From a virus (Duplodnaviria; Caudoviricetes), in the IMG/VR virus record IMGVR_UViG_3300028591_000109, positions 64,001 to 128,000 of that record: a stretch of 64,000 bases of DNA; one strand, written 5' to 3'. This document shows positions 1 through 64,000 of this stretch, piece after piece (position 1 is the first letter of the stretch; every line of letters begins with the position of its first letter). The notes under the pieces were generated by a model, which saw only the letters and a program-made list of their open reading frames with translations, made no database searches and was not told where the DNA came from. The position numbers were made by a program, and so were the translations under genes.

Positions 1-5
1 AGGGC

Positions 6-3000
6 ATGAACGCAGCCGCTGATGCCGTGGAAGGGATGCTGGGACGCAGTGTGTCGATGCAGGACGTGATGAAACAATTGAATCAACAGGGAGCTCGTGC
101 GGGCATCGTGTTCGGTCTGCTGTCGCAGAACGTGGACACGCTGGAGAAGCAGTTGAAGATTGCTACCGATGCCTACCGTGACAACACTGCCCTGATGGCG
201 GAGTATAACAAGATGAACGACACGACCGCCGCCAAGTGGGAGCGACTGAAAAACCAGCTGGAGGAAGCGTTCGTTTCCGATTCCATACAGCGTGGACTGG
301 GCTCCCTTATTGACATGCTGCGCGGACTGGTGGACTTCATCACCGGCAATGTAACAGGTGTGCTCCAAAGCTTGCGCACTGCATTCCTTATGCTTGCAGC
401 CGCTGCGACGGTCTATAGGATAGAGCTTGGCAAGATGATTTTCGTGGAAAGTCTGTCGGGCCTTAGCAATCTTAAAAAGGCTCTCGTAGGCGTAAAGGAC
501 ACTATTCTGCTGACGGCTATGTACACCAAGGACTACATAGCACTGAAATGGAAACTCATCTTCGCGCATGGCGCTGAAGAGAAAGCGGCCATCAAGGCAA
601 AGATAGCTACGCTGGGACTGAACAAGGCACTGACTGCTAACGTATGGATGGCGGTCGTTGCAGCCATAGGGATGCTGTTGCTGAAGCTGTACCAATTTAA
701 CAAGGCTGCCAAGGAGGCTGCCGCAGAGACAGGACGTTTCAATCAGCAGATAGCCGACGAGCAGAAAGCCCTTAACAAGTTGTTTGAGCCGCTGAACAGG
801 TCGAACATGGCACAGGAAGAGCGACTGAAGCTCATCAACGAAATCAACTCGAAGTACGGCAAGTACCTGGGTTATATGCTCAGTGAGACATCTTCGGCCA
901 TTGCACTGGCCGACGCCCACGCCCTGATAGCCAAGCGCATCAGGGAGGAAGCCTACGAGAAGCGTATAGCCGAGAAGGAGGCGAAGATACAGGATGAGCA
1001 CAGCGAGGACGTGAACGCAGCCTACACCAAGATAACGGAGCGTGTACGTGGCAGCGTCAGGGGCGGTGCCAGCGCACAGGAGATTGCCGACGTGCTGAAA
1101 GGCATCGTTGACAACCGACTGGGCAGCATCAAGTATGCCTACGACGATTCGGACAATATCTTCAAAGCCCGTACCAACTACTACCTTGATCCAAAGATTA
1201 AGCAGGCCATCGACGGCGGCATCGAGCGGCTGATTGTTGACGGCAAACTGTCGCGTGACAACGTGACGCTGATTCAGAAGGCAGTATATAAATATACGGT
1301 AGAAGCCCACAGCCAGCACAAGGATATCATGAACCAGACATCGAACCTACGCTCTGACCTTCGCGGTGTGCAGAGTGCCATCAAGGTTGACCTGGCCAAC
1401 AACCTGAATACACTTGTCAGCAGGGTAGCCAGTTCGGTAGGCAATGCTGTGAGGAATATCCGCCAGCAGCAACAGCCACAGCAGAACGTGCCGCTGATGC
1501 TGCAGCAGCCACAGGGACAGGGTAGCAGACTGCCAAGTCTGTTTGGTGGAGGTCAGCAGGGCGGATGGCAGGCACCGTGGCAACAGGGCCGCGAGACTAC
1601 ACCGCAGCAGCAGGCGGCTCCGAAGGGATGGAAGCCTAATATAGACAAAAAGGACACAGAGGCGGTTCGCCAGTTCGTGCAAGACCAGGAGGCACTGCGC
1701 AGCGCACTGAATGCCAGCGGCAATCAGATAGACGAAGCACAGCGCAGGGTGGCTGAGTCGTGGCTGCTGACGGATGCCGAACTGAAGGAATACAAGAAGA
1801 TCGTGGAGAAGGCCGACCGTGGCCCCGGCGGCAGCAACCACAACCCTTACGGCGACTACAACAAAGTGACCTCGCCCTACAAGGAGTGGAACGGCAACGA
1901 CCTGGTGGCCCGCCGCAAGGAGATGCTGGAGCGCGTGAAGGCACTGGCCAACGGTGCCGACGTGCAGGCTGTGCTGTCGGAGGATGCCAAGTTTATCAGC
2001 GAGGCCGTGCGCAAGAACATCAAGACCACGGACCAGGCTATCGAGTGGTATAACACCGAGCGCCTGAAGATACAGGATGCGCTGCACGCCAAGCACCTGA
2101 CAAACACCGGCGACTGGATGGACCCGGAGAAGGTGAGGAAGCGTGTGGGCCGCGTGGTAAATGACGAGATGAAATACTATCTGGACGAACTGGACGCCTA
2201 CTACACCGAGCGGAAGGCGAAGATTCAGGAGGCACAGAACGACCAGGAGATAAGCGAGGCAGAGGCACGCAACCGCACGCTGGCCAACGATGCCGAGTGG
2301 CAGCAGCGTCGCGCCGAACTGCAACTGCTGTACTCGAAGCGTCGCGGCGAGGTGGTACAGCAGGAACAGGACGAAATCTTCCGCATCATATCGGAGCGCA
2401 CGGGCGAGACCACCGCCTACATCAAGGCCGACATCGCACAGACAAACCATCTCATCGAGGAGACAGGCAAGAAGAACAAGGCCGCCATGGACCGCATCTA
2501 CGGCGACATAGAACTGGGTGCCGAAAGGAGTTTCCTGCGCCAGCGCAACGCCATCGGGCAGCACATGAAGGACATCACGGCCATCGTGAACAAGGAGAAC
2601 CCCTACGCGGGCATCGCCGAGGAACTGCGCAAGAACCTGGGTACGATGGACGCGCTGCTGACCGACATCGAGAAGGAGGAGGAGCGCACCATGGAGAAGG
2701 AGATAGAGCGCACGATGTTCATCCTGGAGCAGTCGACCAAGGGCTACAGCCTGACGTGGGAGCAGCTGATGGGCGAGATGGCAAAGCGCGGCTGGCAGGC
2801 GTGGGCCGACGCCATCGACGGCGACTCGCAGACGCAGCAGCGGCTGATGCACCAGGTGTACCGCGTGTTCGAGAAGGTGCAGGATGCCATCAAGAAGGAA
2901 GCGTCGGAACTGAAGAAGCAGGCTGACATCATGTGGAGCAACATACTGCTGCCCGGCGGCGACGGCAAGACCACCATCAAGGATGCCTTCGAGCAGGCCA

Positions 3001-5153
3001 TCGGTGCGCTGGGCATCCAGGAGGGGCGCGTGAGCAGAGCCAACTCGCTCATCGGTGCAGGAGTAGCCAGCGAGCGCGTCGCCGATAAGCTCGCCATCCA
3101 GCAGCTGAAGGTGCAACTGGCCATGCAGCAGTATCAGTACAGTCTGGTGCATAAGATAGGTAAGGAGAAGATAGATATGCTGCGACGCGAGGCGGAGATG
3201 GAGTCGGACGCGGAGAAAGCCCGTCAGCTGAGGATGCAGGCACAGAACGCCGAAATGGCGCTGAACCTTGCCACCCGCAAGGAGCAGACCGACGAACTGA
3301 AACTGCAGGAAGATATCATCGCCAAGACGGAAGAGTCTGAGGCACGGCTCTATAAGGAGTTGCGCGAGTGGGCCGACCTGCTGACGAGCAGTTTGCAGGG
3401 CGTGATGGAGGCGAGCCATGCCGGCGATGCGGAATACTACAACGAGCTGGCGAAGCTGAACTTGACCGGCAAAGGCGGGCCAGGCGCAGGCACCTACATC
3501 GTCATTGACGATGCAGGCACCAGCGACGCCACCGCGCACTACGAATACCTCGACGAGCGGCAGGCCCTGGAGCGCGAGCACGAGATAGAGCAGCAGAACG
3601 CCCAGGCCGAGGCATGGAAGAAGGTGATGGATGACATCAACATGAAACTCAGCGAGACCATCACCGACCAGATCAATGCCATGCTGCAGAACCAGAGCAT
3701 TGATGCGAATACACAAGCGGTGCTTGCCAACACGCAAGCCATCTATGCGTCGATGGGGCAGAGTGCAGGTACAGGCGAGGGAATCACCCGCAATGCAGAG
3801 GGTTTCGCCGTTGACGAGAGCGGACAGGTGATATCGCCTATACAGCCGACGGAACCGACAAGTCAGCCGGAAGCCGAGACTCCAGCATGGAAGCCTTTCT
3901 GGCAGATGACGGACGAGGAGAAGGCCAAGAATCAGGAGAACATGACCGAGATGTTCGGCATGTACAGAGACCTTAGCGTGCAGACCGAGACGGAGAAAGC
4001 GGAATTGCTGGCCGAGGTGCCGGGATATACGCCTCCTGCCATCAGCATGACCGATGAGCAGATAGAGTCGGTAGGCGAGAAACTGGAAGCTCTCAACCAA
4101 AAGGAGATAGATGCAAGCAAGAAGAAGACGCAGGCTATTCTGGCCGACCAACAGGCGATAAAGCAGGGCGAGTTGCAGACCGACAAGACGATGACGCAAT
4201 CATCGAAGAACATGTACGCAGCCATGATGTCGGCTGCCAACCTCTACGGCGTGGCTTATCAGGCCATGACCAACGATAACTTGAGCGCTGAGCAGAAGTT
4301 CCAGATGATTGCCCTGCAGGCGGCAGGACAGTCGGCCATCGCAATGATGCAGACTAACATGTTCAAGTCCGAGACGGGCGCCCTCGTAGCACTGCCGCAA
4401 ATCCTTGCCGAGTGCTTGGAAATCAACCCGATTGCCGGTGCCGCCATCTTCGCCGTGCTGAGTGCCCTGCTGGGCGTGGCCATCGGAGCAGCCACCAGCA
4501 AGCTGGCCAAGGGTAAGTCGGAGGTGGCGCAAGTCACAGGTGCCAGCGCATCCGCTGGTCGCCTCTCGACGGGTATGCTGACCTACGCCGAAGGTAACGT
4601 GAACGAGTTTACTGACCCGGCATCGCTGACGCCGGGCCGACAGTACAACGTGGACGGGGCGGACGGCAAGACCTACCGCGCCCGGTACATGGGCAAGGGA
4701 GCCAAGACCCACATCACCAACGGGCCGGAGTTTCACCTCGTGGGCGAGGCAGGCCGCGAGGCCATCATCGACGCGAAGACCACCCGCCTGCTGCAGATGA
4801 ACGAGACCGGCATCTGGCGCGACATACAGACGCTCTACAACGGCGGCAGCATCGCGGGGCTGAGCACCCGCCGCCGTCGCGGCACTGGCGTGGCCGCTTT
4901 CGCGGATGGCAACGTCGGGGAGTTCGAGGAGATGGCTGATGGCGGAGGGCTGACGGCTGATGGAACGGGCGGCATGAACGCCGACGTGATGACCTCAATG
5001 CTGGAAACCAACAGCCGACTGGCCGACCTCTTGGAGAACGCCCTTGCGAACGGCATCAAGGCCGTAAACAAATGGACGGGCAGCGACGGCATCCCTGCGA
5101 TGTATAACAAGATGCAGAAGGAGGCGCAAAGGCACGGTGAGAAATACCTGTAG
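6..5153 (+). CDS. Phage tail tape measure protein (5'-truncated by window edge)
   Basis: 1715+ aa, Ala/Glu/Gln/Lys-rich helical protein with hydrophobic stretches and a C-terminal LVGEAGREAIID motif typical of TMP ends; virion gene context. Confidence 0.85.
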   Translation: MNAAADAVEGMLGRSVSMQDVMKQLNQQGARAGIVFGLLSQNVDTLEKQLKIATDAYRDNTALMAEYNKMNDTTAAKWERLKNQLEEAFVSDSIQRGLGSLIDMLRGLVDFITGNVTGVLQSLRTAFLMLAAAATVYRIELGKMIFVESLSGLSNLKKALVGVKDTILLTAMYTKDYIALKWKLIFAHGAEEKAAIKAKIATLGLNKALTANVWMAVVAAIGMLLLKLYQFNKAAKEAAAETGRFNQQIADEQKALNKLFEPLNRSNMAQEERLKLINEINSKYGKYLGYMLSETSSAIALADAHALIAKRIREEAYEKRIAEKEAKIQDEHSEDVNAAYTKITERVRGSVRGGASAQEIADVLKGIVDNRLGSIKYAYDDSDNIFKARTNYYLDPKIKQAIDGGIERLIVDGKLSRDNVTLIQKAVYKYTVEAHSQHKDIMNQTSNLRSDLRGVQSAIKVDLANNLNTLVSRVASSVGNAVRNIRQQQQPQQNVPLMLQQPQGQGSRLPSLFGGGQQGGWQAPWQQGRETTPQQQAAPKGWKPNIDKKDTEAVRQFVQDQEALRSALNASGNQIDEAQRRVAESWLLTDAELKEYKKIVEKADRGPGGSNHNPYGDYNKVTSPYKEWNGNDLVARRKEMLERVKALANGADVQAVLSEDAKFISEAVRKNIKTTDQAIEWYNTERLKIQDALHAKHLTNTGDWMDPEKVRKRVGRVVNDEMKYYLDELDAYYTERKAKIQEAQNDQEISEAEARNRTLANDAEWQQRRAELQLLYSKRRGEVVQQEQDEIFRIISERTGETTAYIKADIAQTNHLIEETGKKNKAAMDRIYGDIELGAERSFLRQRNAIGQHMKDITAIVNKENPYAGIAEELRKNLGTMDALLTDIEKEEERTMEKEIERTMFILEQSTKGYSLTWEQLMGEMAKRGWQAWADAIDGDSQTQQRLMHQVYRVFEKVQDAIKKEASELKKQADIMWSNILLPGGDGKTTIKDAFEQAIGALGIQEGRVSRANSLIGAGVASERVADKLAIQQLKVQLAMQQYQYSLVHKIGKEKIDMLRREAEMESDAEKARQLRMQAQNAEMALNLATRKEQTDELKLQEDIIAKTEESEARLYKELREWADLLTSSLQGVMEASHAGDAEYYNELAKLNLTGKGGPGAGTYIVIDDAGTSDATAHYEYLDERQALEREHEIEQQNAQAEAWKKVMDDINMKLSETITDQINAMLQNQSIDANTQAVLANTQAIYASMGQSAGTGEGITRNAEGFAVDESGQVISPIQPTEPTSQPEAETPAWKPFWQMTDEEKAKNQENMTEMFGMYRDLSVQTETEKAELLAEVPGYTPPAISMTDEQIESVGEKLEALNQKEIDASKKKTQAILADQQAIKQGELQTDKTMTQSSKNMYAAMMSAANLYGVAYQAMTNDNLSAEQKFQMIALQAAGQSAIAMMQTNMFKSETGALVALPQILAECLEINPIAGAAIFAVLSALLGVAIGAATSKLAKGKSEVAQVTGASASAGRLSTGMLTYAEGNVNEFTDPASLTPGRQYNVDGADGKTYRARYMGKGAKTHITNGPEFHLVGEAGREAIIDAKTTRLLQMNETGIWRDIQTLYNGGSIAGLSTRRRRGTGVAAFADGNVGEFEEMADGGGLTADGTGGMNADVMTSMLETNSRLADLLENALANGIKAVNKWTGSDGIPAMYNKMQKEAQRHGEKYL

Positions 5154-5156
5154 TCC

Positions 5157-5185
5157 ATTGAACATTGAATATTGAACATTGAAAA
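5157..5185. repeat. Heptamer tandem repeat (CATTGAA)n
   Basis: cattgaa cattgaa tattgaa cattgaa; reverse-complement copy at 62305-62336. Confidence 0.85.
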
Positions 5186-5194
5186 TTAACGGGT

Positions 5195-5387
5195 CGCTTC
5201 GCTTGGATAATTTGAAATCAATTTGAACAATTTCCCGCGAAGCGGCCTTCTCTTAATTTCTCGCGAAGCGATACTTGACAAGGATGGCCTGACGGCCAGT
5301 AATCGAGGTTCATCCTCGCTTCGCTCGTCGAAGAAATTAGAGACTACAGCCTGACGGCTGGAAATTTCTCAAATTAAATTCAAATTT
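5195..5387. repeat. Cluster of AATTTC-hairpin elements without an adjacent nuclease gene
   Basis: Copies at 5229-5245, 5255-5271 and 5347-5366; shares ATAATTTGAA...AATTTGAACAATTTCC and GAAATTAGAGACT with the elements at 44.9 and 45.9 kb. Confidence 0.8.
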
Positions 5388-5401
5388 ACCATCTCTTGCA
5401 C

Positions 5402-5435
5402 TGCCCTTGATTTCCAAACCTTTTCGCACGATATT
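5402..5435 (+). promoter_or_regulatory. Phage-specific promoter-like motif TGCCCTTGA-N20-ATATT (1 of 9)
   Basis: Exact 20-nt spacer; 20 nt upstream of the ATG at 5456. Confidence 0.75.
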
Positions 5436-5455
5436 GCGGGAAAACAACGACGACT

Positions 5456-6736
5456 ATGTTAGTAACGACACAGAACGAGATTCAGAGCCTGATGCCTACG
5501 GCCCGGTGGGACAAGCCGCAGGTACTGTTCGGCTACTTAGAGGAAGAGGAAGCGGTGGCATTAGAGCCGCTGCTGGGGGCTTCGCTCTATCAGCATGTGC
5601 TGACGGAGTACGACCGGCTACGGCAGGAGTACATCGACATCACGGCTACCACCGTGCGGCCTACGGGCAAGGCCAAGCAGGACCCGCGTTTGGCGCATGC
5701 CGACGTGACGGAACGGCTGGAGCAGGTGGCGCAGGGAAAATACCGCGAGACCTACACCACGCCGGAGGAGGGCGAGAAGGAGGTGCCAGCCGCCGATATG
5801 AAGACCATCCAACTGATACGCATCTGCCAGCGCATCGAGTGGTACAGGATGCTGGCCAACAAGGCCGGACTGCTGACTATCTCGTTCAACGAGGGCGGCG
5901 GCATGAACATATCCGTAGGCGAGAGCTACGACGCTGCCGACGAGAAGGCGAAAGATCGCGCTGTGAAGGACGCGTTGGGCGGAGCCGGACGTGCCATCGA
6001 CTCGCTACTGCTGTTCCTCGAAGCCGACGCAAAGGGGGAGAAGCTGTTTACCGAGATGTGGCAGGAAGCTGATGCCTTCTACCTGAACAAAGACCTGCTG
6101 TTCCAGACGGCGACAGTGCTCGACAAGTTCCTTGACATCAAGAATCAGCGCATGGCGTATGTCTCGCTGGTGAGAGACATCCGCTTCTGTCAGAATACTT
6201 ACCTGAAGCCGAGGATTGGGGCGAAGTTGCTGAAGGCCGTGGTGGCCTTTGCCAACGACGGGGAGGCTGCGATACTATCGCAGCAAACGGGACAGGACGG
6301 CGAGGGGGCGACGGCGGGGAGCGCTGAGCATTTCGAGGAACTGCTCGAATTGCTCCGCATCGCACTGGCCTTCTATGTCGAGAGCCGACGGACGACCATC
6401 ACGCGGACAAGTCTGACGGTGAGCACGTCGGCGAGGGGCACGGGAAGCAGCATCGAGAAGGAGGAGCGGCTGGCACGGCGCGACTCTATGACCGACGCGC
6501 AACAGGCAATGGCGATGGCATGCGACTATATCGCCGAGAACCTGGAGGCGCTGGGCGACGCGGCGGTGGGTACACCTATATATAATATCGCGCGCGAGAG
6601 GGAAGCGCAGGCGGAGCGCGAGCGGCAGTGCGCCTGTGCGGCAGAGGCGCGGCGCAGGAAGGCGGCATGCGAGCAGAGCCGCAAGCGGCTGTTCACCGCT
6701 TTCCCGGCGACGCACCGGACACCGGAGATAAAATAA
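5456..6736 (+). CDS. Virion morphogenesis protein, possibly head-tail connector-like
   Basis: 426 aa, ACGACTATG leader, two repeated LG..LY/IG..LL helical units, position before protease and capsid genes. Confidence 0.55.
   Translation: MLVTTQNEIQSLMPTARWDKPQVLFGYLEEEEAVALEPLLGASLYQHVLTEYDRLRQEYIDITATTVRPTGKAKQDPRLAHADVTERLEQVAQGKYRETYTTPEEGEKEVPAADMKTIQLIRICQRIEWYRMLANKAGLLTISFNEGGGMNISVGESYDAADEKAKDRAVKDALGGAGRAIDSLLLFLEADAKGEKLFTEMWQEADAFYLNKDLLFQTATVLDKFLDIKNQRMAYVSLVRDIRFCQNTYLKPRIGAKLLKAVVAFANDGEAAILSQQTGQDGEGATAGSAEHFEELLELLRIALAFYVESRRTTITRTSLTVSTSARGTGSSIEKEERLARRDSMTDAQQAMAMACDYIAENLEALGDAAVGTPIYNIAREREAQAERERQCACAAEARRRKAACEQSRKRLFTAFPATHRTPEIK
6263..6300. repeat. REP-like palindrome inserted in frame in a CDS
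   Basis: gaggctgcgatactatcgcagcaaacgggacaggacgg; 36/38 identical to the reverse complement of 57703-57740. Confidence 0.85.
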
Positions 6737-6766
6737 GAACAACGGATTAAACGGATTGCACGGATT

Positions 6767-6952
6767 ATGACTACAGCACTCTTACTCTCCATCCATACAA
6801 ACGACATCGTGGGAGCAATCTTCACTGTCGTGTGGCTGCTGCTCTTAGTGATTGTGTCGCTCGTTGACTACGGCTTTAAGCACGGATGGTTCATACCGAG
6901 CGACGAAACTGTGGAAGAGTACAGGAAAAACTGTCGCAAAACTTGCCCTTGA
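6767..6952 (+). CDS. Small membrane protein
   Basis: 61 aa with one strong TM segment; preceded by (ACGGATTnn)x3 repeat at 6741-6766. Confidence 0.5.
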   Translation: MTTALLLSIHTNDIVGAIFTVVWLLLLVIVSLVDYGFKHGWFIPSDETVEEYRKNCRKTCP

Positions 6953-6977
6953 TTATCAGAGCGCTTGCCATTATAAT
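6944..6977 (+). promoter_or_regulatory. Promoter-like motif TGCCCTTGA-N20-ATAAT (2 of 9)
   Basis: Upstream of the protease gene ATG at 7011. Confidence 0.75.
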
Positions 6978-7010
6978 GCAACACAGAAACAATTAACAAC
7001 ACAAACGATT

Positions 7011-8741
<1,731 letters not shown>

Positions 8742-8753
8742 CTCGCGCTGGAT

Positions 8754-8783
8754 GGCTGCGATAATATCGCAGCATACGGAACA
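8754..8783. repeat. REP-like palindrome family GCTGC-N3-loop-N3-GCAGCATAC (intergenic copy)
   Basis: Other copies at 6265, 10377, 12807, 13264, 14365, 17656, 22109 and 57709(-). Confidence 0.85.
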
Positions 8784-8793
8784 AGCGGCGGAC

Positions 8794-8827
8794 TGCCCTT
8801 GACCGCGACGCGGTAGCGCATTATCAT
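8794..8827 (+). promoter_or_regulatory. Promoter-like motif TGCCCTTGA-N20-ATCAT (3 of 9)
   Basis: Upstream of the major capsid gene. Confidence 0.75.
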
Positions 8828-8887
8828 AACAACACAGAAACAGTAAACAATAGTAATAACCCCTCAATCAACACAAACACAAACATT

Positions 8888-10297
8888 ATGGCTTACGCAT
8901 TATCTGTAGCACAGATCAACTCCGTAAAGGAAGTGATCCATCCTGAGCTTATAGCGCACACCTATCTGCTCACCGACAGCATGTTCAGTGACCTGGGTAT
9001 GATGGTGACTACGGATGTCGAGAACATCGACACCTGTTACCTTTTCAGCCGTAAGGGCCTGCAGGCTCGTCCGTATTTTGTCGGCAATGTGAAAGACAGC
9101 GAGCTTGGTAAGTTCGTTGACAATCCTGCCAAGGTTGAACCTATCTACCTCCACACCAGCGACTCCATTGAGCGATACAAGGAGAAGGGCCCGTTCGACG
9201 CAACCAACGTTGCTGAGAACACTGAGCACACTCAGTTCCTCCTGAACACGCTCTCTGGCAACCTCGCCGAGGACATCCGCGCCAACATTCCTTTCGGAAA
9301 CATGGCCTTCCGCAAGCTGGAGGAAACTCCCGAGAATGCCGTTAAGAAGGGCCTGAGCCTGTTCAACGGTTTCTACACCATCATCGCCATGCGCCGTACC
9401 GACGGTACCATCAGCGAGAAGAACGGCAACCTGATTCCGACCGGCGACATCACCAATCTGGAACCCGACCAGGTTTACGACCTGGCTGTAAACTTCTACG
9501 ACAAGCTGTCGCCTGCCCTGAAGAAGCCCGAGGAGAAGCTCTACTTCATCGTCAGCCCCGAGTTCGGTCGCAAGATGATAAAGGGCTACATGCTGACCTT
9601 CAACCAGCTCGCTCCCACCGTGCTGCAGGCTGGATGGAAGTTCGCCGAGATGCCTAACCTGGTGATTGCCACCAGCGCCGCCCTCGGATCCGGAGGCCAG
9701 ATCATCGCAACGCTTGAAAAGAACATTGAGTTCTTGTGCGACAAGCGCGAGGACCAAGCTCTCATCTCCATCGGCCAGGTGAACAAGGACCTGCGCGTCT
9801 TTGACTTCCAGGCTAACGTCCGCGCCACCGTCCGCATCCGCGACTTCGACCCGCAGGTGTTCGCCGTCAACGACGTGCAGAACGTGGCTCCCAAGATGCC
9901 TGCCGGCGAGTACCTCACCGAGATCTTCACCGCAGTCAGCGAGAACGAGAAGATGGGTACCGTGCAGGTGATGACCGAGAAGGAGCTCTTCCAGGCAGGC
10001 GACCTGATTCAGGTGAAGGCCACGCCGAAGCCGGGCTACATCTTCGTGAACTGGAGCGACGGCGGCACTTCTGAGACGTATAACTTCACCTTCCCCGGTG
10101 GCGTGTACGAGCTGAAGGCCAAGTTCATGTCGGCAACCGAGGCTGCTGAGGAGGAGGAGACTCCCACCTACACAGCCGTAACTAACCCCTCTGGCAACCC
10201 CGCTGAGAAGGGCTGGTATGAGAAGAACGGCGACGTGTACACCCTGACTGAGGACACCGAGGTAGAGTCTGGCAAGACCTACTACGTGAAGGGCTAA
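8888..10297 (+). CDS. Major capsid protein with C-terminal Ig-like (InlB-B/Flg_new-type) domain and 42-aa terminal module
   Basis: 469 aa after protease/scaffold; LSLFNGFYT motif; strongly biased codon usage; KATPKPGYIFVNWSDG repeat-domain motif. Confidence 0.75.
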   Translation: MAYALSVAQINSVKEVIHPELIAHTYLLTDSMFSDLGMMVTTDVENIDTCYLFSRKGLQARPYFVGNVKDSELGKFVDNPAKVEPIYLHTSDSIERYKEKGPFDATNVAENTEHTQFLLNTLSGNLAEDIRANIPFGNMAFRKLEETPENAVKKGLSLFNGFYTIIAMRRTDGTISEKNGNLIPTGDITNLEPDQVYDLAVNFYDKLSPALKKPEEKLYFIVSPEFGRKMIKGYMLTFNQLAPTVLQAGWKFAEMPNLVIATSAALGSGGQIIATLEKNIEFLCDKREDQALISIGQVNKDLRVFDFQANVRATVRIRDFDPQVFAVNDVQNVAPKMPAGEYLTEIFTAVSENEKMGTVQVMTEKELFQAGDLIQVKATPKPGYIFVNWSDGGTSETYNFTFPGGVYELKAKFMSATEAAEEEETPTYTAVTNPSGNPAEKGWYEKNGDVYTLTEDTEVESGKTYYVKG

Positions 10298-10444
10298 ACG
10301 CATCGGAGGTGCTGCGGCGGCGCGGGTAAGTAGTCATATCGCCGCCCGCGCTGCCGCCCTCTGATTCCCTCTTTATGGCTGCCGTGATACAGCAGCATAC
10401 TGAACAAGAAACAACCAACACAAACACAAAATTTTATAACGATT

Positions 10445-11008
10445 ATGGCATTATCATGTATTCCCAAGAGCGTTCTCAGCAGCACCAGCTGCCAGGAGAA
10501 CCCTTCAGGCGTGAGCAACCACATGTTTGTCGTGCCTCTGGCTAATGTCGGTTCTATCGTGGCTGACGACGCGAAGAACCAGTACAATATCACTCTGCCC
10601 ACTAATCAGGATGCCCTGCAGGGCTACCGCATCGACTACAAGTCGCAGACGGGTCAGGTGACGAGTGAGGACAACGGTACCGGCAAGGGCTGGACCGGAT
10701 CGACCACTGGTCGTGTGGAGATGAGTGAGGACGACATGGCCTTCACCGCTCGCGTGCTGCACAACTCGGACAAGAACCTCTACTTCGTTGCCACTGGCAA
10801 CAAGAAGGCAGGCACAACCGAGGGCACGTTCCTCGACGAGTATATCGTCATCGGCAACGAGAATGGCGAGGCCGAGATTCAGGTGACCTTCGATTCGGGC
10901 ACGGCACGCACCGACGATCATGGACAGACCTTTACGGTTTCCTGCGGTTACATGAAATATCCTGTAACCAAGTGGTACGGTGTCATCAACCAGGCCGATG
11001 CCGCATAA
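10445..11008 (+). CDS. Probable major tail (tube) protein
   Basis: 187 aa, beta/Thr/Gly-rich, C.ENPSG N-terminus, highly biased codons, followed by a terminator. Confidence 0.55.
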   Translation: MALSCIPKSVLSSTSCQENPSGVSNHMFVVPLANVGSIVADDAKNQYNITLPTNQDALQGYRIDYKSQTGQVTSEDNGTGKGWTGSTTGRVEMSEDDMAFTARVLHNSDKNLYFVATGNKKAGTTEGTFLDEYIVIGNENGEAEIQVTFDSGTARTDDHGQTFTVSCGYMKYPVTKWYGVINQADAA

Positions 11009-11040
11009 GCGTCACTGCCTGATTCTCTCACATGCAATGC

Positions 11041-11082
11041 AAGGCTCTGGCTCCTGAACGTGAGCCGGAGCCTTGTCTTTTT
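11041..11082 (+). terminator. Intrinsic terminator
   Basis: aaggctctggctc / gagccggagcctt stem followed by T-tract. Confidence 0.8.
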
Positions 11083-11114
11083 AGTTAAGAGCTAATAGTT
11101 AAGAATTAAGAGTT

Positions 11115-11816
11115 ATGGTTACGAAACTGATAGAACCTTGTTGCGCACAGAAACAACTGCGCGAGCTGCGCAACATACTGGAAAAGGAAGGTACGGCGCA
11201 GATGGAAGGCTATGGCGACCTGAGCCTGACGGAACTGCTGCCTGCCCTGCTTACACGCTACAGCAACGCGGAGATGCTGATAGCCACCCCGTCGCTGCCC
11301 GACCAGGCGGCAGAGATTATCGCCACATGGATGCGGAAACAGTGGGCACGCATGGACGGTTGCGGAAACGTGAACGTGATAGCCCGCCTGACCATCGTCA
11401 GCGACCTGTCGGAGGCGGCATCGCCCGATGCCTCGGCGTGGCTGAAAGACAATCCCTACGGAGAGCGGCTGGTGCTGCATGACATTCAGCAAGACGCGAC
11501 GGCGATACTGCTGCCAGACTTCGCCATCGAGGGACCTGTGAACATGCGCTACGGCAAGCACTTTATTGCCACGGCTTACGGCAAGCGCGAGGACGTGGAT
11601 GGGCTGTGGACGAAGTACAAGGGGATGGTGGAGAATGCACCCAAGGCAGAAGGCGGAAATATGCCTGAAACTGTAGAAACGGAGGAGAACGGTCAGCCCG
11701 CCGATGAAGCGGCGGGCTCTGTGGCTAAAGATACTGCTAAGACACTGCCCGTCGCACCGCCGATGGCGAGACGCGCAGATGGCGACTCTACTAAACGGAT
11801 GCGCTTCAGCCGATAG
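11115..11816 (+). CDS. Hypothetical protein
   Basis: 233-aa ORF with phage-like codon usage. Confidence 0.6.
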   Translation: MVTKLIEPCCAQKQLRELRNILEKEGTAQMEGYGDLSLTELLPALLTRYSNAEMLIATPSLPDQAAEIIATWMRKQWARMDGCGNVNVIARLTIVSDLSEAASPDASAWLKDNPYGERLVLHDIQQDATAILLPDFAIEGPVNMRYGKHFIATAYGKREDVDGLWTKYKGMVENAPKAEGGNMPETVETEENGQPADEAAGSVAKDTAKTLPVAPPMARRADGDSTKRMRFSR

Positions 11817-11818
11817 AC

Positions 11819-12322
11819 TCAGACAAGCATCTGAATACCCATCAGGCATTCGATGCGGAACTGCACGGAGGTCTTTGCACCGTCGCGGTCGACGGTGCAG
11901 AGATAGGTGTCTTTGCTGGCTTGCACGAAGGCACGGCTCTGGTCACGGAAGGTGAGAAGCAGATGGCTGGGGGTGCGCTCCAGCGTGAGCAGATGATCAA
12001 GAACGGTCAGCCCGCTGGCATCGCGACTTAGGTCGCGGTCGTCTATCTGACAGTTTACCGTCACCTTATGTAAGCGGCCAGCTGTCTGGTCGCTTTCGTC
12101 GTCTTTGGCCTTGCCTGTCAGTCGCATGATGGGAATGAGTGTGCCGCCAGTGGTGGCGGGCTGCTGGCCGATGGTGATGGCGCGGGTTAGAGTAGGGGAG
12201 AAGGCGGCGACGGCAATGACTGGCTGTAACTGCCAACCAGAGAAGCCGGGATTGAAATCGGTTACGGGGATGGCGGTAATAGCCATGAGGTCGTCTAAGA
12301 CAAATTCTTTGCAGGTGGGCAT
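11819..12322 (-). CDS. Hypothetical virion-associated protein
   Basis: 167 aa from MPTCK; has its own copy of the promoter-like motif. Confidence 0.6.
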   Translation of the reverse strand: MPTCKEFVLDDLMAITAIPVTDFNPGFSGWQLQPVIAVAAFSPTLTRAITIGQQPATTGGTLIPIMRLTGKAKDDESDQTAGRLHKVTVNCQIDDRDLSRDASGLTVLDHLLTLERTPSHLLLTFRDQSRAFVQASKDTYLCTVDRDGAKTSVQFRIECLMGIQMLV

Positions 12323-12336
12323 AGTTTTTTTGCGAC

Positions 12337-12370
12337 AATATCGCAAAACACTGGACGGAAATCAAGGGCA
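12337..12370 (-). promoter_or_regulatory. Promoter-like motif TGCCCTTGA-N20-ATATT (4 of 9)
   Basis: Reverse strand, exact 20-nt spacer, upstream of ATG 12322. Confidence 0.75.
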
Positions 12371-12757
12371 GACGGGACAGAGGATCGGCAGGATGCCGTC
12401 GTAGGCCACCTGACCGAGGTATCCCTGGAGGTAGGCTGCGTCTTCGGTACCGTGGGGTACGTCGTAGTACTGGAGGATAGCGTCCTGCAGGTGGTCGAAC
12501 TCGTGCAGAAGGGAGTTGAGGAACTGCGAGGGGTGAGTGACGTGACCGACAACAAGGACGGACATGCGTGCCCAGGGGACATTAAAAATGAATGCCTTGT
12601 TTGAGTAGTGAATGGTCTGCCAGGCTTTTTCTATCTCCTCCTCGGGACAGGAGAACTCACGGAGGATAGGGCCGAGCTGGACGAAGTCGGCCGGGATGAC
12701 GTCATAATAGGCAAGAATGCCCCAATGACGATCAATGTCTAAGTAATCGCGGGTCAT
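12362..12757 (-). CDS. Small HExxH zinc metallopeptidase-like protein
   Basis: LLHEFDHL motif followed by EDAAYLQGY. Confidence 0.65.
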   Translation of the reverse strand: MTRDYLDIDRHWGILAYYDVIPADFVQLGPILREFSCPEEEIEKAWQTIHYSNKAFIFNVPWARMSVLVVGHVTHPSQFLNSLLHEFDHLQDAILQYYDVPHGTEDAAYLQGYLGQVAYDGILPILCPVCP

Positions 12758-12760
12758 TTT

Positions 12761-12836
12761 AAGTGAAGAGTGAAAAGTGAAGAGTGAAGAATTTGCTTCC
12801 GCGCTGGGCTGCTGTGTTACAGCATCATACCGAACA
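12761..12836. repeat. Composite (AGTGAAG)n-GAATTTGCTTCCGC heptamer element plus REP palindrome
   Basis: The same two families are adjacent at 57641-57740. Confidence 0.8.
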
Positions 12837-13247
12837 TTAAATCATGTCTTCCCAGTATGGGAGGTAATGGGGGCCGAGACCACAGAGGTCTGACATCCAA
12901 CGGTCGAAGAGATAGCCTTCGGCCTTGTCTACATCGTCGATGTAGTCTTTGATGGCGAGGGCGTGATGCTTTGCATCAATGATACTGGAGCCGAGCTGGT
13001 CGGACTTTACCATATTGGCGACGAACACATGGTCGTAGAGGACGTTGTTCTTCAGTTCAACGCCGTTGGTTTTCAGAAGGGCGTCAACTTCCTCGCGAGT
13101 CATTGGGGTGATGCGGACGGGCTTGCCGTCGGGGCCGACCTTCATCATGAGGGAGACGGCATAGTCGCAGAGCTTTTTATTGAAGTGTTTACCAAACTGA
13201 GCGAGATACTTTCTAAGCTCCTCTGGAATTATATCGTACTGGTGCAT
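12837..13247 (-). CDS. Conserved Bacteroidetes phage protein
   Basis: 136 aa; YL..FG.HF.KKLC.YAVS.M and KDYIDD.D motifs. Confidence 0.65.
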   Translation of the reverse strand: MHQYDIIPEELRKYLAQFGKHFNKKLCDYAVSLMMKVGPDGKPVRITPMTREEVDALLKTNGVELKNNVLYDHVFVANMVKSDQLGSSIIDAKHHALAIKDYIDDVDKAEGYLFDRWMSDLCGLGPHYLPYWEDMI

Positions 13248-13373
13248 ATTCTTTCTTTTTTAGGACTGCGACAATGCCGCAGCATACGGGACATTAGGAT
13301 AATAAAAACGGGCGGGCGGCGGGATTGTCGCGGCAAAGAAACGCCGGGCACCGGCGCCCGCCCAAGGGGAGAA

Positions 13374-13712
13374 TTAGTAACCGCGACGGTCACCGCCGCC
13401 GGTATAGGCGGGGTTCTCGCGGAACGTTGGGCCGTAGCCACCCATAGCCGGGCCGTAGCCACCCATCATGTGCTGAGGATAGCCCTCGCGGTAATTGGTG
13501 CCACCACCGTAGTTACGGTAGCCTACGTTGCCCTGCCATCCCATGCCGTAGCCGCCGCGATAGCGGCCACCGCGCTCCTGAATCTGCTGGAGCTCGGGAA
13601 TGTGCTCGGCTAACTTCTCCCACAGGTCACAGACGTTTTCCTTGGCTGTCTGTGCCAGTTCGACGAGCTCGCGCTTGTCTTGCTCGTCACGAAATTCTAT
13701 TCCGAAAATCAT
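13374..13712 (-). CDS. Hypothetical protein with Gly/Tyr/Arg-rich low-complexity C-terminus
   Basis: 112 aa; repeated GGY/RGG; ACGACTATG leader. Confidence 0.7.
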   Translation of the reverse strand: MIFGIEFRDEQDKRELVELAQTAKENVCDLWEKLAEHIPELQQIQERGGRYRGGYGMGWQGNVGYRNYGGGTNYREGYPQHMMGGYGPAMGGYGPTFRENPAYTGGGDRRGY

Positions 13713-13775
13713 AGTCGTTGCTGTTTTAAAGGGTTATTACTATCCGAGCGGCAGAACCGCACGGCACACAGATCT

Positions 13776-14333
13776 CTACTTGCCCTTCGGCGAGGTGCTG
13801 GAAATCTTCTTGTTAAGATCCTGCATCATGGACATCATGGTGTTCATGGTGTTTACCACGTCGCCCATCTGTCCTTTCAGGTTGGCGATATCCTGCTTCT
13901 GCTCTTCCTCCTCTTTGTAGCGAGGATTGAGCGACATCAGGAACTCTTTGCCTTTCACCATAACCGCATCGTCGTAGGGCCGTTCCTCGATGCGCTTCCT
14001 GGCTTTCTGCATCATGGCATCCACAGCGGGCAGCATGCCTTCAGTCGTGCAACTGATAGTAGTCTGTCCGTTGTTGTACGTGGCTGTCGAAGCTGTCGGA
14101 GAGAGATTGGAGAACGGAACGTCCTCATTACCCATGTGGACAACAATCTCCACAACGGGCTGCATCATGTTCGTGCCGGCATAGATACCGGGCGTTGCAC
14201 CAGGTGTCTGTGTCATGTACATTGGCTTTGGTTCTGGTTTGTTAGCCACCGTTGCAACGGTAAGTTGCGGTTCGGTACCACCTTCCTGAAGAATATAGAT
14301 GGGAGAACCTTGCTTTAGACTTTGGAAATCCAT
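13776..14333 (-). CDS. Hypothetical protein with C-terminal coiled coil
   Basis: 185 aa; FQSL.QG.PIYIL N-terminus. Confidence 0.7.
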   Translation of the reverse strand: MDFQSLKQGSPIYILQEGGTEPQLTVATVANKPEPKPMYMTQTPGATPGIYAGTNMMQPVVEIVVHMGNEDVPFSNLSPTASTATYNNGQTTISCTTEGMLPAVDAMMQKARKRIEERPYDDAVMVKGKEFLMSLNPRYKEEEEQKQDIANLKGQMGDVVNTMNTMMSMMQDLNKKISSTSPKGK

Positions 14334-14393
14334 GTTGTTTTACTTTTTGTGTTGGTTAATAGCAGGCTGCGGTGTTTCCGCAGCCTGCGGAGA

Positions 14394-14738
14394 TTAGACG
14401 ACGGTGCGGCTCATCAGTTGGAGGATGCCATTACCAGCGTCGTTGAAAACAGCGAACACGCCGGTGCCGCCTATCAGCTCAGCCACTGTGACGGGCGTGC
14501 CGTCGAAGAGCGTGAGCTGGCGTGTCTGACCGTTGCGGGTCAGCGTGACGGGCAGCGTGGTCGTAGTACCGGCAGGAATGGCATCGGTGAGACGCACGGT
14601 GAAGTAACCTACGGGCGGCAGCGGACGGCGGTTAAAGCCAAGGGCAATATCTACAGCCGTTGTGCCAACGGTTGTGTTGGTGGACTGCAGGTAAGGTATG
14701 CCGCTCTGGTTCGTCGGAATATTGAAATTACATCCCAT
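14394..14738 (-). CDS. Small beta-rich hypothetical protein
   Basis: 114 aa; preceded by AAGGAGGTGA, an SD-like leader unusual for this genome. Confidence 0.7.
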   Translation of the reverse strand: MGCNFNIPTNQSGIPYLQSTNTTVGTTAVDIALGFNRRPLPPVGYFTVRLTDAIPAGTTTTLPVTLTRNGQTRQLTLFDGTPVTVAELIGGTGVFAVFNDAGNGILQLMSRTVV

Positions 14739-14754
14739 AGCTCACCTCCTTCCG

Positions 14755-15837
14755 TTAGAAACCGTAGTTGCCACCGTAGCCGCCAAACATACCGTTAGGA
14801 TAGATACCGCCGCTGACGTAGGGCGTAGCGTTGACAGCCACCAGGTTCGGGTACTGCACGCTCACCGTGTTAGGCAGCTTGCACTTGATATCGTCCACTT
14901 CCTTGTTCAGTCCTGCGAGGGCTGCGTTGACAGGTCCGAGGCTCTGTCCGACCACGCTGGCGATGTACTGGTTCTGGTTCAGTTGACTGATTTCACCCTT
15001 CAGGGCGGTGTTCTTGTCGCGCTCAGCCTCCAGTTTGTCCTGCAGCGTCTGGGTCTGCATCTCGGCGAGTTTGCCGAGGATGGCCTGCGTGTTGCGGTTT
15101 GCGCCGTCGGTGAGGGTGTAGGTCTGCTGGCAGGTGGCCAGCTCGTCCTTGCCTGCGTTCAGCGCCATCTGAGTCTGAATGCCGGAGAGTCCGCGCTCCA
15201 CGCCGTTGAAGCCCTGGTTCAGACCCATCTGCACGCCGTTGAAGCCAGTGTTCATGCCCTGCTGCAGCTGAGATGTCTGTTCGGCGATAGCGAACTTATT
15301 ATCGCAGCAGCACTGACAGAGTTGCTGACTCAGGGCAGCGTTGCCGCTCTGTATAGCGTTGATGATCTGCAGCGGGGTCATGCCCTGCTGGGCAGCGATG
15401 CTTGACAGCGAACTCTGGATGAGCTGGATGCCGCTGTTGACGAGGTTGAAGTCCTGGCCAAGCATGGTGCTCAGTGTCTGGGTAGCCGTGCGTGCCTGTT
15501 CACCCTGCGAGGTGACGGCCTGCATGATGAGCTCACGCCCGTTGTCGTTGTTCAACTGGTTGGCAAGGAACCCTACGCCGTTCGCACCGCCCATGCCGCC
15601 GAAGCCGCCGTTGCCATTCCATCCGAACATGCTGGCGAGGATACCCATGGCGAACAGTTCGGTGATGTTGTTCATGTTCATGGCGTTCCAGCCGTAGCCG
15701 CCGCCACCGAACCCGAAGCCACCGAGGCCGCCACTCATGCCCGCGCCGAGCATGAAGGGTACGATACCGTTGGCAAGCGCATTACCATTACCATTCCCGT
15801 TTGAGTCCGGAATGGAAAAAACTTTCATGTCACTCAT
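14755..15837 (-). CDS. Gly/Asn/Gln-rich coiled-coil protein with QLCQCCCD motif
   Basis: 360 aa from MSDMKVF; GG-rich N-terminus with a hydrophobic segment, CCC motif, long helical region. Confidence 0.75.
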   Translation of the reverse strand: MSDMKVFSIPDSNGNGNGNALANGIVPFMLGAGMSGGLGGFGFGGGGYGWNAMNMNNITELFAMGILASMFGWNGNGGFGGMGGANGVGFLANQLNNDNGRELIMQAVTSQGEQARTATQTLSTMLGQDFNLVNSGIQLIQSSLSSIAAQQGMTPLQIINAIQSGNAALSQQLCQCCCDNKFAIAEQTSQLQQGMNTGFNGVQMGLNQGFNGVERGLSGIQTQMALNAGKDELATCQQTYTLTDGANRNTQAILGKLAEMQTQTLQDKLEAERDKNTALKGEISQLNQNQYIASVVGQSLGPVNAALAGLNKEVDDIKCKLPNTVSVQYPNLVAVNATPYVSGGIYPNGMFGGYGGNYGF

Positions 15838-15909
15838 AATTGTAAAGTGTTTGTGTTGGTTGTGAATAATGTGAATTAACTCGTGGGTTGGCAGAGCCGA
15901 ACCCACGGG

Positions 15910-15917
15910 CAAAGTTA
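15910..15917 (-). promoter_or_regulatory. Bacteroidetes sigma-A -7 element (TAACTTTG)
   Basis: Matches TAnnTTTG, 72 nt upstream of the CCC-protein operon. Confidence 0.6.
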
Positions 15918-15993
15918 TTCACTAATCACTTGACTATGAAGCAAATGAAAGCATATCACCCGAAGCCTACGGTTCATCCGTGAAGTGGCGGTT

Positions 15994-16233
15994 TCAATGT
16001 CTTCTGTTTACTGACATTTCGAGGTGGTGAAGAATGTTATATACCTGTCTGTCGCTGATGTGATGACGCTCAGCCAGCGTTAGGATTACTGCTTTACGAG
16101 TGACCATTGTCTCAGACAATTTCAGGTAATCGCGATACAAGTCGCAATACTTGTAATCTTCCAATCGAATGCCCGCTTCGTTCATTCGTTGAAGTAGCTC
16201 CCTGTTAAATTCTACTAAATCTATTATTCGCAT
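15994..16233 (-). CDS. Small HTH DNA-binding protein
   Basis: 79 aa; LAERHHISDRQVYNIL helix-turn-helix; low GC. Confidence 0.7.
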   Translation of the reverse strand: MRIIDLVEFNRELLQRMNEAGIRLEDYKYCDLYRDYLKLSETMVTRKAVILTLAERHHISDRQVYNILHHLEMSVNRRH

Positions 16234-16279
16234 GGTGCAAAAATGTTAATGTTTAAAATATTCTTATTACCTTTGCACC

Positions 16280-16420
16280 CGCTTCACTTACATTCCAGAG
16301 AACTATAAATGTCTGCTGGTCGCGAAGAGGGCATATACTCCCTCCAGCCTCGGCTGGCAGACATTTCTGTGTTATGATGTAAGTGAAGCGACGGATTAAC
16401 AGGCTGGTGGGAGTTTTTTT
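16280..16420 (+). ncRNA. Putative structured ncRNA: long hairpin with pseudoknot
   Basis: TACCTTTG promoter at 16268; perfect 14-bp stem 16280-16293/16377-16390; inner stem with G-U pairs; loop 16337-16350 complementary to 16401-16414; ends in T-tract. Confidence 0.6.
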
Positions 16421-16460
16421 ATTTCCTTTCCGTCCACCACGGAAAGGTCTATCGAGAGGG

Positions 16461-17042
16461 TTATGCTGCGGATGTAACAGCAAGACGTGTAAGCAGCGAG
16501 CCGCTGACGGTCACTGCGCAAATCATTTCCGCAAGGAGCACGCCCTTGCCGTCGTACCATCGGGAGGGATAGATGCGTCCGTTATGAGAGGGCAGCGCGT
16601 CGCAGCCATAGACTGCCGCGAACAGCAGCCACGCCAGCAGCCACCACGGGCTGATGAGCAGCACGCAGGCCTGCGAGAGGATGCCGCCGAGGATGCCGAA
16701 GACGTTGTGTGCGCGACGATTAACGTGGCTGTCGCTGATGGGCATTGCCCCGCACAGCATCAGGCAGGCAAGAGTAGCGAAGGCGAGGATGCGCCAGTCG
16801 TCAGGCATCGCCGAGCTGAGAGGTATGCACGTGAGCAGGCTAACGGCCCAAATCCACACGATCCACAGCCACTGCCAGCCTCTGGGCAGCTCATAGACCA
16901 GCGCGGAGATGCTGTCGGGCAGAGCTGCGTTCAGCCGTTCGGAGTAACTCTCTGAAACATCAGTGTCGCGCCACCGCCTCCAGATGGCAGTCCCCACGTA
17001 GAGGACTGCCAGGAGGATGGAAGCTAATACAAGATACGTCAT
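16461..17042 (-). CDS. Multi-pass membrane protein
   Basis: 193 aa, about 5 hydrophobic segments. Confidence 0.7.
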   Translation of the reverse strand: MTYLVLASILLAVLYVGTAIWRRWRDTDVSESYSERLNAALPDSISALVYELPRGWQWLWIVWIWAVSLLTCIPLSSAMPDDWRILAFATLACLMLCGAMPISDSHVNRRAHNVFGILGGILSQACVLLISPWWLLAWLLFAAVYGCDALPSHNGRIYPSRWYDGKGVLLAEMICAVTVSGSLLTRLAVTSAA

Positions 17043-17048
17043 AGGCGG

Positions 17049-17612
17049 TTACTCGGCTTGCTGGTTATCGTTCTGACTCTGCGACGGGAACAGGGCCTCG
17101 TAGGGAGCCCAGTCGATGGCATCCTTCTCCCGCCAGCCTGCGGCCAGCGTCTGGTTGATGTGGGCGACGGCCTTCACGTAGAAGTCCTGAGCGCCGGCCA
17201 TCGTCTCGAAGGTGTGGTAGACGGGCGTGCCGTCCTCCCGCTCGCCCAGCTTGAAGGTGACTGGCAGCGTCGCGCCCCCGGTCTGCACGGCGAGGTCGTA
17301 GGCCGCCTTGAAGTTGAACTGGTTCTCGCTGGAGAGCCACACAGAGACGGACTCCTCTGCGCCTTCGGGAGTCCATACGAAACCGGAGAGGATCTTCTCG
17401 TCGGTGCGGGCGTTGATGTCGGCAAGGATGGCGGCCTTCACGTCGGCAAACGAGATGGTGGCGTGCTGACGCTTGTAGAGGTAGACCTCATACCAGGAGG
17501 CAAGGCCGCCTGCCTGTTCAGGCTGCTGCAGTCCATAACATACGGTGACGCGCGAACCCTCGTCGCGCAGTGGAGCGTAGTCGCTCACGGGTCCTGTGGT
17601 CTTGTTCTTCAT
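17049..17612 (-). CDS. Phage tail-fibre-associated protein (DUF4376-like)
   Basis: VWLSSENQFNFKAAYD, TLPVTFKLG and GWREKD motifs; downstream of receptor-binding genes. Confidence 0.6.
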   Translation of the reverse strand: MKNKTTGPVSDYAPLRDEGSRVTVCYGLQQPEQAGGLASWYEVYLYKRQHATISFADVKAAILADINARTDEKILSGFVWTPEGAEESVSVWLSSENQFNFKAAYDLAVQTGGATLPVTFKLGEREDGTPVYHTFETMAGAQDFYVKAVAHINQTLAAGWREKDAIDWAPYEALFPSQSQNDNQQAE

Positions 17613-17699
17613 TGTGATAATTATTTAAATGGGTGAATAATGGTTTTATCGGGATGGCTGCGATGGTATCGCAGCATACTGGACGGAGGGAGATTTCCG

Positions 17700-18338
17700 C
17701 TATGCGGCTCGCTGCATACGGGTCATGTCGGCGTCGAAGTAGCCGATGCGCAGGTACTCGGGACGGAAAAACAGCTCGCGGCGCAGGCGGTAGCTGGCCG
17801 TCTGGCGCAGGATGCCGAGGTAGGAGTTGACCGTGCGCACCACCTTGTCGGGACGGTTGAAGTCCATCTCGCGCAGGTGGCGGCGTATGCGCTGCAGCGA
17901 GGTCAGGTTGCCGTGATCGTCGGGCATCTGGATGGGCACGTCAATGCGCCCGTCCTCCACGTCGCGCCAGTCGAGCACCAGTTCCTTGGGCAGGTACTTG
18001 TCGAACGACTTCTCCTGGAATCCCACGAAGATGTACTCGCCACCAATGTTCTTGGCGAATTTCTTCACTGCCGTGGGCGGAACAATCTCCATGTCGGGGT
18101 GCAGGCGCTTCATCTGCGAGGTGATGACCACGGCCACCAGCCACGCGCTCCACTCGTTGGCGTGCCAGTAGTTTCCGTCGCGCAGCAGGTGAACCACGTT
18201 CCACTTCTCAGGTTCCTTCCTGTCGGCCTCGATGGTTTGGATTTCCTGGTTGGTGAATCCCTTCCGCTCGCCCTGCTGCTTGGGCAGCTGGACTTTGGCA
18301 GACGGTTGGTTCTGTTGTTGTGTCTGTGTTGTTGACAT
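17700..18338 (-). pseudogene. In-frame fusion of a MutS-N-like DGR accessory protein with the C-terminal (thumb) remnant of a DGR reverse transcriptase
   Basis: aa 48-116 VVHLLRDGNYWHANEWSAWL...FVGFQEKSFDKYL resemble the MutS domain I-like accessory protein; aa ~145-212 carry VNSYLGIL..TASYRLRR typical of DGR RT C-termini; no YxDD core; adjacent to two DGR targets. Confidence 0.65.
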
Positions 18339-18365
18339 ATCTCTATTTGTCTATTATTTTTTCTG

Positions 18366-18486
18366 TTGGTTTCCTTCGTCCGCCCCACTGCTGCTGTGCC
18401 GCGCTGGGGCGCGGCGGTGCAGCAGTGAAGCGCACGAAGGAATGGTTCGGGCGGAAGTATTACTGGACCGGCCGAACCGGGAAACC
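18366..18486 (-). repeat. DGR target 3' cis element: IMH-like invariant end plus ~72-nt GC-rich hairpin (copy 1)
   Basis: Identical to 19904-20024; nested stems ttccttcgt/acgaaggaa, cactgctgc/gcagcagtg and gccgcgc/gcgcggc. Confidence 0.85.
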
Positions 18487-19353
18487 GCAGTACCGATCGT
18501 ACGCGCCCTGCGGGCGGACACCATTGGGATAGAAGTACAGGCCCCGGGCGTGGCGAGCCGAATCGAACGTCGACGACCAGAAGTAGCCACTGCCCGTGCG
18601 ATTGACCCACGAACGGCCATAGCCGAGACCGGACGCCGGAAAGAAAAGAAGATTACCGTTGATCTTCGAGCGCAGATAGAGACCGTTGATGCCGTTCACC
18701 GTCACGCGCTTGTCGGCAGCCTTCTTGGCGATGCTGGTCTCTGCCGTCACCACGTTGCCGTCGGCGTCGATGTAGTCGATATTGGCGAACAGCTCCGCGA
18801 AGTCTTCATTGCTTGGCATGCGCCAGGGGGCACCGAGGCAGGCGCGGGCGGCGTCCATCGAGGGAGGTATATTTCCCGTGAGCGTATTACCCGGCGTGTC
18901 GCCGTACACCTGTCCGTCGTACCACGGCTCTGCGGAGTTCACGCTGCCCCAGTTGTAGTCAAAGGCTGATGTGCTGCTGGGATTGTGTCCGTCGGTGTTG
19001 CCCCACGAGAAGAATGAGCACTCGTACTTGAAGGGCGATACTGCGCCGTCCACCTCCTGGAATTTCGACGCCGTGGCGAGGTCGATGGAGGCCTTGGCCC
19101 AGAGCACGCCGGAGGGCAGGCCCATGTCTACGAAGAGGTCGGTATCGACGTAGGGCTTCTGGTATTCCAGGATGTCGCTGAGTTTCTTGCCCGTCTTCAG
19201 GTCAATAACGGCATCCGTCGAGAGGGGCGTCTTGTTGGCGGGCGTACCGTCGTCGTTGAAGAGCATCACCTGTTGAGTTTTGCCGGCGGTGGTGGCTGCC
19301 GTGAGGCCGCTCTGCACGGCCTTCAGGGCGTTAAGTTTGGTAATTGTTTCCAT
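18460..19353 (-). CDS. DGR target protein 1 (C-type lectin-fold variable domain; probable receptor-binding protein)
   Basis: VDMGLPSGVLWA, WRMPS, LFFPASG, YFWSST and GFPVRPV motifs; VR at ~18463-18630. Confidence 0.85.
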   Translation of the reverse strand: METITKLNALKAVQSGLTAATTAGKTQQVMLFNDDGTPANKTPLSTDAVIDLKTGKKLSDILEYQKPYVDTDLFVDMGLPSGVLWAKASIDLATASKFQEVDGAVSPFKYECSFFSWGNTDGHNPSSTSAFDYNWGSVNSAEPWYDGQVYGDTPGNTLTGNIPPSMDAARACLGAPWRMPSNEDFAELFANIDYIDADGNVVTAETSIAKKAADKRVTVNGINGLYLRSKINGNLLFFPASGLGYGRSWVNRTGSGYFWSSTFDSARHARGLYFYPNGVRPQGAYDRYCGFPVRPVQ

Positions 19354-19433
19354 TGCTGTGTTGTATTGTTTCGTTGTTTACTGTTTCTTTTACAAAGAAG
19401 ATTGCGGCGGTGCCGTCGACGGCATCCCGTCGG

Positions 19434-19883
19434 CTATGCGCTGACCACCACCGTGCGGATCATCAGTTCGGCCACGGCCTGCAGCAGCTGCTGGCGGGTG
19501 TACTGCTGCCCGTTGGCAGTGTATGTCTCGCCCTCTAATGCCGTTATCCGTGCGTTGAGTTGGCTGACCCAGTACTCTATGCTTGCGTCGGTGAATATCT
19601 CCCACCCCTCATTGGGCGCCGGGTCGGTGACGACGAACGAGCGCTTACCGTTGACGATGTTCACCACGAACTGGCCGTTCTGCACCGTCAGCGTGCAGGG
19701 CAGGTTCTGCGTAGCGGCGGTGGCGCGGTAGAGCACGCCGTTGATGCCTACAACGGCGTTATTCGGGAACGTCGATGCAGGCGTGAGCGTCGAGATGTCC
19801 ACAGGCAGCAATGCCCCTGCCTCATAAGCCATCTGCAGCTGCCCGAGGTTGACGGCCTTTTCAAGAGTGTTATTGCTTGGCAT
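19434..19883 (-). CDS. Tail-fibre module protein, paralog of 20965-21411
   Basis: Near-identical first 55 aa and similar C-terminus. Confidence 0.75.
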   Translation of the reverse strand: MPSNNTLEKAVNLGQLQMAYEAGALLPVDISTLTPASTFPNNAVVGINGVLYRATAATQNLPCTLTVQNGQFVVNIVNGKRSFVVTDPAPNEGWEIFTDASIEYWVSQLNARITALEGETYTANGQQYTRQQLLQAVAELMIRTVVVSA

Positions 19884-19903
19884 ATTCTTGTTTTATTTTT
19901 CTA

Positions 19904-20024
19904 TTGGTTTCCTTCGTCCGCCCCACTGCTGCTGTGCCGCGCTGGGGCGCGGCGGTGCAGCAGTGAAGCGCACGAAGGAATGGTTCGGGCGGAAGTATTA
20001 CTGGACCGGCCGAACCGGGAAACC
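19904..20024 (-). repeat. DGR target 3' cis element (copy 2)
   Basis: Identical to 18366-18486 at offset 1538. Confidence 0.85.
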
Positions 20025-20903
20025 GTTGGACCGATTGATCGCGTACTGCGGGTTGACACCACCGGGATAGAAGTTCAGGCTCCGGGCGAGGCGAGCCGAA
20101 CTGAACGTCGACGACCAGAAGTAGCCATTGCCCGTGCGATTGGTCCACGAACGGCCATTGCCGAAACCGGACGCCGGAAAGAAAAGAAGATTACCGTTGA
20201 TCTTCGAGCGCAGGTAGAGGCCGTTGATGCCGTTCACCGTCACGCGCTTGTCGGCAGCCGTCTTGGCGATGCTGGTCTCTGCCGTCACCACGTTGCCGTC
20301 GGCGTCGATGTAGTCGATATTGGCGAACAGCTCCGTGAAGTCCTCATTGCTCGGCATGCGCCAGGGCGCACCGAGGCAGGCGCGGGCGGCGTCCATCGAG
20401 GGCGGAATGTTGCCCGTGAGCGTATTACCCGGCGTGTCGCCGTACACCTGTCCGTCGTAGTAGGGCTCCTGCTCGTTCACGCCGCCCCAGTTGTAATCAA
20501 AAGCGGATGTACTGCTGGGATTGTGTCCGTCGGTGTTGCCCCAAGAGAAGAATGAGCACTCGTACTTGAAGGGCGATACTGCGCCGTCCACCTCCTGGAA
20601 TTTCGACGTCGTGGTGAGGTCGATGGAGGCCTTGGCCCAGAGCACGCCGGAGGGCAGGCCCATGTCTACGAAGAGGTCGCTGTCGACGTATGGCTTCTGG
20701 TATTCCAGGATGTCGCTGAGTTTCTTGCCCGTCTTCAGGTCGATGACGGCATCGGTCGAGAGGGGCGTCTTGCCGTTAGGTGCTCCGTCGGGTCCGAAGA
20801 GCATCTGTGTCTGTGTCTTCAACGCCGTGTCTTGCGCCGTGAGTCCGCTCTGCACGGTCTTCAGCGCTTGTTGAATGGTTACTGTTCCAACATTGTCTGC
20901 CAT
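19998..20903 (-). CDS. DGR target protein 2 (paralog of target 1)
   Basis: Near-identical core to 18460-19353; VR differs only at codon positions 1-2 of NNY codons. Confidence 0.85.
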   Translation of the reverse strand: MADNVGTVTIQQALKTVQSGLTAQDTALKTQTQMLFGPDGAPNGKTPLSTDAVIDLKTGKKLSDILEYQKPYVDSDLFVDMGLPSGVLWAKASIDLTTTSKFQEVDGAVSPFKYECSFFSWGNTDGHNPSSTSAFDYNWGGVNEQEPYYDGQVYGDTPGNTLTGNIPPSMDAARACLGAPWRMPSNEDFTELFANIDYIDADGNVVTAETSIAKTAADKRVTVNGINGLYLRSKINGNLLFFPASGFGNGRSWTNRTGNGYFWSSTFSSARLARSLNFYPGGVNPQYAINRSNGFPVRPVQ

Positions 20904-20964
20904 AATTGTATTGCTTTTTTGTTTTCGTTATTACGTTATATCGTTATTTCATGAGCCACAATGG

Positions 20965-21411
20965 TCACTGCGTGACAATGGTTTTATCCATCAGCTCGGC
21001 CACGGCCTGCAGTAACTGTCGGCGCGTATATTGTTTTCCGTTGGCGGTGTAGGTCTCGGTCTCCAGTGCCGAGATTCTTTGGTCGGCCAGCGAGTAGGCG
21101 TAGGCCATGCCCGCGTCCATCCACACCTCCCAGTCGGCGTTGACGGTCATGTCCTGCACGACGAAGGCCTGCTGTCCGTTCACCTCATGGGTGACGAACT
21201 TGCCGTCGCTCACCACCATCGTCAGCGGCATCGAGGCCGTGGCCCGCTTGGCGCGGTAGAGCACGCCGCCGATGCCGATGACGGCGTTCTTCGGGAACGT
21301 CGATGCAGGCGTGAGCGTCGAGATGTCTACGGGCAGCAATGCCCCCGCCTCATAAGCCATCTGCAGCTGCCCGAGGTTGACGGCCTTTTTAAGAGTGTTA
21401 TTGCTTGGCAT
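20965..21411 (-). CDS. Tail-fibre module protein, paralog of 19434-19883
   Basis: 148 aa; duplicated together with its downstream DGR target. Confidence 0.75.
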   Translation of the reverse strand: MPSNNTLKKAVNLGQLQMAYEAGALLPVDISTLTPASTFPKNAVIGIGGVLYRAKRATASMPLTMVVSDGKFVTHEVNGQQAFVVQDMTVNADWEVWMDAGMAYAYSLADQRISALETETYTANGKQYTRRQLLQAVAELMDKTIVTQ

Positions 21412-21483
21412 ATTCTTGTTTTGCTGTTAAGGGTGAAGAAAGGAGAGTCCGGACTTTCCGGGCTCTCCGTGAGCGGAGGAGGT

Positions 21484-22056
21484 TTACTCGCCTGCGGGCA
21501 GTCCGAGGGCGGTGCGCACCTCGGCGTCGGTGGCGAACTCGCCCACGATGTAGCCGGCCTCAGAGTGGTTGCCCCAGCCGTAGGCAGTGTCGGCGTTTGT
21601 CAGCGTGGTCTGCACGCCGCTCACCAGCTTGGCCTTGGTGATGGTGCCGTCGGTGGCGGTCACGGTCACCTCGTGGGTCGTCGGGTCGATGTTCACGACG
21701 AACATGTCGCCCGTCTGCGAGCCGCTGGTGACGTACTCGATCAGGCCCGAAACGTCAACATACTGATACTCGGCAGTGTCGCCCGTGGGGGCTACGTTCA
21801 CCTTCAGGAAGGTGCCGGGGGTGCCCTCGCCGTCAGCGGCCACGATGCCGATGATGTTGTTAACGTAGTCCTTCGGAATGTTGATGGTTCCGATGGTCAC
21901 GCCACCCTTCTTGATGATGGTACTTGACAGGACACCCTCGCCCGGAGTACCGGCTTCGATGGTGATGTCCTTTGCTGCGCCTGCAGCGTCGATGGCCTGC
22001 TTGATGAGGGCCAGGTGCGCCATGTTAAGGGCACTGTTAGCATTGGTCTTTGCCAT
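21484..22056 (-). CDS. Tail-fibre-related structural protein
   Basis: 190 aa; TINIPKD and DGTITKAKL motifs, C-terminal ATDAEV. Confidence 0.6.
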   Translation of the reverse strand: MAKTNANSALNMAHLALIKQAIDAAGAAKDITIEAGTPGEGVLSSTIIKKGGVTIGTINIPKDYVNNIIGIVAADGEGTPGTFLKVNVAPTGDTAEYQYVDVSGLIEYVTSGSQTGDMFVVNIDPTTHEVTVTATDGTITKAKLVSGVQTTLTNADTAYGWGNHSEAGYIVGEFATDAEVRTALGLPAGE

Positions 22057-22148
22057 GTTGTTAAACTGTTTGTGTTGGTTAAAAAATTAAGTGAACTTTA
22101 TACTGTCTGGCTGCTGTGATACAGCAGCCTACTGAACAGCCTTTAGCG

Positions 22149-22466
22149 TCAGAGGCCGAGAACAGCCTTCACGTCGTCGTCGGTGGCGAAGTGGTTCTCC
22201 ATTGCCTCGCGGGCCTCGGGCGAGAGGTCCTGCAGCCCGAGGGAGTCGTCTTCTACGGACTGGCTGTTGACTTTGCCGGTGGCTATCTTGCCGTCGGGCG
22301 TCACGATGTCAACGGTGACACCGCCGTCGGCGGGCATTTGAAGTGTGCGCTGGTGTACGCGGATGTGTCGGAGTACGTTCGTGCCGTCCTCCAGCGTCTC
22401 GTAATACAGGTGAAGCTGCTGTGCGATGACATGCTTCAGTTTCGTTAGGTCTGTTGTTGTTGCCAT
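22149..22466 (-). CDS. Small tail-related protein
   Basis: 105 aa; shares the C-terminal FATD.[DE]V...LGL motif with its neighbour. Confidence 0.6.
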   Translation of the reverse strand: MATTTDLTKLKHVIAQQLHLYYETLEDGTNVLRHIRVHQRTLQMPADGGVTVDIVTPDGKIATGKVNSQSVEDDSLGLQDLSPEAREAMENHFATDDDVKAVLGL

Positions 22467-22494
22467 GATGTCTGTCTTTTGTTATGTTGTCGGC

Positions 22495-22528
22495 AATATA
22501 ATGAGAGGCACGACAAGGGTCAAGGGCA
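22495..22528 (-). promoter_or_regulatory. Promoter-like motif TGCCCTTGA-N20-ATATT (5 of 9)
   Basis: Exact spacing; heads the fibre/DGR operon. Confidence 0.75.
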
Positions 22529-22564
22529 GCGGGAAAAACCACGCAATCAGTGCAGCATGAAATC

Positions 22565-23719
22565 TCATGAAGTGCCCAACTTAACCCAGTAATAATTGCG
22601 ACCTTCCTTGTACGACATGAGTCTATAGCTGCCGCCGTTGTGTTCATAGTTCCCGTTAAGCGTAAGCTGGTCAGATATAGATATACTCTGTGCAAAGTTC
22701 CCCTTCATACATGACGCATTGTCACATTGTCGTACATATAGACTGCCGACATAAAGTTGAGAGGATGGCTGCGTATATCGGGTGTCGACGATTTCAACGA
22801 TTTTGCCCTCGTAGTCCTGTGCCCTCGGCAAAGTCACGGTTATGTCATCGGTGTCAGTCCCGGTAGCCTTGATGACAACAATATCTGCTGCGCCTGTACA
22901 CTTCACCATAGGTTCACCTATCCCAACATTTTCGCTGGATAGCTGGCGGGCTTCTTCTTCCGTATAGTAGCCTCCGTAGGTAAAGTTGCCTATCCAGGGT
23001 TCTTCGCTGTACTCATCCAAAAAGTCGTTGTTACAGAATCCGACGGTGTAACTGCCCGAGATAGCTACCGAATGAAAGAAGTTCGTCGCCCTTACCACTC
23101 CTCTGAACTCACCGCTTGTTGCATGAATCTCGCCCTTGACATACGCATCGTTCTGGTACGTCTTGCCCGTCAGTCCATCCACTGCGAAGTTCGGAGCGAA
23201 CTTATACCCCGACTGAGGATTCGTGCTGACCGTCGGGTCGGACGGGTCGAACCATGCGTAGGGAATTTTTCCGCCGTACTGCAGGCTGACATTGTCGGCG
23301 TTGACGGTAATTCTCGTGCCGCTGCTGTCGACGAGCGTGCCATACTGTGAAATCATCCAGTCGCCGTTGATGATGAACGAGCCGAAGTGGGCATAGGGGC
23401 CGAAGAAGGCCTGGGCGATGTAGTACTGCATGGTGGACTGCATGAGCGTCCACGGCTTCGTGCCCTGCCCGCTCACGGGGTTGTAATTCGTGGCGGGGTC
23501 TTCGTTTTTGCTTTCACCTGTCTCGACGCCCTTAGTGCCGAAGTCGAGCATATAGAAACTGTCGCCGCGCTTTACGAAGGGTGCCTGCGTCTCCTGCATG
23601 GTGTATGTTGCGTCAGACGCCCATTCGTCAGCATAGTAATACCAGCGACCTACGTGGCCTGCTTTGCCGTCCTTCACCGCAGAGATTGTAAACGATGCGC
23701 TACTGACTCTTTTCTCCAT
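22565..23719 (-). CDS. Tail protein with lower-GC C-terminal domain
   Basis: 384 aa; AHFGSFIINGDWMISQYG and GEIHATSGEF motifs. Confidence 0.65.
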   Translation of the reverse strand: MEKRVSSASFTISAVKDGKAGHVGRWYYYADEWASDATYTMQETQAPFVKRGDSFYMLDFGTKGVETGESKNEDPATNYNPVSGQGTKPWTLMQSTMQYYIAQAFFGPYAHFGSFIINGDWMISQYGTLVDSSGTRITVNADNVSLQYGGKIPYAWFDPSDPTVSTNPQSGYKFAPNFAVDGLTGKTYQNDAYVKGEIHATSGEFRGVVRATNFFHSVAISGSYTVGFCNNDFLDEYSEEPWIGNFTYGGYYTEEEARQLSSENVGIGEPMVKCTGAADIVVIKATGTDTDDITVTLPRAQDYEGKIVEIVDTRYTQPSSQLYVGSLYVRQCDNASCMKGNFAQSISISDQLTLNGNYEHNGGSYRLMSYKEGRNYYWVKLGTS

Positions 23720-23733
23720 GATACACAGATGCC

Positions 23734-24927
23734 TTAGGGATTGAAAATATCGTAAGTTGCTGCCAGCATCACACCGCTGCCGTCGTCGCCGAGCGTTGTC
23801 GTCAGGTAGTCGTAGCCAACAACTATCTGGCCGCCGGTCACGCTGCCATCCACACCAGGCACGCTGACGCTTTTAGTCACCTCCCACAGCCCCTTGTAGT
23901 CGCCGCTCTGCTGTGGCTGCTGGCCGGCCATAGGCGAGCCGGTGGAGGTGATAACCTTGTTCTCGAAGTCGTAGAGACGGCAGTAGAAATGCGTGTAGCG
24001 TGTGTCTATCGTGGTTGTGCTGGTGGTCTTACCCATCCATCCGGTGATGGTGACGCTCTGACCCTCGCGCAGGAAGATACCGCCCTTGTTGAGTGACGAA
24101 GTGTTGTCGGTGATGACAGAGTTGACGTACATCTTCTCTTCATCGGTCTCGTCGTCAATCTCCCAGAAGGCCGATGCCTGCACGGCGGCGCTTGCGCTGG
24201 ATGGGTTCTCGGTGTAGAAGTCGCAGCGCAGCACGATATTGTCGGTGATGGCCGTGTCGGCGATGCTGAACCTCGCCACCCGCTCGCCGCTAACTGTCTC
24301 GGATGCGATGGTAGAGCCAATCTGCTGACCCGTACCCTCGTCGTACCACTTGGTCCAGAACTGGTCGTTCACCTGCGACGTGCCCACGTAGAGCCTTCCC
24401 TCGACTCTGGCCGTCGGCTGCGCACTCGTCACCATCACGTCGCCGCTCAGCTGTCCATAGTACCCGCTGGCCGACAACTCGGAAACTCTGACGGGCAAGG
24501 CGATGCTGAACGGCAGCTGCGCACCGCTGAGCTCCACCGAACCCGTCATCTCGATGATGTCGTTGTCGGTATTGCTGATGGTGGCGATGTTCTTCATAAT
24601 GTTGATGGCCGGGAAGGATACGGTGCCAACCGTCTTCGTGGTCTTCTGGAAATAGCCCTCGTAGCCGTCGGTCGCACAAAGGCCGTTGGAGTCGAACGTC
24701 AGCGCTACGCCGTTGTATTTCCAGGTGTATGTGGCTGCGGCTCTCTTTTTGCCGCCGAGGTCGGTCTCCACCCACACCTGCGGGTGGGTCGTCGCCCAGT
24801 TAGGCACGCACTCGCCCGACTGCTTGTTAATACGCTGCGCCAGCGTGGTGTTGCTGCGCATGATGGCGTTGACGGTCTGTCCGTCGTGGATAGCCGTTAT
24901 CGTGAATCGGTTACTTACAAGTCCCAT
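23734..24927 (-). CDS. Tail structural protein
   Basis: ~397 aa, beta-rich, within the tail operon. Confidence 0.6.
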   Translation of the reverse strand: MGLVSNRFTITAIHDGQTVNAIMRSNTTLAQRINKQSGECVPNWATTHPQVWVETDLGGKKRAAATYTWKYNGVALTFDSNGLCATDGYEGYFQKTTKTVGTVSFPAINIMKNIATISNTDNDIIEMTGSVELSGAQLPFSIALPVRVSELSASGYYGQLSGDVMVTSAQPTARVEGRLYVGTSQVNDQFWTKWYDEGTGQQIGSTIASETVSGERVARFSIADTAITDNIVLRCDFYTENPSSASAAVQASAFWEIDDETDEEKMYVNSVITDNTSSLNKGGIFLREGQSVTITGWMGKTTSTTTIDTRYTHFYCRLYDFENKVITSTGSPMAGQQPQQSGDYKGLWEVTKSVSVPGVDGSVTGGQIVVGYDYLTTTLGDDGSGVMLAATYDIFNP

Positions 24928-24940
24928 ATCTCGTTCCTCC

Positions 24941-25192
24941 TTATTTCTTGTCATTACCTGCCTCGCCGTACTGGTAGCCGTTCTCAGCTATCAGCCGCTC
25001 GGCCTCCTGCTCACTGATCAGCTCGACGTCGAGCCCGCTGACGTACTCCTCGGGTTTCATCTGCATGCGCACACCGCGCAGCGCCTTCTCGCTGAGGATG
25101 AACCGCCCGTCCTTTGTCCTGTAACTGGTGTCTATCGCGCCGGCTCTGCGGGCCACGTCGGCGCTGGCCAGGAATGTTCCTTCTGCTCTCAT
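24941..25192 (-). CDS. Small hypothetical protein
   Basis: 83 aa; fills the gap between tail genes. Confidence 0.6.
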   Translation of the reverse strand: MRAEGTFLASADVARRAGAIDTSYRTKDGRFILSEKALRGVRMQMKPEEYVSGLDVELISEQEAERLIAENGYQYGEAGNDKK

Positions 25193-25219
25193 AGTCTATG
25201 TCGTTTTTTAATTGTTGTG

Positions 25220-26557
25220 TCACCATCTTGAAACCACGTAACGCCCATCGCTCGTTACGTATTTTCCCTCGCCGTCAACCACGAGCTTGTAGCAGCCCAG
25301 CAGCCAGATGTCAGGGTACACCTCCACGTTCTCGTAGCCCGTGCGGTAGAGGTCGGCATTGCTGATGCTTACCTCGCGTCCCCAGCCTACGACCGTCACC
25401 TCTGCCGAGTTCATGCCGTGACGCTTCCACTCCAGCCGGACATATTCGTCCACCACGTCGCCGCCGACATCTAAGCCGTCGGCCTGCACGATGGCGGCAA
25501 AGTCTTTCGTTCCGGCCAGCGTCTTTCCCTCGCGAACGACGGTGCCGCCCTTGCTGTAGGGCAGCGCGTCGATATTGGGCCATTGCCACACGGCGGCTAT
25601 ATGGTCGCGTGCGGGGGTGTTGGGTGCCGTGGGCTTGGTGTAATACTGCTTGCCGGTGTTGACCGTCGTGTCGGCAGTGAGCACATACGCTCCGTCCGCC
25701 TGCTCATAGTAGCCCTTGGCGTGCGGATTGCCCGTAGGGCTGTAGACGGCCTCGTAGTAGCCGATGGCGACGGCGATGTCCAGCTGGTCGGCGAAGTCCA
25801 TGTCGACGACGATGGTATCTGTGCCCTGCCCCTTGCCCGCCAGCTGGTTAGCATCACGGTAGAACAGGCACTCCAGCGTCTCGCCAATCAGCGTGTCGCC
25901 GGCATACCAGAAGAACACCACGCCAGTTGTCGCGTCCTCTTCGCCCAGTGCTGCCTTCGCTGACAGGCGGAACATACTGCCGTACTGCAGGGCGCCGCCG
26001 GCCAGCGGCGTGTCGCGCTTCTGCCAGATGGGGTTGAAGGTAAGCGTGCTCGGAGCCTGTATCTTTACGCTGTAGAACGCCTCCGGCTTGTTCTCCGCAG
26101 TCAGCAGCACAAGCTCCTCTTCGGTATAAGCCTGCTTGCGCAGGTTGTCGGGGCAGGTCACGCGGCAGGCTATCGTCACCGGCGCGTCGTAGTTCACGTT
26201 CTTGCGCACCACCAGCCTGCCTGTCAGGTTCCCCTCTGCGTCGCACTCCTTGTAATAGTCGTCGCTCGTGGTCACCGATGTTATTTCGGTGTATTCACCA
26301 TTGTTCACCAGATACCACTTCTGTTCGTAGCCCGACGTTACCGTCTCGCCGGTATCGGGGTCGGTGGCCTCGAAGTGAGGACGGAGAAACAGCGGGTGCA
26401 AGCGCCGGTTGGGAATCCACAGATCGTGGGGCACGTCCTGCGCCTGTGTCAGCGGACCTCCGTTCTCGCCCTCCTGAATGATGGAGAGCGTCGTGCTGAG
26501 CGGAGTCCTTGTCGTGGCGAACACCACGGGTACTGCTGTGTTGACAATTTTCTTCAT
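25220..26557 (-). CDS. Tail structural protein carrying a 41-aa module shared with the capsid protein
   Basis: 445 aa; YEAVYSPTGNPHAKGYYE...GKQYY. Confidence 0.65.
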   Translation of the reverse strand: MKKIVNTAVPVVFATTRTPLSTTLSIIQEGENGGPLTQAQDVPHDLWIPNRRLHPLFLRPHFEATDPDTGETVTSGYEQKWYLVNNGEYTEITSVTTSDDYYKECDAEGNLTGRLVVRKNVNYDAPVTIACRVTCPDNLRKQAYTEEELVLLTAENKPEAFYSVKIQAPSTLTFNPIWQKRDTPLAGGALQYGSMFRLSAKAALGEEDATTGVVFFWYAGDTLIGETLECLFYRDANQLAGKGQGTDTIVVDMDFADQLDIAVAIGYYEAVYSPTGNPHAKGYYEQADGAYVLTADTTVNTGKQYYTKPTAPNTPARDHIAAVWQWPNIDALPYSKGGTVVREGKTLAGTKDFAAIVQADGLDVGGDVVDEYVRLEWKRHGMNSAEVTVVGWGREVSISNADLYRTGYENVEVYPDIWLLGCYKLVVDGEGKYVTSDGRYVVSRW

Positions 26558-27936
26558 ACTATTCTTATCGTGTTAATTATTTCTGCTTCTTCGCCGTCGA
26601 TGTCGGTAAACCTTGCGACACACTTGAACGACACCTTGCCGCTGCCTGTTTCCCACCCTTCCGGCAGGTCGGCATCTTTGACGTTGATGGTGCGCGTCAC
26701 GCTCTTCAGCGGCGACGTCGGGTCGTCGGGGACGGTACGGGCTGTATTCTTCCACGTCTCGTCGAGAGCACTGTTTCGGCTCTCGCGTGTCCACTGCCAT
26801 TCCGTCACCATGCTGCTGATGTCCTCCTGCGAGAAGAGCAGATAGGGGACAACCGTCTCGTCGATGTAGCCAGGCCGCACACTGATACCGCTCACTGGCA
26901 AAGGAGGGTCATCGTCAGAATAGAAGCCCAGCGAAATCGTTCCGCCGCTGACGTACCTCCATTCGTCAGAGCCGAACCACGGTTCCTGAGTGGTGCCGTC
27001 CGCTACGCATTCCCATAAGGCTCCCTTGTTCCACGCCCGGCTCGTCTCCAGCTCGTTCTCTTCCTCCCATCCCTTGCTCACGGTGGTCAGCTTCTCGTAC
27101 AAATCGGCGTCGGTCAGTGACGAGTTATCGCTGTCGAGCCGCTTGGCAATGAAACGGTGGCGCGTCAGGCTCTCGCGGTGGTAGGGCTCGGCTATGGGCT
27201 CGCCGTTGGTGAAGGTCAGAGGCTCCGTGCCCTCCCAGCCGAGTGCAGCAGCCACGGCGGCGGGCAGTGTGCCGTCGGGAGTGCGCGTCCCAGTGGGGCC
27301 TCGGTAGATGACGTGCGGTGTCTGTGCCCACGAGCCACGGTCGGTGATGACCGTGCGCACGGGGTTGTCGGGCAGGTCGTCGGGGTTCAGCCGCCACCGG
27401 TTGTTGTATTCCTCTGTACCCAGTATGCCGGTGTCGAGGTCTACGGTGCGCTGGTTGTTCTCGTCGGGTGCAGACACCGTGCCCATCTTTATCCACCAGT
27501 AGTCGGGATGGTCTACTACCTTAGGGAATCCGCGTTCATCATACTGCCCGGCAAGACCATCCTGCATGACATAGGAATACTTGTCGAACCATTGCCCCGC
27601 CAGCCCGTAAGGGTTGTCCGGGCCATACTGAGACTGCGCCGCAAAAACGAGGTAGGCGCTGCCATCGGTGACGTAAACCTCGCTTTTCTGAAGCCTGGCA
27701 TAAATGGTGTAAGGACCATTGCCGCAGTTCAGCCTTCGGTTGCGTCCGGTCAGCGTCCATTCGCGGAAAGAGTTGGTGTTTGGATTAATACCGAGCCGTT
27801 CGACGCCGGGAGCAAAGACCTTGATCTTTGTGCCACGCGACACATAGACTGCAAGGTCGTTGGCCGTGCCGTTGCAGTTTGGCACGATGCTGATGGCCGA
27901 CGGGGCTATGTAGTAGACAGGGGATGTACGAGCCAT
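26554..27936 (-). CDS. Tail structural protein
   Basis: 460 aa; WECVADGTTQEP and WQWTRES motifs. Confidence 0.65.
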   Translation of the reverse strand: MARTSPVYYIAPSAISIVPNCNGTANDLAVYVSRGTKIKVFAPGVERLGINPNTNSFREWTLTGRNRRLNCGNGPYTIYARLQKSEVYVTDGSAYLVFAAQSQYGPDNPYGLAGQWFDKYSYVMQDGLAGQYDERGFPKVVDHPDYWWIKMGTVSAPDENNQRTVDLDTGILGTEEYNNRWRLNPDDLPDNPVRTVITDRGSWAQTPHVIYRGPTGTRTPDGTLPAAVAAALGWEGTEPLTFTNGEPIAEPYHRESLTRHRFIAKRLDSDNSSLTDADLYEKLTTVSKGWEEENELETSRAWNKGALWECVADGTTQEPWFGSDEWRYVSGGTISLGFYSDDDPPLPVSGISVRPGYIDETVVPYLLFSQEDISSMVTEWQWTRESRNSALDETWKNTARTVPDDPTSPLKSVTRTINVKDADLPEGWETGSGKVSFKCVARFTDIDGEEAEIINTIRIV

Positions 27937-27965
27937 TGATTGTTATATCGCCTTTTGTTTCGCAC

Positions 27966-27999
27966 ATTATATATATAATGCGGATGAAGGTCAAGGGCA
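27966..27999 (-). promoter_or_regulatory. Promoter-like motif TGCCCTTGA-N20-ATAAT (6 of 9)
   Basis: Leftward member of a divergent pair. Confidence 0.75.
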
Positions 28000-28015
28000 G
28001 GATTTCTATTCCGAG

Positions 28016-28090
28016 CCACAGAATTTTTATTATAGCCCACAGAAATTTCAAAGAAGCCCACAGAATTTTAATTTCAGCCCACAGAATTTT
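28016..28090. repeat. Four direct repeats CCACAGAA(A/T)TTT with exact 21-bp period
   Basis: Cores start at 28016, 28037, 28058 and 28079, between the divergent promoter motifs. Confidence 0.9.
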
Positions 28091-28103
28091 CGTTCCGCCT
28101 GCC

Positions 28104-28137
28104 TGCCCTTGATTCGCGCTCGCGTAATATATATAAT
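28104..28137 (+). promoter_or_regulatory. Promoter-like motif TGCCCTTGA-N20-ATAAT (7 of 9)
   Basis: Rightward member of the divergent pair. Confidence 0.75.
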
Positions 28138-28167
28138 GTGTGCAAAACTAAGGCGATATAAAAAATC

Positions 28168-31056
28168 ATGGAACATCTTGCACTTGAGGTTTTCGACCTC
28201 GCTACTAAGGAGAACCCGAACCCTACCGGCAGCCAGTATGCCGTGCTGGAGCCGGACGCAACCATCACCATCACCGACACGTCGGAGATTTTTGCTGACG
28301 GCGATGTGTGGTCCTACGACTTTACGCTGAACGTCCGCGCCAACGCGCACCTGTTCGCCACGGCTGGCGACATTCACGGCTCACGGTTGCACGAGCAGAT
28401 CAATAAGCGGAAGGCCCGCCTGTGGGTGGAGGGCGTGCCGCTCTACTTAGGCTACCTGAAGCTCGGCGATGAAGCGGAGGTGGATGCGGAGGGCAACGTG
28501 GACGTCAGCTTCGAGAGCGGACAGAAAACGTTTGAGGAGTTGATAGAGGGAGCCAAGGCCAACCAGGTGCCGATGATAGGAAATGTCAAGATTGGCGTGG
28601 CACTCTGGCAGAAACGCCAAGTCTCTTACAATTTAAAACTCAGAGCGTCTGCTATTTTTGAGAATAAAAAAGAATCAAAGGATGGGGAGATAAAAGAAAC
28701 CCTTAACGATTCTAACCTAATCACGTTTACAAGCGATGACGAACAGAACCCCGTCCAACAATACCCCAGGATGGTGTTTCCTGTGGGCACTTTCAAAGAT
28801 TGGAGCGACTATAAGGACACTACCTACGATGTTAATGAACTCAACACTGACAGCCCTTATACCGAAAACGAAAATGGTGTACCGACGCATCCGTTCTGTA
28901 ATGTAGCATTATGTTATCAGCGGCAGGGTTATGAAAAGAAAAACGAAAGAGACGAACTGATACCAGACTACACCAGCGAGCCGGAGGCGCAGCGAGGCTA
29001 CGAATACATGCCCGCTAAACGTGTGAACTCCGCGCCAAACTTCTTTGTGCTCTACTGGTTCCGTGCATTGATGAACCATCTTGGCATCTATATCGAAGAG
29101 AACCAAATGCTTGATGTAGAGGATTTGCGCAGACTATTCTTCGTGAACACCAATTGTGCGTACAAGGTGCCGAAAAGAAAATTCTACACGGGTGATGACA
29201 TCAGCTGGTACCAATTCCTTCCAAGTACTGGCAGATTGGTGCCTGAATACTACAACATCGAGAAGAATTTTAATAAAGAAGAAAGTGCATTTAAGAGCGT
29301 GGAAGACGGGTTTACCGTAAGCACACCGATAATAGATCCATCCACAGCCGCCTCACTTATCCCGCAGTCAATAATACCGACCATCGACCGCATTGCCGTT
29401 AAGGTAAGCGAAGTCAGCAAAAGCAACGAAGATGCACAGAAACACGTATATGAGAACAACAACCGCTGGCTCCATGATGCCTATGCCACGAGCGACTGTT
29501 TCCCGAATGTAGACATCTCGGAAGTCATCAATGCCATAGAGAGCGGATTCGGTGTGCGTCTGCTATTCAGCAACGACTATAAGCGGGTAAGGATTGTGCT
29601 GCTGCGCAATGTATTCCGGAACGAGGATGTACAGGACATAACGTGCGAGATTGTGGACGAGGATGTTAAGGTGGAGAATAATATCCGTGGCTTCCGCATG
29701 ACCTACGGCAATACGGAGGACACCCATTTCTACTACAAGGGCTTTGCCGACATGTTGCCGCACAAGAAAGAACTGTGGGCAGACACAAGCGACGAGCATG
29801 ACTATTCGCACTGGGATTTGAATGCCATCTATGCCAACATCATACACAAGGTGTCGGCCTTCGACAAGACCTGCTATGTGACACCCAACACAGGCAATGC
29901 CTATGGTATTAAGATTGACAAGGACGCCAAGCGTTATGACGAGCTACATCCATCGCTTTTCGGGTACGGTGAGTTTATGGATGCCGAAGACGGCGACTGT
30001 ACTGGCGAAGACGAGACCATCAAGACTGTCAACATGGGCTTCACCCCCGCCATTATGAACGACCTGAACATGGAGGAAGAACGCGAAAACGGCTCACGCG
30101 AACAGCGGTTTGCTCTATTTGTCGGCGAGACGATGCGTCCTCGTCGGCCTGAACTGATAGAAGGCACTGATTACAATGACCCTGAAACAGTATATCCTAT
30201 GGATGGAGAATATGGGCTATACGGTGACAAGTCGAAGGCAAAGGATATGAAGTCAGACGGCATCGTAAAGCCTGGCGAGTTCGCAGTGAGGTCGGATATG
30301 TATGCCAGTGCGAGCGGTCTTAAAACCACAGTTCGCTATCTCCTCAAATACGTTGACATGTCTTTTTTCGACGGACCAGACTCCGTACCCGTGTATGCGC
30401 AATGGGATATTACTAACCTGAATATCGACGGTCATATCAACGAGGGCTACCGCCTGTATCTGCAGGACAACTACGAACCTAACGACGACGGCATCTCGCC
30501 TATCGAGACGCACGACTGGGGCTTGACGCTGGGCATCATGCGCGGCAGCGGCAGCGACGCCTACGTAAACTACACGGCCGATCCTGACGACGGCGAGGGC
30601 AACGACACATGGGACATCATGGCCGGCAGCAGCGTGACGGCACACCCGGACACCTGCGACTCGTATGGCAACGAGTGGGACTACAACGGAGACGCTGAAG
30701 GGATAGGCGACCCCGACGGCAGGGTCAGCCTGAAGCTCCGGGCAGAAAAGCCTAACCCTTATTACAACCCGCATCTGCCGGAGAGCGACAGCAACCGCCG
30801 TTATCTGCAGATTTCCAATAAGAACCTGCGGCAGCGCGGCCTCGCTGACCAGTTCTACAAGGAGTACAGCTTCTGGGTGCGCAATGCCCGCATCGTGAAA
30901 CGGACGGTACGCATGACGCTGGCACAGCTGCTGACCATCGACAAGACAAAACGTGTCAACGTAGGTGACGTGACGGGATTCATCAGGAAGATGCAGTATT
31001 CGGTGAGTAACGAGACGGGGCTTGGCAATGTAACGATGGAGATAATGTATATATGA
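28168..31056 (+). CDS. Large tail/baseplate hub-like structural protein
   Basis: 962 aa, acidic, preceded by the virion-gene promoter motif. Confidence 0.6.
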   Translation: MEHLALEVFDLATKENPNPTGSQYAVLEPDATITITDTSEIFADGDVWSYDFTLNVRANAHLFATAGDIHGSRLHEQINKRKARLWVEGVPLYLGYLKLGDEAEVDAEGNVDVSFESGQKTFEELIEGAKANQVPMIGNVKIGVALWQKRQVSYNLKLRASAIFENKKESKDGEIKETLNDSNLITFTSDDEQNPVQQYPRMVFPVGTFKDWSDYKDTTYDVNELNTDSPYTENENGVPTHPFCNVALCYQRQGYEKKNERDELIPDYTSEPEAQRGYEYMPAKRVNSAPNFFVLYWFRALMNHLGIYIEENQMLDVEDLRRLFFVNTNCAYKVPKRKFYTGDDISWYQFLPSTGRLVPEYYNIEKNFNKEESAFKSVEDGFTVSTPIIDPSTAASLIPQSIIPTIDRIAVKVSEVSKSNEDAQKHVYENNNRWLHDAYATSDCFPNVDISEVINAIESGFGVRLLFSNDYKRVRIVLLRNVFRNEDVQDITCEIVDEDVKVENNIRGFRMTYGNTEDTHFYYKGFADMLPHKKELWADTSDEHDYSHWDLNAIYANIIHKVSAFDKTCYVTPNTGNAYGIKIDKDAKRYDELHPSLFGYGEFMDAEDGDCTGEDETIKTVNMGFTPAIMNDLNMEEERENGSREQRFALFVGETMRPRRPELIEGTDYNDPETVYPMDGEYGLYGDKSKAKDMKSDGIVKPGEFAVRSDMYASASGLKTTVRYLLKYVDMSFFDGPDSVPVYAQWDITNLNIDGHINEGYRLYLQDNYEPNDDGISPIETHDWGLTLGIMRGSGSDAYVNYTADPDDGEGNDTWDIMAGSSVTAHPDTCDSYGNEWDYNGDAEGIGDPDGRVSLKLRAEKPNPYYNPHLPESDSNRRYLQISNKNLRQRGLADQFYKEYSFWVRNARIVKRTVRMTLAQLLTIDKTKRVNVGDVTGFIRKMQYSVSNETGLGNVTMEIMYI

Positions 31057-31087
31057 TGCTAATTGTCGTATGACAGTACAAAAAAAA

Positions 31088-31474
31088 CTACTTCTTTCTG
31101 ACAAATCTATCGCCAAAAATCCAAAACGTGTCGTTGTCAGGATTATAACTTCCGTTTATTTCGTCACGCCACACATTGCCATAACTATTGACGTAAACAA
31201 TGCGTAAATAAACAGTACTACCATATAAGTTGTACGTAAAGGAACCACCTACGTCGCCACCGGAATCGTACATGCCCGTACCATCAGAATTAAACGAGTA
31301 AGACCGTTTGTCACAAACCCATGTGCCAAGGATTTTTTTCTCGTACCAATTTTCGTAGTTATTACCACCATCGCCATCGTCATCTTTGTTACAGGCGGTG
31401 AAACCAAGTGTGAATACACATGCAAGCGCCAGCACTGCTATGCGGCTTACGGAAAGGAATGTTTTTGTTTTCAT
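31088..31474 (-). CDS. Moron lipoprotein
   Basis: 128 aa; lipobox LGFTA-C followed by NKDDD; low GC; own TACATTTG promoter at 31502-31509; antisense to neighbours. Confidence 0.8.
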   Translation of the reverse strand: MKTKTFLSVSRIAVLALACVFTLGFTACNKDDDGDGGNNYENWYEKKILGTWVCDKRSYSFNSDGTGMYDSGGDVGGSFTYNLYGSTVYLRIVYVNSYGNVWRDEINGSYNPDNDTFWIFGDRFVRKK

Positions 31475-31556
31475 TGTTTGTTCGTTGTAGCATTTCGTTT
31501 GCAAATGTACGGAAAAACGAGTGAATTGCCAAATGATCGTCGGAATAAATGTCGCT

Positions 31557-31590
31557 CGCCCTTGATTATGGGCGGCAATGCGGCTATCTT
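31557..31590 (+). promoter_or_regulatory. Promoter-like motif CGCCCTTGA-N20-ATCTT (8 of 9)
   Basis: Exact spacing; upstream of ATG 31611. Confidence 0.7.
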
Positions 31591-31610
31591 CGAGGAAAAA
31601 GCAGCGACTT

Positions 31611-32669
31611 ATGGCAAACATCGTCATTATAGAAGGCCAGTTCAACAAGGACGGTTCCTACTTCGCCGACTCGCCGGTCATCATCCGTGTGTCTGGGCTG
31701 GCATGGCCGAGTATCAACCCCAGCCCGTTCACCGTCGTTCAGGTGAATGTAGTGTATGGTGACAAGGTGGTGGGCAACTTCCACGCCGATACGGGCGGTC
31801 AGACGGAAATCACGTTCGACATCTCGTCGGCACTACAGGCTATCTGGGCCGACTACGGCTACGCCGCCGAGCTGACTGCAGCCAACGGCAGGAGCAGCAC
31901 CACGCGGGGCTACCGCAGCTACTCGATTGAGATGTACACCGAGTATATTGCCGATGGCGGAGTGTTCACCACTTCGCCCACAGCGACGTTCCCAGGTGGA
32001 AAGTGCATGATAGGCGGGCTGACGGAGTGGGAGCGCAGCCGTGTGGGCAATGCCGACGCATCGACGCAGGAGTTCACCAACCTGCGCTACGGCGACGCAT
32101 CGACCAAGCCGACCGGCACACCGGAGCGCGTGGGCAGCCTGAGCCCTACGTCGTGGGTGGACTTGAGCGCAAGCGGCACCACACAGCACTACTACGCTCC
32201 CGGCGCAACGATGGGCAACGACGGCCCCAGCGACCACGCTCCGCTGGTGCTGCGCGACAGCGTACCGTATGTCGATTTCCTCTTCCTGAACCGGCGCGGA
32301 GCCATTGAGACCTGCAGCGGGCAGACTTTGGAGTCGATGGGCATCAACGTGAAGGTGACGCAGTACAGTCGCACGGGGCGTCCGTCGTTCAACCCCGTGC
32401 GCTCGCTGATGGCCATCGGACAGGACGGACGGCGCTCGTGGCAGATGTCGAGCGGTTACGTTACTCGCGAGTGGGCCGAGTGGTGGGCACTGGAATTTCT
32501 GGGTGGCAAGCGCAAGCAGTGGTGGATGCGATACCCGATCGGAGATGCGAACGGAACGTATGTCCCCGTCATCGTGGAGCCGTCGAAGCAGAACATCAGC
32601 ATCTATGACCGGTCGAAGCAGCAGATGGCGCACGTGGACTTCACGGTGACGCTGGCATTAGAAGGATGA
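31611..32669 (+). CDS. Tail structural protein
   Basis: 352 aa; FDISSALQ, FLFLNRRGAIET and SSGYV..EWA.W motifs. Confidence 0.6.
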   Translation: MANIVIIEGQFNKDGSYFADSPVIIRVSGLAWPSINPSPFTVVQVNVVYGDKVVGNFHADTGGQTEITFDISSALQAIWADYGYAAELTAANGRSSTTRGYRSYSIEMYTEYIADGGVFTTSPTATFPGGKCMIGGLTEWERSRVGNADASTQEFTNLRYGDASTKPTGTPERVGSLSPTSWVDLSASGTTQHYYAPGATMGNDGPSDHAPLVLRDSVPYVDFLFLNRRGAIETCSGQTLESMGINVKVTQYSRTGRPSFNPVRSLMAIGQDGRRSWQMSSGYVTREWAEWWALEFLGGKRKQWWMRYPIGDANGTYVPVIVEPSKQNISIYDRSKQQMAHVDFTVTLALEG

Positions 32670-32670
32670 T

Positions 32671-32764
32671 TTAAGTGAAGAGTGAAGAATGAAGAGTGAA
32701 GAATAACAAGCGGCGACTGTGCGGTAGCAAATTCTTCATTCTTCACTCTTCATTCTTCATTCAA
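32671..32764. repeat. Inverted doublet of the (AGTGAAG)n heptamer element
   Basis: Left arm aagtgaagagtgaagaatgaagagtgaagaat; right arm gcggtagcaaattcttcattcttcactcttcattcttcatt. Confidence 0.85.
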
Positions 32765-32767
32765 CTC

Positions 32768-32801
32768 TGCCCTTGATTTCGGACGCCGTTATAACGATAT
32801 T
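32768..32801 (+). promoter_or_regulatory. Promoter-like motif TGCCCTTGA-N20-ATATT (9 of 9)
   Basis: Upstream of the holin-like genes. Confidence 0.75.
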
Positions 32802-32846
32802 CGGATAACAAGAAAACGAAATAATGTCTTAACTCGAAAAAGTGAA

Positions 32847-33188
32847 ATGAACCAAGTAATGATTGACCTCTGGCCCCTGTTGGTGCCCATCCTGCTGGCA
32901 GCCGTCGGGTGGCAGTGGCGCGAAAACCACCAGCTGAAAATCCGCGTGGCGGTGCTGGAGACTACAGTAGAGAACTTAGAGAATACGCTGGAGAACATTC
33001 GCGACCGACAGGATTCTCAGTCGAAGAAACAGGATAATATCCTCGACCGCTTACAGTCGATGGAGAGTGAAGTACTGGAACGCTTAGGCAAGACCGACGC
33101 CAACATATCGTCGCTGTCGGCTCAACTGAAGGGGTTGCACGACTTGATTCTTATTTCAGACAAAGGTATTCACATCAAAAGGACATAG
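32847..33188 (+). CDS. Membrane-anchored coiled-coil protein (holin/lysis-associated candidate)
   Basis: One N-terminal TM plus coiled coil, 113 aa. Confidence 0.55.
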   Translation: MNQVMIDLWPLLVPILLAAVGWQWRENHQLKIRVAVLETTVENLENTLENIRDRQDSQSKKQDNILDRLQSMESEVLERLGKTDANISSLSAQLKGLHDLILISDKGIHIKRT

Positions 33189-33190
33189 CT

Positions 33191-33550
33191 ATGGGCGAGA
33201 AGATTAAGAACACAGGAAGCGAACTGAAGAACCGCTGGCTGATGAGGATGCCGCGCTTCTTCCGCATGATAGTGAGAATTGTGCTGAGCGTTGCCGCCAC
33301 CGCCACTACCGTGAACTTCGGCGTGCCAGCCCTTGGCGGTGTGCTCTATGAGTGGTGGCCCGACGTATATACGCATATCCTCGTGGGTAGCATCTGCATC
33401 GTCATGGTGTGTAAACTCACCGTGGCCGGCGGCTATAAGGAGCTGGACCCGGAGGAGCTGCTGCGCGGCAAGATGAATCGGCATATCCAGATGACGCACG
33501 ACATCGACGAGCAGATGGATGGCGAGCAGCCGGGCGACGAACAGGGTTAG
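33191..33550 (+). CDS. Putative holin
   Basis: 119 aa, 2 TMs, RW...MPRFFR N-terminus, charged tail. Confidence 0.55.
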   Translation: MGEKIKNTGSELKNRWLMRMPRFFRMIVRIVLSVAATATTVNFGVPALGGVLYEWWPDVYTHILVGSICIVMVCKLTVAGGYKELDPEELLRGKMNRHIQMTHDIDEQMDGEQPGDEQG

Positions 33551-33677
33551 TAGTGTTTTCATAGGCATAGGCTTAGGCGTAGCGACACCGCGAATTGTTT
33601 TAGGTTCTTGGCCGAGCCAAGCGGCAAAGCCGAGCGAGTAATAATTTATAGTTTTAGGTTTTTTAGTTATTAAAAAA

Positions 33678-33712
33678 GAAAAGGCCGCCATCCGTGAGGA
33701 TAGCGGCCTTTT
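33678..33712. terminator. Bidirectional intrinsic terminator
   Basis: aaaaggccgc...gcggcctttt between convergent genes. Confidence 0.85.
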
Positions 33713-33732
33713 TGTATGTCTGCGCGATGGCG

Positions 33733-34287
33733 TTAGAGGTGTGCCATCTCACGGTCAGCAGCTTCCAATGGGGAAACACCAGTGGAGTGAAGCCCCTTTT
33801 CCGAGGCGACTTGCATGCGCAGGTCGTCGTTCTGTTGCCGAAGGAAGTCTATGAGTTTATCCTTTTCCACAAGCTGTGAACGCATGAAAGCAATCTCCTC
33901 CTTCTTTTCGTCCATGTGTGAACGCAGGTTGGCAATGATCTCGTCCTTGGCGGCAAGCAAGGCGGTGAACGGTTGTTCGACCGCCTGCTTCTCAGGGTTT
34001 TCCACAGGTACATCCTTGGTCAGCATGACGCTGCTTTGGCCAAGCAAGAACAACAGGTTGAATATCTTTCCAGTTTTGATGTACAACTTGTTGATCGTGG
34101 CATCGCTCGGACGTGTGTAATAGTTTACGATATTCGTAATCGTGTCTTCGTCGATACCAATTTTCTTCGCTAATTTTTCATTAGTGTCAAGACTCTCCGG
34201 GTATGTGCTCCGCAGATAAGCTAACGCTGCAGCAATGTTATCGTTGCGTGTCTTGTCTTCAACAGATTTCTTTTCGTTCTTCTTCAT
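33733..34287 (-). CDS. CI-like XRE-HTH repressor
   Basis: NEKLAKKIGIDEDTITNI HTH, C-terminal coiled coil, divergent from the replication operon. Confidence 0.7.
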   Translation of the reverse strand: MKKNEKKSVEDKTRNDNIAAALAYLRSTYPESLDTNEKLAKKIGIDEDTITNIVNYYTRPSDATINKLYIKTGKIFNLLFLLGQSSVMLTKDVPVENPEKQAVEQPFTALLAAKDEIIANLRSHMDEKKEEIAFMRSQLVEKDKLIDFLRQQNDDLRMQVASEKGLHSTGVSPLEAADREMAHL

Positions 34288-34322
34288 ACGTTCTACTTTT
34301 ATTCGTTAATAAATACTAAATA

Positions 34323-34511
34323 ACCGAACAACACCGAACGCATCCGAAATATTCTGATTACCTTTGCCTCGAAATAAATAAAGTTTATAATCGGACAGGG
34401 AACAGCCTGCAGACACCATGAGGCGTCTTTCAGCGGAAAGCGTCGTGCCGCCAATGCTTAAAATTGAAATAACCATTGCAAAGGTAAGGCTTTTCCGCCG
34501 ATTATAAACTT
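34323..34511. promoter_or_regulatory. Genetic switch region with face-to-face sigma-A promoters
   Basis: TACCTTTG on + at 34359-34366 and on - at 34479-34486; 14-bp inverted repeat 34381-34394/34498-34511; CCGAA x3 at 10-bp period. Confidence 0.65.
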
Positions 34512-34542
34512 ATAGTGTTAATAAATTAAGTTTTATAAACAG

Positions 34543-34737
34543 ATGCAAGAACGAGTGAGCAGACAAGAACTGAGGGACATGCGCGTAGGACAGACTCGCA
34601 TCTTCACGCTGGACGACAAGAAGAAAATCACATCGGCTCGCGTGCAGGCGAATCAGCTGAAGAACGAGGAGGGGCTGGAGTTTGAAGTCAACGCCGACTA
34701 TCAGGCTTCGGCAGTCAGTATCACGCGGGTAAAATAG
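34543..34737 (+). CDS. Small protein at the Cro-equivalent position
   Basis: 64 aa; first gene of the rightward operon. Confidence 0.6.
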   Translation: MQERVSRQELRDMRVGQTRIFTLDDKKKITSARVQANQLKNEEGLEFEVNADYQASAVSITRVK

Positions 34738-34753
34738 AGTGGGAGGCGACGAT

Positions 34754-35053
34754 ATGAAACGATACTTCAAGAATCTTCTTGCAGCCCTGCTGGGACGCAA
34801 TCCCTACGAGACAGAGCGCGACGAGATGCGTCGGCAGATAGAGCAGGCCGCAGAGAACGTGGAGCGGTTGCGCGACATGTACTGCGCAGCCTGTGAAAAG
34901 TGGGAGCAGAGCGACAAGCAGGTAGCCTCGCTACAGCAACTCGTGGAGAACCTGCGCGAGCGCATCAAGGACAAAGATGCCGCCATCGAACAACTGCAGA
35001 ATGAATATCGTGAATATACGAAAAAGAAGAAGGACACTACTAACAAATCGTGA
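34754..35053 (+). CDS. Coiled-coil hypothetical protein
   Basis: 99 aa; stop overlaps the primase start. Confidence 0.6.
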   Translation: MKRYFKNLLAALLGRNPYETERDEMRRQIEQAAENVERLRDMYCAACEKWEQSDKQVASLQQLVENLRERIKDKDAAIEQLQNEYREYTKKKKDTTNKS

Positions 35054-38000
35054 ACGAGAAAAACCGCAACATATTAGACCAGATATCCCTTGTGGACGTC
35101 ATGGCGGGATGGGGACATACGGTGCAGCGGCAGAATGCAAAGGGCACCGTGGCCTACTATCTGTGTCCGTGGCACGACGACCACCATCCGTCGTTGCAGG
35201 TGGAGAGGGAAGCCCGCGACGGGGCTACGGCGGCGATGTTCAAGTGCTACCGCTGCGGGCCCGCCGGCTACGGGGCGATACAGCTTGCGGCGCGGCTGAT
35301 GGGCTATCCCGCGGGGAAAATCCCAGGCGATGACATGCCGAAGGTGATGGCGGAACTGGCCACGCGCTGCGACGTGAACCTGGAAGAAGAGACCGACGAG
35401 GAGGGCCGCAAGTGGCAGCGCAACCTGCGCATGAGCAGGGTGGGGTGGACGGAGTTCCGCAAGACCGAACTGCAATACGCCGACTGGACGGGCGACGAGC
35501 CGCTATTGGAGCGCGGCGAATGGACTGTGGAGGGGCTGAGGGCTCTGGGACTGCGGGTGGAGATGTCAACCCACAAAGCCACGAAGGACGATATAAGAAA
35601 CAACGGCGGGGCAACGACCGAAAACAATGCTACGGCGTCCGACCAAAGCGGCACTGTCCCCGCCGAAATAAAGACAGGCGACCTGATAACCGACTTCGAC
35701 CCCGACTCTGGCGAACCGCTCTACCGCTGCTCTCTGGGCGCAGGCTTCTACGGCGACCCGAAGAAGGCCGAGACGAAGACCGTTGCGGAGTGGGGTATGG
35801 AAGTGGAGCGGTTGTTCCACGTGCAGCCCGTAGCTCGCGTCATCAGCCGCAAGGAGAACAAGGAGAAGGGCGGCTTCTACGTGCAATTCGTCAACGCCAC
35901 GCGCAACTACCCCATCTTTATGTTCTGCTATCCGTTCGGCACGAAGAAATACGAGCCGAAGAATATCTACGGGTATAAGTGGGCGTGGAAGGATGTGGAC
36001 GAGAGCGTGGACGTAGGCCGCCAGTGGTATGCCGACGCTGACCTGGAGGACTTCCTGAAGGACGGTGTAATCCCTGAACAGGATAAGCGCCATCCCTACG
36101 TGGAGATAGAGGACAAGGAGAAGAAGACGAAACAGATCCGCTTCGGCCGCATCGTGCTCTGCTCCGGCCCACGCGATGCGATAGCCGTCTATAGCCACAG
36201 CGACGCGCACGTCGTCTGGCTCAACTCCGAGATGGCAGGCTTCGACGGCAAGGGTGGCACCATGCGCCCCAACCGCTGGCTGCGGGCACTGCTGAGGAAG
36301 CTCCAGAGCGTCTGCGTGGAGGGCGGGCTGTACGTCTGTTACGACGAGGACGAGACAGGACTGAAGGCCAGTCAGGCCATCGCCCTGAGTAACCCTGCTG
36401 TGCATTGGCTGCGGCTGCCGAAGGAGCTGGGGCAAATACCCGGAAAGTCCGGCAAACCCGGAATATCCGCGAACCCCGAAAAGCCCATCAAGCCCCTGAA
36501 GGACGCCACCGACTTCATCCAGCACTTCGCCGAGGTGGAGCGGCTGATGCCTGCTGAGCTGCAGCACGACGACCCGACGGAATGGTTCGACAACGCCATG
36601 TTCGACACGCCGACCTGCAAGTTCTGGCAATGGGAGAGCGAGAGAAAGGAACAGGACGGCAGCAGCCGTGCCCGCTATAAGTTCGACCTGCGGAATACCC
36701 CCGTGTTCCTTCGGGCACGTGGCATCGTGCGCCGCGTGATGCAGTCGGGCGACGAGTCGTTCAGCCGCTTCTTCCTCTTAGGCAACGACCATACCTATAG
36801 CGAACTGTTCGTGGGCCAGAAGGGCAGCAATAAGCTGGTGCCCCAGATACGCGACATCATGGCCGAATGGCTACGGGCGCACTCTGAGTTTAATGATAAG
36901 AAAGGTGCGCTCTCGCGGGCCATCTACGGAGCCAAATTGGAGCAGGGCATCATGGAGTCGATAGAGACGATGGACTTCGACGAGAAGAGCTTCGGCGAGG
37001 ACTTCGACCACTTCTTCTTCCATAACACCGCCGTCCGTGTGACGAAGGACGACATCAAACTGGTGCCCTACTCGCAGATGAAATGGTGGACCAATCAGGA
37101 TGCCATCCTCGACGGCGACTTCACCATCACCGACCGTCTGTGGCACGTGGAGGAAGCTGGGTTCTACCCCTCCGAACTCGCCAAGCACGAGGCGATACTC
37201 AGCGCAGCGAAGGTCGATGACGAGATCAAGCAGGAGAACATGCGCTGGGACCAGTGGCAGCAGCTCTGGCGCTACCGCCTGGTGATGGATAAACCATTAG
37301 AAGAGATGCCGTTGCACTTCCGCTTCCTATATAATACGTGCCGCATCTTCTGGGAGAAGGAGCAGACACAGGAACTCACCAAGACCGAACAGCAGACGCA
37401 GGATATGTACTTCATGGCCATGCTCCACGCTATCGGCTCGGCACTGGTGCGCCACCGCTCGGCCAACCGTCAGCAGTTCATCCACATCACCGACAACGGC
37501 ACCCGCCGCGAGGATTTGGCCAGCGGTGGCACGGGCAAGACGGCCATACTCGAACTCTTCGCCCTCGTGCGCCGTACCCTCGGCATCGACGGCAAGGCGC
37601 TCGAAGGTGGCAATATCGTGATGGAGCAGGAACTGGGCAAAGTCATCCCCGGTCTGCACAACGTGGTCTGCATCGACGAACTGCCGCAGGGATTCAATCC
37701 CAAGAAGATGTATAACTATCCGCTCTCCGTCACCTCTCGCGGCCTCTATAAAGGCTCTGTTAAACTGACGGGCGACGACCTGCCGAAGTTCGTACTCGCC
37801 AGCAACGAGCAGATAGACCTCTCCAGCGACTCGACGAACCGCCGCGCCTACCAGATACTCGTGGGCGACTGGTATCATCCCCGCTCGATGGACGGCTCGC
37901 GGCCCGCCCATACCCCTGCCGACGACTTCCGCAACGAGGGTGTGAAGGAGGTGGCACACAACCTGCCGCCCCAGATACTGAATGATGCCCGCAACCTGCT

Positions 38001-38607
38001 GCTGCAGTGCTGCCAGCTGTTCCTGCAGTACCCCGACGAGACCTTCACCCCGCCACGCGACAGCCGTGCATTATTAAGACAGGCCCTCGCAGCCTCGAAG
38101 GACGAGCAGTTCACCCGCTGGATAGCCGGCTACCTCGCCGACAAGCGCCACCTCGGCATACCCATCGCCCAGCGCGAACTGGCCATCTCGCTGCTCGACT
38201 ACTGCGGCATCACCATCGGTGAGAAGACCATCAAGGGAGCCTACAACCGCATCCGCGAACAGCTGGACGACTATCTGCGCACGTCGCCGTACATCCGCAA
38301 CCCGCGCATCACACTGAAGACCGACACCGACGTTACGCTCGGTATGCGCCAGTGCGCCGCCTGGCAGTACCCCAAGGCCGCCGACGGCTTCAGCATAGCC
38401 ACCGACGAGCACGGCAACCGACTGCCCCGCGAACTGGTGAAGAAGAAGCCGTACCCCCGCTGCTACTACTTCTACCGCAAGAGCCAGGTGCCCAAGCACC
38501 GCTACGACCCCGCCCACGAGGGCGACCCGAACTACGTGCAGCCCGCCCCGGAGCAAGACCCCGAAGCAGAAGAAATGAAGAATGAAGAATCTGCTACCGA
38601 CGTTTAG
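35050..38607 (+). CDS. DNA primase-helicase (CHC2 zinc finger, TOPRIM-like, P-loop NTPase)
   Basis: CPWHDDHHPS...CYRC; LCSGPRDA, YDEDETG and KDATDF; Walker A GGTGKT and Walker B VVCIDE. Confidence 0.85.
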   Translation: MNEKNRNILDQISLVDVMAGWGHTVQRQNAKGTVAYYLCPWHDDHHPSLQVEREARDGATAAMFKCYRCGPAGYGAIQLAARLMGYPAGKIPGDDMPKVMAELATRCDVNLEEETDEEGRKWQRNLRMSRVGWTEFRKTELQYADWTGDEPLLERGEWTVEGLRALGLRVEMSTHKATKDDIRNNGGATTENNATASDQSGTVPAEIKTGDLITDFDPDSGEPLYRCSLGAGFYGDPKKAETKTVAEWGMEVERLFHVQPVARVISRKENKEKGGFYVQFVNATRNYPIFMFCYPFGTKKYEPKNIYGYKWAWKDVDESVDVGRQWYADADLEDFLKDGVIPEQDKRHPYVEIEDKEKKTKQIRFGRIVLCSGPRDAIAVYSHSDAHVVWLNSEMAGFDGKGGTMRPNRWLRALLRKLQSVCVEGGLYVCYDEDETGLKASQAIALSNPAVHWLRLPKELGQIPGKSGKPGISANPEKPIKPLKDATDFIQHFAEVERLMPAELQHDDPTEWFDNAMFDTPTCKFWQWESERKEQDGSSRARYKFDLRNTPVFLRARGIVRRVMQSGDESFSRFFLLGNDHTYSELFVGQKGSNKLVPQIRDIMAEWLRAHSEFNDKKGALSRAIYGAKLEQGIMESIETMDFDEKSFGEDFDHFFFHNTAVRVTKDDIKLVPYSQMKWWTNQDAILDGDFTITDRLWHVEEAGFYPSELAKHEAILSAAKVDDEIKQENMRWDQWQQLWRYRLVMDKPLEEMPLHFRFLYNTCRIFWEKEQTQELTKTEQQTQDMYFMAMLHAIGSALVRHRSANRQQFIHITDNGTRREDLASGGTGKTAILELFALVRRTLGIDGKALEGGNIVMEQELGKVIPGLHNVVCIDELPQGFNPKKMYNYPLSVTSRGLYKGSVKLTGDDLPKFVLASNEQIDLSSDSTNRRAYQILVGDWYHPRSMDGSRPAHTPADDFRNEGVKEVAHNLPPQILNDARNLLLQCCQLFLQYPDETFTPPRDSRALLRQALAASKDEQFTRWIAGYLADKRHLGIPIAQRELAISLLDYCGITIGEKTIKGAYNRIREQLDDYLRTSPYIRNPRITLKTDTDVTLGMRQCAAWQYPKAADGFSIATDEHGNRLPRELVKKKPYPRCYYFYRKSQVPKHRYDPAHEGDPNYVQPAPEQDPEAEEMKNEESATDV

Positions 38608-38673
38608 TGTGTCGGGCGGTTTACCCGCCCGAATACCGGGCGATATAACGAAATAACGATATAACGAAAGAAT

Positions 38674-39138
38674 ATGTACCAACGCCGCCCATATCCGTAT
38701 CGCTACATCTGTTACTCCCGAGTGACAGGTCAGGCCGTCTGGCTCTATCAGGGCCAGTCGAAAAAAGCCATGAAGCGCAAGTATTACCGCACGGTGGATA
38801 TCGAGCGCAAGCGCAAGCGGCAGTGGGCGAAGCTGCAGCGAACCTGGCAGGCGGGCATCCGCCACCTCCTCGACGAGTGCCAGGCCGCGCTCCCCATCCT
38901 CGGCACGCTGACGAAGGCACAGCGCGAGGCCATCCGCACGCTGCAGCACATGATTGACAACCCGCCGGAGTTCTCGTCGCCGCTGCTCGACCACGACCGC
39001 GAGCGCCGACATCAGAACTACTTAGAGAAGCGACGGCGACACTACTGGAAGGACGCAGATTTCCGCCAGCACGAGCGGGAACGACGACGAAAGAAACCGC
39101 AGATGAAAAATTTACAGAATCACGATTATGATAAATAA
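38674..39138 (+). CDS. Basic hypothetical protein
   Basis: 154 aa, Arg/Lys-rich. Confidence 0.6.
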   Translation: MYQRRPYPYRYICYSRVTGQAVWLYQGQSKKAMKRKYYRTVDIERKRKRQWAKLQRTWQAGIRHLLDECQAALPILGTLTKAQREAIRTLQHMIDNPPEFSSPLLDHDRERRHQNYLEKRRRHYWKDADFRQHERERRRKKPQMKNLQNHDYDK

Positions 39139-39180
39139 TACGCTGACTATCAGTGGATTAACAAACAAAACAGATGACAG

Positions 39181-40947
39181 ATGACCTACGACGAGACAAC
39201 GCTGTTTACGAGGTTCATGCAGGGAAAGGGCGTGATGAATAACTTCACATACCTGTATCAATCACACAGGCATGACAAGCGCGACCTCGACACCTACCTC
39301 GACGAGGTGGTGGCGGAGGACGTGATACTGTCGGCCTTCGACTTCACGGGTGCCGGCAACACCATCTTCGGATTCAAGTACTGGAAGGATATCGACCAGA
39401 AGTGGCAGGCGAAGCTGACGGAGTTCCGCAACACGGGCATACTGACGGCCGACGAGGCACAGGTGTACTGTCCCCACTGCCAGCGGGTGCTGCCCAGGAC
39501 GGCTTTTGCCACGAAGTCGAATGGCGTGCTGCACAAGCACTGCCGTGAGTGCGAGGGCGGCAAGTGGGACAAGGAGAAGAAGGAGCGCGAGAAGGCTGAG
39601 AAGGAGGCCGAGAAGCAGGCCAAGGCCATCAAGCAGTTGGAGAAGGAGATTGCCGAGAAGCAGGCGAAGCTGGAACGGCTGTCGGCACAGGAGACGGTGG
39701 CGGAGCCGACGGGCAAGATCCTGACGAACAATCGTGCTGAAAGTGCCCGTCGTGAGATAGCCGATGGACAGGCAAACCTGAATAAGACGACAAAGGTGTG
39801 CGGCCACTGCGGCAAGCGCAAGCTCCGCTCGGAGTTCTACAAGTCGGACTCCAGCGAGGACGGACTGCAGGAGTATTGCAAGACCTGTCAGACGGAGCTG
39901 TTGGCCGCTGCCGAGGAGGCACAGCGGAAAGAGGAGGAACAGCGTCGGCTGGAGATTGAAATAGCCGAGCGCGAGGCCGAGGTGCAGCGGATGGAGCAGG
40001 AGAAGAAGGATCTCGATGAAGAAGTGCGACGCAAGAAGGAAGCAGAGCGTCAGGCCGAAGAGCAACGCAAGGCAGCATCTGCAACCGCCGAGCCTACGAC
40101 CGGTACGACCGTCGACACGACCGAAAATACGACCGAAATCCCGACGGCCCCACGCTTGGGCGAGCACGACGTGACGATGCACTACAAGACGACGGAGAAG
40201 CGCATCACGCTGAACGCCGTGCTGTCGGACATCGTGCGACGGGCAGGGCTGACGAAGTGCTACATCTACGCCGACCGCAAGGGCTGTCAGTTTCTCGTGT
40301 TCAACAATGCCGAGGGCTCCAACGTCACCAAGGCCAACAGCCGTACCAGCGACCTACTGCAGGTGTGCTCGTCCAGCATCTGCCGACAGATTGCCGAGCG
40401 CTTCGAGCTTCGCATCGGCGACAACTACTACCTGCATGTCACGAAGAACCTGGCGCACACGGCGGACATCGTGAACGTCGAGGTGAAGCAGGTGCGGACC
40501 CGCGAGGAGTATGCCGTCATCGTGGCACAGCGCGAGGCTGTCGTGAAGAGCGGCATTACGCCCGACATCGACGAGACCGACGATCCTACGGAAGAGACCA
40601 CTACCCCATCCACCGACACCAACGACATGCCGCTGATAGAGTTTGCGGATATCGACGATAACCATACAGGCGACGGGCAGACCCCGACCACACTGGCCGG
40701 TGGCGGCAGTTCTGCCCTCACGCCTGAACCCAAGCAGAAGGCCAAGGCTGACAACATGAAACCTGCCAACCTGAAACCTGAAACCACCGGCATCCCCCTC
40801 TCGGGCCGCAAGCCGCAGGATATCCTCCAGCAGCTCATCGACCGTGGCCACCTGTCGGAGCGCGACATCGCCGCCTTCCTCTTCCAGAAAGGCTGGGAAC
40901 TGCACGAGCCCGTCGTCGTCACCCGTCACAAGAAATTCTCACTGTAA
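39181..40947 (+). CDS. Coiled-coil protein with two C4 zinc-binding motifs
   Basis: CPHC...CREC and CGHC...CKTC. Confidence 0.7.
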   Translation: MTYDETTLFTRFMQGKGVMNNFTYLYQSHRHDKRDLDTYLDEVVAEDVILSAFDFTGAGNTIFGFKYWKDIDQKWQAKLTEFRNTGILTADEAQVYCPHCQRVLPRTAFATKSNGVLHKHCRECEGGKWDKEKKEREKAEKEAEKQAKAIKQLEKEIAEKQAKLERLSAQETVAEPTGKILTNNRAESARREIADGQANLNKTTKVCGHCGKRKLRSEFYKSDSSEDGLQEYCKTCQTELLAAAEEAQRKEEEQRRLEIEIAEREAEVQRMEQEKKDLDEEVRRKKEAERQAEEQRKAASATAEPTTGTTVDTTENTTEIPTAPRLGEHDVTMHYKTTEKRITLNAVLSDIVRRAGLTKCYIYADRKGCQFLVFNNAEGSNVTKANSRTSDLLQVCSSSICRQIAERFELRIGDNYYLHVTKNLAHTADIVNVEVKQVRTREEYAVIVAQREAVVKSGITPDIDETDDPTEETTTPSTDTNDMPLIEFADIDDNHTGDGQTPTTLAGGGSSALTPEPKQKAKADNMKPANLKPETTGIPLSGRKPQDILQQLIDRGHLSERDIAAFLFQKGWELHEPVVVTRHKKFSL

Positions 40948-40959
40948 TATATAAATGTA

Positions 40960-41262
40960 ATGGCAAGACACAAGCAAAGAAGATACGCAGAAATGAAGCC
41001 CGCCGTGAAGATGAACGGCGGCTACAGCCGACGTCAGCGCACCGACATACTGACCGCGCAGGGCGAGATAACCGAGGCGCTGGGCTACGACAACTACCAC
41101 GTGGAGCTGGACAACGGCGTCACCATCCTCGCCACCATCAGCGGCAAGATGCGCCAGAACCACATCCGCGTGATGCCAGGCGACCGCGTGGAGCTGGAAC
41201 TATCCGCCTACGACCTCACCCGTGGCCGCATAACACGAAGATTTCAAGTTAAACAACAGTAA
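40960..41262 (+). CDS. infA: Translation initiation factor IF-1 homolog with N-terminal extension
   Basis: GEITEAL...VELDNG..ILATISGKMRQNHIRVMPGDRVELELSAYDLTRGRITRRF matches the IF-1 consensus. Confidence 0.92.
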   Translation: MARHKQRRYAEMKPAVKMNGGYSRRQRTDILTAQGEITEALGYDNYHVELDNGVTILATISGKMRQNHIRVMPGDRVELELSAYDLTRGRITRRFQVKQQ

Positions 41263-41283
41263 TAACAACAAAAGATTTCAACT

Positions 41284-42402
41284 ATGCGACAGACAACAAA
41301 CGAAACACAGGCCCTACAGTCGCTGATGGCAGAGTTTATCCGACTGGTAGCCTATCAGAACGAGAAACCCGTATTCGACGACGAAGGCATGGTGGCGCTT
41401 AGTGCCGACAACGCCTCGCCAGTCTATTTCTCCACCCGCCAGGTCATTGCCATCGCCCGACTGCTGAAGGGTATGACAAAGCCGCAGGGATGGCGCGACG
41501 CCGACGTGCAGATTATCTACGAGCTGGCAGCCAAGGCCGAACAGCGCGAAAGCGACGACCCCGACCACCTGCTGCGCACGATGATGCAGATTCACGGAAG
41601 CCATCAGGACTACGCCCCCACCATGCTCAACTCGCAATGGAGCGAAGAGAAGCAGACGATGACCGTCAGTCTGGAAGAGATGTTTGCCGGCCAGCCCGTA
41701 TTGCCGTGGCTCAGCAATGTGCGCTATGCCGCCGACGAGACCGAGAAGGCAGTCTGTTACGCCATCACCGCCGCCGTGCTGCGTTATACCGACGACGACA
41801 CAGTGCTTACCTTTATCGCCCACCCCAGCGACGCCAAGCAAGTGGAGCGGCAGATGGACGGCGAACTGTTCCCACGCAAGGAATGGGAGGGCGAGTGCGA
41901 GCTTCCGTCAGAAGCGCTGACTCCAAGCAGTAAGAAAGAGATAGCCGACTACATGCTCGAAGCCCTGCAGCAGGATCCCCAAGAAGCGTGGCCGCTCAGA
42001 CAGTCCGAGCCGGGAGCAACGTGGTTTGCACCGCGACACGGCGTGGTGGAGATTGACGGCATACCTGTGCCGACGGCCATCAACGAGTTCAGCTCAGCCA
42101 ACATCCTGAGCGTAGAAGTGGGTACCAACGGATTCCAGGGTGGCGACACCGGTCACGGCGGACGCACCTGCCTGCGCATCATTGACGAGGGTTGTACCGA
42201 CCTGCGCTGCCGCGTCAAGGCCAACGGCAAGTGGCATAACTACGACAACGCCTGCGAAGCCAATGAGATAGAAATCATACTTGGCGGTGACACCGAGCTT
42301 GGCACCTTCAGCAACGCCCTTCGCTTTGCCGCAGACGTGCTGGAGAAGAAGATAACGGGCGAGCTGATGCTGGTCGTTCCGAAAAACTACAAGCAGCAAT
42401 GA
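41284..42402 (+). CDS. Hypothetical protein
   Basis: 372 aa; C-terminal GTNGFQGGDTGHGGRT motif. Confidence 0.65.
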   Translation: MRQTTNETQALQSLMAEFIRLVAYQNEKPVFDDEGMVALSADNASPVYFSTRQVIAIARLLKGMTKPQGWRDADVQIIYELAAKAEQRESDDPDHLLRTMMQIHGSHQDYAPTMLNSQWSEEKQTMTVSLEEMFAGQPVLPWLSNVRYAADETEKAVCYAITAAVLRYTDDDTVLTFIAHPSDAKQVERQMDGELFPRKEWEGECELPSEALTPSSKKEIADYMLEALQQDPQEAWPLRQSEPGATWFAPRHGVVEIDGIPVPTAINEFSSANILSVEVGTNGFQGGDTGHGGRTCLRIIDEGCTDLRCRVKANGKWHNYDNACEANEIEIILGGDTELGTFSNALRFAADVLEKKITGELMLVVPKNYKQQ

Positions 42403-42432
42403 TTATCGAAATAAACAAACGGCTGAAATATT

Positions 42433-42588
42433 ATGACGAAGAGACTACACGGAGGCAGGACCACGGAGCAGTACGTGCTCGACCTGCACAGCAACGGATG
42501 GCAAGTGGCCAACATCGCAAGCATCGCAGGGGTAGATGCCCAGACGGTGCGAGAAATCCTGAGAAGAAAGAACATTATCATGGACTAA
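42433..42588 (+). CDS. Small HTH protein (not in ORF track)
   Basis: 51 aa; GWQVANIASIAGVDAQTVREIL HTH pattern. Confidence 0.55.
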   Translation: MTKRLHGGRTTEQYVLDLHSNGWQVANIASIAGVDAQTVREILRRKNIIMD

Positions 42589-42601
42589 AGGGACAGCGAC
42601 A

Positions 42602-43381
42602 ATGAAACACTTGGATTTTACGATTGACTTTGAGACCGTCGGGCTGACGGCGAACGCCGCGCCGATGATGGTGGCCATCGTGCCATGGAACAGAGACGCC
42701 AAGGAAGACCCGTTCACGATGGACGAGGACGGGACACTCACCGAGGAGCAGACCAGCAAGTGGCCGGAGCCGCTGGAGCTGTATGTGGACCTGCGCTCCT
42801 GCGTGGTCGAGGGCTACAACTTCGACCCGGCGACCGTCGAGTGGTGGACGAAGCAGAGTTACGACGCGAAACGGGCCGTATGCGACGGGCTGGCCCAACC
42901 CGTGGACGAGGTGACGGTGGAGATTGTGGGCTACCTGAGCCGCACAAAAGAGCAACTTGGACTGGACAGCATCTGCCTCTGGAGCCAGGGCGACACCGAC
43001 CAGGGCATCCTGCGCAACCTCTGCCGCCGCAACGGCTACAACATGGAGGAGGACGTCATCCCCCACACCCAACTGCGCGACTGCCGCACGTTGATACTGG
43101 AGGCGGCGCTGATAAAGCGGATGCGAGAGATTAAGGAGAGAAACGAGCAATTGATCAAGAGCGGCAAGGCAGTGACCGATGTTGAGATTATGCCAGACGG
43201 CAGTGTCGTTCCGTGTACGCTTCTGCCCAAGCAGATACTCGCCGGCAGCTACGACGTGTACAAACTCTTCCCTCCCCTACCCGACCGCTACGCCAAGGGC
43301 AGCGAGGCGCACGACGCGCTCTACGATGCCCTGCGCTCGTCGTGGAACACGTGGCAGGCGCTGCAGTGGATGAAGGGATAA
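42602..43381 (+). CDS. DEDDh 3'-5' exonuclease (RNase T/exonuclease VIII-like)
   Basis: IDFET, WSQG..D, RDCRT and HDALYDA motifs. Confidence 0.85.
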   Translation: MKHLDFTIDFETVGLTANAAPMMVAIVPWNRDAKEDPFTMDEDGTLTEEQTSKWPEPLELYVDLRSCVVEGYNFDPATVEWWTKQSYDAKRAVCDGLAQPVDEVTVEIVGYLSRTKEQLGLDSICLWSQGDTDQGILRNLCRRNGYNMEEDVIPHTQLRDCRTLILEAALIKRMREIKERNEQLIKSGKAVTDVEIMPDGSVVPCTLLPKQILAGSYDVYKLFPPLPDRYAKGSEAHDALYDALRSSWNTWQALQWMKG

Positions 43382-43410
43382 TCAAAAGGGATTTTCAAGC
43401 AAAGGAAAAG

Positions 43411-43447
43411 AAAAGCGGACCAACGGTACTTGTGCCGTTGGCCCACT
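43411..43447. terminator. Hairpin between convergent transcription units
   Basis: ccaacggtac/gtgccgttgg stem with upstream A-tract. Confidence 0.55.
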
Positions 43448-43485
43448 TGGTGTGTTGTATCATTTTCGTGAGGTCACGAAAATGG

Positions 43486-44364
43486 TCAGAAGTCGTAGTT
43501 ATCCTCCCCACTCCACTCGCCGTTGACGGTGAAACCGAAGCCGCTCTGGGTGATGGTGCCCTCGCCTTCGGAGAAGAGGGGGCCGGTGTAGCTGGTGATG
43601 CGGTTGCGCGTGACGGGGACGGCATCGAGGGTTCGCTTCTTGATCACGTCGCCCTGGGCGGTGAGGGCGGTGATGGTGACTTTCAACGTGCCGGAGGAGG
43701 AGAGATAAGGGAAGGTGAAGATTTCGTAGACGTCATCGGCGGCAACAGGGCGCGTCTCTGATTGTGTCGATTTCGTGGTGCCCTCGCCGGTGGTGGGGTT
43801 GAAGTTGGCCGAGCCGCCGGTGTAGTCGAACTTGACATGCGTGAGCTGAGCGGGGATTTCCTCGTCGGTGAACTGGAAGCGCACCATAGCGCCCATGCGG
43901 TTCATCGTGAGCTGGTGCTGTTCGGGTGCTTCGCCAACGGTCACGGTGCCGCCATAGCAGAAGGTGTCCGTCAGCTTCTGGCCGTCGCTGGCCGTGAACT
44001 GCACCATCTCCATGCTCTTGATGGTGGCACTCTTGGCCGACGAGTGACCGACGGCCACCACGCCATACTCCCCGGCAGGCAGCGTGAGCGACAGCTGTCC
44101 GAAGTTCTCGTCGGTGGAGTATTGCGTGCGCACCTTGTCGAAATACTTAGTGCCGTCGGCATTGAACAGCATGACGTTGAGCTTCGAGAAGCAGGTGCCA
44201 ATGTCGGTGGCGGCGGCGCGGGTCGTCGCGCCGTGGGCGCTGAACGTGAGGGTCACGTTGCCAAGTGGTTCGTTACTGTCCTCTGTGTCGAGGATGGGTT
44301 TCTCGCAGGCGACGAGTGCCATGCTGATTGCGCACAGGACGCAGAGATTCTTGATTGCTTTCAT
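43486..44364 (-). CDS. FimB/Mfa2-type fimbrial lipoprotein 1
   Basis: Lipobox ALVA-C, TRA processing motif, VPVTRNRITSYTG C-terminal strand. Confidence 0.75.
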   Translation of the reverse strand: MKAIKNLCVLCAISMALVACEKPILDTEDSNEPLGNVTLTFSAHGATTRAAATDIGTCFSKLNVMLFNADGTKYFDKVRTQYSTDENFGQLSLTLPAGEYGVVAVGHSSAKSATIKSMEMVQFTASDGQKLTDTFCYGGTVTVGEAPEQHQLTMNRMGAMVRFQFTDEEIPAQLTHVKFDYTGGSANFNPTTGEGTTKSTQSETRPVAADDVYEIFTFPYLSSSGTLKVTITALTAQGDVIKKRTLDAVPVTRNRITSYTGPLFSEGEGTITQSGFGFTVNGEWSGEDNYDF

Positions 44365-44430
44365 TGTTTCTTTGGTGTTTAGCCGTCTTACGACGGGAAA
44401 TTAATCAAATTTTGTTCAAATTATTAAATA

Positions 44431-44853
44431 TCAGAGAAGTTTTACCTTTTCGATGCGCCCATCGTTATGCCGATGAAACCACTCTGCGTAGAGACTCGGC
44501 GCACCGAAATTGATAATCATGCCGTATGGCTGATGCGTCAGATTCATGTAGTTAAACAGTTGTCTACGATGACAGGTTTCAACATGCGATACAGCTTTCA
44601 ACTCACAGATGATGTTGCCGCCAATCATCAAGTCCATACGGTACGACTGATCTAACTGAACGTCGTCCCAGAATATTGGGAGGTACACCTGCCGCTCCAC
44701 CTGTACTCCTTTCAGTTCCAGCAGGTATTTTAGAGCGGCCTCGTAGGCACTTTCCACCAGTCCTGGCTTGAACTTGCGGTGTACGCGCATGGCTTCGCCA
44801 GTGATGTCGGCAAAGAACTGATACCGCTGGTTGTATTCTTTTATCAAATCCAT
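44431..44853 (-). CDS. GxxExxY protein 1 (PD-(D/E)xK nuclease fold)
   Basis: GLVESAY, YRMDL, IICELKAV, QLFNYM and GMIINFG motifs. Confidence 0.9.
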   Translation of the reverse strand: MDLIKEYNQRYQFFADITGEAMRVHRKFKPGLVESAYEAALKYLLELKGVQVERQVYLPIFWDDVQLDQSYRMDLMIGGNIICELKAVSHVETCHRRQLFNYMNLTHQPYGMIINFGAPSLYAEWFHRHNDGRIEKVKLL

Positions 44854-44990
44854 AGTTGGGTGTTTTAAACCGTCTTACGACGGGAAATTATTCAAATTAT
44901 TCTCAAATTATTCAACCCTGCGGATGGAAAAGTTCTAATAATTTGAATTAAATTTGAACAATTTCCACCCGTCAGGGTGCTCAGAAGTCA

Positions 44991-45863
44991 TCAGAACTCC
45001 ACGGTGTCGAACTCCTGCCAGTCATTGACCGTGAAGGTGGAGGTGAAGGCGGCATCGGTGAAGAAGGCGCCGCGATACGTGGTGCGGTAGCCGTTGCAAA
45101 GGGGCACGTCGTCGAAGGTGCGCTGCTGGAGGGGCTGGCCGGCGGTGTCGTAGGCGGTGACGGTGACGGTGTGGAGCACGGACTCGTCGGGGTCAGCGAT
45201 GACGTAGGCGGAGAGGGTCACGCTGCCGTCCTGATTGAGGTTGTAGCCTTGGTAGGTGGCAGTGTAATCACGGGGGTTCATGCCATAGCCGGCGACGTTC
45301 CATGCGGCGGGAGCCTGGTCAACGGCGATGGTGATCTTGTCGGCCTCGGAGGGCACGGGGTCGGTGGTCTCCAGTCGGAACTGGCCCACGATGCGCTGCA
45401 TGAGGCACGAGAGCGTGGTGGTCTCGGCGGGGGTGAACGTCTGGGTATAGAACATCGAGTGGGTCATCTTCGCGCCCGGCCAGGTGATGATACCGCCTTG
45501 CAGGGTAGCCGCGCCGGTGTCCTTATGGGCACAGGCATAGAGCGTGTAGGTCTTGCGCTTGTCGAGGGTGACGGTGAGGGAGCCGAAGGCTGGGTCGGTG
45601 CTGGTCTGGTGGACGGCCTGCACCTCCTGGCCGTCCTGGTAGAGCCAGACATCAAGGCGGGTGGCGATGGTGGCGATGCTGGTGGGGTCACCTCCGGCAC
45701 GGGTCATGGCCTCCTGCTCGTAGGGCGAGAAGGTGAGCGTCACCTTCTGCGGATCGTTCACGTTGGCGGGGTTCATCACTGTGCTCTCTGTTTCGAGGGC
45801 GTTGTTTTCACAGGCTGTCAGTGCCATCAGGGCACACGACAGCAGGGCAAAATACTTCTTCAT
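44991..45863 (-). CDS. FimB/Mfa2-type fimbrial lipoprotein 2
   Basis: Lipobox ALTA-C, MTRA motif, VPLCNGYRTTYRG; paralog of lipoprotein 1. Confidence 0.75.
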   Translation of the reverse strand: MKKYFALLSCALMALTACENNALETESTVMNPANVNDPQKVTLTFSPYEQEAMTRAGGDPTSIATIATRLDVWLYQDGQEVQAVHQTSTDPAFGSLTVTLDKRKTYTLYACAHKDTGAATLQGGIITWPGAKMTHSMFYTQTFTPAETTTLSCLMQRIVGQFRLETTDPVPSEADKITIAVDQAPAAWNVAGYGMNPRDYTATYQGYNLNQDGSVTLSAYVIADPDESVLHTVTVTAYDTAGQPLQQRTFDDVPLCNGYRTTYRGAFFTDAAFTSTFTVNDWQEFDTVEF

Positions 45864-46021
45864 AGTTTTGCTTGGGTTTTAAGTTTGTTGATGATTGGGG
45901 TTTATTATGGCCTTACGGCCAGAAATTAGAGACTGCCGCCGTTGGCGGGAAATTTTTTTATTGCACTTAATTTCTCGGCGACAGCCGATAGTCTGAAAAT
46001 TTCTGCGCGATAGCGCATCCA

Positions 46022-46444
46022 TTACAGCAGCTTCACCTGTTCTACCTCGCCGGTCGTCACATTGAGTTCGTACCATTCGCTGTAGAGACTCTTGCTGCCA
46101 AAGTTGATAATCATGCCATACCTCGTATGAGTGATGCGCATATAGCTCCAGAGTTGCTGGCGGTGTTCAACGCTCACGAATTTCACCGCCTTCAGTTCGC
46201 AGATGACGCCGCCGACCACGAGGTCCATACGGTACGACTGGTCGAGGGGCACGTCGTCCCAGAAGATGGGCAGGTACACCTGCCGCTCCACCTTCATGCC
46301 TTTCAGTTCCAGCAGGTACTTCAGCGCCGCCTCGTAGGCGCTCTCCACCAGTCCGGGTCTGAACTTGCGGTGTACGCGCATGGCTTCGCCCGTGATGTCG
46401 GCAAAGAACTGATACCGCTGGTTGTGTTCCTTGATTGCATCCAT
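46022..46444 (-). CDS. GxxExxY protein 2
   Basis: 140 aa; close paralog of 44431-44853. Confidence 0.9.
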   Translation of the reverse strand: MDAIKEHNQRYQFFADITGEAMRVHRKFRPGLVESAYEAALKYLLELKGMKVERQVYLPIFWDDVPLDQSYRMDLVVGGVICELKAVKFVSVEHRQQLWSYMRITHTRYGMIINFGSKSLYSEWYELNVTTGEVEQVKLL

Positions 46445-46640
46445 AGTTTTGCTTGGGTTTTAAGTTAATAATTGGGTTGTTTTGTTAGCGCCCTTGCGGG
46501 CGGAAATTGTAAGAAAATTGGGTAAGAAAATGCGCTTCGCTTGAAAAGAATTTTTATAATCACTGCAAGAATTTTTATAATTTTCTTACAAGCGGAGCGC
46601 ATTCTTTTAGAATTTCCCGCCGACAGGCGGCTAAGAATAG

Positions 46641-46668
46641 AAAAGCCGCTCCTTTGCGGGAGCGGCTG
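46641..46668 (-). terminator. Intrinsic terminator
   Basis: agccgctcc/ggagcggct stem with T-tract on the minus strand. Confidence 0.75.
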
Positions 46669-46700
46669 TATAATATATAAATGTGTGCGGGCATTGCGGG

Positions 46701-47351
46701 CTAAGACTTTTTCGGGGTTATTACAATCTCTGTCTCGTCGCCAATAGTACTATACAATCGTGGATTTTTGTCAGCGAATGCCTTGCCGATGGCAGCGATA
46801 ACGCTAATGTCTATGCCACCCCTTACGAACAGGTGTATATAATCGTCCACTTTGACATTCTCTAACGAGCATTCACCTCCGAAATCGTCGTTGTCAAGTA
46901 TCTCTGTCACTTTCTCTGCCACTGCTTGCTCTTTCTCTGAGTAGTCGCATCTTTCAGCCATAAGAGCATCCTTCACATATTGGTGGTATTCGTCTTTCCA
47001 CAGACCATGCTTTGCCAGCAGGGAAACGATGTTGCATGAAGGTTCAAAATCGTCACAATCATACACATCACGTTGTGTCTCTATCCAGTCACGGATATCA
47101 TAGCAGTCGATGTCATAGTCCTTGTCAATCAGGCAAACATCGTCCTCGTTCTCTACGACTCTATCAAGCGACCACCGCTCCATACGCTCGTCGCCATGAA
47201 TAAGATAGCGCGTCACTACGCAGTCATCGTCCGTCAGGATGCGCACCTTGCGGTCTGCTTCTCCAAGAGTATAGCCCTTGTCGTCTTCTTTGCGACAGTC
47301 CAGTTTCAGCTTTACCAGTACGTTTACTTCTTCGATTGATATTACTTTCAT
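46701..47351 (-). CDS. Hypothetical protein
   Basis: 216 aa, acidic, ACGACTATG leader. Confidence 0.6.
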   Translation of the reverse strand: MKVISIEEVNVLVKLKLDCRKEDDKGYTLGEADRKVRILTDDDCVVTRYLIHGDERMERWSLDRVVENEDDVCLIDKDYDIDCYDIRDWIETQRDVYDCDDFEPSCNIVSLLAKHGLWKDEYHQYVKDALMAERCDYSEKEQAVAEKVTEILDNDDFGGECSLENVKVDDYIHLFVRGGIDISVIAAIGKAFADKNPRLYSTIGDETEIVITPKKS

Positions 47352-47364
47352 AGTCGTTTTGTTT

Positions 47365-47664
47365 TTAATTCGTTTCGTCATTCAGCATATCCTCCACGCC
47401 CTGCCAGTCTTTGAGCACGATGTGGGTAATGAGATTGATGGCGATGCCGACAAAACCGTCCTTCAGTTCGCCATAGGAAGTATTTACCATCGAGAGGTTG
47501 CCGAGAGTTATCTTCACTGCGGCCCGCTGCTCCTGCGTCAACGCAAACTTACGGGCGAGGCTGTCGGTGGTGTCGCCGATATTCTCTTCGCCTTCGATTG
47601 TACGATTGAGGAAGTCGGTCATTATCGAGATTACTTCCTTCTGGTAGATTTCATATTCGTTCAT
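47365..47664 (-). CDS. Hypothetical protein
   Basis: 99 aa in a co-oriented gene run. Confidence 0.55.
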   Translation of the reverse strand: MNEYEIYQKEVISIMTDFLNRTIEGEENIGDTTDSLARKFALTQEQRAAVKITLGNLSMVNTSYGELKDGFVGIAINLITHIVLKDWQGVEDMLNDETN

Positions 47665-47687
47665 ACTTTCGTTTCGTTTTTAGTTCG

Positions 47688-48104
47688 TTAATGCTTCTTC
47701 TTGCCATACTGCGGCTTCCCTCTATTCCAGCAACGGAGTAGTTCTGCCGCCGTGAACGGGAGGTCGGTGTAGCCGTGGTCATCCAGCAACGCCGCCACGT
47801 CCTTAACTGTCATCTGCACGCCGTCTTTAAGCCCATAGAATGCCGATGCCTCCAACTCCTTGTCCATATCCTTATGCTCAGACAGCCACTTAAAGATGGC
47901 GGCCTCCTTGCGCTTGATGTCTGCCACCTGCTGACGGCTTCTCGACTTATAGCCATAGCCAGCGTAAGCCTTCTGCACAGTCTTATAGCCGTAACCGTTG
48001 GCATCGTCCAATATCTCTCCCGTCTCAGTATTCACCACGATAAAGCGCGGCTCAAACTGCTCTGAGAGTTCCTTCGACTTGATTACTTTGATGTTGTCGT
48101 CCAT
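47688..48104 (-). CDS. Hypothetical protein
   Basis: 138 aa; GEILDDANGYGYKT motif. Confidence 0.6.
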   Translation of the reverse strand: MDDNIKVIKSKELSEQFEPRFIVVNTETGEILDDANGYGYKTVQKAYAGYGYKSRSRQQVADIKRKEAAIFKWLSEHKDMDKELEASAFYGLKDGVQMTVKDVAALLDDHGYTDLPFTAAELLRCWNRGKPQYGKKKH

Positions 48105-48126
48105 TATTCGTGTAGCTTTTAATTGT

Positions 48127-48582
48127 TCAACTCAATTTCTCCTTGTGATACTCTCCCAACCAGTCGCCCATTTCGCGGAGGATGCGAGCGGTGACGAGGT
48201 GGTCGGTGGGGATGCCGTTGAGGAAGGTTATCTTCTTCGTGGCATTGAAGCGGTGGTTGCGGAAGGTGACTACCACGCCGTAGTCCTGGTCGGTCACTAC
48301 CCACCCCTTGCGGTCGGCAGAGCCTTGCAGCAGGAAGCGTCCCTCGCGCACTGGTGGCGGGGCAGCTACGGGCTTGATGTCAATCTTAGTGGGCACCGGC
48401 TCTGGATTGTCGGCCTTGATGGCCTCTATCAGCGGATGGCCCAGCTTGTCGGCACGCTCCAGTATGGCGGGTATCTTACCGATGGCATCGTCCTGACTCG
48501 CGGCCTCGATGTTGTTCAGGTCAAGCCGCACAGTGTCGCCACTGTGCAGCTTGTAGGTCAGTTGTATCAGGTAGTAGGGCAT
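48127..48582 (-). CDS. Hypothetical protein
   Basis: GWVVTD...HRFN...LREMGDWL domain. Confidence 0.6.
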   Translation of the reverse strand: MPYYLIQLTYKLHSGDTVRLDLNNIEAASQDDAIGKIPAILERADKLGHPLIEAIKADNPEPVPTKIDIKPVAAPPPVREGRFLLQGSADRKGWVVTDQDYGVVVTFRNHRFNATKKITFLNGIPTDHLVTARILREMGDWLGEYHKEKLS

Positions 48583-48794
48583 GGGGCTTGCTTGTAGAGT
48601 TGACAACTGGTCTTGCGGTTCCTCACTGCGAGGAAGAACACAGCTTCGCCGGGCTGTGGCTCATAGGTGGCATGAACAAACATACAGGTCTGGCCGTTGG
48701 TGGCCACATACTTCTCCCATCCCTGTGCCAGGCTGGGGGCGCGGAGCCCGTCGTAATACGACTGGGCCACCGCTGATAATTCGAGTAGATTCAT
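48567..48794 (-). CDS. Hypothetical protein
   Basis: 75 aa in operon. Confidence 0.5.
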   Translation of the reverse strand: MNLLELSAVAQSYYDGLRAPSLAQGWEKYVATNGQTCMFVHATYEPQPGEAVFFLAVRNRKTSCQLYKQAPCPTT

Positions 48795-48806
48795 ATTGCT
48801 TGTATT

Positions 48807-49868
48807 TTAGTGATTAAGTGCATACTCTATAGCTTTCTCGGCGTAATATTCCACACCGAAGAGTTTACCATATTTGCGGAGGTCGGCGATGCTGATGTCG
48901 TTAGCCCTATGACCGATGACTTCCTCGTACTTATGCTTGAACTCCGACGTGCCCGGACGACAGTTGCCAGCGTTGAGTGAGTCTTGGAACGTGATGCGCA
49001 GCGTGCCGTTAGCCTTCTGCTCGGCACGACGCTCGTTCTTCTTGCGCTGGTTCAGCAGTCGGGCCATCTGCATGGCACGGTGCTCGGCACTGATAGCCTG
49101 TGCCTCCTTCAGCGTCTTTGCCTCGATGTGCTCGCCGCGAACCAGAAAGCCACTCACGGTGCGGATCTTGCTTATTTCGCGCTCCTGCTCTATCCACTCG
49201 CAAACCACGCCCTTTCGGCTATAGTTCACGTCCTTTACAAAAGTGAGCAAGCCGCCGACGAGCACGACATGCCATCCCTTGCGGATGTTGAGCGTGAACG
49301 AGCGGGTAATCTTCCAGTACTTACATCTTCCGGAATAGCGGTCGAAGTCCTCATGCACGTCGATGCCGTTCTTGTCTCCGTAGCGTGCGGTCGTAGTGCC
49401 GACATTCTCTCCCTTGCGAATTTGCATAAGGGTATTGTCAATGCCGTACATGCCGTCCTCTTTCAACATGCGGTCGATAGCATCACGCTCGCGCTGGGCC
49501 TTGACTGCACGGCGTTTGCTTTCGTCCTCAGCCTTCGCCCACTCGTCGATGTTGTCCGGATGGTACGGCTTGGCAAAGTACTCAGCCATCTGCTTGCGCA
49601 CGGCCTTGGCTCGTTTCTCGATGGCCTTCCGGCACTCGTCTTTCTTCGAGGCAGGCCAGTCGGTAGTCTCGATGGTCGTCCACCATGTGATGACGAACCC
49701 TGCCTTACGCTCCGGTCCTCCATGCGACGGGATGTCCACGTCCAACGTGTCGCCTTTTGAAAACTTTCTGGTTGGCAGCAATTTCCAACCCTGTGCTTTT
49801 GCGAAGCGAATCTCCTGCTTCGTATAGACACTCTTGATAATGCTCTCGGTGTTGACAGTCTTTGTCAT
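48807..49868 (-). CDS. Basic hypothetical protein
   Basis: 353 aa; DSLNAGNC..GT C-terminal motif; own TATCTTTG promoter near 49949-49956. Confidence 0.65.
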   Translation of the reverse strand: MTKTVNTESIIKSVYTKQEIRFAKAQGWKLLPTRKFSKGDTLDVDIPSHGGPERKAGFVITWWTTIETTDWPASKKDECRKAIEKRAKAVRKQMAEYFAKPYHPDNIDEWAKAEDESKRRAVKAQRERDAIDRMLKEDGMYGIDNTLMQIRKGENVGTTTARYGDKNGIDVHEDFDRYSGRCKYWKITRSFTLNIRKGWHVVLVGGLLTFVKDVNYSRKGVVCEWIEQEREISKIRTVSGFLVRGEHIEAKTLKEAQAISAEHRAMQMARLLNQRKKNERRAEQKANGTLRITFQDSLNAGNCRPGTSEFKHKYEEVIGHRANDISIADLRKYGKLFGVEYYAEKAIEYALNH

Positions 49869-50316
49869 AATGCGTTGCCCATGCCCTTGGGACTTGTTTT
49901 GCTATCTGGCGCAGCGTTTAAAATGTTCGTTGTAGCAACTTTCGGTTGCAAAGATAATACAAATTCTTGAAAGTCTTGCAGAAATTAGCAAGAATTATCT
50001 TCTGTGATAGTCAGGCCGCGCTTGGCGGCCTTCTCGTAGAAGTCTCGGCGGCACTCCGGCGTGGGGAACCATGCGAGGGTGCGCAGTTCCCTGCCGTCTT
50101 GTGCCGTGAGGGTCAGTCCACAGACACCGTTCATAGTTCTACGGGGAATTTGTCGTGAATAGCCATTAGTGTTTCGATGTCGCTCCAGTAGAGGTTATGC
50201 ACCTGACTGCTGCCGGTGTTCATGCCGGGGTAGCGGCGCCAGGTGTGGGTCACTGCGTGCAGGCAACTCTTCATTGCCTTCGCTTCTTCGGGTGTGAGAT
50301 TGATTGTCATAGCCGT

Positions 50317-51312
50317 TTACTTGTTTTGATTGTTATACTTGCCTTCTATCATCAGTGCTCCCATGCGTCCGTTGATCTGGTAGCACCAGGTGATGGTGTC
50401 GTCAGCGTCGTTGAACACATGGTAGGTGTTGCGGGGCTTCGAGAGCGGGTCGCCGTAGCGGTTGTATTTCTCGGTGGTCTTGCCCATGCGGGTGAAGCCG
50501 TGGTCGGCGATGAGCTCATAGACGGTGCATGACACGTATTTGCCGCCGCTCACCTTGAAGCAGCTGCGCTCCTCCAGTCCTGCCAGCACCGTGCCCCGCT
50601 GCATGGCGGTGAGCTTGTCTGGCAGCATGCCAAGCTCCGTGAGGCGCTGCAGTTTCGCGTCTTCGGCGGCTCGCTCCTCGGCCTTCTTGCGCTCTTCGGC
50701 CTCGCGCTCCTTGCGCCGGGCTTCCATTTCGGCCTTTGCCTCTGCCTCGCGCTGTGCCATCAGTTCGCTGCGCTGTATCTCCAGCAGGGGATAGTAGCCG
50801 GAGCCCACCTCCTTGAAAGCCCGGATGGTGGCGGCGCTGACCCACGTGCCGCTGTCGAGCAGGTAGTTGGGGTAGTCCTGGTAGCGGCGCAGGGCGGCAT
50901 AGCGCTCGTCGCGGTACTTCTTGCGGCTGTCGAATCTCTCGCGCCACGACGCCTTGCACTCGGCCACCTTCTCCGGGGTCATGGGGTGGTAGCGCATGCT
51001 CTCGGGGCTGTAGGTCACGGCCATCTGCTCGTCGTACTCGCGGTCTATCTCCTCGTCGGTCTTCAGCAGGTATTCCTCCATCATGCGTGTAGAGATGGTG
51101 TGCATGGTGGGTATCATCACGGCCACGTTATCGCTCAGCTGGGCGTAGAGGAGATAGTAGCCGTCCTCATACTCATACCACAGCGGAGTTTCTGCGCCGT
51201 CGTTGCTCACGAGGGGCAGCAGTTCGTGGATGTCGGTCAGTTCGATGTTGCGACGCTTGGGGGTGTTTCCGTCGCTGCCAATGTAGTGGCACCAGAATTT
51301 CTTTGTTGTCAT
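50317..51312 (-). CDS. Hypothetical protein with coiled coil
   Basis: 331 aa. Confidence 0.65.
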   Translation of the reverse strand: MTTKKFWCHYIGSDGNTPKRRNIELTDIHELLPLVSNDGAETPLWYEYEDGYYLLYAQLSDNVAVMIPTMHTISTRMMEEYLLKTDEEIDREYDEQMAVTYSPESMRYHPMTPEKVAECKASWRERFDSRKKYRDERYAALRRYQDYPNYLLDSGTWVSAATIRAFKEVGSGYYPLLEIQRSELMAQREAEAKAEMEARRKEREAEERKKAEERAAEDAKLQRLTELGMLPDKLTAMQRGTVLAGLEERSCFKVSGGKYVSCTVYELIADHGFTRMGKTTEKYNRYGDPLSKPRNTYHVFNDADDTITWCYQINGRMGALMIEGKYNNQNK

Positions 51313-51336
51313 AGTTCGTTACTTGTTTTGATGGGG

Positions 51337-51624
51337 TTATTGTTCCTTGATGATTCCGCTGCCGAAGGTGCCGTAGAGGTCGCTCATCATGCGCCCTACG
51401 TGGAAGGTGCTCATGCCTGGCATTGTGCGGTCGTTGCCCTCGGTGTCGTGGGCGTGTACTTCCCAGATGTCGCGCTCCACACTGGTCTGCTTGCAGTCGA
51501 AGCGGCAGTTGCCAAACTGGTAGCTCTGTGTGCGCCCTGCGGCGGCGGCCTTGTTCAGCTGCTCGATGTAGAAGAGTGATGACCACTCCCAGTTTTCCTT
51601 TTGCTTTTGCTTTTTCTTTGCCAT
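51337..51624 (-). CDS. Hypothetical protein
   Basis: 95 aa, ACGACTATG leader. Confidence 0.6.
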   Translation of the reverse strand: MAKKKQKQKENWEWSSLFYIEQLNKAAAAGRTQSYQFGNCRFDCKQTSVERDIWEVHAHDTEGNDRTMPGMSTFHVGRMMSDLYGTFGSGIIKEQ

Positions 51625-51636
51625 AGTCGTGACGTT

Positions 51637-51858
51637 TTAATTGTTCTCGTTACTGTCTATCCATGCCATCGCTTCCTTGTCGGTCTTGAACGATTGGCCC
51701 ACATACTTGCCGCGCTGGTAGAGATACCACCGCTTTCTGTGCAGTTTCCTGTCTGCTGATACTGGTGAACTGTATTTCTGCAGTCTCACGTCATATCCTC
51801 CATAGGCGAAGCAGTCGATGCAACCGCACGCCTTTTCCATCATCCTGTCGTCTGTCAT
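51637..51858 (-). CDS. Hypothetical protein
   Basis: 73 aa, ACGACTATG leader. Confidence 0.55.
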   Translation of the reverse strand: MTDDRMMEKACGCIDCFAYGGYDVRLQKYSSPVSADRKLHRKRWYLYQRGKYVGQSFKTDKEAMAWIDSNENN

Positions 51859-51991
51859 AGTCGTGATGTTTTAATTTCGGGGGTTAATACTTACTTCTTG
51901 CAGGCCCACTGCACAAACCAGAGCCATGCGAAAAAGCCCATTATCCAATTCTCGATCATTCGTTACTTGTTTTTAGGGGGTTAAACTTTTC

Positions 51992-52681
51992 TTAATCTTT
52001 GTGCCACTCGGTCGTGACGTACTCGGTCAGGATGGCGCGGTTGTCGTTGTCAAGCTCGCGCCAGAACATTTGCATAGCGGCCTTGCTGCCGTACTTCTCG
52101 TAGCAGTAGTCCCACTTCTGCTGCAGGTGCTGACGGTTGCAGTGGGCCTTGGGGTGGCGCACCATGTAGTCGAGCCACAGGTTCTCGTCGTCGTAGTCCA
52201 TGCACCAGTCGCTCCAGAGGGCGATAATGTCCTTCGCCTCCGAGGGAGAAGCCTCGGACTGCTGCTTGTCCTGCGCTGCCTGCTCCAGCCAGCGGGCTAT
52301 GTTCTGCAGCGTGTCGGTAGGCAGGCTTTCGGGATCCACCTGTACCTCGGGCAGGTTGGTGAAGTCCACAAGGAAGGTGAGCGGCGTGGGATCGTCGGCG
52401 TTGTAGTGCATGGCGAACACGAAGCCCTGTTCGTCCGTGCCGTCGTCGAAGTAAATAGGCACGAAGTTCAGCCCATCGCACACGGGCTTTGTGCCGAAGT
52501 TATACAGGTCGATGCCTATCTGCCCCGGTGTGAGGCGGCTCTCGCTGATGCGCAGCGGCTCCGGCTTTATCCTGCCATTCAGGTAATAGTTAGACACTGT
52601 GGCCACGAGGTCGGTGAGATACTGGATGGCCTGCTGCTTCTCGTTCTGTTGGTCGATGACCTGGTTCTTTGTCTTGCTCAT
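51992..52681 (-). CDS. Hypothetical protein
   Basis: 229 aa. Confidence 0.65.
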   Translation of the reverse strand: MSKTKNQVIDQQNEKQQAIQYLTDLVATVSNYYLNGRIKPEPLRISESRLTPGQIGIDLYNFGTKPVCDGLNFVPIYFDDGTDEQGFVFAMHYNADDPTPLTFLVDFTNLPEVQVDPESLPTDTLQNIARWLEQAAQDKQQSEASPSEAKDIIALWSDWCMDYDDENLWLDYMVRHPKAHCNRQHLQQKWDYCYEKYGSKAAMQMFWRELDNDNRAILTEYVTTEWHKD

Positions 52682-52705
52682 TGTCGTATGGGGTTTAGTT
52701 GTGAT

Positions 52706-52900
52706 TTACTTGTGGTTATGAATACTCAGCGTCTCGGTGTTGGCCGTGCGCAGATAGCGGCGACGGAAGATGGTGCCAGGGTTGTTGATGCAGAGGTCTT
52801 TCATCTTGGCGTTAGCCTCCTGAAGCGTGTACTCGATACCGTCGAGCGGTATGTAATTGCCACGCTTCTTCACTTGGATTTCATAGAGTTTCGTTTCCAT
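52706..52900 (-). CDS. Hypothetical protein
   Basis: 64 aa. Confidence 0.5.
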   Translation of the reverse strand: METKLYEIQVKKRGNYIPLDGIEYTLQEANAKMKDLCINNPGTIFRRRYLRTANTETLSIHNHK

Positions 52901-52960
52901 AATGCTTGAATTGTTTTTGTTGGGGTTTTAATTGGGGTTGAAATGGGGTTGGAAAAGTGA

Positions 52961-53032
52961 TCTCTCAATCCACTTGCAAGGTGCTCTCTCAATGCAGTTG
53001 CAAGGTGATCTCTCAATGCAGTTGCAAGGTGA
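52961..53032. repeat. Three tandem 24-bp repeats TCTCTCAATGCAGTTGCAAGGTGA
   Basis: Two identical copies and one with 3 mismatches; intergenic. Confidence 0.9.
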
Positions 53033-53036
53033 TATA

Positions 53037-53447
53037 TCAGGGTATCTCCACCACCTCGGCATCTGTCCAGTCCATCTGGTCCCAATCGAGGTCGTAGCAA
53101 GTCAGTGTCTTCTCGTCGCAGTCGATGACGTAGCCATAGGCACTGTCGCCGTGTGGCGCAATGGCACACTGGTATTCCATGTCTGGCTTCTCCTCCTTAG
53201 TGTAGTAGTCGACGACCTTACAGGCCCCGCGCACCAGGTCGGTGGCGATTGCCTCTGCATTCCACCCGCCGTCGGTATAGTCGTTGCGGTCTTTCAGGAA
53301 TTTCTTCAGTGCGCTTCCTACGCCTTCAGGGTAACCGTCATGGTGGTGATACAGCAAGATTTCGCGCTCGGTCAGTTTGTCCTGCTCCATGTCCGCGTCG
53401 GTCATATAGACGCGCTCTTTGATTCTGATTGTTGCTCTTGTGCTCAT
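53037..53447 (-). CDS. Conserved phage protein
   Basis: MSTRA..., LYHHHDGYPEGVG motif. Confidence 0.65.
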   Translation of the reverse strand: MSTRATIRIKERVYMTDADMEQDKLTEREILLYHHHDGYPEGVGSALKKFLKDRNDYTDGGWNAEAIATDLVRGACKVVDYYTKEEKPDMEYQCAIAPHGDSAYGYVIDCDEKTLTCYDLDWDQMDWTDAEVVEIP

Positions 53448-53476
53448 AATGCTTGTTTGTTTTATAGTCGTTTCGT

Positions 53477-53779
53477 TTAAAGTTTATAAAGATAGCAATA
53501 TTCCCAGGGCCAGTGGCTGCTGTATTCGCATACCACGTCGGGCTTTAAGCCGAAGCCCAGCTCCTCGCCACGCGACACAAGGTACTCGCAGCCGAATTCC
53601 AGCGTGCCCTTAACAATCTTAGTACAAGCAGCACTTGAAGCAAACGTGATGTTCACGTCGATGTCCTCTTCCCTTGTCAGTTCAGCGTGATTTATCGCCT
53701 CCATATAGACGATGTGATGTTTCTTGCCGTCGGCTGCAAAGAATGGCAGCATCTGTGCCAATGTCGTTTTTGTAATCAT
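53477..53779 (-). CDS. Hypothetical protein
   Basis: 100 aa, ACGACTATG leader. Confidence 0.55.
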   Translation of the reverse strand: MITKTTLAQMLPFFAADGKKHHIVYMEAINHAELTREEDIDVNITFASSAACTKIVKGTLEFGCEYLVSRGEELGFGLKPDVVCEYSSHWPWEYCYLYKL

Positions 53780-53800
53780 AGTCGTGATGTTGTTAGGTTA

Positions 53801-54241
53801 TTAGTCTGCATAGCAATCAAGAAGCCAGTCCGTCATTTCCTGCTCCAGCCATTTGCAACAGGCCATGATGTCGTGCTTGAAGTTCTTTGTCACGTTATAC
53901 TTGTCGTCGCCCATAGCTTCCACCACGTCGTTGAGTGCAGAAGTGTTGATGGTGTGCTTGTTGAAGAACACGACGCACACGTCATCGGCATTGCGGTGCT
54001 CATACACCACCCAGTTACCTTGACGGTCGGGGTGCTTCCATGAGCGAAGGCTAAACACATAACCCTGCTCACGGCAGTTCTCGTAGCGTCCGACGTGAAT
54101 CCATGCGTCGTAGCGGCGTGCCTTCGTGTCGTAGTCGCTTGCGTCAAGGATAAACTCATTGTGGCCTCGCAGATAGGCCAGCACCATCTGAGCCTGCCAG
54201 CAGGCTCCGTCGTTCATGTACTGTTCGATGCTTGTTGTCAT
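53801..54241 (-). CDS. Hypothetical protein
   Basis: 146 aa; RYENCREQGY motif. Confidence 0.6.
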   Translation of the reverse strand: MTTSIEQYMNDGACWQAQMVLAYLRGHNEFILDASDYDTKARRYDAWIHVGRYENCREQGYVFSLRSWKHPDRQGNWVVYEHRNADDVCVVFFNKHTINTSALNDVVEAMGDDKYNVTKNFKHDIMACCKWLEQEMTDWLLDCYAD

Positions 54242-54305
54242 AATCGTAATGTTTTAATTCGTTTAATTAGTGAAATTCGTGTTCGTTATAAAGGGCATGA
54301 AAACT

Positions 54306-54385
54306 GGGGGTTAACTTGCGCTTCGGTCCAAGTTAACTTTCATGGGTAGCTCAAGTTAACTTGGACCAAAGTCTAAGTCCACCCC
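54306..54385. repeat. 80-bp imperfect palindrome with AAGTTAACTT cores
   Basis: ggtccaagttaactt-N13-aagttaacttggacc, with weaker outer arms. Confidence 0.8.
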
Positions 54386-54389
54386 GTGT

Positions 54390-57300
54390 TTACGCCGCCT
54401 GCTTCAGCCCGCCGTCGCTCTCGGAGGCATTGCCCTCGGAGCCGCCGGACTGCTTGCCGTTCATCTCAGCGTTGATCTTGCGGTCGAGCTTGGCGAGGTC
54501 GGCCTTGGCCTGGCGCAGCTCGTCCTCCTTTGGCCACGTCTGCTTCAACAGTTCGTCGAGCTGGCGGATAGTCACGTTGTTGTCGGCTATCCAGCGTTGC
54601 CAGTCGGCGATGCGGCGGGGTAGTTCCTGCAGACAGCGCAGACCATACTCCGCTGCCCGACGGGGCGAAACATGGGAGAGTTTGCCGTTATTCATGGTGT
54701 GCAGGATGCGGTTGCCTTGCAGCGAGAAGAGGTTGGTATATTCCATCGACTCGTTGCCGTCGATATCACGGAAAATCTGCTCGTTGGTCTTCACCAGCAG
54801 GTCGAAGCCGTATAGCGAGCCTATCTTCAGGCGGACACCCTGCGTGCGGGCTGTCTGCTCGATGCGCCACAGCCGCTCACCGATGGCCTTCTCATAGTCG
54901 GGGCTCCCGACGGCAAAACCGTCGGGCACACTAAATCCGTCGAGCGTGAGAGCGTTCAGCACCGTGCCGTCCTCATAGCGAGTAAGGCGCTTCCGCTCAT
55001 ACTGCTGCTGGTCGGCCTGTGCATCGCTCACGTCCTGCTTCAGCCGCTCCACGTCCTTCTGCAGTCGGTCGCGGCGCTCCTCTGCCTGTCGCTGGTCGCG
55101 GTGGAAGTTCTTGCGCTCCACCTCTAAGGCGGCAATCTTCTTGTCGAGCTTGGCACGCTCCAGCAGGTCGGTGTTGCCGGAGAGGATAGCCATGTACTCG
55201 GCGAAGTTCATGTTGCCTTTCTCGTCCATGCTTCCCTCGTCGAGGGTGCGCTTGCCCAACTGCCCCTGCTTCAGCTGCTGGATAAAGGTCTGCTTGCAGT
55301 GCAGCAGATTGAACTTATAGGCATCCAACGACCGCTTCACGGCGTAGATGATCACATCCACCTTGTTGTCGCCATAGTCGCGGGCTATCACGTTGCCCTT
55401 ACGCACGGCCCTGCCGTCGCGCTGCTCCAGGTCGGCGGGGCGCCAGGGGGTGTCGAGGTGATGCACCGCCACCACTCGCTCCTGGGCGTTGACCCCCGTG
55501 CCGAGCATCGAGGTAGAGCCGAAGAGGATGCGCACGTCGCCGTCGTTCACCTCGTGGATGAGTTTCTTCTTTTTCGTGTCGCACCGTGCCTCCTGTATGA
55601 AGCGTATCTCCGAGGCCGGTATGCCGTAGTCCTCCACCAGCTTGCGCTTGATTTCCTCGTAGATGTTGAACTTCCCGTCGTTTTGCCACGTCGAGAGGTC
55701 CGAGAATATCATCTGCGTACCCTTCACATCCTCGAACTTGTGATAGTACTGGGCCACCATCTTGGCACACATGCTCGCCTTGCTCCGTGGGTGGTCGCCA
55801 TACGACGGGTCGATGAGCCGCATGTCGAGACTCATCTTGCGGGCCAGGTCGGTAGCATACAGCATCTTCGCCATCTCCTGCTGCTTGGTGGGGTTGTCGA
55901 TACCTATCAGCGAGAAGTCGCCCGTCTCGGCAAACTTCATCAGCGTGTGGATAAACTCTGCCTGGTCGGGGGTCGGTTCGATGTGCATCAGTCGGGCATA
56001 CTTATCAGGGCGCTCGATGCCTACGTCCTTTGCCGTGCGGTAGTCGGTGATTTCATTATAGAACTGCGCCAGCTCCGGCACCTTGATAAAGTAGCGGAAG
56101 CGCTCCTTTAGCACTATCTGATTGGTCAACCCGAACTCATACTCCTGCGTCTTGCGGGTGAAGATAGCCGCCCAGGCATCGAAACAGGTGATGCCCTGCT
56201 TGGCCATCGCCTGCGGTCGCAGATAGCGGAACAGGCTGTACAGCTCCGTCAGACTGTTCGTAATCGTCGTGCCACTGAGGAACGTCGCGCCGAGGTCACG
56301 CCCCGTGCGCTGCTGAATGGTGCGTATGGCCATCAGCAGATTGTAGGCCCGCTTGCTTCCGTCCGTGTTGCCTAAGCCTGCCACGCGGTCGTGACGGGTG
56401 GTGAAGCCCAGGTTCTTGAACTGGTGGCTCTCGTCGATGAAGATGTGGTCGATACCCATCATCTTGAAGTCCACCACGTCGTCGGTGCGCTTGCGAATAG
56501 AGTATTGCAAGTCCTGAAGTTTCGATTGCAAGTTGGCTTTCTTCTTCTCCAGTCCGCGCTTCAGCCGGCTCGATACGCTGTCCCACGAGCCATACAGTGC
56601 GCTCAGACTCTCGTTCAGGTGATTCAGTTCCTCACGGATCACGTCGGCCTGCACCTCGTCCGACTGCGGTATGAAGCCGAACTGGTCGTGGCTCATGATC
56701 ACCACGTCCCAGTCGTTGTTCTTCATGCGGTTGAAGAAGTTCTCACGCTCCTTGCCTGAGTAGTCGGCATGCTTGGCATAGAGCACACGGGCCTTGGGGT
56801 AAGCCGTCATATACGTCTCGGCGATGGCGGCCACGTTGGCCTTCAGTCCGATAATCATCGGCTTGTGGCAGAAGCCCAGTCGCTTCATCTCGTGGGCGGC
56901 GAGACACATGATAAGCGTCTTGCCACTGCCTACCTCGTGGTCGCAGATGCCACCACCGTTCATCGTGAGCATCCAGATGCAGTCCTCCTGGCTCTTATAC
57001 AGACCGCCGCTCACCTTCTTGCCGTCCTTATACACCGGCTGCGGTATGCCGTACTTCGCCTCCAGCCCCTGCCAGTCGATGCCGGGGAACCGCTGGTGGC
57101 TTCCGTCGAACTGCGGCTTCACGTGGCAGTTGAACAGTCGGTTGTATTTGTCAGTCAGTCCGTCGCGCAGCGCCTTCGGCTGTCGCAAGAGCCAGTCCTG
57201 ATAGCCCTGTCTGATTTCCTCAATCAGCGTGTTAGCCTTCTGTGTAGCCTCCGGATCCTCGTCCTTCTCATAGCTCTTACCGCTGGCGGTCTTAATCTTG

Positions 57301-59480
57301 CGACCCCGCTCGTCGCGGCGATACTTCATCATCTTGGGACAGCTGTTCTGCAGTGCATGCACCAGCAGATCCATACCGTCGAGCGACTGGCTCGCCTCAC
57401 TACTCACGGCATACTGCGTATATATTTTCTCGTTGCCACGGTCACTGGCACAGGCATACTGATCCAGGTTGCGATCGTACTTCACCGTCACTTCCACCTT
57501 TGCACCGTAGTCATTGCCAGCCATCGAAAAGAACTCCGAGGCAAAGTCCTCGTAGATTTTGCAGTCCACCCATCGCTCACCCAGGTTGAAGTCCAGGTCA
57601 TCGAAGGGGATAGGCTCAGGGACGGCGGCCTGCAGGGCTTGAAGTGAAGAGTGAATAGTGAAGAGTGAAGAATTTGCTGCCGCCGTCAGGTTGCCGCTTC
57701 GTCCGTCCTGTCCCGTATGCTGCGATAGTGTCGCAGCCTCCGGGTACTTCTGCAGGATAGCATCAATCTTCTCAATCACATTCCCTGAGATGAACCTCGC
57801 CTTAATCTCCCACTCCTCACTCAGGGGATTATAGTATATCTCCCCGTCCAGCTCGTCGCATATCTCTTCCTCACTCTTGCCAGTCAGCGCAGCCATATAC
57901 CTCACATCGGGCTTGCCATAGTCATTCAGGCTCTGCGCCAGCGCCTCGTGACTGTCCGTCACGCTGTGCATCTCGTCGGTCGAGAACGCCACCGGCCTGT
58001 CGAAGATGTCGGCCTTGCGCCACTTGCCATCCTCCAGAATCTCCAGCGTCAGCAGTTCCTTGTTGATAGCCTTGGCCATCTTCCTGTTCGGCTCCTGGTT
58101 CAGCGGGCCCCACTCCAGACGGTATTCATCATACAGGCGGTTCAGCTCCTTGCGCATCTCCGTGCCCTCCTGCATCTCCTTGGCCTCGTAGTCATACAGG
58201 CGGCGGTAACAGTCGAACATGTCAGCCATCTGTTGCTCCTTCTTCGGGTCAAACGACGAGCGCCCGCTCTTGCGCTCCTGCTTTGCACCCTTCCCGCCGT
58301 CAGTGTGCTCGGCGGTTTTGCCGCCGAGTTCCGCGTCGAGCTTCTCCGCCAGGTCCTTGCTCAGCACCTCGCCCAGCTGCTGTGCAATCCCCTGCACACC
58401 GTCGCGGTGCTTATACACAAACGCCCGCTTTCCATAGGCATCCGTATCAACCGTCCACGCCGTGGCAATCACCCGCTCCGGCCACATGTCGAAGTACATA
58501 TTCGTCGGGCATCCCTCATCTTCATACTGCGTCAGCAGCATCGTCTCTTCCTCTGTCAGCTCGCCTCGCTTCGAGTCCTTCTGCATCACTAAGAGGTCGG
58601 TGCCCACCTCCGTGCCGCTCTCCTTAAAGAGATTGTTCGCCAACCGATACGCCCCGATGAGCCGTGCCTGCTTCAGTGCCTCGCCCAACTGTTCACCGTC
58701 ACGGTTCAGGTAGTTGCTCGTGATGATATAAGCAAGCACCCCACCCTCTCGCAGGCAGTCCAGCCCCTTCAACACATAGTAGCGGTGAATCATGCGGGCA
58801 GCATCCCTGCGCACCTGACTCTTCGAGTTCGTATAGTCCGGATCAAACACGCGGATATCGCCGAAGGGAACATTCGTAGCCACCAGGTCATACATACCCA
58901 GCTCAGATGCCGGGATAGTCTCGAAGCCGTCACAGTAAACAGCGGTTCGTCTGTTGATTGTGGTCAGCGTCATCTTCGCCTTCAGCAACGTCGCCGTCAG
59001 TATATCCTTCTCGAAGCAGGTAGCATGATACTTTTTGTAGTCGCGATGATTGGTAAGATAATAGTTCGCCATATCAGTAAACACGCCCCCACCGGCCGCA
59101 GGGTCAAGGAAATTGCGATAGGCTATTCCGCCAAGCCCACATTCAAACATCGAATGATGTTCAATAGCCTTGAAGATGGCTTCCACCACCTCCCGTGGCG
59201 TATAATAAGCCGTCAGCGTGCTTGCCTTCAGGCTCTTCACCCATGCCTCGTAATCCCGCTCGCTGCTGCTATACTCCTTTAAGATGTTGTGCAGCTTTAC
59301 TGTCAGTTCGTAGTACTGCAAGTCGCTCTTGCTCCATACGCTCTTCTCCAGCGGGTTCAGCACGAATGTCATCCCCCCGAAGCCCGTGTACTTGCTCAGC
59401 GTCTCTGCGTCATACTTGGTAGCACTCAGTGCGTGCCATATTGCCTCAATGTTGTCTATCAGTCGTTGTAATTTGCTCAT
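54390..59480 (-). CDS. N6-adenine methyltransferase-SNF2 helicase fusion (DarB-like)
   Basis: LDPAAGGG (motif I), NVPFG (motif IV), HEVGSGKT, DESHQFKN, LSGTTITNS and QRDGRAVR. Confidence 0.9.
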   Translation of the reverse strand: MSKLQRLIDNIEAIWHALSATKYDAETLSKYTGFGGMTFVLNPLEKSVWSKSDLQYYELTVKLHNILKEYSSSERDYEAWVKSLKASTLTAYYTPREVVEAIFKAIEHHSMFECGLGGIAYRNFLDPAAGGGVFTDMANYYLTNHRDYKKYHATCFEKDILTATLLKAKMTLTTINRRTAVYCDGFETIPASELGMYDLVATNVPFGDIRVFDPDYTNSKSQVRRDAARMIHRYYVLKGLDCLREGGVLAYIITSNYLNRDGEQLGEALKQARLIGAYRLANNLFKESGTEVGTDLLVMQKDSKRGELTEEETMLLTQYEDEGCPTNMYFDMWPERVIATAWTVDTDAYGKRAFVYKHRDGVQGIAQQLGEVLSKDLAEKLDAELGGKTAEHTDGGKGAKQERKSGRSSFDPKKEQQMADMFDCYRRLYDYEAKEMQEGTEMRKELNRLYDEYRLEWGPLNQEPNRKMAKAINKELLTLEILEDGKWRKADIFDRPVAFSTDEMHSVTDSHEALAQSLNDYGKPDVRYMAALTGKSEEEICDELDGEIYYNPLSEEWEIKARFISGNVIEKIDAILQKYPEAATLSQHTGQDGRSGNLTAAANSSLFTIHSSLQALQAAVPEPIPFDDLDFNLGERWVDCKIYEDFASEFFSMAGNDYGAKVEVTVKYDRNLDQYACASDRGNEKIYTQYAVSSEASQSLDGMDLLVHALQNSCPKMMKYRRDERGRKIKTASGKSYEKDEDPEATQKANTLIEEIRQGYQDWLLRQPKALRDGLTDKYNRLFNCHVKPQFDGSHQRFPGIDWQGLEAKYGIPQPVYKDGKKVSGGLYKSQEDCIWMLTMNGGGICDHEVGSGKTLIMCLAAHEMKRLGFCHKPMIIGLKANVAAIAETYMTAYPKARVLYAKHADYSGKERENFFNRMKNNDWDVVIMSHDQFGFIPQSDEVQADVIREELNHLNESLSALYGSWDSVSSRLKRGLEKKKANLQSKLQDLQYSIRKRTDDVVDFKMMGIDHIFIDESHQFKNLGFTTRHDRVAGLGNTDGSKRAYNLLMAIRTIQQRTGRDLGATFLSGTTITNSLTELYSLFRYLRPQAMAKQGITCFDAWAAIFTRKTQEYEFGLTNQIVLKERFRYFIKVPELAQFYNEITDYRTAKDVGIERPDKYARLMHIEPTPDQAEFIHTLMKFAETGDFSLIGIDNPTKQQEMAKMLYATDLARKMSLDMRLIDPSYGDHPRSKASMCAKMVAQYYHKFEDVKGTQMIFSDLSTWQNDGKFNIYEEIKRKLVEDYGIPASEIRFIQEARCDTKKKKLIHEVNDGDVRILFGSTSMLGTGVNAQERVVAVHHLDTPWRPADLEQRDGRAVRKGNVIARDYGDNKVDVIIYAVKRSLDAYKFNLLHCKQTFIQQLKQGQLGKRTLDEGSMDEKGNMNFAEYMAILSGNTDLLERAKLDKKIAALEVERKNFHRDQRQAEERRDRLQKDVERLKQDVSDAQADQQQYERKRLTRYEDGTVLNALTLDGFSVPDGFAVGSPDYEKAIGERLWRIEQTARTQGVRLKIGSLYGFDLLVKTNEQIFRDIDGNESMEYTNLFSLQGNRILHTMNNGKLSHVSPRRAAEYGLRCLQELPRRIADWQRWIADNNVTIRQLDELLKQTWPKEDELRQAKADLAKLDRKINAEMNGKQSGGSEGNASESDGGLKQAA
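57641..57740. repeat. In-frame composite repeat insertion (REP palindrome plus heptamer element)
   Basis: Encodes EAATLSQHTGQDGRSGNLTAAANSSLFTIHSSL; both halves match intergenic repeats elsewhere in the window. Confidence 0.85.
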
Positions 59481-59484
59481 ATCT

Positions 59485-59718
59485 TTATGCCTCCTTGATT
59501 TTAATGAATGAATTATAGTTCAGCAGCATCCTCACTACTTCCTCCAGCGTGTCGAGCGGAAGGAACTGCGTCCAATACGTAGGCCGCCCCTCTTCGTCCT
59601 TGGTTACTACCGCATACTTGTTGCCGCATCTGACATCTGCCGCCTCGGTTTCAGCTTTTGGATTGAATTGTTTTACCCAGCCGTCAATCCTTGCCAGCTG
59701 CTCTTTCTTCTTGCTCAT
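59485..59718 (-). CDS. Hypothetical protein
   Basis: 77 aa, immediately upstream of the helicase gene. Confidence 0.5.
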   Translation of the reverse strand: MSKKKEQLARIDGWVKQFNPKAETEAADVRCGNKYAVVTKDEEGRPTYWTQFLPLDTLEEVVRMLLNYNSFIKIKEA

Positions 59719-59811
59719 AATCTTGTTTCTTTTGATTTTGTCTGTTGTCAATTTCTAATCATTCAGAGATACTTCTGAACAGTGTCTTCTGTTCCATAGT
59801 CTCAATTCGTT

Positions 59812-60183
59812 TTAATTGTTAATCACTTTCACCTTCATGCCCTTCTTTTGCAGGGAGTCGTTGATTAGGTCTGTCACATTCTGCTTGTCGCCGAGGGCAG
59901 AAAGCACCAGTCCGCAGTCCTTTATCAGTGCGTTGACGACACCCGCTATATAGCAGGGGAAGTTGGTATAGGCATCTTTGCGGAATTTCTTCATCAGCGT
60001 TTCCACCGTGTACGTTCCATGCAGTTCGCCGGCATCGTCGGCGTGTCTCAGCGTGACCTTATAGAGCCATCGCCCCTTGCTGTCGCCGAGCCACTTGATG
60101 CGCTCACACCATTTCACACAATACAGATTGCCGAACATCATCATCTGTTCGGATGTTGCCTTCACTTTAATGTCACTCTCCAT
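59812..60183 (-). CDS. Hypothetical protein
   Basis: 123 aa. Confidence 0.55.
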   Translation of the reverse strand: MESDIKVKATSEQMMMFGNLYCVKWCERIKWLGDSKGRWLYKVTLRHADDAGELHGTYTVETLMKKFRKDAYTNFPCYIAGVVNALIKDCGLVLSALGDKQNVTDLINDSLQKKGMKVKVINN

Positions 60184-60198
60184 AGTCTCAATTCGTTT

Positions 60199-60834
60199 TT
60201 AGATGTCGTCAAATGTCACGTTCTCAATGTCCGTCTGGTCAACCTCCATGTAGTCGCACCATCCGTCGCCGGCCTCGATTCCCTCGATGAACGCCTTGCG
60301 CTCGGCCTCGGTGTCGAACTCTCGTATCACGATACTGCCGTCACCGTCGCGGCACACCTCATGCAATCCCTCGAAGTCCTGCTCGTCGTAGCGACGGGTA
60401 GCACGGGAACCGAACACCACGGCGCACTTGAATTTCTGCGGTTCTTCACCGATGTCGAGCAGTTCCTCCAGTTTCTCCCAGACGAACATCCTGGTAGCCC
60501 ATACGGTGTCGTCCTCCCACGCCCAGTCGTAGCCAAGTTCGTTGCTGTGACCCTCGAACTTAAAGCGGTCGCCCACCAGCGTCACCTTGTCAATGCGGTA
60601 GTCATTCATGTTGTACTTCCCGATAAACACCACATACGGTGCCTCCTGGTCTTTGTAGTCGATATAGGCGTCGTCATCGTCCTCTTTCTCTTCCGGCTCA
60701 CACTCCTCTTGCTTGCACCATTCGCTGTACGGGAGGATGGTTGCCAACTCAGTAATACCACGCTCCTGCATGGTCTTGATAATTCTCTCGCGGCTCTCTC
60801 TGACAATGCCGTAAATATCTGAAATCTTTTTCAT
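60199..60834 (-). CDS. Acidic hypothetical protein
   Basis: 211 aa; C-terminal FDTEAERKAFIEG...DGW motif. Confidence 0.6.
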   Translation of the reverse strand: MKKISDIYGIVRESRERIIKTMQERGITELATILPYSEWCKQEECEPEEKEDDDDAYIDYKDQEAPYVVFIGKYNMNDYRIDKVTLVGDRFKFEGHSNELGYDWAWEDDTVWATRMFVWEKLEELLDIGEEPQKFKCAVVFGSRATRRYDEQDFEGLHEVCRDGDGSIVIREFDTEAERKAFIEGIEAGDGWCDYMEVDQTDIENVTFDDI

Positions 60835-60897
60835 ACTCGCTTGAATAATTTTAATTAAATTTTTGGATAATTTCTCGGCGCGAAGCGACGACCCCAA

Positions 60898-62298
60898 TCA
60901 GGCCGCCTGCTTCACTTTCTTCTTAGTAGTCGCCTTCACATAGCTCGTCCGCTCGAACACATAGCGGACTGCCGTGCCGATATGCACCCGTCGTGTGCCG
61001 TCGGGCTGCATGGTCGAGCGGCATAGCGTAGCGTCCTCGTCGCCGACACTCACACCCACCATCAGGTGCAGCATCGTCCAGTCGTCGTCCGAGACCGTCA
61101 CCTCGTCGTCGATACCGCCCTGACAGAAGGCATCCACCACACCGCCCAACTGCTGCAAGATACGCGCCTTGGTCAGCACGTTCATCTTGCGCGTCCTGCT
61201 CTCGAAGAGCACCTTGCCGAAGCGCTCCGTCCACGGGGTAGAAAACGTATCGCTGTCATAGCAGGGGTCAAACAGCCGTTCCACGTCCGTCACCTCCTGC
61301 ACCGTCGGGCCGTCCTCCCACGTCAGCTCATAAAACTGATACTTGCCGTAGCTGCTCTTAGTGCTCTTCACCGTGAACGTCACCCCCGGGAACTTCGCCT
61401 TCAGCACCGCCTTCAGGTTGCTCACGGCCACCGTCTGCTGCTCCGCGTCGGTCAGTCCCCGGCTGATAGTGATCAGCTTCCCCTGCCACTCGTCTATCAG
61501 CGGCCTTTGCTCCGCCTCTATCTTCGCCTTGCGCTCCGCCTCGATGCGCTCAGCCTCCCGCTGTTCACGTTCAATGCCAGCCTGAATACGGTGCAGATGA
61601 TCGCTGAACATCGTCTCGTAGTCGCAGGGAAGGTAGAAGTCAGTAATCAGTTGGTCGCCGCGAGGGTTACCAAAGATGCAGTAATGTTCCGACCTGAACA
61701 TCACCACCTTCGCCACGCGCTTTGCCTTGCGGATGCCGTTGGCGGGATCGGCCTGCTGGATTGTTTCCCAGCCTCCATAGATATCGCCGTCAGTAGCATA
61801 GCTGAGGTACGTCTCCATCATCATGGCATCGTCGATGTCGAAGACAGCTTCTATCTTCACCACGGTCTCGTCCTTAACACCCTGCCTCAGAACCATGCGC
61901 AGCACATCATTCAGGCATCCCTCTTCGGGTGAGAAGGCCTTCATCCACTCTACAGCTTTGGCATACACATAGTCGCCCGCCTTCAGTTCGCCCGGTCGCT
62001 TCTGCTTGTTGCGCCGTGCCTGCTCCAGCACCTCGGCCAGCCGGTTACGTTCGCGCTCCTTGCGCTCCCGTTCCTCACGCTCACGGCGCTCCCGTTCTCT
62101 CCGCTCGCGCCCTCTTGCCGATTTGGTATAGTCGCCGTTCAGTTCCGCCTTGCGTTCCTCATACTGCTGCTGCATCTCCTGGAACTTAGCCGTAGCCTCC
62201 GGGTCGTTAGGGTTCCTGTCCGGGTGCATCTTTATTACAAGCCGCCGGTGCTCCTGCTCCAGCTGCTCGTGGTTCATACAGTTTGCAAAATATTCCAT
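60898..62298 (-). CDS. J-domain (DnaJ) protein with LPD29-like polyvalent-protein domain
   Basis: HRRLVIKMHPDRNP...KFQEMQQQYE J-domain; NLKAVLKAKFPGVTFTVKS...WEDGPT. Confidence 0.75.
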   Translation of the reverse strand: MEYFANCMNHEQLEQEHRRLVIKMHPDRNPNDPEATAKFQEMQQQYEERKAELNGDYTKSARGRERRERERREREERERKERERNRLAEVLEQARRNKQKRPGELKAGDYVYAKAVEWMKAFSPEEGCLNDVLRMVLRQGVKDETVVKIEAVFDIDDAMMMETYLSYATDGDIYGGWETIQQADPANGIRKAKRVAKVVMFRSEHYCIFGNPRGDQLITDFYLPCDYETMFSDHLHRIQAGIEREQREAERIEAERKAKIEAEQRPLIDEWQGKLITISRGLTDAEQQTVAVSNLKAVLKAKFPGVTFTVKSTKSSYGKYQFYELTWEDGPTVQEVTDVERLFDPCYDSDTFSTPWTERFGKVLFESRTRKMNVLTKARILQQLGGVVDAFCQGGIDDEVTVSDDDWTMLHLMVGVSVGDEDATLCRSTMQPDGTRRVHIGTAVRYVFERTSYVKATTKKKVKQAA

Positions 62299-62340
62299 AG
62301 TCGAAATGTTCAATGTTCAATCTTCAATGTTCAATCTCTC

Positions 62341-63735
62341 TCACGCCGCTGCCCGATAGTGTTTCAGCAGCGCCTCTCGCAGTCTTTCGGCAAACGTCGG
62401 CTCCGCCTGTTCCGTGTGCTGCGGTATCTCCGCAGCCCTCGCCTGCTTAGCCGCCTCCGTCCGTGCCCTCACTGCCGTACCCATCAGGTCGCGTATCTCA
62501 GCGTCGCAGCCCAGCAGCTGATACACCTCGGCAAGTATCTCGGCCTTCGTCTTCACGCTGCCGGTAAACATATCCATCTGACCGCTGGCCGAAGCCTGTG
62601 CATGGTGGTTATAGATGGCCAGCACCTTCTTCAGCCGTGTCGAGCGCTTATCGTTCAGCAGGTCACTAATCAGCAGCATCGCCCCGTCGGTCATGTCGGC
62701 CACGGTCTGCTCGTCGCCGAACATCGTCATCTGGCGGGCAAAGCCACTCACGCGGTCGCCCTCATGGTAGCCGCCCGTCCTGCGGCTGACATACACCAGC
62801 CGGATAGCCTTTGCCATCTCCTGCTCCAGCGAATAGTCAGGACCCAGACAGATGCTGTTCACCACCTCGGCCAGCGCCGTGATGATAATCTTGCGCATAG
62901 AGCGTACAGAGGTCGTCTGCCTTACAGCATCGGGATTCCGCTCGAAAGCCTTACCGATAAGCAGGTTCTCTATCACCTCCTGACCGGCATCGCTCAGCCG
63001 GTCGCCGTCCGTCATCTCGGCCATCTGCACCTGACTGAGCACGCCCTCCGTCACCATGTCCTTTACCACGTCGAGCGCAGCCCTCGCGTCGCCGTAGAAC
63101 TCGCCCAGCGTGTCATACTGGTTGATGGTGCGGCACACCCTGTGGAACAGCTCGTCAGTCACCAGCTTGCCCATCTTCACCGCCTGCTCCGTCTTACTCA
63201 TCGACTTCATCTCCTGAGCATTGAAGCGGGCAAAGGTCTCTGTGGTATAGGGCGGTGTCTGGAACACCTCGAACACCACGCGGGGGTGGCGCATCGTCTT
63301 TACCCATGCCATCGTGAACCCGAACTGCTCCGGGTACTTGCAGAGATAGTCCACATAGTCGGTGTCCGTGCCCCACTGTGCGGCCAGGTCGCCTGCCATC
63401 GTGCGTCCGTTACCGCTGAGCACGATGCCGTCCCGTGTCACCACCACCGCCGTCTGCAGCGCCCGCTGGTCGTAGTGCTCGGCTATACGCTCCGTCACCT
63501 GCTGCGCCTCACGGTCGTGCTCATAGTCGCGGTCGTTCACCGTCTGACCGTTCTGGTCGGTGGGAAATCCCTCACTCTTCTGCCAGCCCCTGAAGGGGTC
63601 GTGGCTCGCCGTAGCACTGCCCGCCTCTATCAGCTTATAGGCACCACGGATGCGTGTACCGTCGGCCAGCGTCAGCTCATTCGTCAGTCCGTTGTAGCCG
63701 AAGCCCCGCTTGTAGCGTTCTGTAATCTGTTTCAT
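62341..63735 (-). CDS. DdrB-like ParB-domain protein
   Basis: ASHDP, NDRDY and DGIVLSGNGRTMA motifs. Confidence 0.7.
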   Translation of the reverse strand: MKQITERYKRGFGYNGLTNELTLADGTRIRGAYKLIEAGSATASHDPFRGWQKSEGFPTDQNGQTVNDRDYEHDREAQQVTERIAEHYDQRALQTAVVVTRDGIVLSGNGRTMAGDLAAQWGTDTDYVDYLCKYPEQFGFTMAWVKTMRHPRVVFEVFQTPPYTTETFARFNAQEMKSMSKTEQAVKMGKLVTDELFHRVCRTINQYDTLGEFYGDARAALDVVKDMVTEGVLSQVQMAEMTDGDRLSDAGQEVIENLLIGKAFERNPDAVRQTTSVRSMRKIIITALAEVVNSICLGPDYSLEQEMAKAIRLVYVSRRTGGYHEGDRVSGFARQMTMFGDEQTVADMTDGAMLLISDLLNDKRSTRLKKVLAIYNHHAQASASGQMDMFTGSVKTKAEILAEVYQLLGCDAEIRDLMGTAVRARTEAAKQARAAEIPQHTEQAEPTFAERLREALLKHYRAAA

Positions 63736-63738
63736 AGT

Positions 63739-63972
63739 TCACTGCTTATTAGTCGTTCTACGTTTACGTTTCAACATCGACACATCGAAGAGCACCGCCC
63801 TCCGCTTGTCCGAGAGAGTAGCCTGCCTGGCAGGCACAGCATCCTCGTGCCGCCGCCATGCCATCACCAGCAACCCTCCGAAAAGGTCGCGGGCAAAGCA
63901 CAGCCACGGCTCATCCTTCAGCACCACCATCTGTCCGTGCCGCAGACATCGCATGATAGTCCGTGATGTCAT
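63739..63972 (-). CDS. Hypothetical protein
   Basis: 77 aa, AACTATG leader, co-oriented with neighbours. Confidence 0.45.
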   Translation of the reverse strand: MTSRTIMRCLRHGQMVVLKDEPWLCFARDLFGGLLVMAWRRHEDAVPARQATLSDKRRAVLFDVSMLKRKRRTTNKQ

Positions 63973-64000
63973 AGTTGTATATCTTTTAGTTTAAAGTTTC

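Follow-up and report, generated by a model that had tools for sequence, protein, structure and literature searches.

In Bordetella phage BPP-1 the DGR is arranged as mtd-avd-TR-brt, so that a phage-borne target gene is followed by an accessory gene, the template repeat (TR) and the RT, and the variable repeat (VR) at the 3' end of the receptor-binding-type target gene is followed by a GC-rich hairpin. In other published DGRs the TR and the RT have as their neighbour the gene of a small protein of the MSL (MutS-like) type, whose N-terminus is related to MutS domain I (Wu et al. 2018, PMC5758913; bioRxiv 10.1101/2024.11.15.621889). The published DGRs with an MSL protein also carry avd. Fragmentary or deletion-killed DGR cassettes have been mentioned in the literature for crAss-like phages. 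In published decayed DGRs the targets keep adenine-mutagenised VRs and their cis elements, and the RT, the TR or both are truncated or absent.

The phage locus described here can be compared with each of these systems. It belongs to the same target - accessory - TR - RT type as the BPP-1 element, and the position of its VRs at the 3' ends of receptor-binding-type genes, followed by a GC-rich hairpin, is the same as well; unlike BPP-1, it has an accessory gene from a different family and two tandem targets, and its TR and RT core have been deleted. The accessory gene resembles those of the MSL group at the level of its family, but, unlike the published MSL DGRs, this phage gave no match to Avd, which is weak evidence since Avd is poorly conserved. 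Mutagenised VRs and cis elements are retained as in the published decayed DGRs. The locus differs from these in that its breakpoints can be placed at the nucleotide level against intact relatives, in that the deletion left an in-frame accessory::RT remnant, and in that the same cassette has been damaged in at least two more, independent ways in close relatives. We interpret it as the dead remnant of a phage DGR, the engine of which was removed by a deletion of about 1.6 kb that left an accidental accessory::RT remnant behind, and we put the probability of this reading at about 0.9.

A deletion-killed DGR is by itself a well-documented and fairly ordinary instance of retroelement decay. What is new here is the precise mapping of the event, an architecture that is MutS-like and seems to lack Avd, and the recurrence of independent losses within one clade. 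The locus provides a cleanly mapped natural case of a phage losing targeted hypermutation and thereby locking its receptor-binding variants. The rumen/gut phage clade around it forms a natural series (an intact cassette, an RT interrupted by a nonsense codon, a different fusion), from which it could be learned under what circumstances phages retain or give up DGR activity, and which could also show whether orphan VRs get rewritten in trans.

The chimeric reading frame and its breakpoints

The window that we analysed is a stretch of 64,000 nucleotides (64001-128000) from an IMG/VR virus record of 141,567 bp, which is 100% complete according to CheckV. The sequencing runs that best match the phage are sheep and bovine gut metagenomes, and one homologue of the accessory protein, obtained by protein search, comes from a Prevotella MAG. 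The minus strand carries virion and tail-fibre-like genes between 14 and 24 kb, and the features of the DGR locus lie in this region (Table 1). Because the DUF4376 gene is found 3' of the RT in intact relatives too, the synteny on the right-hand side of the locus is fixed. ARAGORN additionally reported a tmRNA-like gene outside the window (C1:16461-16768), with the tag AKVVDMTPRAQMLAAA, and also called tRNA-Met and tRNA-Gln(CTG) in the phage genome.

Table 1. Features of the DGR locus and adjoining genes, in window coordinates.
Feature	Position	Strand	Remarks
DUF4376 gene (phrog_19239)	17049..17612	-	follows the RT in intact relatives too
Chimeric ORF, 212 aa	17700..18338	-	MutS-like accessory N-terminal domain and the last 66 RT residues, in frame
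RT-derived part, aa 147-212 and TAG stop	17700..17901	-	RT residues 333-398, end of the thumb
Deletion junction	17902..17902	.	one shared C, the sole microhomology
Accessory-derived part, aa 1-146	17902..18338	-	99% aa identity to the L002 accessory, 96% to P0002
Hairpin after VR1, 72 nt, GC-rich	18371..18442	-	dG -37.6 kcal/mol, z -8.6
Target gene 1, 297 aa	18460..19353	-	VR1 at ~18463-18625
Partner gene of target 1, 149 aa	19434..19883	-	part of the tandem-duplicated two-gene module
Hairpin after VR2, second copy	19909..19980	-	
Target gene 2, 301 aa	19998..20903	-	VR2 at ~20001-20163
Partner gene of target 2, 148 aa	20965..21411	-	part of the tandem-duplicated two-gene module

A sequence-only reading of the window had described the single ORF after the targets as a MutS-domain-I-like protein that switches, at about 17900-17915, to the C-terminal end of an RT. 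The ORF is present as described, and it is a chimera of accessory gene and RT. Neither Pfam nor PHROGs contains a family that matches the 212-aa protein. When it was searched against 5.8 billion proteins, the matches fell into two classes: proteins of ~210-227 aa, which align with no more than the first 58-73% of the query, and RVT_1-bearing proteins, which align with no more than its last 30-35%. The sole match over the full length is the protein itself, and its cluster has one member, so that no normal family of full-length homologues stands behind it. Over residues 1-146 it is 96-99% identical to the N-terminal 146 residues of a DGR accessory protein of 226 aa (P0002 96%, accessory of L002 99%), and beyond residue 146 the 212-aa protein and P0002 are unrelated.

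The remainder of the protein is clearly RT. From about residue 146 to residue 212 it aligns with the C-termini of RVT_1-bearing proteins at 66-95% identity, namely at 91% with the RT fragment P0040, at 95% with P0049, at 91% with the 398-aa P0050, which was found by a second search using the last 66 aa as query, and at 66% with the end of the 344-aa RT P0046. The tail corresponds to the last ~67 residues of RTs of 391-398 aa (91-95% identity over 66-67 aa), and the RTs that it matches are encoded after the TR in L002, L004, L009 and L010. The ORF ends at the RT's own stop codon. The fusion protein is presumably devoid of DGR function.

Comparison with intact relatives defined the deletion. The order target - accessory - TR - RT, which the sequence-only reading had named as frequent in Bacteroidetes DGRs, was found in seven IMG/VR relatives and in L006, each with a full-length accessory gene and RT. 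In L002 (ENA, 4456 bp), which has the intact order, the target is located at 988-1893, the accessory gene at 2011-2691, the TR at ~2907-3069 and the RT at 3113-4309. Window positions 19329 to 17902 align with L002 1024-2447, and window positions 17902 to 17553 with L002 4107-4456; the 1660 nt between these two blocks are absent from the window. This alignment places the switch from accessory to RT at 17902, with a microhomology of 1 nt, within the short interval proposed before. The breakpoints fall in the same place relative to the complete 134-kb relative L010 (4439 / 6058) and relative to L009, and across the intact relatives the missing stretch amounts to ~1.62-1.66 kb. The deletion removed accessory codons 147-226, and with them the C-terminal third of the accessory protein, the spacer, the TR, and RT codons 1-~331. 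The accessory and RT frames are offset by one in L002 and 1660 nt were lost; therefore accessory codon 146 is in frame with RT codon ~333. A single in-frame deletion of the TR and most of the RT, as had been suggested, thus accounts for the ORF when set against intact relatives.

Contigs from three other ruminant-gut runs leave the window sequence exactly at 17900-17902. These divergent contigs continue as intact RT, and in one of the runs an intact accessory gene is found on the other side. Pattern scans of viral_contigs and metagenome_contigs with the RT-side junction sequence gave no match.

The sequence-only reading had reported no RT core and no third copy of the repeat, and both observations extend to the whole genome. 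A six-frame Pfam search for RVT_1 over the entire 141,567-bp record was empty, with controls giving matches, and the RT catalytic core (motifs 1-7, including GxxxSQ and YxDD) is absent from the whole record. Elsewhere in the record tblastn found neither gene, recovering only residues 332-398 with the L002 RT as query and only residues 1-146 with the accessory protein. A template repeat, which would be an adenine-rich near-copy of the VR, is absent from the phage genome: the TR of a relative matches only the two VRs, and a repeat search shows two copies. As its genome lacks TR and RT alike, the phage alone is incapable of mutagenic retrohoming, and the VR sequences of both tail-fibre-like target genes are therefore fixed. 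We assume that any rewriting of the VRs would have to occur in trans, through a relative infecting the same cell.

Variable repeats of the two target genes

The 3' ends of both target genes align with the AAC-rich TRs of relatives, and these TRs were used for the analysis of adenine positions because the phage's own TR has been lost. VR1 and VR2 differ at 22 positions, all of which (22/22) are A in TR_L002 or TR_L004. Compared with TR_L002, the two VRs are mismatched at 21/36 and 12/36 of the A sites (33-58%), and at 8/127 and 6/127 of the other sites (4-6%). The differences between the VRs are adenine-only, which means that the targets were once diversified by a DGR.

The 3' end of the VRs is conserved with the 3' ends of the relatives' TRs up to GGTCCAG, in the IMH region. 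From the stop codon that follows VR1 (18460-18462) to ~18362 there is no difference between the two copies, in agreement with the earlier claim that the targets keep identical cis elements. The 72-nt hairpin is located inside this identical stretch and is present after both VRs. The first target gene shows a weak match to a Fib_succ_major / lectin-like C-terminal end. L009 and L010 each carry a single module composed of a ~150-aa gene and a target, and in the window two such modules are found in tandem (18360-21411, including the hairpin).

These arrangements suggest a possible course of events. The ancestral cassette would have had the order target - MutS-like accessory - TR - RT - DUF4376 gene. 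A tandem duplication of the module of small gene and target would have come first, after which both VRs would have been diversified from one TR. An illegitimate (non-homologous) deletion of ~1.6 kb would then have taken the C-terminal third of the accessory protein, the TR and RT residues 1-~331, and accessory codons 1-146 and the last 66 RT codons would have landed in frame by chance. We infer that duplication, diversification of both copies and deletion followed one another in this order.

The accessory family and MutS domain I

A family profile built from 26 full-length accessory homologues retrieved 417 clusters at E <= 0.001 among 1.84 billion representatives, and most of these clusters contain proteins of 175-220 aa that are matched over their whole length. 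The window protein aligns with profile positions 3-143 only; the conserved C-terminal helices of the family (147-160, 189-199 and 208-225 in the model of P0002) are deleted in it. The suggested MutS-domain-I-like character of the N-terminus stands at the level of the family, but not for the protein itself. Pfam returned nothing for the window protein or for the 26 close homologues, whereas 19 of the 124 remote members recruited by the profile match MutS_I (PF01624), with a best E of 9.9e-5 and, for P0176, a score of 20.7 bits at a cut-off of 20.6. No other Pfam family matched more than once among these 124 proteins. An Atlas lead gave MutS_I in 17% of a neighbouring cluster.

We also compared structural models. 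With the model of the full-length accessory protein (pLDDT 75.6), Foldseek gives E. coli MutS at an E of 0.31 and a probability of 0.44, which is not significant. VIA-align returned only the C-terminal helical hairpin for the full-length model, with no row for MutS, and no MutS row for the model of the N-domain. The N-domain folded alone has a pLDDT of 66, and the folds that match it best are PAS-like, at a non-significant Z of 3.8. Nothing meaningful came from searching solved structures with profiles of the close (A2) and the remote (A4) family alignment, and tblastn of GenBank phages with the accessory protein gave no match.

These findings fit the MSL accessory class described by Wu et al. 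(PMC5758913) as well as Msl, which is known from Bacteroides DGRs. The MutS-like gene occupies the position that avd usually takes, and Avd itself (PF05635) had no match in this phage or in four related records, which together span ~64-141 kb in size and of which all but one are rated complete, a result that carries little weight given the poor conservation of Avd. One member with an accessory N-domain, P0140 (382 aa), was considered as a further RT fusion and rejected, as it has no similarity to RTs.

Damage in related cassettes and the origin of the fusion

Another cassette of this clade carries a fusion of the same two genes. The Logan contig L007 encodes at 489-1664 the 391-aa protein P0049, in which accessory residues 1-158 run in frame into RT residues 166-398. 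The corresponding deletion of ~1123 nt (L002 2486-3608) has a microhomology of 0-1 nt and removes the TR and RT motifs 1-2, and its left breakpoint is located 38 nt from that of the window. As far as the alignments go, this is a second, independent and different in-frame accessory::RT fusion. A third junction is found on the JGI contig L005 (1-904), where the 5' part of a bacterial uvrB is in frame with the same RT C-terminal remnant; it is offset by 1 nt from the breakpoint on the RT side in the window and is situated beside a 10-bp palindrome, CGCTGCAGCG. L005 is probably a short-contig chimera, and P0059, an accessory::MiaA fusion, is another.

The window's fusion would itself be an artefact if the locus had been collapsed or mis-joined during assembly and the real phage had an intact DGR. 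DGR loci are known to break assemblies, chimeras such as L005 and P0059 exist in the same data, and in X1, which is probably the source run, the Logan contigs leave 17496-18452 uncovered, the junction included. A collapse, however, requires a repeat, and the two sides of the junction share 1 nt only. The synteny is unbroken on either side, and the identical 212-aa protein is encoded between the same neighbours on an ENA contig of 135,167 bp, and again on a Logan contig of 1,327 bp and on one contig of the 50-200-kb class, even if the assemblies carrying the fused ORF may all stem from one sample. Therefore the assembly collapse that had been offered as an alternative is unlikely, and we regard an artefact of either sort as extremely improbable. 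A real locus could still have decayed in two steps, by an L007-like deletion (accessory 158 :: RT 166) and a subsequent in-frame deletion of 537 nt. The L007 deletion indeed lies wholly inside that of the window (L002 2448-4107), but L007 is not the closest relative (its identity is 92.8% on the left side and 81.9% on the right side, that of L002 96.6% in the accessory part), and the second deletion would have had to erase the first junction and fall in frame once more. One event is more parsimonious, and we consider two unlikely.

The preferred reading, a single deletion with an accidental fusion, also has to be weighed against the possibility that the fusion was kept for a function, either because the N-domain, by itself or together with the end of the RT thumb, has a DGR-independent role or because the frame is kept against polarity on the downstream tail genes. 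L007 provides an independent in-frame fusion with a left breakpoint so close by, a recurrence that selection would explain in this case, and pN/pS values against relatives are low in both the accessory part (0.04-0.16) and the RT remnant (0.04-0.23). Most of this divergence predates the deletion, however, so that a low pN/pS is no proof that the fusion is maintained, and detection favoured in-frame products, as both cases were found as ORFs or proteins. Additionally, the 212-aa protein clusters with no other protein, and the N-domain modelled without the helix that follows it reaches a mean pLDDT of only 66, compared with 77-92 for the block means of residues 31-160 when the whole protein is modelled. 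We find a retained function distinctly unlikely. It is very doubtful, too, that the accessory-TR-RT segment is a hotspot that has been excised repeatedly in this phage clade, as opposed to random decay. This idea is based on the closeness of the left breakpoints in two lineages and on the L005 junction within 1 nt, beside CGCTGCAGCG. Such a hotspot could be caused by RT-mediated template switching on a polycistronic transcript, with the cDNA then recombining, or alternatively by selection favouring in-frame fusions in which the MutS-like N-domain is preserved; if true, hypermutation could be turned off by the phage in a reproducible manner.

The RTs of other relatives are interrupted in different ways. 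L002 (3839-3841) and L003, from two samples, have an in-frame TAG in place of the codon for the catalytic Gln in the RT motif GNLTSQ, a position that is CAG in L004 and Gln in P0050, P0049 and others. This TAG could represent either a nonsense mutation or amber suppression. Amber-interrupted DGR RTs of Zeta crAss-like phages have been attributed to suppression (PMC12386605). For the genome of the window, a recoding of TAG as Gln is not supported: it has no suppressor tRNA, and TAG ends 6/66 long ORFs. In L001 (1141-1331) the sequence at the TR position has 21 A sites, compared with 36 in L002, and looks VR-like; this TR may be degenerate or overwritten.

In the more distant relatives L006 (9184-10369), L013, L014 and L015, which come from different samples, the RT is encoded in two frames, split at residue ~75 between AAQF and PDRVVHH. 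The split site reads CAG TTT TCC GGA or CAG TTT CCC GGA, and a +1 shift is needed to pass from one frame to the other. The DGR RT of Quimbyvirus has likewise been proposed to be encoded in overlapping frames (Benler et al. 2021, PMC8008677); unlike in that phage, one shift is needed in these relatives and not two. Both parts of the split RTs are conserved and free of stop codons, and the four are candidates for a programmed frameshift.

Follow-up and report, generated by a model that had tools for sequence, protein, structure and literature searches.

The locus lies in a 64,000-nt stretch (the window) of a 141,567-bp linear phage record whose CheckV completeness is 100%, and all the features described here are on the minus strand. 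Two target genes stand in tandem, T1 (18460..19353; 297 aa, 'MET...' allele type) and T2 (19998..20903; 301 aa, 'MADN...' allele type). The upstream partner of T1 is a 149-aa ORF (19434..19883) for which no family match was obtained, and T2 is paired with a 148-aa ORF (20965..21411) that is a partial paralog of the 149-aa ORF (repeat families D4 and D9) and has syntenic 148-aa counterparts in the related contigs L001, L019 and L022. T1 ends in a variable region, VR1 (18463..18649), and T2 in another, VR2 (20001..20187). An IMH-like end closes each VR (18463-18486, the last 24 nt of VR1, and 20001-20024 for VR2), and a hairpin/cruciform lies downstream of T1 (18371..18442) with an identical second copy downstream of T2 (19909..19980). 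Beyond the T1 hairpin are a 212-aa ORF (17700..18338) and a DUF4376 gene (17049..17612; Pfam DUF4376, E 2e-9).

We compared the 3' ends of T1 and T2 codon by codon, at their constant offset of 1538. The segments 18487-18627 and 20025-20165 are separated by 22 substitutions, spread over 15 codons. Third codon positions are never affected, every substitution being at position 1 or 2, and each codon that differs has C or T as its final base. An A is present in one copy at 19 of the 22 variant sites. Chance is ruled out for this pattern, since the codon-position bias alone has a probability of (2/3)^22 = 1.3e-4. The nearest two differences upstream of the variable stretch are synonymous (TAT/TAC at 18676 and GGT/GGC at 18682). 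This recount confirms the first-pass annotation of the window, which had reported the same codon and substitution counts, the C or T endings and ordinary synonymous changes just upstream, and had read them as the footprint of mutagenic retrohoming by a DGR, a reverse-transcriptase system that randomises adenines.

Support for that reading comes from a homologous TR, which was sought and is present in related phages, linked to an RT. The window phage's own TR being absent, the adenine test was made on the relatives' 191-nt TR: all 22 VR1/VR2 differences fall on its 42 adenine columns and none on the 149 others (Fisher p = 1.3e-17). VR1 is homologous to this TR and aligns without gaps to the TRs of L001, L002 and L014, with its mutable adenine columns at 18488-18627, those of VR2 being at 20026-20165. 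Against the L001 TR, 22 of the 25 mismatches of VR1 and 15 of the 18 mismatches of VR2 are at TR adenines. For relatives with their own TR, the VR/TR mismatches at adenines are 22/22, 16/16, 19/19, 19/19, 18/18 and 13/14. Elsewhere in the conserved C-terminal half, T1 and T2 diverge at 4-6% of sites, from which 6-9 non-adenine differences are expected in the VRs and none is observed (P = 0.003 to 0.0002). Ordinary diversifying selection on the surface residues of two paralogs, acting with no retroelement, would fit with the positive selection often seen on receptor-binding tips and with the absence of both TR and RT from the window genome, but the placement of every difference on relatives' TR-adenine columns (p 1e-17), the lack of third-position or non-A changes despite the 4-6% divergence of adjacent sequence and the variation of relatives at the same columns against their own TRs leave it a negligible chance, and as far as sequence evidence goes the TR alignment refutes it.

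The remaining three non-A mismatches to the L001 TR are common to VR1 and VR2 (T8, T22 and C124). Because both VRs have them, they look like lineage-specific TR states; their combination is found in none of the sampled TRs, and the non-A TR variants of each related lineage are mirrored in that lineage's own VR. These shared non-A states, together with the 0 differences at the 149 non-A columns, argue that a single TR, now lost, probably served both VR1 and VR2. The 24-mer GGTTTCCCGGTTCGGCCGGTCCAG forms an IMH-type GC-rich 3' end that is identical in VRs and TRs, past which the sequence reads TAATACTTCC in the VRs and CAATCTCAGC in the TRs. The earlier proposal of one TR for both genes is supported by the identical non-A states, and the TR peptide reconstructed with it agrees with the translation of the relatives' TR at 53 of 57 residues, the four wrong ones lying in GYFW (GNFW in the TR), FYP (FNP), NAN (NTN) and RNN (RYN).

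The cassette is complete in 8 related phage contigs, which carry a target, a 226-aa accessory gene, the TR, a 398-aa RT and a DUF4376 gene. Their gene order is target, accessory, TR and RT, and the DUF4376 gene follows the RT in every one. The RT is DGR-like, as judged by its sequence: it contains GNLTSQ and YVDD motifs, and its best match among solved structures is 8ub7_A, a 328-aa RT (E 5e-27), which we take to be the Bordetella bRT. Its tblastn matches include RT genes of Bordetella phages and of the Bacteroides uniformis phages F1/F2/F4, and DGR-bearing B. uniformis phages have been described (PMC8143477).

In the accessory position, all the relatives examined encode a protein of 209-250 aa. 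A search for Avd (PF05635) gave no match in the window phage or in the whole records of the relatives G001 and G002, and the 226-aa protein had no match in Pfam, NCBIfam or PHROGs. Its structural model (pLDDT 73.5) returned no Foldseek match at E<=0.001, and nothing specific came from the PDB profile search, Foldseek or VIA-align. An ESM-Atlas feature links it to clusters with MutS_I in 17% of members. Since the VIA-align rows cover only the C-terminal helical hairpin, a MutS-like identity stays a lead. MSL (MutS-like) accessories, proteins of 112-283 aa whose fold resembles MutS domain I, are known within DGR cassettes, but in the survey that describes them they always occur with avd, which was not found here (PMC5758913).

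At the site of this cassette, the window genome has a deletion. A blastn search (word size 7) of the 141,567-bp record detected only the two VRs and no third VR/TR repeat copy, RVT_1 gave no match at E<=1 in the same record, and tblastn with the relatives' RT retrieved only its residues 332-398, fused to another ORF. Synteny with L001 (blastn) shows that 1,618 bp, L001 11467-13084, are absent from the window, with a junction at 17900-17902 that is a 3-nt CCT microhomology. The deletion, placed exactly at the relatives' cassette site, took out the entire TR along with the 3' third of the accessory gene and residues 1-331 of the RT, which contain the YVDD catalytic core. Its scar is the 212-aa ORF, an in-frame fusion of accessory residues 1-146 (18338-17901 by tblastn) to the last 67 residues of the RT (332-398, at 17903-17703), and the DUF4376 gene, which is conserved as the cassette's downstream neighbour, marks the far side. 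The record is linear, and a TR or RT past its ends, though formally conceivable, is improbable with the deletion at exactly this site. Because the genome lost its TR and RT by this deletion, the adenine signature is historical and not current.

An identical 212-aa fusion protein is encoded on three contigs from different assemblies. The fusion contigs include a 135,167-bp ENA contig (ERZ27256846), a second large contig and a 1,327-bp Logan contig from SRR8436538, and the ENA contig has the same gene order, 148/301/149/297/212/187 (in aa); the source samples of the three may overlap. These contigs bear on whether the deletion, the tandem pair or both could be an assembly artefact, such as a chimera of co-occurring strains, the real phage having one target and an intact DGR. 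Both features were indeed assembled from metagenomes, misjoins typically arise in sequence such as the VR/TR repeats and the identical 100-nt hairpin regions, and the short contigs of relatives often stop at the VR. However, the junction lies in unique coding sequence outside these repeats, is in frame and has a microhomology of merely 3 nt, and assemblies from three sources, JGI/IMG, ENA (ERZ27256846) and Logan (SRR8436538), agree in the exact fusion protein and in gene order. Moreover, a strain described below, L023, contains a T1-to-T2 gene-conversion tract, which could form only where the two paralogs share a genome. We therefore consider an artefact very improbable and retain a genuine deletion beside a genuine tandem pair.

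The pair does not derive from a simple in-situ tandem duplication, which we rejected: over the N-terminal 50 aa, T1 and T2 share 60% identity, as against 84-90% with different alleles in other phages. For T1, this segment shares 86% identity with the 297-aa alleles of L002, L014 and L018 and 52-68% with the other type, and T2 outside its VR is 92% identical to the alleles of L001, L019 and L022. The exact T2 protein is found on 3 contigs. A single target is present in 10 of the 10 relative contigs examined; L018, which has the 297-aa type, carries the 149-aa ORF at the same place, where the 301-aa types have the 148-aa ORF. On these sequence comparisons, the tandem is a joining of two alternative target alleles that occur singly in relatives, the 149-aa ORF with the 297-aa target and the 148-aa ORF with the 301-aa target. 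The two VRs have identical non-adenine states, IMH and hairpin, so that one TR probably wrote both, as in the known multi-target DGRs (cited in PMC5758913); the second target here differs in being an alternative allele of the same locus, with its partner ORF, and not a local duplicate.

The C-terminal domain of the targets is Fib_succ_major/Lcl_C-like. Pfam Fib_succ_major matches T1 at E 0.0016 and T2 at E 1.1e-4, both below the cut-off (19-23 bits for the domain matches, against a gathering cut-off of 33.9), and among 30 members of the target family, Fib_succ_major matches 19 and Lcl_C 8. The ESM-Atlas neighbours of the target carry DUF8237 or Fib_succ_major, and sequence and profile searches of the PDB with the target gave nothing meaningful. 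An AlphaFold2 model from the 30-sequence alignment had a mean pLDDT of 54.8, falling to about 30 within the VR, too low for a fold search. A C-type-lectin fold is thus putative, as suggested by the sub-threshold Fib_succ_major and Lcl_C matches, and we infer a receptor-binding role for T1 and T2 from gene position. The targets resemble the category 'd'/CLec2 group (DUF1566, DUF823, Fib_succ_major; for example Legionella LdtA; Wu et al. 2018, PMC5758913) in their weak and mixed Fib_succ_major/Lcl_C (DUF1566) matches, their short length and a VR at the extreme C-terminus, and differ from it in being phage-borne, in a 130-140-kb Bacteroidales-type phage.

The hairpin downstream of T1 begins 18 nt past the stop codon, which places it about 21 nt beyond VR1. 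It comprises about 29 pairs, and at its apex a 7-bp GC stem carries a loop of 4 nt that reads CCCA on the sense strand; the DNA fold has an energy of -46.5 kcal/mol (z -8.6). Across 8 phages, 10 of the 29 pairs show compensatory changes. An intrinsic terminator was rejected, as a T-run is absent after the hairpin on either strand. The hairpins or cruciforms known downstream of DGR VRs, of which this is a candidate example, lie 4-34 bp from the VR and combine a GC stem of 7-10 bp with a GRNA loop of 4 nt (PMC3240598); the apical stem here begins about 50 nt from the VR end.

Taken together, adenine-mutagenic retrohoming from a single TR, close kin of those in the sister phages, would have written VR1 and VR2, and the machinery would have been lost afterwards through the 1,618-bp microhomology-flanked deletion that produced the in-frame accessory/RT-tail fusion ORF. 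The VRs, IMH-like ends and hairpins would have been left intact, leaving two fixed and differing binding tips with no rewriting in cis. We hold with high confidence this account of two DGR targets, here a tandem of two alleles, whose VRs came from one TR before the cassette was deleted and the tips were frozen.

Rewriting of the VRs in cis is impossible because the deletion took the TR and the RT core. The most likely state of the VR1 and VR2 tips is that of frozen relics, judging from one strain comparison: of 2,555 nt compared between the window and strain L023 (SRR10838683), 7 differ, with 0 differences in VR2, the L023 contig ending before the deletion site so that its place in the deleted lineage is deduced from its T1-like gene-conversion tract. 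Among DGR-intact phages, L002 differs from L014/L018 by 1 mismatch in 1,500 nt of flank and by 16 VR sites, and L001 differs from L019 by 14 flank sites and 25 VR sites. The VRs might nevertheless still be diversified in trans, with co-infecting sister phages or a resident element supplying the accessory, TR RNA and RT, which would home into any VR that has the cognate IMH and hairpin. The IMH-like 24-mer and the hairpin are indeed identical or nearly so to those of the DGR-intact relatives, which are often met in samples of these types, and BPP-1 can home from a trans-supplied donor (PMC3240598). However, VR2 is unchanged in a strain with 7 other diverged sites, the same T1 and T2 proteins occur on every contig with the fusion or the two-target layout, and T8, T22 and C124, which homing from any sampled TR would overwrite, are kept in both VRs. 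P0002 and P0003, candidates for a two-target layout with different VRs, gave no information on this point, one having a single-target layout and the other ending at the VR. We regard continued rewriting in trans as unlikely. Equally doubtful is a further conjecture, that the DGR-less lineage swapped hypermutation for a fixed two-specificity tandem and kept its IMH and hairpins for trans rewriting by co-infecting sisters, as a natural 'recipient-only' DGR genotype.

The locus and its relatives can be compared with the Bordetella BPP-1 DGR (mtd VR, avd, TR, brt; IMH/IMH*; PMC3240598). As in BPP-1, a small phage structural gene has its VR at the 3' end and varies there solely at TR adenines within AAY codons, the VR and TR have a common GC-rich 3' end right after which they diverge, the VR is followed by an inverted repeat that is GC-rich and has a loop of 4 nt, and the relatives' order is target, accessory, TR and RT. 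In contrast to BPP-1, the window genome is without a TR and RT core, a recognisable Avd is absent here and in G001 and G002, with the 209-250-aa protein in that position in relatives, and the target has a Fib_succ_major/Lcl_C-like domain instead of being Mtd. The BPP-1 hairpin has 8 pairs and a GRNA loop consensus, compared with about 29 pairs and CCCA here (PMC3240598).

The underlying system is well known and DGR decay is already documented, more than half of candidate DGRs having been discarded as truncated in one survey (PMC5758913) and the RT being 'fragmented or deleted' in some Epsilonunovirus crAss-like phages (PMC11054128). As in those decayed cassettes, the RT and TR are gone, the target and VR remain, and close relatives have complete cassettes with conserved TRs; what differs here is the base-resolved breakpoints, the in-frame fusion ORF and the two different orphan VRs in tandem. 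The known DGR mechanism is unchanged by these findings. The locus would provide a phage DGR cleanly knocked out in nature, with breakpoints known to the base, intact sister phages and two orphan VRs side by side. VR turnover with and without the machinery can be compared directly, the first comparison giving 0 changed sites without it and 16 with it where the flanks have diverged to a similar degree, and the phage may serve as a natural recipient for testing DGR action in trans between co-infecting phages.

The locus also draws attention to a clade of large phages of Bacteroidales type, with DGRs that have no recognisable Avd, a conserved 209-250-aa accessory and an unusually long post-VR hairpin. 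Among 50,697 records of deposited phages, blastn gave no match to the locus, and the exact IMH 24-mer was absent from 185,579 prokaryote genomes, so these genomes provide no host or prophage lead. The same exact scan retrieved only two already-found relatives from viral contigs, and one additional relative, L014, from metagenome contigs.

The two paralogous target genes T1 (18460-19353, minus strand, 297 aa) and T2 (19998-20903, minus strand, 301 aa) end in variable regions, VR1 and VR2, attributed by the first-pass annotation to a diversity-generating retroelement (DGR). With the genes aligned at a constant 1538-nt offset, the final 47 sense codons show 22 substitutions in 15 codons; every one (22/22) changes the first or second codon position and position 3 is untouched, an A being present in one copy at 19 of the 22 differing sites. 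The closest upstream differences, TAT/TAC and GGT/GGC, are synonymous. This codon-by-codon comparison reproduced exactly the coordinates and counts of the first-pass annotation for the VR pattern and bore out the synonymous changes that it had reported upstream.

A protein-guided scan of viral contigs revealed two related phages, L001 (part of a 134-kb record with a completeness rating of 100%) and L002, each with a single target and, just downstream of it, a third repeat copy and an RVT_1 gene. In contigs L014, L016/L017, L018, L019 and L022, as in L001 and L002, the gene order is target (297-301 aa), 226-aa gene, template repeat (TR), 398-aa reverse transcriptase (RT) and DUF4376 gene. The RT carries the motifs GNLTSQ and YVDD, has 8ub7, a 328-aa RT, as its top solved match (E 5e-27), and also matches RT genes of Bordetella phages and of the Bacteroides uniformis phages F1/F2/F4; DGR-bearing B. 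uniformis phages have been described (PMC8143477). In the relatives holding both repeats, mismatches between VR and own TR fall at adenines in 22/22, 16/16, 19/19, 19/19, 18/18 and 13/14 cases, and the non-adenine TR variants of each lineage recur in that lineage's own VR, which is the pattern expected of an active DGR. The short-read contigs L020, L021 and L031 stop within ~10 nt past the target stop codon, as would be the case if assemblies break at the VR/TR repeat or at the hairpin described below; DGR cassettes of this clade are thus often split in public assemblies.

Over the 187 nt to the last sense codon, VR1 differs from the L001 TR by 25 mismatches, 22 of them at adenines, and VR2 by 18, 15 of them at adenines. 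VR1 and VR2 share all three non-adenine mismatches (alignment columns 8, 22 and 124). The DGR interpretation is supported, and the VRs are genuine DGR products. The differences between VR1 and VR2 are confined to the 42 adenine columns (22/22, against 0 on the 149 remaining columns; Fisher p 1.3e-17), while 6-9 non-adenine differences would be expected from the 4-6% divergence of the adjacent C-terminal half, indicating that one TR last overwrote both VRs, as had been proposed. The combination T8, T22 and C124, carried by both VRs, is absent from 8/8 sampled TRs; the TR that wrote VR1 and VR2 would therefore most simply be the window lineage's own, now lost. The relatives' TR translates to SGNGNGRSWNNRTGNGNFWSSTFNSARNARNLNFNPNGVNPQNTNNRYNGFPVRPVQ, and the TR peptide reconstructed in the first-pass annotation matches it at 53 of 57 residues. 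At alignment column 65 (window 18585 and 20123), the TR codon is AAC (Asn), within GNFW; among nine distinct VRs, it is TAC (Tyr, GYFW) in eight and GAC in one, which suggests a scaffold position whose mutable adenine seems always selected to one outcome.

The window covers positions 64001-128000 of a single viral record of 141,567 bp with a CheckV completeness of 100%. Permissive blastn of the whole record with the VR region returned two VR copies and no third, and an RVT_1 domain was absent from it at E<=1; the genome is therefore without TR and without RT. Since these two defining components of a functional DGR are both absent, the element does not qualify as one and is a decayed DGR cassette whose two targets are orphaned. 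Inactivation is frequent among DGRs (PMC5758913), and RT loss in phage DGRs has been documented for crAss-like phages (PMC11054128). This genome would be useful mainly as a naturally occurring recipient-only genotype in which DGR turnover and action in trans could be tested.

Each VR closes with 24 GC-rich nt that match the TR end exactly, VR and TR diverging right after. A hairpin of ~29 pairs (-46.5 kcal/mol, z -8.6) lies 18 nt past the stop codon (~21 nt from the VR end), and eight phages conserve its structure, 10 of the 29 pairs showing compensatory changes. Its apex, a 7-bp GC stem capped by a 4-nt loop, resembles that of BPP-1-type elements (PMC3240598), but the hairpin differs from these in its loop, CCCA instead of GRNA, and in its much greater stem length. 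An ordinary terminator was ruled out, as no T-run follows the hairpin on either strand.

Of 2,555 nt compared between the window and a second strain (L023, Logan SRR10838683), 7 differ, and none of these lies in VR2. In comparison, DGR-intact L002 shows one mismatch to L014/L018 in 1,500 nt of flank and 16 differing VR sites, and DGR-intact L001 shows 14 flank differences to L019 and 25 in the VR. On this single strain comparison, VR turnover seems to have ceased in the window lineage. Co-infecting relatives might still rewrite the VRs in trans, given that the IMH-like end (the GC-rich end shared by VR and TR) and the hairpin are intact in the window, although no sign of such rewriting was found in the sequences compared. 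Four of the seven L023 differences, clustered in its T2 (window 20336-20367), carry the states of the T1 paralog and, judged by these states, form a short gene-conversion tract between tandem paralogs, which implies that the L023 strain also holds both.

Blastn synteny aligned L001 9496-11466 with window 19894-17900 and L001 13085-13897 with window 17902-17086; the 1,618 bp between these blocks (L001 11467-13084) thus have no counterpart in the window. They comprise the TR, the final 80 codons of the 226-aa gene and residues 1-331 of the RT. At the junction (window 17900-17902) lies a 3-nt CCT microhomology, and the resulting ORF (17700-18338, 212 aa) fuses in frame residues 1-146 of the 226-aa accessory protein to the last 67 RT residues. 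A one-off misassembly is an unlikely source of the fusion and the tandem layout, the identical fusion protein being recorded on three contigs, including one from ENA (135,167 bp, gene order 148/301/149/297/212/187 aa as in the window) and one from Logan (1,327 bp, from a different run), the exact T1 protein on two and the exact T2 protein on three.

Two allele types occur singly among the relatives: 'MET...', a 297-aa target with a 149-aa ORF upstream (L002, L014, L018), and 'MADN...', a target of 300-301 aa with a 148-aa ORF upstream (L001, L016, L019, L022, L030). The window holds one target of each. Over the first 50 residues, T1 and T2 are 60% identical, while T1 reaches 86% and T2 84-90% identity with other phages' targets of the corresponding allele type, indicating that the pair arose by joining two alleles. 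Joining probably occurred through unequal recombination between phages, after which one TR would have served both targets.

T1 and T2 match Fib_succ_major below gathering score only; among their relatives, 19/30 match Fib_succ_major and 8/30 Lcl_C, weak and mixed matches that recall the 'category d / CLec2' class (PMC5758913). The 226-aa accessory (L001:11028-11708; window remnant 17901-18338) has no family match, and Avd (PF05635) was absent from the three whole records searched (G000, that of the window, and G001 and G002, those of relatives). In all relatives examined, close and distant alike, a conserved homolog of 209-250 aa separates the target from the TR (L026, L028 and L029 included). 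A protein atlas gave MutS-domain-I (MutS_I) as a lead, unconfirmed by fold search, and this conserved protein could be a DGR accessory that is either MutS-like or new to description. A separate ORF of ~400-420 aa, far from the DGR locus, has a strong MutS_I match in both G000 (C1:134348-134602, outside the window; E 3e-31) and G001 (C1:19812-20084; E 3e-26).

Elsewhere in the window, four tandem 21-nt units with CCACAGAA(T/A)TTT (27995-28091), just upstream of a 962-aa gene at 28168, look like iterons or operators, and three tandem 24-nt units (AAGGTG.TCTCTCAATGCAGTTGC) occupy the intergenic positions 52954-53039. An intergenic hairpin family (GGCTGC, a short loop and GCAGC, followed by ATAC.G.AC), which probably serves the phage as terminator or regulatory motif, recurs at gene boundaries at 6259, 8748, 10371, 12801, 13258, 17650, 22103 and 57712, the copy at 17650-17685 lying directly after the fusion ORF.

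Follow-up and report, generated by a model that had tools for sequence, protein, structure and literature searches.

Two small nuclease genes, set between scattered hairpin repeats in the ~141 kb genome of a rumen Bacteroidales phage, are probably carried by a mobile nuclease-plus-hairpin cassette that is exchanged by recombination at gene boundaries. Both genes lie in the window, the 64000-nucleotide stretch of the phage genome that was analysed and to which all coordinates refer, and the units of gene plus repeat point to a resemblance to REP elements, but with a different enzyme. The original prediction was that the nuclease genes had inserted independently at hairpin-marked sites and duplicated or captured the leader of the downstream fimbrillin gene. 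An allelic series supported the view that these genes are accessory and mobile at independent, hairpin-marked sites, whereas the leader duplication stood at only one of the two sites.

GxxExxY-1 (Gx1; 44431..44853, minus strand) and GxxExxY-2 (Gx2; 46022..46444, minus strand) each encode 140 amino acids. Judged from their sequences, both are clear members of the GxxExxY/PDDEXK_3 family: the TIGR04256 scores were 117.8 bits for Gx1 and 110.4 bits for the other nuclease with a cut-off of 35, and both passed the PF13366 cut-off (110.3 bits for Gx1). This family has no listed function, and multiple horizontal transfers have been reported for it (PMC3424549); our literature search found no paper tying it to flanking repeats, palindromes or mobility. 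Glu34, Asp74, Glu83 and Lys85 were invariant among 46 homologues, and the catalytic-type residues of Gx1 are intact. The AlphaFold model of Gx2 (pLDDT 96) has a restriction-endonuclease-like fold, and its best structural matches, of middling Z, were likewise restriction-endonuclease-like (BpuSI, Z 8.1; 3ijm, Z 7.6; SwaI, Z 7.5), the top match having an rmsd of 2.8 with 101 aligned; Foldseek gave no match at E≤0.001, its best being Cas4-like and Hjc-type nucleases. The modelled fold and the presence of the E...D...ExK residues place the proteins in the PD-(D/E)XK superfamily, with nuclease activity as a prediction. For Gx1, dN was far below dS, and the nuclease is under strong purifying selection. 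Compared with the corresponding gene of allele L012, Gx2 was 95–100% identical over nucleotides 1–240 and 67–68% identical beyond, showing that Gx2 is a chimera with an intragenic crossover near nucleotide 240.

The neighbouring fim1 (43486..44364, minus strand), the host gene on the 3′ side of site 1, encodes a FimB/Mfa2-like lipoprotein of 292 amino acids. It had no direct Pfam match, PF08842 included, and PF08842 (Mfa2) was found in most of its homologues (55–94% identity), some of which are named as FimB/Mfa2 family. Its paralogue fim2 (44991..45863, minus strand) encodes a fimbrillin-like lipoprotein of 290 amino acids with a weak DUF6562 match; none of the window proteins matched PF08842 directly, and PHROGs held no family for fim1, Gx1, fim2 or Gx2. 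As first noted, the nucleases are much more alike (75% identical) than the fimbrillins (29%), and the two sites vary independently; on both counts a single tandem duplication of the nuclease–fimbrillin unit was rejected.

The hairpins belong to a dispersed, REP-like family of arms, each with a hairpin and a GAAATT tag, of which there were 22 perfect copies in the 141-kb phage and none in 50 local shuffles. The tag is conserved, the stems vary freely and long AT-rich arrays follow the tag. Arms form inverted doublets, three of which lie here (44870..44979, 45908..46017 and 46485..46634, none assigned a strand; folding z of −6.4, −4.7 and −4.95 respectively), bearing out the earlier claim of a hairpin element before every leader; neither the doublet arrangement nor the genome-wide extent of the family had been described at that stage. 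Gene-less arms, as doublets or singly, are spread over the whole phage genome and also occur in host chromosomes. An arm stands after a stop codon or terminator and ahead of the A-rich leader of the next gene, typically ending 16–21 nt before the ATG, and single arms stand 18–21 nt ahead of the ATG at many ordinary phage genes. This spacing may reflect selection for unstructured translation leaders. Rfam gave sub-threshold matches only and no known RNA family, the arms were not called in a terminator scan, and an exact scan of viral contigs for the site-2 arm gave no match.

At site 1, between the two fimbrillin genes, the doublet at 44870..44979 separates the fim2 stop codon from the Gx1 leader, and a single right arm (44383..44428, minus strand; AT-rich array, AATTTC tag and 5-bp hairpin) follows the Gx1 stop codon and ends 18 nt before the fim1 ATG. 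The direct repeats of 43 bp described earlier around Gx1 were reproduced exactly (44383–44425 and 44870–44912; 39/43 identical, the first 21 bp without mismatch), with 16 nt from hairpin to ATG for Gx1 and 18 nt for fim1. They are the single right arm (3′ copy) and the right arm of the doublet at 44870–44915 (5′ copy); the site-1 direct repeat is thus one right arm used twice, in the order left–right–gene–right. The repeat had no counterpart in empty alleles (scores of 11–16 compared with 66), and the same arm was found at unrelated genes (L198, score 49), so that its reading as a target-site or fimbrillin-leader duplication was rejected. Site 1 is occupied by five nuclease lineages (65–71% nucleotide identity), each with its own arm subtype, in phages whose fim2 genes are 85–93% identical, showing that one allele has been replaced by another. 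A Gx2-like gene adjoined by the second arm subtype was seen here in L017. A non-nuclease passenger gene of 69 amino acids lies between two right arms in L105/L192 (left arm, right arm, ORF, right arm, nuclease, right arm) and is absent from L111, where one arm is left; an Atlas search with this passenger returned hypothetical clusters only (0.78–0.79, under the useful range). The predicted nuclease-free allele with a single repeat copy was not found at site 1, the sequences of L107 and L014 ending after the doublet.

At site 2, upstream of fim2, the left boundary of the insertion is an intrinsic terminator-like hairpin (46644..46667, minus strand), homology to empty alleles ending at 46636. 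The 150-bp doublet (46485..46634) follows between this terminator and the leader of Gx2 (46442..46477, minus strand), and the 25-mers at 46442–46466 and 45861–45885, ATG included, are identical, as had been reported; the repeat is longer than first described, extending imperfectly to about 35–40 nt (~35 nt at the Gx2 copy). The 3′ copy is the native translation leader of fim2 (45861..45900, minus strand). Since it directly follows the terminator in 14 empty alleles, which use it for the fimbrillin gene, the 25-nt leader is fim2's own, and Gx2 carries a captured copy fused at its ATG. The leader variant of Gx2 also precedes fim2 in the empty allele L113 and the filled allele L150. Presence and absence of the cassette could be followed directly: 14 alleles have neither repeat nor nuclease, L148 has a single repeat unit and several are filled. 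The doublet is accordingly absent from the 14 empty alleles, stands alone in L148 and lies on both sides of the nuclease in L012 and L014–L016, where a whole doublet-plus-leader direct repeat surrounds the gene. In L148, which is nuclease-free, the 5′ doublet copy is joined to the 3′ leader variant, i.e. the predicted single-copy allele does exist at this site. The nested cluster 3′ of Gx2 (45908..46017), of a second arm subtype, travels with the C-terminal half of Gx2, and this subtype was also found beside a Gx2-like gene at a non-fimbrillin locus (L018). Comparison of the doublet ends with the empty alleles revealed no target duplication.

Arms were detected at 60 of 80 host and phage GxxExxY loci using a strict detector; its control (14/943) consisted mostly of coding DNA and is hence lenient, and mismatched pairs make the better control. 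On that basis, the two flanks of a locus, one on either side of the gene, gave a direct score of at least 60 in 38 of 80 cases, compared with 2% of mismatched pairs. A frequent layout is left–gene–right, with the gene at the centre of the doublet. Flank similarity tracked nuclease identity (rho 0.49, 0/500 permutations; 75 loci and 2743 pairs with unrelated neighbours, host relatedness being uncontrolled), and flanks were shared by 92–100% of pairs at 80% protein identity or above, compared with 1–3% below 70%. Across Bacteroidales families, a given nuclease is accompanied by its own arm subtype even where the chromosomal loci are unrelated.

The closest known parallel is provided by REP/REPIN sequences and their RAYT (TnpA-REP) enzymes, or 'REPtrons', in which short, tagged, dispersed intergenic hairpins, often inverted doublets, accompany an enzyme gene that lies between its cognate hairpins, and in which the enzyme co-varies with the repeat (PMC8266576, PMC3733652). 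Dispersed tagged palindromes, inverted doublets, a nuclease flanked by its own arms and the co-variation are all shared with the phage units. However, the REPtron enzyme is an HUH/Y1 tyrosine transposase, whereas that of the phage is a PF13366 protein of predicted PD-(D/E)XK fold and activity; the tag is GAAATT with long AT-rich arrays rather than GTAG or CGTC; and the phage cassette is polymorphic, with swaps between closely related phages. Profile searches of the phage gave no match over threshold for RAYT (PF01797) or tyrosine integrase (PF00589), and no four-helix-bundle IVS gene over threshold. The PeSL cassettes of the T4-type phages RB49 and phi1 are repeated stem-loops at gene boundaries that act as promoter-terminator units and form mini-circles of the kind that the original prediction foresaw, and genes between direct copies are gained or lost by recombination (PMC2839356). 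Gain or loss of a gene leaving one copy is seen here too (L105/L192 compared with L111; L012 or the window compared with L148), but PeSLs have no partner nuclease, whereas the phage arms are also found in host chromosomes and track the nuclease lineage. Each PeSL module carries a strong promoter and a terminator; in the phage arms, a sigma-70 scan, whose scope excludes Bacteroidota promoters, gave 6 weak matches compared with 2.2 expected. In integrons, ORFs without promoters stand in tandem, an imperfect palindrome (attC) after each, and the system includes the tyrosine recombinase IntI with attI and attC sites. The stacked order of ORF and arm in L105/L192 is similar, but the phage lacks a detectable tyrosine integrase, no attC core sites were recognised and its arms are dispersed rather than in one array. 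Unlike for insertion sequences, a fresh target duplication per insertion was encountered neither at the site-2 ends nor at 69 host loci.

We propose a mobile cassette in which a GxxExxY gene supplies the coding portion and lies between arms of the repeat subtype belonging to that gene. Such cassettes would be gained, lost and exchanged by recombination, with crossovers in the arms, in the leaders and within the nuclease gene, where the 5′ portion is conserved; we infer the direction of each gain or loss. At site 2, the doublet would have stood alone before fim2 either first or last, as in L148, and a single past recombination may have joined the nuclease ORF, at its ATG, to a duplicate of the fim2 leader, leaving doublet plus leader duplicated in tandem. 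Whether movement begins with the nuclease itself, by recognition and cleavage of its cognate arms, is close to evenly balanced, leaning slightly against. Several points weigh against the cassette reading: simple linkage would produce co-variation too, as would a host whose resident repeat subtype lands beside any gene; a host RAYT could move the repeats in trans; and some other alleles hold unrelated repeat families at these sites. Nuclease genes that stayed long in place while their alleles were replaced would also explain much without fresh transposition, since most phage fimbrillin-site nucleases fall into one group (89% support) and six of seven viral GxxExxY matches lie beside fimbrillin-like genes. 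This grouping comes from a quick tree of 141 columns with many open forks. In favour of the cassette reading, the site-1 genes of L118, L148 and L150 join host and other-phage genes in that tree, apart from the rest (97% SH-aLRT).

A stronger version of the cassette reading, which we regard as possible but doubtful, is that GxxExxY is the dedicated mobilising enzyme of an undescribed hairpin-repeat system. It would cut its cognate arm subtype and spread gene-less doublets to gene boundaries, and arms ending before leaders would become cassette junctions that capture and stack passengers, as an integron-like array without an integrase or HUH transposase. Rather unlikely, in our estimate, is passive shuffling of modules as for PeSLs, in which the arms are regulatory or RNA-structure spacers or host-moved REPs, homologous recombination by phage or host swaps the cargo, and GxxExxY is frequent cargo with a benefit of its own, e.g. 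excluding competing phages. The PeSL precedent itself (PMC2839356), the passenger gained or lost between right arms, the single arms ahead of ordinary genes and the crossovers within the nuclease gene, as in ordinary recombination, all fit, as do the ends of homology blocks, which fell within 60 bp of an arm in 4 of 40 cases against phage G001 (1.7% for random positions, without intergenic weighting), an enrichment that was clear for G001 alone, slight at most for G002 (1/16) and absent for G003 (0/12). However, passive shuffling leaves unexplained the pairing of each nuclease with its own arm subtype at unrelated loci and the frequency of the left–gene–right layout, and the sigma-70 scan gave no more than weak promoter-like matches in the arms.

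The general form of the original prediction, namely that the nuclease inserts at a hairpin site and duplicates the downstream leader, the repeats then recombining for clean excision, is now very improbable. The leader truly captured at site 2, the nuclease-free allele L148 with its single copy and the direct repeat in L012/L014–L016 speak for it. Against it, the leader likeness in the window was 50 at site 2 and only 21 at site 1, empty alleles lack the site-1 repeat and unrelated genes carry it, 14 of the 15 nuclease-free site-2 alleles (all except L148) also lack the upstream doublet, i.e. break outside the 25-nt repeats, in part the outcome that the original prediction had named as its refutation, and the Gx2-like gene of L019 is preceded by another leader and by no doublet. 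At 69 host loci, the likeness between the nuclease leader and that of the next gene was no better than in mismatched controls (median 11 compared with 10), so that leader duplication was rejected as a general insertion signature and largely refuted as a rule. Because the 69 host loci lack such duplication, the leader capture at Gx2, real as it is, is a one-off local accident and not the mechanism. Least probable of all is an ancestral fimbrillin-operon member that, e.g., processes the operon RNA at hairpins, with empty alleles as secondary losses: purifying selection and the fimbrillin-like neighbours of viral copies would suit it, but in distant fimbrillin pairs the two genes adjoin each other across a short spacer that holds no repeat, the host copies have ~50 downstream gene families among 69 loci with no downstream gene (0/69) matching fim1 or fim2, and the nuclease has diverged far more than its flanks.

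The locus offers matched natural substrates, namely several nuclease alleles, every one paired with an arm subtype of its own, together with empty, repeat-only and passenger alleles, and with matched alleles and subtypes at one site, cognate specificity is directly testable by a small cross matrix. GxxExxY/PDDEXK_3 is a large family without an assigned function. If the nuclease mobilises the repeats, REP-like families would have a second enzymatic origin in addition to RAYT, and gene-by-gene shuffling in rumen Bacteroidales phages would have a mechanism; otherwise, the locus would still be a clear example, as for PeSLs, of gene exchange bounded by repeats.

The phage record (141,567 bases, rated complete, with the window as part) reads on the minus strand in the order terminator (46644-46667), Gx2 (46022..46444), fim2 (44991..45863), Gx1 (44431..44853) and fim1 (43486..44364). 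Gx1 and Gx2 are the predicted PD-(D/E)XK nucleases GxxExxY-1 and GxxExxY-2, and fim1 and fim2 are fimbrillin-like lipoprotein genes, a label based on PF08842 on homologues, as the window proteins had no direct match. Site 2 denotes the gap 5' of fim2, and site 1 the gap between fim2 and fim1. Both nucleases belong to TIGR04256/PF13366; the function of PDDEXK_3 is listed as unknown, with multiple transfers reported (PMC3424549). The structure model of Gx2 (pLDDT 96) gave middling-Z matches to restriction-endonuclease-like folds (best Z 8.1), E34, D74, E83 and K85 were invariant across 46 homologues, and dN was well below dS in every nuclease pair with a computable dS. As noticed originally, the nucleases are far more alike than the fimbrillins (75% versus 29% identity). 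The chromosomal homologues closest to the nucleases were from Prevotellaceae and other Bacteroidales, and the relatives came from rumen metagenomes. Elsewhere in the window, a DarB-like methyltransferase/helicase of 1696 residues is encoded at 54390-59480 (minus strand; phrog_10089, E 3.6e-251), and a promoter-like motif, GCCCTTG-N19/20-TANNWT, has six copies (6945, 8795, 22495, 27966, 28105 and 31558) against 0.08 expected, with none at the fimbrillin locus.

Re-measurement of the direct repeat around Gx1 (44383-44425 and 44870-44912) reproduced the 39/43 identities with 21 exact bases, and the hairpin-to-start distances of 16 and 18 nt for Gx1 and fim1. Each copy consists of a 5-bp GC stem, a TNNC loop, a GAAATT tag and an AT-rich array. 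This REP-like arm pattern occurred perfectly 22 times in the phage and never in local shuffles, the stems varying in sequence among copies with pairing kept. Arms were found singly or as inverted doublets, three of the latter at the fimbrillin locus (z -4.7 to -6.4). Five single right arms before the window (genome positions 41374, 42173, 45551, 52096 and 56344) extend from a stop codon to a point 18-21 nt upstream of the following ATG, much as the arms at Gx1 and fim1 do; thus the spacing is a trait of the arm family. It may reflect selection to keep the A-rich, unstructured Bacteroidetes initiation region (PMC6847099) intact. At the orthologous boundaries, the related phage G001 had a different arm subtype, a different repeat family or extra genes. 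A nested cluster of the same arms, with no nuclease gene, follows a 3075-residue ORF at window positions 5150-5470.

The elements of site 1 follow in the order left arm, right arm, leader, Gx1, right arm, leader, fim1; the right arm thus occurs twice, and its two copies make up the direct repeat. The original prediction took it for a duplicated fimbrillin leader, which did not hold: the empty alleles L003, L110 and L012 contained no copy (scores 11-16 versus 66) and other phages had one where unrelated genes meet (L198, score 49), which places the repeat outside the native fim1 leader. Among phages with fim2 85-93% identical, five nuclease lineages (65-71% mutual identity), each with its own arm subtype, filled one and the same interval, which begins just past the stop codon of fim2 and ends just short of the leader of fim1. 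This interval was empty in some other alleles and in others held unrelated palindromes, HNH genes (L113) or IS1595 plus a restriction-modification pair (L008); distant relatives had the fimbrillin pair side by side. Translations of L008:913-5000 gave an IS1595-like transposase, a C5 methyltransferase and a probable restriction gene between the fimbrillin genes; L113:3135-5037 had HNH/NUMOD4-like genes and other ORFs in place of the cassette. In a quick tree, three site-1 genes clustered with genes of hosts and of other phages, and the remaining fimbrillin-site genes fell in a separate group. In L105 (1333-1542) and L192 (3036-3245) the nuclease was preceded by a 69-residue gene, with no useful match in an Atlas search, that had a right arm on either side. 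L111, of the same nuclease lineage, had a single arm and no passenger; gain or loss bounded by repeats, as originally proposed, was seen here with a non-nuclease gene rather than the nuclease as cargo. Unrelated short-unit repeat or palindrome families at the same gene boundaries (L003:2495-2610, L110:1236-1330, L012:3833-3883 and phage genome 58330-58420) suggest that several repeat systems compete for them.

At site 2, the repeat before Gx2 (46442-46466) and fim2 (45861-45885) was an exact 25 nt, ATG included, and by sequence comparison is the captured leader of fim2: in 14 distinct nuclease-free alleles (L001, L002, L003, L105, L107, L110-L115, L144, L156 and L192) the terminator led directly into this leader and then fim2. 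The L113 fim2 was preceded by the leader variant that stands before Gx2 in the window. A different insert of ~130 nt separated terminator and leader in L119, L141 and L143. The upstream 150-bp doublet was absent from all 14 alleles, which are thus not products of simple recombination between the 25-mers. One single-copy allele, L148, has the doublet and no nuclease; its sequence follows the 5' copy as far as the leader start and the 3' leader variant from there on. It represents one of two states, the excision product that was originally predicted or a predecessor that the nuclease had yet to enter. In L012 and L014-L016 the nuclease was flanked by a ~165-bp direct repeat comprising the whole doublet, leader and ATG. 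The window Gx2 is chimeric: its identity to the L012 gene is 95-100% over nt 1-240 and 67-68% in the remainder. The doublet 3' of it has a different subtype, which recurs with Gx2-like genes in L017 (site 1) and L018 (a non-fimbrillin locus). In the latter (2538-3423), the gene (84% amino acid identity) lies directly 3' of an HTH gene and has retained the 3' arm subtype seen in the window. Leader duplication was not a general rule: at 69 host loci the nuclease and next-gene leaders scored a median of 11, mismatched controls 10, site 2 of the window 50 and site 1 21. At site 2 the capture was one fusion event at the ATG, to which the short ACTATG common to many of these nuclease starts and fim2 plausibly contributed.

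We also analysed 80 loci, mostly on host chromosomes, chosen by similarity to the nuclease alignment. With a strict detector, arms adjoined 60/80 nuclease genes, in layouts that included the gene inside a doublet and a doublet on both sides; 69 of the loci had ~50 downstream gene families. Flanks of the same locus reached a direct score of at least 60 in 38/80 cases versus 2% of mismatched pairs. Flank similarity tracked nuclease identity over 2743 pairs whose neighbours were unrelated (rho 0.49, 0/500 permutations, a test that ignores host relatedness), and common flanks were found in 92-100% of pairs at ≥80% nuclease identity and 1-3% below 70%. Gene and arm subtype therefore arrive together at new loci. 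Two host-chromosome nuclease genes (L079:2001-2030 and L097:2001-2183) had early stops with arms still flanking, possibly as decaying cassettes or assembly errors.

Taken together, the sequences make it probable that the locus holds a mobile nuclease-plus-hairpin cassette that is swapped at the boundaries of genes through recombination; the crossovers would fall in the arms, in the leaders and in the conserved 5' portion of the nuclease gene. The original observation was confirmed, and the interpretation drawn from it found partial support. More tentatively, the nuclease may cut its own arms and drive the process, a suggestion from the co-variation, the intact residues and the finding of no RAYT or integrase gene in the phage. 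The main rival, passive PeSL-like shuffling with the nuclease as cargo, is less likely than the mobile cassette. The outcome at this locus resembles that of T4-type PeSL shuffling (PMC2839356). The cassette looks like REP/RAYT systems (PMC8266576, PMC3733652) and may work similarly, but it differs in enzyme and tag and is not a member. Literature searches covering few subscription papers found no description of a link between GxxExxY genes and hairpin repeats. The locus contributes an allelic series in close phages, a doublet-only allele (L148), capture of a passenger gene between arms, and a crossover linking the C-terminal half of the nuclease to the 3' arm subtype.

Follow-up and report, generated by a model that had tools for sequence, protein, structure and literature searches.

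The window analysed here, a stretch of 64,000 nt, comes from a rumen phage with a genome of 141,567 bp (~141.6 kb; G000), and it contains short hairpins, each preceded by the hexamer AATTTC, that gather around two genes of the GxxExxY nuclease family. The question raised by this locus is what these hairpin units are and how they relate to the nuclease genes that lie among them.

Census and anatomy of the AATTTC units

Twelve perfect units, each consisting of an AATTTC foot and a hairpin with a stem of 4-5 bp and a loop of 3-4 nt, were found in the window, with the foot starting (plus strand) or ending (minus strand) at 5229, 5255, 5366(-), 44402(-), 44889(-), 44960, 45927(-), 45954(-), 45969, 45998, 46508(-) and 46611. 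A hairpin is present at 13 of the 40 AATTTC sites of the window, and the scan yielded an additional marginal unit at 5320-5338(-) that is absent from the list given in the original prediction. The 13 elements of that list were all recovered where they had been placed, the copy at 60865-60893 being imperfect, and the assignment of nine units to the surroundings of the two GxxExxY genes was likewise confirmed, both genes being matches to PF13366.

The complete G000 genome contains 32 perfect units, compared with a mean of 0.69 (maximum 4) in 200 shuffled sequences, and all of them are intergenic according to rough gene calls. In 30 of the 32 units the loop, read along the AATTTC strand, is of the G..A form, which extends to the whole genome a rule initially proposed for the window, and a C-G pair closes the loop of every unit with the exception of the marginal copy at 5338. 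Since perfect pairing was the search criterion, the fact that 100% of the stems are paired is not independent evidence; the informative observation is that about 14 different stems are found among the units. The units of G000 are distributed over approximately 15 nuclease-free loci and two nuclease-bearing cassettes. The features of the window are as follows:

5201..5394, nuclease-free cluster: two tandem units on the plus strand (5201-5271) and two on the minus strand (5320-5394), with hairpins that face each other, unlike the other pairs; followed at ~5403 by a promoter-like site of the GCCCTTGA type
43413-43448, second terminator, after lipoprotein-1
43486..44364, minus strand, lipoprotein-1, 292 aa, last gene of the invaded gene string
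44383..44430, minus strand, solo unit (hairpin 44383-44396, foot 44397-44402, AT arm 44403-44430); the hairpin ends 18 nt ahead of the lipoprotein-1 start codon, and the unit is a direct copy of the one in front of GxxExxY#1
44431..44853, minus strand, GxxExxY#1, 140 aa, PD-(D/E)xK nuclease fold (PF13366 match, E 9e-32)
44870..44979, inverted pair between lipoprotein-2 and GxxExxY#1: minus-strand unit 44870-44917 and plus-strand unit 44932-44979, hairpins outermost; the orthologous copy in phage G001 is identical
44991..45863, minus strand, lipoprotein-2, 290 aa, weak DUF6562 match
45900..46635, 736-bp block comprising a pair, a leader copy, GxxExxY#2 and the double pair; present here and absent in G001, each end lying 5-7 nt outside a hairpin
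45908..46017, double inverted pair: minus-strand hairpins 45908-45921 and 45936-45948, plus-strand hairpins 45975-45988 and 46004-46017, each of the four with its own foot
46022..46444, minus strand, GxxExxY#2, 140 aa, 76% identical to GxxExxY#1 (PF13366 match, E 2e-29)
46489..46630, inverted pair with a different arm repeat: minus-strand unit 46489-46540 and plus-strand unit 46579-46630; a nuclease-free homologue of this pair is found in phage G003 at 44755-44890
46644..46667, minus strand, canonical terminator (hairpin and T-run) after a 226-aa gene
60865..60893, plus strand, degenerate unit with AT arm and foot present and an imperfect hairpin (model score 12 bits, E 3.4)

No terminator was found between the four genes.

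The hairpin forms just the end of a longer arm that is built of phased repeats. An AT-rich arm of ~26 nt always accompanies it, and the foot is the last repeat of this arm, being the third of three AATTT repeats phased ~11 bp apart; the layout consists of the three repeats, ending in the constant AATTTC foot, and then one or two GC hairpins with G..A loops. The roughly 14 kinds of stem recombine with different arms, and the possibility that stems are copied from the target site was ruled out, as identical stems are found between different flanks and one orthologous site carries differing stems. Some units stand alone, and others are arranged in tandem or as inverted pairs; the mirror pairs have 55-102 nt between their feet. 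In both arms of a pair the G..A loop lies on the strand of the arm's own foot, which would be expected if the two ends were read as single strands of equal polarity. When folded as DNA the units reach -3.4 to -6.2 kcal/mol, with equal values on both strands, although these energies cannot show a strand asymmetry because the parameters give G..A loops no bonus; C-GNA-G loops are specially stable. An Rfam search of positions 43000-48000 produced no match, with sub-threshold miRNA-like matches on the palindrome only, and the G-type arm pattern had no exact match in viral contigs.

The GxxExxY protein and its repeats in bacteria and other phages

GxxExxY#1 and GxxExxY#2 are the sole two copies of the family in G000, and PF13366 (PDDEXK_3), with scores of 110 and 103 bits (cut-off 22), is their sole Pfam match. 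In an alignment with 34 relatives, G31, E34, Y37, E84 and K86 are invariant and D74 is nearly so; the GxxExxY and D...ExK motifs are present and the catalytic E, D and ExK residues are conserved. The AlphaFold2 model of GxxExxY#1 obtained with an alignment has a pLDDT of 96 (38 in a single-sequence prediction), and its structural neighbours are all PD-(D/E)xK enzymes, with Z up to 8.3. Foldseek returned only weak PD-(D/E)xK matches in the PDB, and a sequence search of solved structures with the GxxExxY protein gave no match. We know of no substrate for this very widespread family of small nuclease-fold proteins, whose name is scarcely mentioned in the literature searched.

The hosts of the cassettes are rumen Bacteroidales and their phages, and the arms bracket small GxxExxY genes. 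In both bacteria and phages the nuclease gene lies between two arms in mirror orientation, while nuclease-free arms are found in other intergenic gaps, either alone or as mirror pairs. Using 27 Bacteroidales loci whose encoded proteins are 56-76% identical, we determined a density of 2.42 units per kb within 150 bp of the GxxExxY gene and 0.19 per kb beyond (~13-fold), so that the enrichment near these genes anticipated for other genomes was indeed observed. At these loci the foot points toward the gene in 9 of 11 upstream and 8 of 8 downstream units, with the hairpins outward, and when the foot was relaxed, a nearby unit was detected at 16 of the 27 loci and on both sides at 10. Genome-wide searches of five assembled bacterial genomes (2-4.4 Mb) with the covariance model R1, whose training set consisted in part of loci beside GxxExxY genes, gave few strong matches, which are grouped at GxxExxY genes (G006 contigs 43 and 56, G009 contig 62, G008 contig 7 and G007 contig 95). 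Bacterial pairs devoid of the gene span 100-150 bp. Approximately 11 of 13 divergent paralogs in the same genomes are bracketed, as judged by eye, by mirror arrays of a short repeat of their own.

The phage homologues are bracketed in a similar manner; they keep the foot and the GC hairpin at the arm tip and differ in the inner repeats. Phage G013, which has one gene, contains its own arm end 17 times and a control pattern not once; these ends are mostly arranged as mirror pairs, one of which encloses the gene. Two genes accompany 32 units in G000, one gene accompanies 13 units in G001, and the complete relatives G003 and G004 have no GxxExxY gene and 5 and 2 units, respectively, a trend confounded by kinship given that the genome sample is small and related. 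The persistence of units in these two complete phages that do not have the gene runs counter to a nuclease-driven view.

Variation between relatives and competing explanations

The polymorphism expected at orthologous sites is observed, as for the 736-bp block (45900-46635), which is missing in G001 between flanks that are ~95% identical. The block includes an imperfect copy of ~24-38 nt of the neighbouring gene's leader, and its junctions display no target-site duplication, an observation that also goes against a nuclease-driven view. At one gene junction, five or more states of occupancy are found, and the lipoprotein-2/lipoprotein-1 junction is empty in contigs L115 and L116 and occupied in other contigs by two GxxExxY types with different arms. 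Identity between relatives begins exactly at AATTTC in two comparisons (G000 137512 with G001 172, and G000 131555 with G001 5684) and ends exactly there in another (G000 4042 with G001 76646), and at G000 135153 versus G001 2655 the hairpin has been replaced outright and several arm positions differ in a context that is 97% identical. Unit loci coincide with homology breakpoints in 10 of 14 cases compared with 30 of 59 other gaps, which is not a significant enrichment, and the idea that units mark mosaic breakpoints was dropped.

Based on the enrichment and on the presence/absence polymorphism, the proposal that the repeats form a family linked to the nuclease gene, and that some copies have no nuclease, holds. 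The cassettes and nuclease-free loci that vary between phages point to a nuclease-and-repeat partnership that has not been described, one whose cutting step we only infer. We give an even chance to the reading that the units form the outer tips of the repeat arms in GxxExxY (PF13366) cassettes, which would form a nuclease-plus-repeat partnership acting on DNA. According to such a scheme, the nuclease would bind the phased repeats and, once the hairpin forms on single-stranded DNA, would nick or cut at the junction of foot and hairpin on the strand with the G..A loop; repair of the break might then copy the arms, along with any sequence they enclose, into further units or gaps. The expected outcome would be the spread of nuclease-free copies and the swapping of neighbouring genes, and any effect on the expression of flanking genes would be secondary. 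A more ambitious version seems unlikely: GxxExxY proteins would be structure-specific nucleases that recognise the phased AATTT array, cut single-stranded DNA at the AATTTC/hairpin junction and seed gene conversion, copying arms into new intergenic gaps and swapping the genes between them. This would make them the PD-(D/E)xK equivalent of RAYT and Ssn and a force behind the reshuffling of genes in rumen phages.

Of the other explanations, the one that treats the units as portable expression signals is somewhat improbable in our judgement. A promoter or A/T-rich upstream element would be combined with a 5' stabilising stem-loop that acts, when reversed, as a weak terminator, as in the promoter-early stem-loops (PeSL) of T4-type phages, and recombination between such signals would move many accessory genes, GxxExxY being just one among them. 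Ten units are co-directional with the next gene, their hairpins ending 16-44 nt (mostly 16-21) ahead of the start codon, and reverse units lie 3-12 nt past stop codons; moreover, single ORFs, namely GxxExxY#1 in this phage and an unrelated one in contig L111, are enclosed by direct copies of the unit, and in bacteria the downstream arm often precedes an A-rich leader and the start codon of the next gene. However, orthologous genes up to 98% identical are found in relatives with the same leader and no unit, and when unit loci adjoining homology were compared, the unit aligned at 4 of 12 in G003 and at 0 of 6 in G004. Three perfect solo units (131555, 135153 and 137512) and one imperfect unit oppose the surrounding genes, and where two genes converge (7401/7462), the two units would drive transcription into the gene ends. 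The Bacteroidetes promoter consensus has a -33/-7 spacing, which the arm does not show when inspected by eye, and TTTG is entirely absent from the T-type arm. A distinct class of GCCCTTGA-N19-TATAAT-like motifs is located 50-90 nt ahead of many genes, one of them beside a unit cluster, and canonical terminators are separately present in the phage. Finally, bacterial genomes contain few units, with a concentration at GxxExxY genes, and the arms of the paralogs share their layout and are unrelated in sequence. As for the solo units, about 8 of 12 are co-directional with the next gene, with a constant distance of 16-21 nt from hairpin to start codon, which fits an expression role equally well.

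It is distinctly unlikely that the repeats came before the nuclease and that GxxExxY is a homing-type or passenger gene inserting into the spacer of existing mirror pairs, which some other host or phage function would make and spread. Such an order of events would agree with the nuclease-free mirror pairs, whose layout is that of the gene-bearing pairs minus the gene, with the units in phages that have no GxxExxY gene and with the occupation of the same junction by two different GxxExxY types. Nevertheless, no alternative candidate enzyme was seen alongside the repeats, the phage has no Y1 transposase, the gene is off the pair centre in G000 and G001, and each paralog has its own arm sequence, implying that protein and repeat are matched rather than that the gene lodges in a common site. 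That the units might be ordinary intrinsic terminators, or hairpins that arose by chance and independently of one another, is barely conceivable: they are short, intergenic GC hairpins and one of them (45933-45948) is followed by a T-rich run, but 32 units are present where 0.7 are expected, foot and arm do not vary, Rfam gave no match, and the stems are of 4-6 bp with no T-run, in contrast to the 9-14 bp and T-runs of the true terminators of the region. A test for intrinsic terminators flagged 1 of 9 local units and found true terminators beside them. N4-type hairpin promoters served by a giant virion RNA polymerase were also considered and dropped, as the 3075-aa ORF is a tape measure protein.

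Significance and relation to known systems

If the arms are the substrate of the GxxExxY protein, a large family of functionally uncharacterised proteins would acquire a role, and a third independent case of nuclease and hairpin repeat would be added to RAYT/REP and Ssn/NTS. The phages would then provide a tractable system, in which relatives differ by whole cassettes and exchange occurs exactly at the 6-nt foot, and a site- and structure-specific single-strand nuclease would be of practical use, like the Ssn enzymes. Were the units merely expression signals, they would still constitute a compact gene expression module of Bacteroidales and their phages.

The PeSL regulatory cassettes of T4-type phages, reportedly described by Arbiol et al. 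in 2010, are said to carry an oriented host-type early promoter. They resemble the units in being repeated intergenic stem-loop motifs of variable phage regions whose copies bracket swapped ORFs; the present units differ in that they occur in both orientations and as mirror pairs, and also in bacterial chromosomes, where they are associated with a single gene family. MITEs and their parent insertion sequences likewise comprise gene-bearing and gene-less versions with terminal inverted repeats, whereas neither a DDE nor any other known transposase was seen here, nor a target-site duplication.

The nearest published systems are REP/RAYT and Ssn/NTS. The units share with REP/REPIN-RAYT a fixed short foot beside a hairpin, inverted doublets, an intergenic location and an enzyme gene flanked by repeats. 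The units are not members of that system: RAYT is an HUH/Y1 transposase whereas the genes flanked here belong to PF13366, and PF01797 (Y1_Tnp) had no match in G000 while the control genomes gave matches. In addition, REP elements have a conserved imperfect palindrome with a 5' GTAG foot, change little from copy to copy and are present in hundreds of copies, in contrast to the AATTTC foot, the ~14 stems combined with different arms and the tens of copies observed here, where no GTAG foot was found. Ssn nucleases have a GIY-YIG fold, and their cutting of single-stranded DNA has been proven by experiment; their partner, NTS, is one hairpin of ~30 nt with a fixed sequence (Chenal et al. 2025, PMC11893778). 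Ssn/NTS and the present system both combine a small nuclease gene that has a matching hairpin repeat on both sides with many nuclease-free copies around genes, and in both the repeat variants track the nuclease variants (PMC11893778). Cutting, experimental for Ssn, is only inferred for GxxExxY, which has a PD-(D/E)xK fold instead of GIY-YIG; and whereas the NTS hairpin is fixed, the hairpin sequence varies here and the constant part is the phased AT-rich array together with its foot.

The repeat units and GxxExxY genes of the phage

The source virus record (141,567 bp, 55.7% G+C, completeness rated 100%) carries two genes of the nuclease-fold family GxxExxY (PF13366, PDDEXK_3), the only PF13366 copies in the whole genome. 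The window, which also encodes a head maturation protease, contains:

6-5153 (genome 59926-69153 for the single 3075-aa ORF): C-terminal part of the tape measure protein
44431-44853, minus strand: GxxExxY#1, PF13366 (PDDEXK_3) gene, 140 aa
46022-46444, minus strand: GxxExxY#2, PF13366 (PDDEXK_3) gene, 140 aa
54390-59480, minus strand: DarB-like protein of 1696 aa, with matches to families of DarB-like antirestriction proteins, methyltransferases and helicases

Residues ~950-1490 of the tape measure ORF, which at 3075 aa is unusually long for such a protein, match tape measure families, and no family match was obtained for its C-terminal 1575 aa. The closest bacterial homologues of both GxxExxY proteins (56-76% identity) come from assembled genomes of rumen Prevotella and other Bacteroidales, and therefore this group probably includes the phage host. 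An AlphaFold2 model of the GxxExxY protein from a 34-sequence alignment reached a pLDDT of 96, with the helix Glu and the D...ExK residues conserved. Its structural neighbours are generic PD-(D/E)xK enzymes (BpuSI nuclease domain, Z 8.3; restriction-endonuclease-like proteins, Cas4, MGME1 and Hjc), none of them standing out. PF13366 was of unknown function in a 2012 superfamily survey; in the literature searched, GxxExxY is mentioned by three papers, and the two of these that were listed lack the name in both title and abstract.

All the AATTTC-hairpin elements listed in the original prediction are present at their sites in the window, and the feature is real. Scanning for AATTTC with a perfect hairpin directly after it (stem 4-7, loop 3-5) gave 13 window units and 32 genome-wide, against a mean of 0.69 and a maximum of 4 in composition-matched genome shuffles. 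All 32 are intergenic against rough gene calls, 30 have a loop with G first and A last on the AATTTC strand, and a C-G pair closes every loop except that of one marginal copy. The AATTTC foot is present at 9 of the 15 window hairpins with a G..A-type loop. A covariance model search added few units, all degenerate, including window 60865-60893.

Every foot is preceded by a conserved AT-rich arm of ~26 nt with two more AATTT repeats at a spacing of 10-12 bp, so that the foot is the third repeat of a phased array. Two arm flavours, G-type and T-type, are distinguished by AATTTG versus AATTTTT repeats, and a third occurs in the pair adjoining GxxExxY#2. No arm lacking foot and hairpin was found in six related phage genomes, and many units have a second foot and hairpin ~8 nt beyond the first. 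Units stand alone or as mirror pairs with the hairpins outermost, 55-102 nt from foot to foot, unlike the 5.2-kb cluster of the window, where the hairpins face one another. Copies at different sites are alike from hairpin to hairpin and unrelated outside. Within the pair upstream of GxxExxY#2, window 46525-46600 holds two more mini-hairpin motifs of the type GCG(A/G)AGC, oriented as mirror images, and an AT-rich word of 13 nt that occurs as a direct repeat.

Occupied and empty sites in related phages

Five related phage contigs were found by searching for the T-type arm pattern. Across four related phages, a small sample confounded by kinship, the number of units tracks the number of GxxExxY genes.

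Table. GxxExxY genes and repeat units in the source phage (G000) and its relatives
Genome; length and completeness; GxxExxY genes; units
G000; 141.6 kb, complete; 2; 32
G001; 95 kb, 80% complete; 1; 13
G003; 140 kb, complete; 0; 5
G004; 145 kb, complete; 0; 2

Presence/absence variation at orthologous sites was observed at window 45900-46635. This block, made up of a pair, a copy of the lipoprotein-2 leader, GxxExxY#2 and a double pair, is missing from G001 as a clean gap between flanks 88% and 95% identical; both its ends lie just outside a hairpin, by 5 nt at the start and 7 nt at the end, and the alignment with G001 revealed no target-site duplication. The site is also empty in the contigs L090 and L115, which keep the same left neighbour (a 226-aa gene, 94% identical). 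The relatives used in these and the breakpoint comparisons are ~90-95% identical to the phage and are not near-identical strains. Among rumen metagenome contigs, the junction between lipoprotein-2 and lipoprotein-1 (window 44991-45863 and 43486-44364, both minus strand) has at least five occupancy states:

States 1 and 2: empty, of two different kinds
State 3: type-A GxxExxY gene with G-type arms
State 4: type-B GxxExxY gene (69% identical) with T-type arms, canonical mirror layout
State 5: type-B gene and, between direct unit copies, an additional unrelated ORF

In contig L111 (~1330-1600), an unrelated ORF of ~70 aa lies between two direct unit copies just upstream of a GxxExxY gene. The empty junction (L090 2495-2530, L115 3367-3400) carries GTGAAGA(G/A)T repeats in tandem and, after them, an imperfect GC-rich hairpin; this array recurs at genome ~131590-131610, near a unit, and may represent another repeat family.

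In nucleotide alignments of orthologous or paralogous units, homology starts or stops exactly at AATTTC. Two cases are unrelated up to the foot and then share foot, hairpin and flank, with 100% identity over at least 70 nt in one and near-identity over ~45 nt in the other; a further case has ~90 identical nt through the foot and different hairpins and flanks beyond it. In another, with 97% identical context, an outright exchange of the hairpin is accompanied by differences at several arm positions. Across genomes, arm and stem combine nearly independently of each other: among the 34 pairs from different sites whose arms are at least 85% identical, only 6 have a stem in common, some 14 stems recur among units, and between genomes 29 pairs have only the hairpin in common and 23 only the arm. 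Since a constant joint of 6 nt is shorter than ordinary homologous recombination requires, these patterns hint at, rather than prove, breakage and rejoining at the foot.

Association with GxxExxY genes in bacteria and other phages

Enrichment of the units near GxxExxY genes extends to other genomes, as had been proposed. Around 27 bacterial loci of close homologues (1.5-kb flanks), exact AATTTC units with a GC hairpin have a density of 2.42 per kb up to 150 bp from the gene and 0.19 per kb beyond; in 9 of 11 upstream and 8 of 8 downstream units the foot faces the gene and the hairpin points away from it. With a relaxed foot, [AG]ATTT[CG], a nearby unit is found at 16 of the 27 loci, on both sides at 10. 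The covariance model (26 positions, 50 distinct units), run on five bacterial genomes of 2-4.4 Mb, gave only a handful of strong matches in each, clustering at GxxExxY genes; scoring was confined to the top 150 candidates of each genome, and part of the training set was taken from the same loci. Most of the other bacterial matches inspected are mirror pairs, 100-150 bp long, that contain no nuclease gene. Of 13 more distant paralogs examined in the same bacterial genomes (25-36% identity), ~11 have, as judged by eye, mirror arrays on both sides, each paralog with a short repeat of its own. GxxExxY homologues of other phages are bracketed too, by different inner repeats whose arm tip keeps the foot and a GC hairpin, often the GCGAAGC mini-hairpin. 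One phage contig, of 74 kb, has one GxxExxY gene and 17 copies of its arm tip, mostly as mirror pairs, one of which encloses the gene; the reversed control pattern has 0 copies there.

Gene context, expression signals and known systems

The focal region reads terminator, pair, GxxExxY#2, double pair, lipoprotein-2, pair, GxxExxY#1, unit, lipoprotein-1, terminator. As relatives have lipoprotein-2 directly followed by lipoprotein-1, the nuclease cassettes occupy gaps between genes of an apparent single transcription unit. Signals distinct from the units are:

Window 46644-46667 and 43413-43448: the only canonical terminators of the focal region, stems of 9 and 14 bp with T-runs
Genome 41394-41417, 42193-42215, 45571-45591, 52116-52138, and orthologues: A-rich leader
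Window 5403; genome 22428, 59281, 70945, 72795, 92105, 96769; minus strand 86527, 91998: examples of the GCCCTTGA motif

The nearly fixed leader, ~17 nt ending in the start codon, is common to many small plus-strand genes and is kept in relatives with or without a unit. The promoter-like class built of GCCCTTGA, a further ~19 nt and a TATAAT-like hexamer lies 50-90 nt upstream of many genes and points into many structural and other genes; one copy adjoins the 5.2-kb unit cluster of the window.

Ten units are co-directional with the next gene, whose start codon lies 16-44 nt (mostly 16-21 nt) past the hairpin end. Promoter or terminator activity, which the units may have as a secondary function, agrees with this constant distance and with the single ORFs bracketed by direct unit copies. 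That they are purely such signals is a weakened reading, since three perfect solo units (genome 131555, 135153 and 137512) are oriented against the surrounding genes, two of them with the hairpin 11-12 nt past a stop codon and two with the arm abutting the next start codon, and mirror pairs also lie between convergent genes (genome 7401/7462). Moreover, orthologues of the genes behind genome units 41374, 56344 and 38613 have no unit in G003 and keep the same A-rich leader, so that the units are dispensable for neighbouring genes. Three more points speak against pure expression signals: units are rare in bacterial genomes away from GxxExxY loci, the arms of paralogs have unrelated sequences, and canonical terminators and the GCCCTTGA/TATAAT-like class exist separately. 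Where the genome has T-type unit 45551 (45520-45588), the orthologous G001 segment (~91350-91420) has two direct AATTCGTG-containing repeats and no hairpin. In a bacterial genome (locus L075), another GxxExxY paralog has mirror arms made of this repeat.

A partnership between nuclease and repeat, with a mechanism that we infer from sequence, would account for the mirror layout, the matching of arms to paralogs, the copy-number trend, the filled and empty sites and the breakpoints at the foot; its central step would be cutting by the GxxExxY protein. The original prediction is partly supported: a repeat family tied to GxxExxY stands, on unit density and filled and empty sites. The system is not of the REP/RAYT type: no Y1 transposase was found in the phage, the foot is different and the stems vary. 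Nor does the system belong to Ssn, because the GxxExxY fold differs. In outline, it resembles both of these associations of a nuclease or transposase with hairpin repeats.
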